From NCBI GenBank assembly GCA_031364845.1, contig JANLWX010000233.1, positions 1 through 14,601 of the forward strand: 14,601 nt of DNA, read 5' to 3'. Below, in pieces: positions 1 through 14,601 of this stretch (the first letter of the stretch is position 1; each line of letters opens with the position of its first letter). A program made the position numbers and the translations under genes. This DNA is from Candidatus Eiseniibacteriota bacterium (GTDB lineage: Bacteria > Eisenbacteria > RBG-16-71-46). A model generated the notes under the pieces. It saw only the letters and a list, made by a program, of their open reading frames with translations, was not told the DNA's origin and made no database searches.

Positions 1-25
1 TCAACGACTCAGGGAGGACCACGCC

Positions 26-1453
26 GTGTCCAAGTTCGATCTGCGCGACATCTCCGAGCGCCTTGCGCGCTCCAAGGATACCGAAGCCGTCGTATTCGAG
101 TTCCTCGGCTATCTGCAGGGCGGCAGGTCGGATTGGGTCGCGGCCCTGACCTTCTACGAGGTCAGTAGCGACTCGCTGGTGAGCGTCTACGAGCGTCCGT
201 TCGACCGTCTCGAGAAGCGCGACGTGCGCATCCCGGTGGACCAGCTGCCGGCGCGACTCGTGCGGAAATTCTTCCGGCCCAGTGCATTTTTCAATCATGC
301 CGACCGCCGCTCGCTGCTGGCCCAGATGCTGCACGCCTCGCCCGCCTACGAGCCCGACCACGTCGAGGCACCGTTGCTGCGCGGCCTGATCCCGCTCGCC
401 AACTGGAACTCGTGCATGTGCCTCGCGCTCGCCGACCAGGAGGACGTGCTCGCTTTGATGGTGGTCGCGAGCGAGAAACGCAACGCGTTCGGCAGCCGGG
501 TCGTGGGTGAAGTGATTCCGGTCAAGAGCATCGCCGCACTCGCCATCTCGCAGCACCTCCATCGCGCGCGGCAACTCGACACGCCGGTCGCCGACGATCG
601 CGCGGCGCGGGCGGCAGCGGCGGAATTCCAGGATCGCATCCGCCGGCTCAACGCCCAGACCGAGAACCTCGAAGCCGACAACCGTCAGAAGGCCGAACGG
701 CTCGCCGCGCTGAACCAGGAGCTCGAGCAGCTCGGCAGCAGTTCGTCGCAATATCAGCACGAACTCGAGCGCGTGAAGATGTCGCTCGCGGCGCTCGAGG
801 AACAGACCGTCGCCGCGACCACACACTTGAACGACGCCTACGTGCAGCTCACGCATGCCGAGTCGCGGCTGCAGAACATGGACCGCACGGTTGCGTTTCT
901 GAAGGACGCGTTCAACGTGCTGGCCGAGGAACACGATCCGAACGAGTTCCCCCGCACACTCGTGGCGTGGTTCTGCGAAGCGTTCGAACTCGAACGCTGC
1001 AGCCTGATGCTGCTGGACGGCGGGCGCGACACGCTGCGGATCGCCGCTCAGCAGGGCATCGATCCGAGTGTCGTGGCCGGCGTGCGCGTGCGCGTGGGCC
1101 AGGGTGTGGCGGGATGGGTCGCGCACCATCGCCGGCCGTTGCTGGTGCGGGCGCGGGACGAGGAGCAGGCGCCGCACACCGGCCTCGACACCTACAACTC
1201 CGACTCGTTCATCTCGGTGCCGCTGTCCTACAACAATCACCTCTACGGCGTGCTCAACCTGAGCAACAAGCGGGATGGCGAGCCGTTCGAGGAGCATGAT
1301 CTCGATCGCGCGATGATGGCGGGCTCGCTGGTCGCAATGGCGCTCGGTGTGCGCGATGCGCACGGCGAGACCGTGGACGACGTCGCGGAACGGATCCGCG
1401 CGGCCTCGGGGCACGAGATCCAGGAACGCATTCGCAACGCCGTGAACGAATAG
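26..1453 (+). CDS. GAF domain-containing protein (probable N-terminal GAF-like domain, central coiled coil, C-terminal GAF)
   Basis: 475 aa ORF with GTG start and SD AGGGAGG at 11-17. The C-terminal part has typical GAF signatures (RCSLMLLD, GQGVAGWVA, SFISVPL...LYGVLNLSNKRDGEPFEEHD). The middle is an E/Q/L/R-rich heptad region. The N-terminal CMCLALADQEDVLALMVVASEKRNAF resembles a second, degenerate GAF. Confidence 0.85.
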   Translation: MSKFDLRDISERLARSKDTEAVVFEFLGYLQGGRSDWVAALTFYEVSSDSLVSVYERPFDRLEKRDVRIPVDQLPARLVRKFFRPSAFFNHADRRSLLAQMLHASPAYEPDHVEAPLLRGLIPLANWNSCMCLALADQEDVLALMVVASEKRNAFGSRVVGEVIPVKSIAALAISQHLHRARQLDTPVADDRAARAAAAEFQDRIRRLNAQTENLEADNRQKAERLAALNQELEQLGSSSSQYQHELERVKMSLAALEEQTVAATTHLNDAYVQLTHAESRLQNMDRTVAFLKDAFNVLAEEHDPNEFPRTLVAWFCEAFELERCSLMLLDGGRDTLRIAAQQGIDPSVVAGVRVRVGQGVAGWVAHHRRPLLVRARDEEQAPHTGLDTYNSDSFISVPLSYNNHLYGVLNLSNKRDGEPFEEHDLDRAMMAGSLVAMALGVRDAHGETVDDVAERIRAASGHEIQERIRNAVNE

Positions 1454-1481
1454 CGGTCCAGCGCGCCGGCCGCGGCCCCTC

Positions 1482-2018
1482 TCAGGAGCGCGCGGTCGGC
1501 GCCGATCCCCCGGCGAGCTCGGCGCGGTATTCGGCGAGCGCACGCGTGTGGGACGTGAAGGCGATCGGGTCCGGCAGGGCATCGAGCGGAAAAAAGTCCG
1601 CCTCGATCGCGTCGTCCCCGGCCGCGAGCGTGCCGCCGGAATGCTCCGCGACATAGAGGATCAGGATCGAGCGCGTGCGCGGGTCATCCTTACCCGCGTA
1701 GATGTTGAACAACCGTGTCAGCCGGCCCTCGATCCCGGTCTCTTCGTACAGCTCCCGCAGCGCGCACTCTTCGGGCGTTTCACCGAACTCCATGAAGCCC
1801 GCGGGCAGGCACCAGGCCCCCGCGCGCGGCTCGAAGCGGCGGCGCACCATGAGCAGCGAGCCCTGCGTCGCGAGGAGCACGCCCGCGGCCGGCACCGGGT
1901 TGCGGTAGTGAATGAAGCCGCATGACGGGCAGGTCGGGCGCAACACGCCGTATTCGGGTTGCGTGGCGAGGAGCGCGCCGCAATGGGGGCAGAAGCGCAC
2001 GGGATCGGTGAGGAGCAT
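1482..2018 (-). CDS. NUDIX hydrolase with N-terminal zinc ribbon (ADP-ribose pyrophosphatase-like)
   Basis: FCPHCG...CPSCG zinc ribbon, YRNP motif, and Nudix box GFMEFGETPEECALRELYEETG (GX5EX7REUXEEXG). Confidence 0.93.
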   Translation of the reverse strand: MLLTDPVRFCPHCGALLATQPEYGVLRPTCPSCGFIHYRNPVPAAGVLLATQGSLLMVRRRFEPRAGAWCLPAGFMEFGETPEECALRELYEETGIEGRLTRLFNIYAGKDDPRTRSILILYVAEHSGGTLAAGDDAIEADFFPLDALPDPIAFTSHTRALAEYRAELAGGSAPTARS

Positions 2019-2025
2019 GGAAGGA

Positions 2026-2031
2026 ACGCTA
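2026..2031 (-). promoter_or_regulatory. possible -10 hexamer (TAGCGT) for a leaderless NUDIX transcript
   Basis: On the minus strand a TANNNT hexamer lies 7 nt upstream of the ATG at 2018. There is no SD; the spacer is TCCTTCC. Confidence 0.4.
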
Positions 2032-2149
2032 CGCGCAGCGCGCCGAGGCGCGCAAGCCTCGCAGGCCCGCGTACAGAGACCTCTCAGCGAGCCGTCGGCG
2101 CGCGAGCGATGCGGAGAGCCTCACGCGGCTCGACTGCCGGGTCGTTGCC

Positions 2150-2194
2150 GAACAGATAGAGAAGGACCCGGCGTCCGTGTGGACACCGGGTCCT
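2150..2194 (-). terminator. intrinsic terminator downstream of the PDZ gene and its structured 3' element
   Basis: Minus strand AGGACCCGGTGTCC-ACAC-GGACGCCGGGTCCT forms a 14 bp stem with one G-U pair that works only on this strand. It is followed by TCTCTATCTGTT. Confidence 0.75.
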
Positions 2195-2216
2195 CTCGCT
2201 CGGTCCCCCTTGCATC

Positions 2217-2314
2217 CCCGAGAGGGAGCGCCGCGCTGCACCTTCCCATCCAGTTACTTGCCCCTTGCTGGCACCTGACGGTGCGGATGAGTCGGATCGA
2301 CGCTCCCTCTCGAG
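2217..2314 (-). ncRNA. candidate structured RNA element (3' UTR or small RNA), family unknown
   Basis: 17 bp closing stem 2298-2314/2217-2233 (CTCGAGAGGGAGCGTCG/CGGCGCTCCCTCTCGGG; both mismatches are G-U on the minus strand). Inner stem CTCATCC/GGATGGG and hairpin GCACC-GTCA-GGTGC. Confidence 0.45.
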
Positions 2315-2323
2315 TCTTTGTTC

Positions 2324-3379
2324 CTACCGGTCGCGCTTGATCTCCGCGAGTTCCTTGCGCAGTTCCGCGAGTTCGCGACGCAGGTCGCTCAGCTCGCGCT
2401 TCAGCTCTGCGCTGTTCTTGCCGTCGTCGAGCAGTCCGTCTCCCGAATCCTCGCGCCATTCGAACACGTGAGGGTTCGGATTGATCCGGCGCATCGTGTG
2501 CGGTGCACGCGGCGCGATCGGCGTCATAGGACTGATCGCTTCGAGTTCGGCTTCGACGGTGCGCCGCGAACCGCGACGGCGAAGCTCGATCTCCACGCGT
2601 CCTGATTTACCCCGCAGGGTCTGGATCAGGTCCGTCGCATCGTTGACCGACTGGCCTTCCACACGGGTGATGACGTCGCCGGCGCGAATGCCGGCGCGCT
2701 CGGCGGGAGTGTTCTCCATGACTTCGACGACCTGCGCACCCTGATCGGATCCGTTGTCGCCGGCGTCCTCGACGCGCACGCCGAGCTTCACGCGACCGGG
2801 CGCTCCTTCCATGCGAAATGCCTTCGCCTTGCCCTCGCGAACCATGCGACGAATCTCTTCGCGATCGGGAACTCCGGAAAGGTCCGGCAGGTCGTCGAGA
2901 TCTTCGACCTTGAGCTCCTTTGCATCGTTATCGATCTTGATCTTGTACTTGAGCTCGTCGCTCTGGCCGCGGTCTTCGCCTTCGTCCGCGCCCGGGCGTC
3001 CGGAGAGCCGCGCTTCGAGCGAGCGGCGCTCGCCGTCGCGAACGATGCGGATCGATACGGTTTCGCCGGCGCCCTGCGCGCGCACGATGTTCGCGAGTTC
3101 CTCGGGCGAATCGACCGAGCGCTGATCCACGCTCACGATCACATCACCCTTCTCGATTCCGGCGCGTTCGGCGGGGCTGTTCTCCACCACACGATTGACG
3201 AGCACTCCCTCGCCGCGATAATCGAGCCCTTCCCGGAGCTCCGGCGTGAGCGACTGCGAGTAGATGCCGAGCCAGCCACCGCCATCGGCGCGACTCTGCG
3301 CGTGCGCCGTAGGGGCGCCGCCGAGCAACGCGAGCGACAGTGCGAGCCCGGCCCAGCCGAGCGGTGCATGGTTACGCAT
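2324..3379 (-). CDS. exported protein with two PDZ domains and a C-terminal coiled coil (no protease domain)
   Basis: Start reassigned to ATG 3379 (MRNHAPLGW...), which has upstream AGGGGG and a signal peptide ending AHA-Q. Two DegP-type PDZ motifs (GWLGI...VVENSPAERAGIEKGDVIVSVD; KLGV...VMENTPAERAGIRAGDVITRVEG). The tail LKRELSDLRRELAELRKELAEIK is a heptad repeat. Confidence 0.88.
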   Translation of the reverse strand: MRNHAPLGWAGLALSLALLGGAPTAHAQSRADGGGWLGIYSQSLTPELREGLDYRGEGVLVNRVVENSPAERAGIEKGDVIVSVDQRSVDSPEELANIVRAQGAGETVSIRIVRDGERRSLEARLSGRPGADEGEDRGQSDELKYKIKIDNDAKELKVEDLDDLPDLSGVPDREEIRRMVREGKAKAFRMEGAPGRVKLGVRVEDAGDNGSDQGAQVVEVMENTPAERAGIRAGDVITRVEGQSVNDATDLIQTLRGKSGRVEIELRRRGSRRTVEAELEAISPMTPIAPRAPHTMRRINPNPHVFEWREDSGDGLLDDGKNSAELKRELSDLRRELAELRKELAEIKRDR

Positions 3380-3439
3380 GAAACAACCCCCTGTGCTAGC
3401 TTGGACCTGCATTTTCCCGGCATGATCGTGCCCACCTTG

Positions 3440-3466
3440 AAACAGTGCAGCACTCCCACCGGTTCC
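3440..3466 (-). promoter_or_regulatory. possible ECF-sigma promoter for the PDZ gene
   Basis: Minus strand GGAACC-N17-GTTT about 60 nt upstream of the start, similar to GGAAC...GTT ECF promoters. Confidence 0.25.
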
Positions 3467-3504
3467 CGGAAGTTTCCCGTCCCCGTTTGAGATAGACCGC
3501 CCCC

Positions 3505-4917
3505 GTGATGAAGGTCAATGACCTGTTAAAGGTTGAGGTCGTCGACCTCGCGCTCGGCGGCGCCGGCCTCGCCCGGCACGAGGGACGCGTCGTATTCGTC
3601 GATCGCGGCCTCCCCGGAGACGTCCTCGAGGCCCGGATCACGCGGGTGAAGAAATCATACGCCGAAGCGCGGCTGGCGCGGCTCGAAATCCCATCACCGC
3701 TCAGGATTTCACCTCGTTGTGTCCATGTCGCGCAGTGCGGCGGCTGCCGCTTCCAGGAACTCGACTACGGCGAGCAGTGCCTTGCGAAGACCCGGCAGGT
3801 TCGTGAGGCGCTCGAGCATCTCGGCGGCATCGAGAACCCGAGCGTCGGAACCATCGTTCCCGCGCCCCAGGTGTTCGGATACCGCAACAAGATGGAGTTC
3901 TCCTTCCACCCCGATCCGGCCACCGGCCACACCGTGCTCGGGCTTCACGAACGCAACGCGTTCGACCGCGTGTTCCCGCTCCAGCACTGTCACCTGTGTT
4001 CACCGCTGTCGAACGAAATCGTCCTGCTGACACAGGAGTTCGCCCGCGAGCACGCGTGGCGCGCCTATCACCCGCGCCTGCACACCGGTGTGGTGCGATA
4101 CCTTACGGTCCGCCATCTCGAACATGCGGGTCAGTGCGCGGCGCATCTGGTCGCGTCATCCGACGAGATCCCGGGCGTGAAGGACTGGGCCGCCGCGGTC
4201 GCCGCCCTGTCGCCCGACGTCAGGGCGGTGACGCTGCACCTGAACCGCGGGCGCGCGAACATCGCGTTCGGCGACGAGGAGCGGGTGCTGGCCGGAACCA
4301 GCACCATCGTCGAGCGCCTGCTCGGCCTCGAGTTCGAAGCCGGGCTCAACGTGTTCCTCCAGACCAACAGCACGCAGGCCGAGGCGCTCTATCAGGCGGC
4401 GATCGACGCCGCGGCACTCGAAGGCCACGAAACCGTGCTCGACCTCTACTGCGGCACCGGCACGCTCACGATGCTGTTCGCCCGCGTCGCCAAGGCTGCG
4501 ATCGGCGTGGAGAGCGTGACGGATTCCGTGGCGGGCGCGCGGCGCAACGCGCAGCGCAACGGCATCGAGAACGTGACCTTCGTCGAAGGCGAAGCGCGCA
4601 AGGTGCTGCGCGAGTGGGCGCGCGGAGAGCGGTCGCAGGCGCCGCGGCCCGAGGTCGTGGTGGTCGACCCGCCGCGTTCGGGGCTCCATCCGCGGGTCGT
4701 CGCGCGGATCGCGGAACTCACGCCTCAGCGCATCGTCTACGTCTCGTGCAATCCGGCGACGCTTGCGCGCGATCTCAAGGACTTCGCTCAGTACGGCTGG
4801 GCGCTCGTCCACGTGCAGCCGTTCGACATGTTTCCCCACACGCCGCACATCGAGTGCGTCGCGCGACTCGAGCGGCGGCCGAATGCGTCCGAAGTCCCGG
4901 AAATCGCGGGCGAATGA
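3505..4917 (+). CDS. rlmD: 23S rRNA (uracil-5)-methyltransferase RlmD/RumA family, with TRAM domain
   Basis: N-terminal TRAM (VFVDRGLPGD), Fe-S motif CVHVAQCGGC plus a distal Cys, GYRNKMEF, FLQTN, VLDLYCGTG, VVDPPRSG, catalytic YVSCNPATLARD, and FDMFPHTPHIEC. The start is either GTG 3505 or ATG 3508. Confidence 0.93.
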   Translation: MMKVNDLLKVEVVDLALGGAGLARHEGRVVFVDRGLPGDVLEARITRVKKSYAEARLARLEIPSPLRISPRCVHVAQCGGCRFQELDYGEQCLAKTRQVREALEHLGGIENPSVGTIVPAPQVFGYRNKMEFSFHPDPATGHTVLGLHERNAFDRVFPLQHCHLCSPLSNEIVLLTQEFAREHAWRAYHPRLHTGVVRYLTVRHLEHAGQCAAHLVASSDEIPGVKDWAAAVAALSPDVRAVTLHLNRGRANIAFGDEERVLAGTSTIVERLLGLEFEAGLNVFLQTNSTQAEALYQAAIDAAALEGHETVLDLYCGTGTLTMLFARVAKAAIGVESVTDSVAGARRNAQRNGIENVTFVEGEARKVLREWARGERSQAPRPEVVVVDPPRSGLHPRVVARIAELTPQRIVYVSCNPATLARDLKDFAQYGWALVHVQPFDMFPHTPHIECVARLERRPNASEVPEIAGE

Positions 4918-4973
4918 CGCCCCGCGGTCACGCGTGCGCTGGCAACGGCCTGACATGTGTCCGCGCGGAGCGA

Positions 4974-4982
4974 TGGTAGCAT
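4974..4982 (+). promoter_or_regulatory. possible extended -10 (TGGTAGCAT) for a leaderless transcript
   Basis: TGn-TAGCAT ends 7 nt before ATG 4990. No SD is present. Confidence 0.45.
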
Positions 4983-4989
4983 CCTCGCC

Positions 4990-5730
4990 ATGACCCTGCG
5001 CTCGCGGTACCTGTGCCTGTGCTTCGCGCTTTTCGTCTGCGTTCCCGTATTCGCCCACGCCGCTGAGATCGACAAAGGCGTGTATCGGATCTCCCTGCGC
5101 GGACGCGCGCTGGGGCGCGAGAACTTCTTCATCGACCAGTATTCGGACAGCATCGTCGTCGAGTCCACCGTGAAGATGGACATTCTGACGCCGGGCGGGC
5201 AGTTGCCGCTCGTGAAATCCATCCGGATGCAGGTCGACCCGTTTGATCTCAATCTGCGCAACTACGATTCGTCGCAATCGATCGGCGACAACAAGGTGAC
5301 GCGCGCGCTCGTGATGTCCGACACCTCGTTCTCATCGAACCGTGAAGAGAACGGGTTCGGATCGAACGATATCCTGGTCCGCCCGCCGGGGCGCATCTTC
5401 GTGCATGATCCCGACGTCTACGTGCTGTTCGACGTGATCACGCGCAATCTCCACACGCAGACCTTCGACAGCCGGCCGATCACGCTGATGGTCCTGGGCC
5501 AGCGCGACACGACGATCGAAGTCACTGCGACCAAGCTCGGCGTCGCTCCGCTGCGCTGGGGAGCGCGCACGGTTCAGGCGAACAAGCTGTCGCTCGAGGA
5601 CGGCGTCAATCGTCTGTTGCTGTGGTCCGACTCGCGCGGACGATTGCTGGTGTTCGAGGATCCGGCCTCGGGGCTGCGCGTCGTGCGCGATGCGCCGGCG
5701 GCAAAGTCACGCAAGCGCGCCGCTTCATGA
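4990..5730 (+). CDS. exported hypothetical protein, beta-strand rich
   Basis: ATG 4990 gives a clean signal peptide (MTLRSRYLCLCFALFVCVPVFAHA-AE). Codon style fits the neighbouring genes. The C-terminal LLLWSDSRGRLL resembles DUF3108/LolA-like open-sheet proteins (unverified). Confidence 0.75.
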   Translation: MTLRSRYLCLCFALFVCVPVFAHAAEIDKGVYRISLRGRALGRENFFIDQYSDSIVVESTVKMDILTPGGQLPLVKSIRMQVDPFDLNLRNYDSSQSIGDNKVTRALVMSDTSFSSNREENGFGSNDILVRPPGRIFVHDPDVYVLFDVITRNLHTQTFDSRPITLMVLGQRDTTIEVTATKLGVAPLRWGARTVQANKLSLEDGVNRLLLWSDSRGRLLVFEDPASGLRVVRDAPAAKSRKRAAS

Positions 5731-5751
5731 TGCGGTAGCAAGCGGCGGCGC

Positions 5752-7287
5752 TCAGCTTCCGGTCGCGCGCTGCGCGGCTCGCGCCCTGAGCCACTCGAGC
5801 AGCAGCCGCACGCCGAAGCCGTTCGGTCCGCGTCCTTCATGCGGCTTCTCGGCATAGGACCATGCCGTGCTCGCGATATCGAGATGCACCCACGGCAAGT
5901 CCTTCGCGAAGCGAGAGAGAAACACCGCCGCGATCGACGCGCCGCCTTCGCGCGCGCCCGAGTTGGTGAAGTCCGCGACGTCGCTGCGCAGGCTGTCGCC
6001 GTATTCTTCCCACAGCGGCATGCGCCACAACCGGTCTCCGCTCGCGCGCGCCGCTTCGTCCAGTTCCGCGGCGAGTCCATCGTCGCGCGTGAACAGTCCG
6101 GCCGCGAGATGCCCGAGTGCCAGGCTGATCGCCCCGGTCAGCGTCGCGAGATCGACGACCGCCACCGGTTCGAAGCGCCGCGCATAAACGAGCGCGTCCG
6201 CCAGCACCAGACGTCCCTCAGCGTCGGTGTTCGTGATCTCGATCGCGGTGCCGTCCATCGCGCGCACGACGTCGCCCGGCTTGAACGCGCGCCCGCCGGG
6301 CATGTTCTCGGCTGAAGGTATGAGACCGACCACGCGGAACGGCAGCTCGAGCGAAGGAAGTGCCGCGAACACTCCGAGCACTGCAGCCGCGCCCGCCATG
6401 TCGTACTTCATGCGCGCCATGCCTTCGCGCGGCTTGATGCTGATGCCGCCGGTATCGAAGGTGACGCCCTTGCCGATCAGCACGATGGTCGGAGCCGGAC
6501 GTTTTGGAGCCTTCGCGTTGCGGCCCGCCTTCCCAGCGAGCGCGGGCCGATCGAGCACGATGAACCGCGGCGGATTCACCGACCCCTTACCCACGGCGAG
6601 CACAGCGCCCATGCCGAGCTTCTCCATCTCGCGCACGCCTAGCACCTGAACGCGAGCACCGCTCGCCGAGCCGATCTCACGCGCGGCGTCCGCCAGCCGC
6701 TCGGGAATGAGTTCGTTGCCGGGCGCGTTCGCGAGATCGCGCGCCGTGCACGCGGACCGCGCCCATTGCGCGCCGCGCGCCGCGTGCGGGGCGAGTTCCC
6801 GCGCCGCCGCAGCATCGGCGACCAAGATCTCCATCTGCTTCAGCGTCGCCGGCGTCGCGGAGACCGGATTCTCGAAACGATGCAGGCCCAGCACGGCACC
6901 TTCGGCGAGCGCCTGCGCCGCGCGCGCGGCAGACACCGGACTTGTACCGGGCAGCGTGCACGCGAACTTCGCCGCGCCGAGATCCCGCGCGCGGCGCGAC
7001 GCGACGGCCATCGCCTGCAGCAGCCGGTGCGGCGTGAGTGCCGCGCGGTTGCCGAGTCCCAGCATCAGCACGCGGCGTGGCTTGCCGGAAGCCGGATGCA
7101 GGATCGCGATCTCGTTCGGCTTGCCGGAGAAGTCCTTCGAGCGGACCAGCGCAGCCACCAATCCGCCGCTGAGCGCGTCGACCGCACGGGCCGTGGCATC
7201 GAGGGTCTGGTCGTCGAGGAATCGCGTGAGCACGATCACGTCCGCCGCCGCCGTCGCCAGTGCACCCCGTCGAACCACGATCTGCAT
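5752..7287 (-). CDS. pepA: leucyl aminopeptidase (peptidase M17)
   Basis: Motifs IGKGVTFDTGGISIK, MKYDMAGAA, ENMPGG, NTDAEGRLVLAD, DLATLTGA, WVHLDIA. SD GAGGAGGAG lies upstream of ATG 7287. Confidence 0.96.
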   Translation of the reverse strand: MQIVVRRGALATAAADVIVLTRFLDDQTLDATARAVDALSGGLVAALVRSKDFSGKPNEIAILHPASGKPRRVLMLGLGNRAALTPHRLLQAMAVASRRARDLGAAKFACTLPGTSPVSAARAAQALAEGAVLGLHRFENPVSATPATLKQMEILVADAAAARELAPHAARGAQWARSACTARDLANAPGNELIPERLADAAREIGSASGARVQVLGVREMEKLGMGAVLAVGKGSVNPPRFIVLDRPALAGKAGRNAKAPKRPAPTIVLIGKGVTFDTGGISIKPREGMARMKYDMAGAAAVLGVFAALPSLELPFRVVGLIPSAENMPGGRAFKPGDVVRAMDGTAIEITNTDAEGRLVLADALVYARRFEPVAVVDLATLTGAISLALGHLAAGLFTRDDGLAAELDEAARASGDRLWRMPLWEEYGDSLRSDVADFTNSGAREGGASIAAVFLSRFAKDLPWVHLDIASTAWSYAEKPHEGRGPNGFGVRLLLEWLRARAAQRATGS

Positions 7288-7713
7288 GAGACTCCTCCTC
7301 GATTGAAGCGTAATTGGTGCGGGACGTGGCGCTGCGGCCGCACGTTACCCGATGTCGCGGCACCGCGCCCGGGGGACGTCATTGCCGGCAGCACCGCCGG
7401 GCCATGCCGGTCCCGAACGCGCCACTTGCACATCTGGGCCGCCCAAAACTGCCCACGTTTTGCACGGGCAGGACGATGATGGGCCGATCGGGGGCGTAAC
7501 AGCCTTGTCGCGCGGACACGGGCAAGGCATTCTCCGGAACTAGACTTCAGCGACCGGGACATGGATGTCCTCGACCCGCGTACGGATCTTGCTTTCACCT
7601 GGCCTGCTGCGCGGGAATGAGATTCGTCTTTGTCACGGTCCAACGCGCAGCAACATGCCTCGACAGCGCAGGACCGGCCATCGGTTCCCACGGAACCACG
7701 GCCATGAATCATT

Positions 7714-7733
7714 TCGGCACCACATGTTGCCGA
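7714..7733. promoter_or_regulatory. palindromic candidate transcription-factor site
   Basis: TCGGCA-CCACATGT-TGCCGA in the divergent pepA/lipoprotein intergenic region. Confidence 0.3.
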
Positions 7734-7835
7734 CGCGGCGCGGGGCAACGCGCACACACGTCAGAGCAGGGATGGCGCCATCGAATCGCTGGCTCCGCAC
7801 TGCGGAGCATCTCAGTCCGGCCGAGCATGGCCGGC

Positions 7836-7852
7836 GAAACCCAGGAGGTTTC
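7836..7852 (+). promoter_or_regulatory. hairpin overlapping the Shine-Dalgarno of the 7857 gene
   Basis: GAAACC-CAGGA-GGTTTC. The SD AGGAGG (7843-7848) spans the loop and the 3' arm. Confidence 0.5.
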
Positions 7853-7856
7853 TACA

Positions 7857-8657
7857 ATGCGTCGTACAATTTCGGTATTCAGCCTTGCGTTGCTGTTGGG
7901 AGCATCGTTGGTCGGTTGCGCTCAGAAGACGGACGAGACGGTCCTTTCCGACACGTCGACCGACAGCCTGCTGTCGACCAATCCGGTCGAGCAGCCCCAG
8001 GGCGATCTGACGCCGCAGGAGCAGTACCAGTCGGATCCGCAGACGCAGTCGCCTCCGGCGCCCGTGGCCACGAAGCCGCGTACGCCGGCCCCGTCGCGTC
8101 CCAAGCCCAAGCCGAGCTCGCCGCCGGTCGTCGAAACTCCGTCCGGCGTGACGCTCGCTTCGGGAACTCCGATCGACGTCGCGGTCAACACGCAGATCTC
8201 GACCAAGACCGCCCAGGTCGGCGACAGCTGGAGCGGCTCGGTGAAGGAGAACGTGATCGTCGGCAACACGGTCGTGATCCCGGCGGGCAGCATCGTGTCG
8301 GGTGTCGTGAACGTCGCGAAGCCGGCGGCCGGCAAGGGCACACTCGCCACGCTCGGCCTGGCGGTGCGCTCGATCTCGGTTGGCGGTCGTGACCACATGG
8401 TTGCGGCGAGCACCGAGCCGATCGAAGCCGGCTCGCCCCGCGCGCGCAATCTCGGCGCGATCGCGGGCGGCGCGGCGGCGGGTGCGCTGATCGGCAAGGC
8501 GGCCGGCGGCGGTGGCAAGGGCGCCCTGATCGGCGGCCTCATCGGCGGTGTCGCTGCAGGCGCCGGTGTCGCAGCCTCCAAGGGCTACCAGGTCGAGTTG
8601 AAGGAAGGTACGGTCATCACCTTCTCGGTCGATCAGAGCGTGCTCGTCAAGTCCTAG
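7857..8657 (+). CDS. lipoprotein with Pro-rich linker, VirB10/TrbI-like beta domain and glycine zipper
   Basis: Start reassigned to ATG 7857 (SD AGGAGG). Lipobox MRRTISVFSLALLLGASLVG-C; PAPSRPKPKP linker; LASGTPIDV...VVIPAGSIVSGVV beta domain; GAIAGGAAAGALIG...GALIGGLIGGVAAG glycine zipper; VELKEGTVITF closing strand. Confidence 0.85.
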   Translation: MRRTISVFSLALLLGASLVGCAQKTDETVLSDTSTDSLLSTNPVEQPQGDLTPQEQYQSDPQTQSPPAPVATKPRTPAPSRPKPKPSSPPVVETPSGVTLASGTPIDVAVNTQISTKTAQVGDSWSGSVKENVIVGNTVVIPAGSIVSGVVNVAKPAAGKGTLATLGLAVRSISVGGRDHMVAASTEPIEAGSPRARNLGAIAGGAAAGALIGKAAGGGGKGALIGGLIGGVAAGAGVAASKGYQVELKEGTVITFSVDQSVLVKS

Positions 8658-8685
8658 CGCGACGCACGAATTCACTTTCGTAATC

Positions 8686-8727
8686 ACGGGCGTTCGGCCA
8701 TTACCGGCCGGACGCCCGTTGCTTTGT
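8686..8727 (+). terminator. intrinsic terminator after the 7857 lipoprotein
   Basis: ACGGGCGTTCGGCC-ATTACC-GGCCGGACGCCCGT forms a 14 bp stem with one G-U on the plus strand, followed by TGCTTTGT. Confidence 0.7.
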
Positions 8728-8808
8728 CCGCCGGCGCACGTTTTCGCATTGCACTTTGTCCGTGGCGGTACAGCGCAATATCACCCACGCCCCGCGCCCG
8801 TTGCTTTG
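8713..8808 (+). repeat. 14 bp direct repeat CGCCCGTTGCTTTG
   Basis: Exact copies at 8713-8726 and 8795-8808. CTTTGTCCG also recurs at 8722 and 8754. Confidence 0.7.
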
Positions 8809-8832
8809 CAAGGGCTTGCGGGTCCCGGTCCG

Positions 8833-8848
8833 TGGCATGTCCAGTGCA
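8833..8848 (+). promoter_or_regulatory. sigma54 (-24/-12) promoter candidate
   Basis: TGGCATGTCCAGTGCA: GG-N10-GC with a close match to TGGCACG-N4-TTGCA, about 60 nt upstream of ATG 8910. Confidence 0.6.
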
Positions 8849-8909
8849 ATTCAATTCCTCCAGAGACGGCATCACCGCCGGACGACCGGCCCCATCGGAG
8901 GAGAACATC

Positions 8910-9875
8910 ATGAACAAGTCGATGATTCGCGTTTACGCACTCGTGCTCGGGATGGCGAGCCTCACCGGCTGCAGCCAGACCGGCACCCCGGTGAGCAGCT
9001 CCGGCGGCGGTTGGAGTGCCGAGCAGGCTTCGGTGTCGAGCACGCTTTCGAGCACTCCGGATCTCATCGACGATGGCCAGATGGAGTCCGAAGACGTTGG
9101 CCTCGTGAATGCCGGTCCCGCCGCCGATGGCGCACTCGCCGCGATACGGCCCTATCGTTTCTGGAGGACGATCGACGGTATCGAGCGCCGCTTCGAGTTC
9201 GCGTTTGCCGACTCGGATTCCGCGGGCCGCCCGACGACCGCGGTCGTCACCGTGCACAAAGTGCTGCGCGGCTCGTTCAACATCGTGGCCGGCGCCCCCG
9301 GTGAAGACGGCGCCCCCGGCGACTCCTCGCGCCGCCTCGTGCGCAAGCGCCTGGTCGATCATTGGACGCGCCGGATCCTGCTCCGGCGGGTCGAGCGGCA
9401 CAACGGTGAAGGCGGCGAGGGTACCGACAGCGTGCGCTGGCGGGTCGCGGCAACCTCGGCGGTGAAGGTCCGCTCGGCCCTGCCGGAGAGCGACGCCGGC
9501 CATGCGAAGATCCTCAGCCTGCGGGTTCAGTCGGGTGCGGTCGACACCACGCTCTCGAATCCTCTCGAGTTCTTCCACCTGCGTGGCATGTTGAAGCTCG
9601 ATCCGGGCGCCGAAGTCGCCGTGACGGTCACGACCGAGCGCGCCGACGACATCGTCCTGTTCGTCCGTCACAACCAGCGCGTGCGTCTCGAGCCGAACGG
9701 CGACAACACCTACTCCGGTCACTTCACGGTGCCCGACGAGCGTGGCGTGCGTCACTTCGGCGTGAACGTGCTCGCGCGTGAAACGCTGTGGGACGACGCG
9801 GCACCGTACAACTCGATCGCCTGGATCTTCCCGTACGCGGTCGTGGGCGAGCCGATGGCGGAGTACCGTCCGTAA
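8910..9875 (+). CDS. uncharacterised lipoprotein
   Basis: Start reassigned to ATG 8910 (SD GGAGGAG 8897-8903). Lipobox MNKSMIRVYALVLGMASLTG-C, Ser-rich tether, beta-rich body. Confidence 0.85.
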   Translation: MNKSMIRVYALVLGMASLTGCSQTGTPVSSSGGGWSAEQASVSSTLSSTPDLIDDGQMESEDVGLVNAGPAADGALAAIRPYRFWRTIDGIERRFEFAFADSDSAGRPTTAVVTVHKVLRGSFNIVAGAPGEDGAPGDSSRRLVRKRLVDHWTRRILLRRVERHNGEGGEGTDSVRWRVAATSAVKVRSALPESDAGHAKILSLRVQSGAVDTTLSNPLEFFHLRGMLKLDPGAEVAVTVTTERADDIVLFVRHNQRVRLEPNGDNTYSGHFTVPDERGVRHFGVNVLARETLWDDAAPYNSIAWIFPYAVVGEPMAEYRP

Positions 9876-9895
9876 CCGAACACGGGAATGCATAC

Positions 9896-9928
9896 GAAGG
9901 GCGCGGCGAGCACATCGCCGCGCCCTTC
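9896..9928. terminator. strong hairpin between convergent genes, probably a bidirectional terminator
   Basis: GAAGGGCGCGGCGA-GCACA-TCGCCGCGCCCTTC is a perfect 14 bp stem. U-tracts are weak on both sides. Confidence 0.6.
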
Positions 9929-9972
9929 ATGCTTGTCCGAGATCATCGCGCCGGCGCTCCTCGCCCGCGCCA

Positions 9973-10509
9973 TCACGCGTCGTCTTCCGCCTCACCGTTC
10001 GCCGGCTTCCCCCGCCGGAACAACTCGGCCCACTCCTCGAGCTCCTTGCGCGACAGCGTGGGCGGCTTGATCTCGGTTTCCGCGGTCGAGCCCACGTCCG
10101 CTGCGGTCCCTCTCGGTCCGAGCGCGCTCGCCAGGAACAGGTCGGACATCGCGATGTCGGCACCCATCGCTCGTGCATGGCGCGCGACTTCGAGATCGGC
10201 CGTGACCACGGTGAGCCGGTCGACGCGCTCCACGCGCTCTTCGACCAGGCGCCGGATCACATCGTCGGCCTTGTCCGGCGGCTTCGAGTAACGCACCTCG
10301 ACGCGCGCCGTGCCCGTGTCCTCGTCGTGCACATCGCTCGCACCGTCGAACACGACGAGGAACTTGGCGTCGCCCGTTCCGATCGCCCATGCGAGCAGGT
10401 TGAGCAGCTTGTCGCGGGACTGCTCGAGTGAGCGATCCGCTCCCGGCCGCAGCGTCGGAGTGCGATGGATCAGGTTGTAGCCGTCGATGATGATCAGGCG
10501 GTCGGACAT
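9973..10509 (-). CDS. NYN domain protein, YacP/Rae1-like putative ribonuclease
   Basis: IIDGYNLIH, VVFDG, VRYS...KADDVI and VVTAD give the conserved acidic PIN/NYN residues. C-terminal LSRKELEEWAELF helix. Confidence 0.88.
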   Translation of the reverse strand: MSDRLIIIDGYNLIHRTPTLRPGADRSLEQSRDKLLNLLAWAIGTGDAKFLVVFDGASDVHDEDTGTARVEVRYSKPPDKADDVIRRLVEERVERVDRLTVVTADLEVARHARAMGADIAMSDLFLASALGPRGTAADVGSTAETEIKPPTLSRKELEEWAELFRRGKPANGEAEDDA

Positions 10510-10510
10510 G

Positions 10511-11758
10511 CTACGGCTGTCCGCCGGTCACCGTGTGCACGATGGTTCCGTTGGCACCCACCGCCCAGCCGCGCTGGGCATCGACGAAGAACACATCCTC
10601 GAGCCGGAACGCGGAATTCGCGAGCTGCGGCAGCCACGAACTACCGTGGTCGTCGCTGCGGAGCACCGCTCCACCGGCATTGGAGCCGACCGCAAATCCT
10701 ACCGCCGGCACCGGGAAGCACACTCCGTAAAGATCGAACGCGGCACCGGCGTTCGTGAGCAGCCAGCTCGCGGAGTCGGCCGAGGCCACCGTGCGCGGCA
10801 CCACGCCCGCCGCACCCGCCGCGTTCGCGCGCGCCACCGAGGCGCGCCACACCGCGCGCAGGCTGGTGGCGGTCACGGCGGGCTGCACGGTGTACCACTT
10901 GAGACCGCCATCGTGCGTTCCCAGGATGACGCCGTTGTCGCCGACCGCCCAACCTTCGCGTCCTCCGGTGAACGAGACGCTCTGGAGGTCGAACGCCGTC
11001 GGCGTCACGCGCTGCCACGACACGCCGCGGTTGGCGGTGCGCAGGATCACGCCGTCGGCACCCACCACCCAGCCGGTGTCGCGGTGTGCGAAGTGGACAT
11101 CGTTCAGGTGCTCGCTGGCGCCGGCGCTCAGCAGGCGCGTCCACGATCCTCCGGAATTCGTGGTGTGCAGCACGGTGCCGTTGTTGCCCACCACCCATCC
11201 TTCGGCGTCACTCGTGAACCACACCGCATTGAGCGCGGTGCTCGCACCGCTGCTCTGCGACAACCACTCGGCGCCGCCGTCCAGCGTGCGCAGAATGCGA
11301 CCACCGTCACCGACCGCCCAACCGCGGCTTCCGCCCGGCCGGAAATGCACGCCGTGCAGCACAACGGCCACTCCGCTGGTTTGCGGATACCAGCCGCGCA
11401 CCGCCGGCGTCACGACGACCACCGCGGAGTCGCGCGCGGTTCCCGAAGTCACGAGCAGCCACGCCACACCTTCTCCCACACCGAGCACGCGGCCGGTGGC
11501 ATCGACCGTGAACACGCCCGAGTTGCCGCTTTCGAAATCCAGATTCGCGGTGACCGCGGCCCCGTTGCTGTCGTAGGCCGCGACCGTGAACCGGAAGCCG
11601 GCATCCACTGCGACGCGCGCGGTATCCGGACTCAGCGCAAGCGAGTCGGCGTCGACGGCCGCGGGCGGGGAAGTCGTGGAGGTGCTGTCGCAGCCGAAGA
11701 TCATCATGAGCGTCAGCGCGATCGCGCAGACGCAGGTCATCCCTATCGAGCGTTTCAT
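10511..11758 (-). CDS. lipoprotein with an Ig-like (Big_2-type) domain and a YCF48/BNR-repeat beta-propeller
   Basis: Start placed at ATG 11758 (GGAGG 9 nt upstream). Lipobox MIFG-C. Ig-like segment FESGNSGVFTVDATGRVLGVGEG. Repeated L..V.F....GWAVGD.G.ILRT.DGG..W blades. Confidence 0.88.
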   Translation of the reverse strand: MKRSIGMTCVCAIALTLMMIFGCDSTSTTSPPAAVDADSLALSPDTARVAVDAGFRFTVAAYDSNGAAVTANLDFESGNSGVFTVDATGRVLGVGEGVAWLLVTSGTARDSAVVVVTPAVRGWYPQTSGVAVVLHGVHFRPGGSRGWAVGDGGRILRTLDGGAEWLSQSSGASTALNAVWFTSDAEGWVVGNNGTVLHTTNSGGSWTRLLSAGASEHLNDVHFAHRDTGWVVGADGVILRTANRGVSWQRVTPTAFDLQSVSFTGGREGWAVGDNGVILGTHDGGLKWYTVQPAVTATSLRAVWRASVARANAAGAAGVVPRTVASADSASWLLTNAGAAFDLYGVCFPVPAVGFAVGSNAGGAVLRSDDHGSSWLPQLANSAFRLEDVFFVDAQRGWAVGANGTIVHTVTGGQP

Positions 11759-11791
11759 CGGAACCATCCTCCAGGGTGTGGCGGGAGCGCG

Positions 11792-11797
11792 ATACTA
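11792..11797 (-). promoter_or_regulatory. possible -10 hexamer (TAGTAT) for the propeller-NYN operon
   Basis: TANNNT about 20 nt upstream of the SD on the minus strand. Confidence 0.35.
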
Positions 11798-11867
11798 GCG
11801 CACCGAAGCCGGCGCGGGCGATGCGCACGATCCGCCGCATGCCGCTGTCGCGAGGACGTGTTCGTAC

Positions 11868-11876
11868 TGCTAGGAT
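11868..11876 (+). promoter_or_regulatory. possible extended -10 (TGCTAGGAT) for the ABC operon
   Basis: TGn-TAGGAT in the divergent intergenic region, about 90 nt before ATG 11965. Confidence 0.4.
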
Positions 11877-11964
11877 CGTGCCATTGCGTGTTCCGCGTCC
11901 GCCCGCGAGGGGCAGGCGGCCGGGACACTCGCTGCCCCCGCTCTTTGCCCCCTACGGGAAATCC

Positions 11965-12909
11965 ATGCTCGAAGTTCAGGATGTGACGAAGAGTTACGAC
12001 GGCCGCGCGGTCGTGAACCATCTCTCGTTCGAGATCCGCTCCGGCGAGATCTTCGCGCTGCTCGGACCGAACGGTGCCGGCAAGACCACGCTGATCCGCA
12101 TGATCACCGACATCCTCAAGCCCGACTCGGGCAAGATCACCTTCGATGGAATGCCGATGGGACCGGCGCGGCGGCGTTTGATCGCCTATCTCCCCGAAGA
12201 GCGCGGGCTCTACCGGCGCTCGAAGGTGATCGACGTGCTCGAGTACTGGGGCACGCTCAAGGGACTGTCGGCGGCGAACTCGCGGCGCGAAGGGCACACG
12301 CTGCTGAAGCGCGTCGAGCTCGAGGCGTGGGCGGACAAGCAGGTCCAGGCGCTGTCCAAGGGCATGCAGCAGAAGGTGCAGCTGTGCACGGCCCTGATCG
12401 GCAGCCCGCGCCTCATGATCCTCGACGAGCCGTTCAGCGGCCTCGATCCGGTCAACGTGCAATTGCTGCAGGACATCCTGCACGAGCGACGCGCGGACGG
12501 CGTGACGGTCATGCTCTCGACGCATCAGATGAACAAGGTCGAGGAGCTGTGCGATCGCGCGCTCATGATCTACAACGGACGCATGGTGCTGTATGGACCG
12601 GTCCGCGAGATCCGCCGCCAGCATGCCGACCATGCGATCACGGTGCGCACCCACGGCGATCTTCACGGCGTGCCGGGCGTGCAGTCGGTCGAGACCTTCA
12701 ACGGAGCGCACAAGCTGGTGCTCGAAACGCAGGCAACGCCGACCTCGGTGCTGCGCGCGCTGCTCGATCGCGGCGTCGAGGTGGAATCGTTTGCGCTCGC
12801 GGAGCTGCCGCTCGAGGACGTGTTCGTGAAGGTCGTGCGTGAGGAACTCGGCGTCGACGCCACCGCCGCGCCGCCGCAAGCACTCGCCGCTTCGGGAGGT
12901 GCGCGATGA
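11965..12909 (+). CDS. ABC-2 type transporter ATP-binding protein (YhaQ/NatA-like)
   Basis: Start reassigned to ATG 11965 (MLEVQDVTKSY). Walker A GPNGAGKTT, YLPEERGLY, signature LSKGMQQK, Walker B MILDEPFSGLD, H-loop STH, and a C-terminal PLEDVF motif. Confidence 0.95.
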   Translation: MLEVQDVTKSYDGRAVVNHLSFEIRSGEIFALLGPNGAGKTTLIRMITDILKPDSGKITFDGMPMGPARRRLIAYLPEERGLYRRSKVIDVLEYWGTLKGLSAANSRREGHTLLKRVELEAWADKQVQALSKGMQQKVQLCTALIGSPRLMILDEPFSGLDPVNVQLLQDILHERRADGVTVMLSTHQMNKVEELCDRALMIYNGRMVLYGPVREIRRQHADHAITVRTHGDLHGVPGVQSVETFNGAHKLVLETQATPTSVLRALLDRGVEVESFALAELPLEDVFVKVVREELGVDATAAPPQALAASGGAR

Positions 12910-14189
12910 ACTGGAGCCAGGTGCTGACGATCGCCCGCCGCGAATACAAGACGACCGTGCGCCGCAAGGCGTTCCTGTTCACTGCCATCGGCACGCCGCT
13001 CTACTTCGGCCTCGTGATGTTCATTTCGATCGGCCCCGGCGTGAAGGAACGGCTGTCGACGCTCAAGGAATTCACGTCGCTCGCGGTGGTGGATTCTTCG
13101 GGGCTCTACGCCGATGCGCCGCGCGAAATCCAGACCGATCTCGCGCTCGAAGCCCCGCAGCTCGGCGCGCCGATGCCGTCGCAGATGGTGCGCACGAAGG
13201 TCGAGTTCTATCCGGATCAGCCGTCCGCCGAGAAGGCGCTGCGTGCGGGCACCGTGAGCCAGGTGCTCGTGATTCCCGCCGACTATCTCGACCGCGGCGC
13301 ACTGCGACGCTATGCGCGCACTTCGAACATGTTCTCGAACGCGGACCGCCGTCCGATCGCGACGTGGCTCGTGCAGGGCATGATTGGGCGGCAGCTCGAT
13401 TCGACGCGGACCGCGCGCATCGCCCGCCCGACGCTGGGGCTCGACATGTATTCGATCGATCGCAACGGACAGTTCGAGCTGAAGGACGACAAGCGCGAGG
13501 TCGTCGACTTCATGCTGCCGTTCGCCTTCGCGATGCTGCTGGGCTTGAGCATCACGGTCGGCGGACAGTATCTGCTGCAGGGTGTGTCGGAGGAGAAGGA
13601 ATCGCGGATCCTCGAATCGCTGCTGTGCAACATCACGCCCGAGGAGCTGCTGGGTGGGAAACTGCTCGGCCTCGGCGCGGCCGGCCTCACGCTGGTCGCG
13701 ATCTGGGTCGCGATGGGAATTCCGGCATTCGGCGCCGGCGCGCTGCTCGTGAAGCCGACGCTGCCGGCAGGCATCGCGTTCATCGCGCTCGCCTACTTCA
13801 TGCTCGCCTATCTGTTCTACGGGAGCTTGATGACCGGGATCGGCGCGATGACCAACAACATGCGCGAGGCCCAGCAGTTCGGCGTGTGGTTCTCGTTCAT
13901 GAACTTCGCACCGATGATCGCGATGACCATGATCCTGAGCCGCCCCGGCTCGCCGCTGGCGATCGGGCTGTCGCTGTTCCCGCCGACGGCGGCGACGGCG
14001 ATGATGCTGCGCCTGATGGCTCCGTCGTCCGTGGTCCCGGCATGGCAGGTGGCGGTGTCGCTGGTGCTGCTGCTGGGGGCGGCCTGGTTCGCGCTGCGCT
14101 TCTCCGCCCGGGTGTTCCGGATCGGCCTGCTGATGTACGGGAAAACGCCGAGCCTGCCCGAGATCCTGCGCTGGGTGGGGCAGAAGTAG
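12906..14189 (+). CDS. ABC-2 type transporter permease (YhaP/NatB-like)
   Basis: ATGA overlap with the ATPase gene. N-terminal IARREY plus a TM helix, a large extracytoplasmic loop, VSEEKESRILESLL, GGKLLG, and several C-terminal TM helices. Confidence 0.93.
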   Translation: MNWSQVLTIARREYKTTVRRKAFLFTAIGTPLYFGLVMFISIGPGVKERLSTLKEFTSLAVVDSSGLYADAPREIQTDLALEAPQLGAPMPSQMVRTKVEFYPDQPSAEKALRAGTVSQVLVIPADYLDRGALRRYARTSNMFSNADRRPIATWLVQGMIGRQLDSTRTARIARPTLGLDMYSIDRNGQFELKDDKREVVDFMLPFAFAMLLGLSITVGGQYLLQGVSEEKESRILESLLCNITPEELLGGKLLGLGAAGLTLVAIWVAMGIPAFGAGALLVKPTLPAGIAFIALAYFMLAYLFYGSLMTGIGAMTNNMREAQQFGVWFSFMNFAPMIAMTMILSRPGSPLAIGLSLFPPTAATAMMLRLMAPSSVVPAWQVAVSLVLLLGAAWFALRFSARVFRIGLLMYGKTPSLPEILRWVGQK

Positions 14190-14270
14190 CCTCCAACTTG
14201 CGGATTCCGGTCACGTTGTAACCAGTTGTTGCATTTTGCCGACAGTGTTCTGGCCGACCGGGCCCCGCGA

Positions 14271-14296
14271 GTGGCCACGAGAATTCTCTTGGCAAC
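14271..14296. promoter_or_regulatory. palindromic candidate upstream activator (enhancer-binding protein) site
   Basis: GTGGCCACGAGAATTCTCTTGGCAAC is self-complementary at 22 of 26 positions and is centred ~97 nt upstream of the predicted sigma54 start site. Confidence 0.45.
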
Positions 14297-14311
14297 GGGC
14301 ACCCGATGGCC

Positions 14312-14324
14312 CCACAATTACTTA
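14312..14324 (+). promoter_or_regulatory. IHF-like site
   Basis: CAA-TTAC-TTA matches the CAANNNNTTR core of WATCAANNNNTTR and lies between the palindrome and the -24/-12 box. A second, reverse-oriented match TAA-CCAG-TTG is at 14219-14228. Confidence 0.35.
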
Positions 14325-14353
14325 CAGACATTCTTCATCGTCATGAGCCCCTG

Positions 14354-14369
14354 CGGAACGGGACTTGCG
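14354..14369 (+). promoter_or_regulatory. sigma54 (-24/-12) promoter candidate
   Basis: CGGAACGGGACTTGCG: GG at 14355-14356, TTGC with GC at 14367-14368, exact N10 spacing. Predicted start near 14380. Confidence 0.6.
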
Positions 14370-14379
14370 ATGAGTCTGG

Positions 14380-14598
14380 GAGGCAATCGGTTACGGCCGG
14401 TTCCCAACTACATGAAAGCCTCAAGAGCCCGCCGACGGGCCAGTAAAGACCCGGGTCCGAGAGACCCCTGACCGCCGGTGGTATGGAAGCGCGAGAACAG
14501 GCACAAGCGCCGAGGTTGCCGCTTCCCTCTTGGATCGCGGACGTATCGTCCGCGAAGAAACGGGATCGCCCGGTCCATGGCCGGGCGCTTTCGTTTGT
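14380..14598 (+). ncRNA. candidate sigma54-dependent small RNA or terminated leader, family unknown
   Basis: Bounded by a promoter and a terminator, with at least five hairpins. No ORF with an SD is present. Confidence 0.5.
14567..14598 (+). terminator. intrinsic terminator
   Basis: CGCCCGGTC-CAT-GGCCGGGCG followed by CTTTCGTTTGT. Confidence 0.75.
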
Positions 14599-14601
14599 GG
14601 T

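Follow-up and report, generated by a model that had tools for sequence, protein, structure and literature searches.

A conserved and uncatalogued gene for a non-coding RNA downstream of a sigma54 box in one family of Eisenbacteria

The element described here is a real, uncatalogued, single-copy non-coding RNA gene belonging to one family of Eisenbacteria. It was analysed in a window comprising a whole contig of 14,601 nt, where it lies on the plus strand at 14380-14596 (217 nt in its short form) and is followed, on a second contig that overlaps the last 141 nt of the window, by nadE. The RNA has a well-supported three-way-junction fold, predicted from alignments, which covaries and differs from the hairpin model proposed earlier.

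Results

A structured RNA without a known family

The original prediction had proposed an undescribed structured non-coding RNA starting near 14380 from a sigma54 box, and we found a conserved gene with no Rfam family and with such a box upstream, positioned for that start (Table 1). Folding of 14380-14596 on the plus strand was better than in all 200 shuffles (z -3.67), in keeping with the strong foldability that had been claimed, while the minus strand of the locus does not stand out (z -1.67, 12/200 shuffles). The terminator, expected at 14567-14598, has its core stem at 14567-14587 and extends into a longer hairpin. A 19-codon open reading frame noted within the segment was found at 14412-14471. 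A small protein gene was rejected as an explanation, a closed ATG-initiated frame of at least 15 codons being present in 19/127 homologs and not conserved.

Comparison with Rfam, suggested as a check of novelty, returned no match at gathering level for the locus and none for eight homolog loci; the best weak match, ar35, scored 26 bits where the cut-off is 45 and was rejected, since it owes its score to the terminator. The original prediction was also right that this is not tmRNA, RNase P, SRP or 6S RNA, each of which matches on another contig of the same genome. The RNA resembles these four in being single copy and nearly universal within its family but differs from them in being confined to that one family. 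In the mostly open-access literature searched on Eisenbacteria noncoding RNA or CsrA and sRNAs, no description of this RNA was found; motif lists such as those of PMC8632094 could bear on its novelty. In the available text of PMC13443453 the phylum comes up solely in connection with predicted CsrA activity.

The second contig places nadE (glutamine-dependent NAD synthetase) on the plus strand 79 nt past the RNA terminator. The contig overlap and the same-strand nadE indicate that the genome holds one copy of the RNA and that no convergent gene follows it; the concern that the hairpins might belong to the 3' end of a minus-strand gene is thereby removed.

Table 1 Features of the RNA locus, in positions of the window
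Feature	Position	Strand	Description
Upstream neighbour, ABC-2 permease	12906..14189	+	Context; not constant across the family
Enhancer-like palindrome, consensus TGGCA-AAT-TGCC	14229..14240	+	Predicted sigma54-activator site; conserved upstream of the RNA in 30 aligned relatives
Sigma70-type promoter	14289..14318	+	-35 TTGGCA, 18 nt, -10 CACAAT; predicted start near 14325
IHF-like core CAA-N4-TTR	14315..14324	+	Overlaps the -10 element
Sigma54 -24/-12 box	14354..14369	+	GG 14355-56, GC 14367-68
P1, 5' hairpin	14382..14405	+	Averaged folds, pairing in alignments
Core domain	14421..14533	+	Three-way junction closed by P2; its arms are P3/P4 and P5
P2	14421-14427 with 14527-14533	+	Long-range helix; held-out pairing, mutual information
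Arm P3	14429..14481	+	One-sided bulge 14444-14452, UAAAG conserved
P4, distal hairpin of P3 arm	14453-14467	+	Model pairing
Arm P5	14485..14526	+	Apical loop 14503-14508, conserved CAAG
P6 hairpin	14535..14555	+	Variable loop
Extended intrinsic-terminator hairpin	14558..14596	+	Unusually invariant in sequence

Distribution of the RNA

Using blastn the RNA was found in 30/36 genomes of the window's family. A covariance model (R1) built from 30 sequences scores the window RNA at 163.9 bits and is positive in 57/59 family genomes (full length in 56, at a contig edge in the other), which together with the covariation described below answers the check for homologs that had been proposed. Six of 90 other phylum genomes gave weak R1 matches only (at most 31 bits), none of them convincing, and two Ca. 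Eisenbacteria records scored 116 and 150 bits. A search of metagenomes with the terminator pattern returned 103 loci, of which 80 were scored and each of these has the RNA in full, one being cut by the contig end; as these copies were found by that pattern the invariance of their terminators is circular and was not counted. In all there are 127 distinct homologs of 206-239 nt. Two genomes (G032, G155) have two full-length copies each on different contigs, reflecting either paralogy or contamination. A loose pattern run on a genome collection gave 120 loci from 3/64 parts, two of them true, so that the distribution outside the phylum has barely been sampled; a single viral match to the RNA was attributed to chance.

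A covarying three-way junction

Because RNAalifold recovered only 20 pairs from the plain alignment, the structure model was taken from single-sequence folds averaged over the alignment. In the 30 training sequences, aligned without fitting to the model, 85% of cells were paired, a value reached by 0/500 shuffles and well above that of slid controls (41-52%), and two-sided changes occurred at 33/67 model pairs. As the structure came from the training sequences themselves we give more weight to held-out sets. When 29 held-out sequences were aligned with no reference to the model, P2 was 94% paired with 28 two-sided changes, followed by P4 (87%), P6 (80%) and P5 (63%, where register errors are likely). 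Model-fitted alignments gave 88% pairing in 29 and 90% in 70 further sequences, and most of the top mutual-information pairs are model pairs, P2 included.

All five hairpins of the original prediction are present where it had placed them. One of them, at 14427-14440, can form but is not part of the conserved fold: it was paired in 63% of cells in the training sequences and 59% in the held-out ones, with no two-sided change in the latter, and loses to the long-range helix P2. Similarly the UNCG loop described for the hairpin at 14385-14402 holds for this genome but relatives mostly carry NNGNGA loops. The anti-Shine-Dalgarno role suggested for CTTCCCTC (14522-14529) is not supported, the stretch lying inside helices P5/P2 and occurring in 20/127 distinct homologs.

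Conservation outside the helices is limited to unpaired stretches of 4-6 nt and the P1-P2 linker is variable. Two purine-rich motifs dominate, GUAAAG in 113/127 and the CAAG loop motif in 117/127 homologs. Near-invariant and at a similar distance from the junction, this bulge and loop could be expected to dock as a pocket in a free-standing ligand-sensing or catalytic RNA; the junction itself has few conserved unpaired bases, however, mutual information revealed no pseudoknot or extra tertiary pairing and there is no Rfam resemblance above noise, making such a function very improbable in our view. The terminator behaves differently from the junction helices, being 95% paired with no two-sided change in 30 sequences.

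Two conserved promoters

Strict dependence on sigma54, as assumed in the original prediction, is not supported, because some 55 nt farther upstream lies a sigma70-type promoter that is equally conserved and outlives the sigma54 box in one genus. One such promoter was found here against 0.1 expected in shuffles, with a -35/-10 spacing of 17-19 nt in 48/58 homolog loci, and a loose GG-N10-GC pattern for the sigma54 box is present in 54/58. The two conserved promoters predict two starts, near 14325 and 14380, the former giving a long form of ~272 nt. In the genus concerned (g20) the sigma70-type promoter is kept in 5/6 loci and the sigma54 box is decaying. Upstream of the RNA in this genus (L242-L246) the decayed sigma54 -12 element is folded together with the RNA's 5' end into an additional hairpin, which suggests that the long form may be the main one there.

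Overlapping the -10 element of the sigma70-type promoter is a CAA-N4-TTR element that resembles the IHF core consensus. In 29/30 loci a looser IHF-like pattern precedes the sigma54 box by 38-46 nt, the TTR half of the core being lost in most of g20. The genome itself encodes rpoN and 21 sigma54 activator domains. Scanning all of it for similar promoters revealed no gene that is clearly co-regulated.

Four studies have RNA libraries with contigs that match the locus at 94-99% identity (14339-14572, 14389-14567, 14415-14571, 14394-14543 and 14421-14598); the first of these ranges starts ahead of the sigma54 start and some extend beyond the terminator. These contigs are strandless and may include DNA, and are a weak hint that the RNA is transcribed. 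The flanking genes are mostly uncovered, a gap that carries no weight as evidence and was set aside because no DNA run spans the locus and because a 230-nt stretch of a coding gene, at 98%, turned up in one of the RNA-library runs as well.

Relationship to nadE

In 51/58 loci nadE follows on the same strand, mostly at 50-120 nt (range 19-805 nt), and in 7/58 there is no nadE downstream, one of these having just 640 nt of sequence. This linkage, the resemblance of a two-armed junction to aptamer architecture and the RNA-library contigs running past the terminator would all suit a terminated leader or riboswitch controlling nadE, the alternative raised by the original prediction, as would the small local hairpin into which the nascent 5' strand of the terminator mostly folds. 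Against it, nadE has a promoter-like site of its own before a near-leaderless start in 46/51 loci (a pattern fitted by eye and without shuffle control), which makes a leader role unlikely. The variable spacing and the loci without nadE point the same way and, as set out below, the corresponding position in a sister family is occupied by a different RNA. The terminator has a formation probability of at least 0.93 in 58/58 loci and no upstream antiterminator common to them was found. We therefore consider control of nadE by this RNA a remote prospect, as the fixed gene link and switchable terminator expected of a riboswitch leader were not found. In L271 and its relatives the site reads TTGCGC-17-CACAAT about 9 nt ahead of the near-leaderless nadE ATG and is found family-wide.

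A different RNA in the sister family and the CsrA context

Known antagonists of CsrA are the Csr sRNAs and FliW. In the sister family f3 the slot before nadE holds a sigma54 box, an RNA of 158-182 nt and a terminator in 7/7 loci with a full nadE start. This RNA carries 4-5 ANGGA motifs against 0.7-1.0 expected in all seven loci, several of them in hairpin loops (CAGGGA/CACGGA), has no Rfam match and is predicted to be a CsrA sponge outside Gammaproteobacteria; one of the seven loci is from an unpublished genome (G038), and the remaining six suffice for the claim. Loci carrying it include L066:3027-3208(-), L067, L068:1294-1455(+), L069, L070 and L081. The enhancer matrix of the window's family gave p <=0.04 at 6/7 of the f3 loci. 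Neither family's RNA model finds the other family, and without detectable sequence homology between the two RNAs the shared slot may reflect replacement. A NUDIX gene at 1482-2018 (-) of the window has a similar gene directly upstream of the f3 RNA in L068 and L069, hinting at old synteny. In f2, among the loci listed, a coding gene abuts nadE, and csrA stands beside fliW.

We found csrA in 56/59 genomes of the window's family and in the window's own genome, FliW in 0/59 (compared with 4/5 f3 genomes) and Hfq in 0/150 genomes of the phylum. The three genomes with the RNA and no csrA match also lack the neighbouring genes of csrA, and we read these absences as assembly gaps and not as evidence of co-loss. 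In all five family genomes read, csrA adjoins a histidine kinase and a sigma54 activator, a neighbourhood shared by one f3 and one f11 genome. In the window's own genome (L262:4137-11861) csrA is followed by a short ORF, a histidine kinase split into two ORFs, a sigma54 activator, a receiver protein, a ParA/MinD-type ATPase, a sigma factor and a GGDEF protein, an order that presumably resembles a flagellar regulatory cascade. At the sigma54 promoter of the csrA cluster, obtained from 19 of 25 loci tried, a conserved upstream element weakly resembles the enhancer of the RNA (p <=0.1 in 9/19). Family f11 has csrA in 30/32 genomes, FliW in 0/32 and no RNA by either model, indicating that the circuit can do without an RNA of this kind; the enhancer-plus-sigma54 pattern had no match in five f11 genomes.

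With csrA present and the slot and promoter type shared with the GGA-loop RNA of f3, the window RNA might be supposed to be a canonical Csr/Rsm sponge. Exposed GGA loops are, in the available text of PMC7652899, the defining trait of CsrA sponges, and here this reading fails on sequence: ANGGA stays at chance level (mean 0.91, shuffles 0.78, range 0-3), is open in 21/127 homologs and has no open copy in 106/127. We therefore regard a canonical sponge as extremely unlikely. No f3-type sponge was found elsewhere in the window's family (best 21 bits with the f3 model), and matches to a triple-GGA pattern in 22 family and eight f11 genomes were rejected as unrelated stretches with no sigma54 box. 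A 2-kb contig (G000:C191) has two tandem arrays near 1009 and 2061, with an 11-13 nt unit with CACGGAGG; these may represent GGA hairpins or have arisen as an artefact of assembly.

Discussion

Among known RNAs the closest parallels lie with GlmY and Pxr, and the Eisenbacteria RNA may work like either but by comparison belongs to neither. As far as covered by the accessible part of PMC4152352, GlmY is a precedent for a sigma54/IHF-driven decoy RNA, in Enterobacteriaceae, and its two promoters share one start. The RNA described here resembles it in size, in having sigma54 and sigma70 promoters with IHF-like and enhancer sites (as sequence elements only) and in the structure-based action proposed for both, but its two promoters predict different 5' ends. 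Membership of the GlmY/GlmZ group was rejected as the sigma54 box, enhancer and IHF site are there but RapZ was not found in the window's own genome (97% complete) and there is no Rfam match.

Pxr of Myxococcus is, according to the accessible portions of PMC5568312, PMC5684412 and PMC11928866, sigma54-driven, active without Hfq and located near a gene annotated as NAD-related. Likenesses extend to an Hfq-less host, an invariant 3' stem and lineage restriction. Pxr is however 108 nt long with three stem-loops and lies beside its own two-component genes, whereas the Eisenbacteria RNA is twice as long, has a junction and no adjacent activator and follows mostly ABC or MFS transporter genes across loci, and on this basis it was not assigned to Pxr. 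That it is nevertheless an Hfq-independent base-pairing sRNA of this kind, perhaps with processing that exposes a seed, would agree with the Pxr precedent and with terminator strands that are invariant and do not covary. We think this rather unlikely given the shortness of the conserved unpaired stretches, the variable P1-P2 linker and the pairing and rarity of the anti-Shine-Dalgarno-like stretch. An Hfq-dependent sRNA was rejected as the phylum genomes lack Hfq.

Comparison with CsrB/CsrC and RsmY/RsmZ is similarly divided. The RNA shares with them a stand-alone nature, a terminator and a csrA-positive, FliW-negative lineage, and its positional counterpart in f3 has GGA hairpin loops; it differs in having no GGA-loop repeats, a long-range junction and a sigma54 box.

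We propose that the RNA acts in trans as a protein-binding decoy, a reading to which we give about even chances. It is preferred because the lineage lacks Hfq, because shape and two purine motifs are conserved and because a sponge-like RNA occupies the slot in the sister family. The RNA is likely transcribed independently from an enhancer-controlled sigma54 promoter, would be turned on by an NtrC-type activator, possibly one encoded beside csrA, and would be supplied in a longer form by the sigma70-type promoter. Its two arms would lie side by side with the UAAAG bulge and CAAG loop forming a binding surface, and the RNA would titrate a regulatory protein, just as the f3 RNA with its GGA loops is predicted to titrate CsrA. 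Context makes CsrA the first candidate partner, but not via canonical GGA loops. Conservation in shape and short internal motifs with no long single strand argues for the decoy; the lack of a GGA excess, the lack of detectable homology to the f3 RNA, the f11 circuit, for which neither model found such an RNA, the weak enhancer match at the csrA-cluster promoter and the absence of RapZ from the window's own genome argue against it. A more specific version, which we consider doubtful, is that Eisenbacteria have a sigma54 feedback circuit built around CsrA in which, in the window's family, a compact junction RNA without exposed GGA loops has replaced the GGA-loop sponge and antagonises CsrA; if true, the Csr sRNAs and FliW would be joined by a third kind of CsrA antagonist.

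To our knowledge few lineages have so far yielded regulatory RNAs driven by sigma54, and the present work adds an uncatalogued family of RNAs with a sigma54 box and a well-supported junction fold. It also presents a natural swap at one promoter slot, which is occupied by a CsrA-sponge-like RNA in one of two sister families and by a differently folded RNA in the other. This bears on how CsrA may be controlled in bacteria that lack both FliW and known sponges, and both RNAs together with their cognate CsrA are accessible in vitro without culturing the organism.
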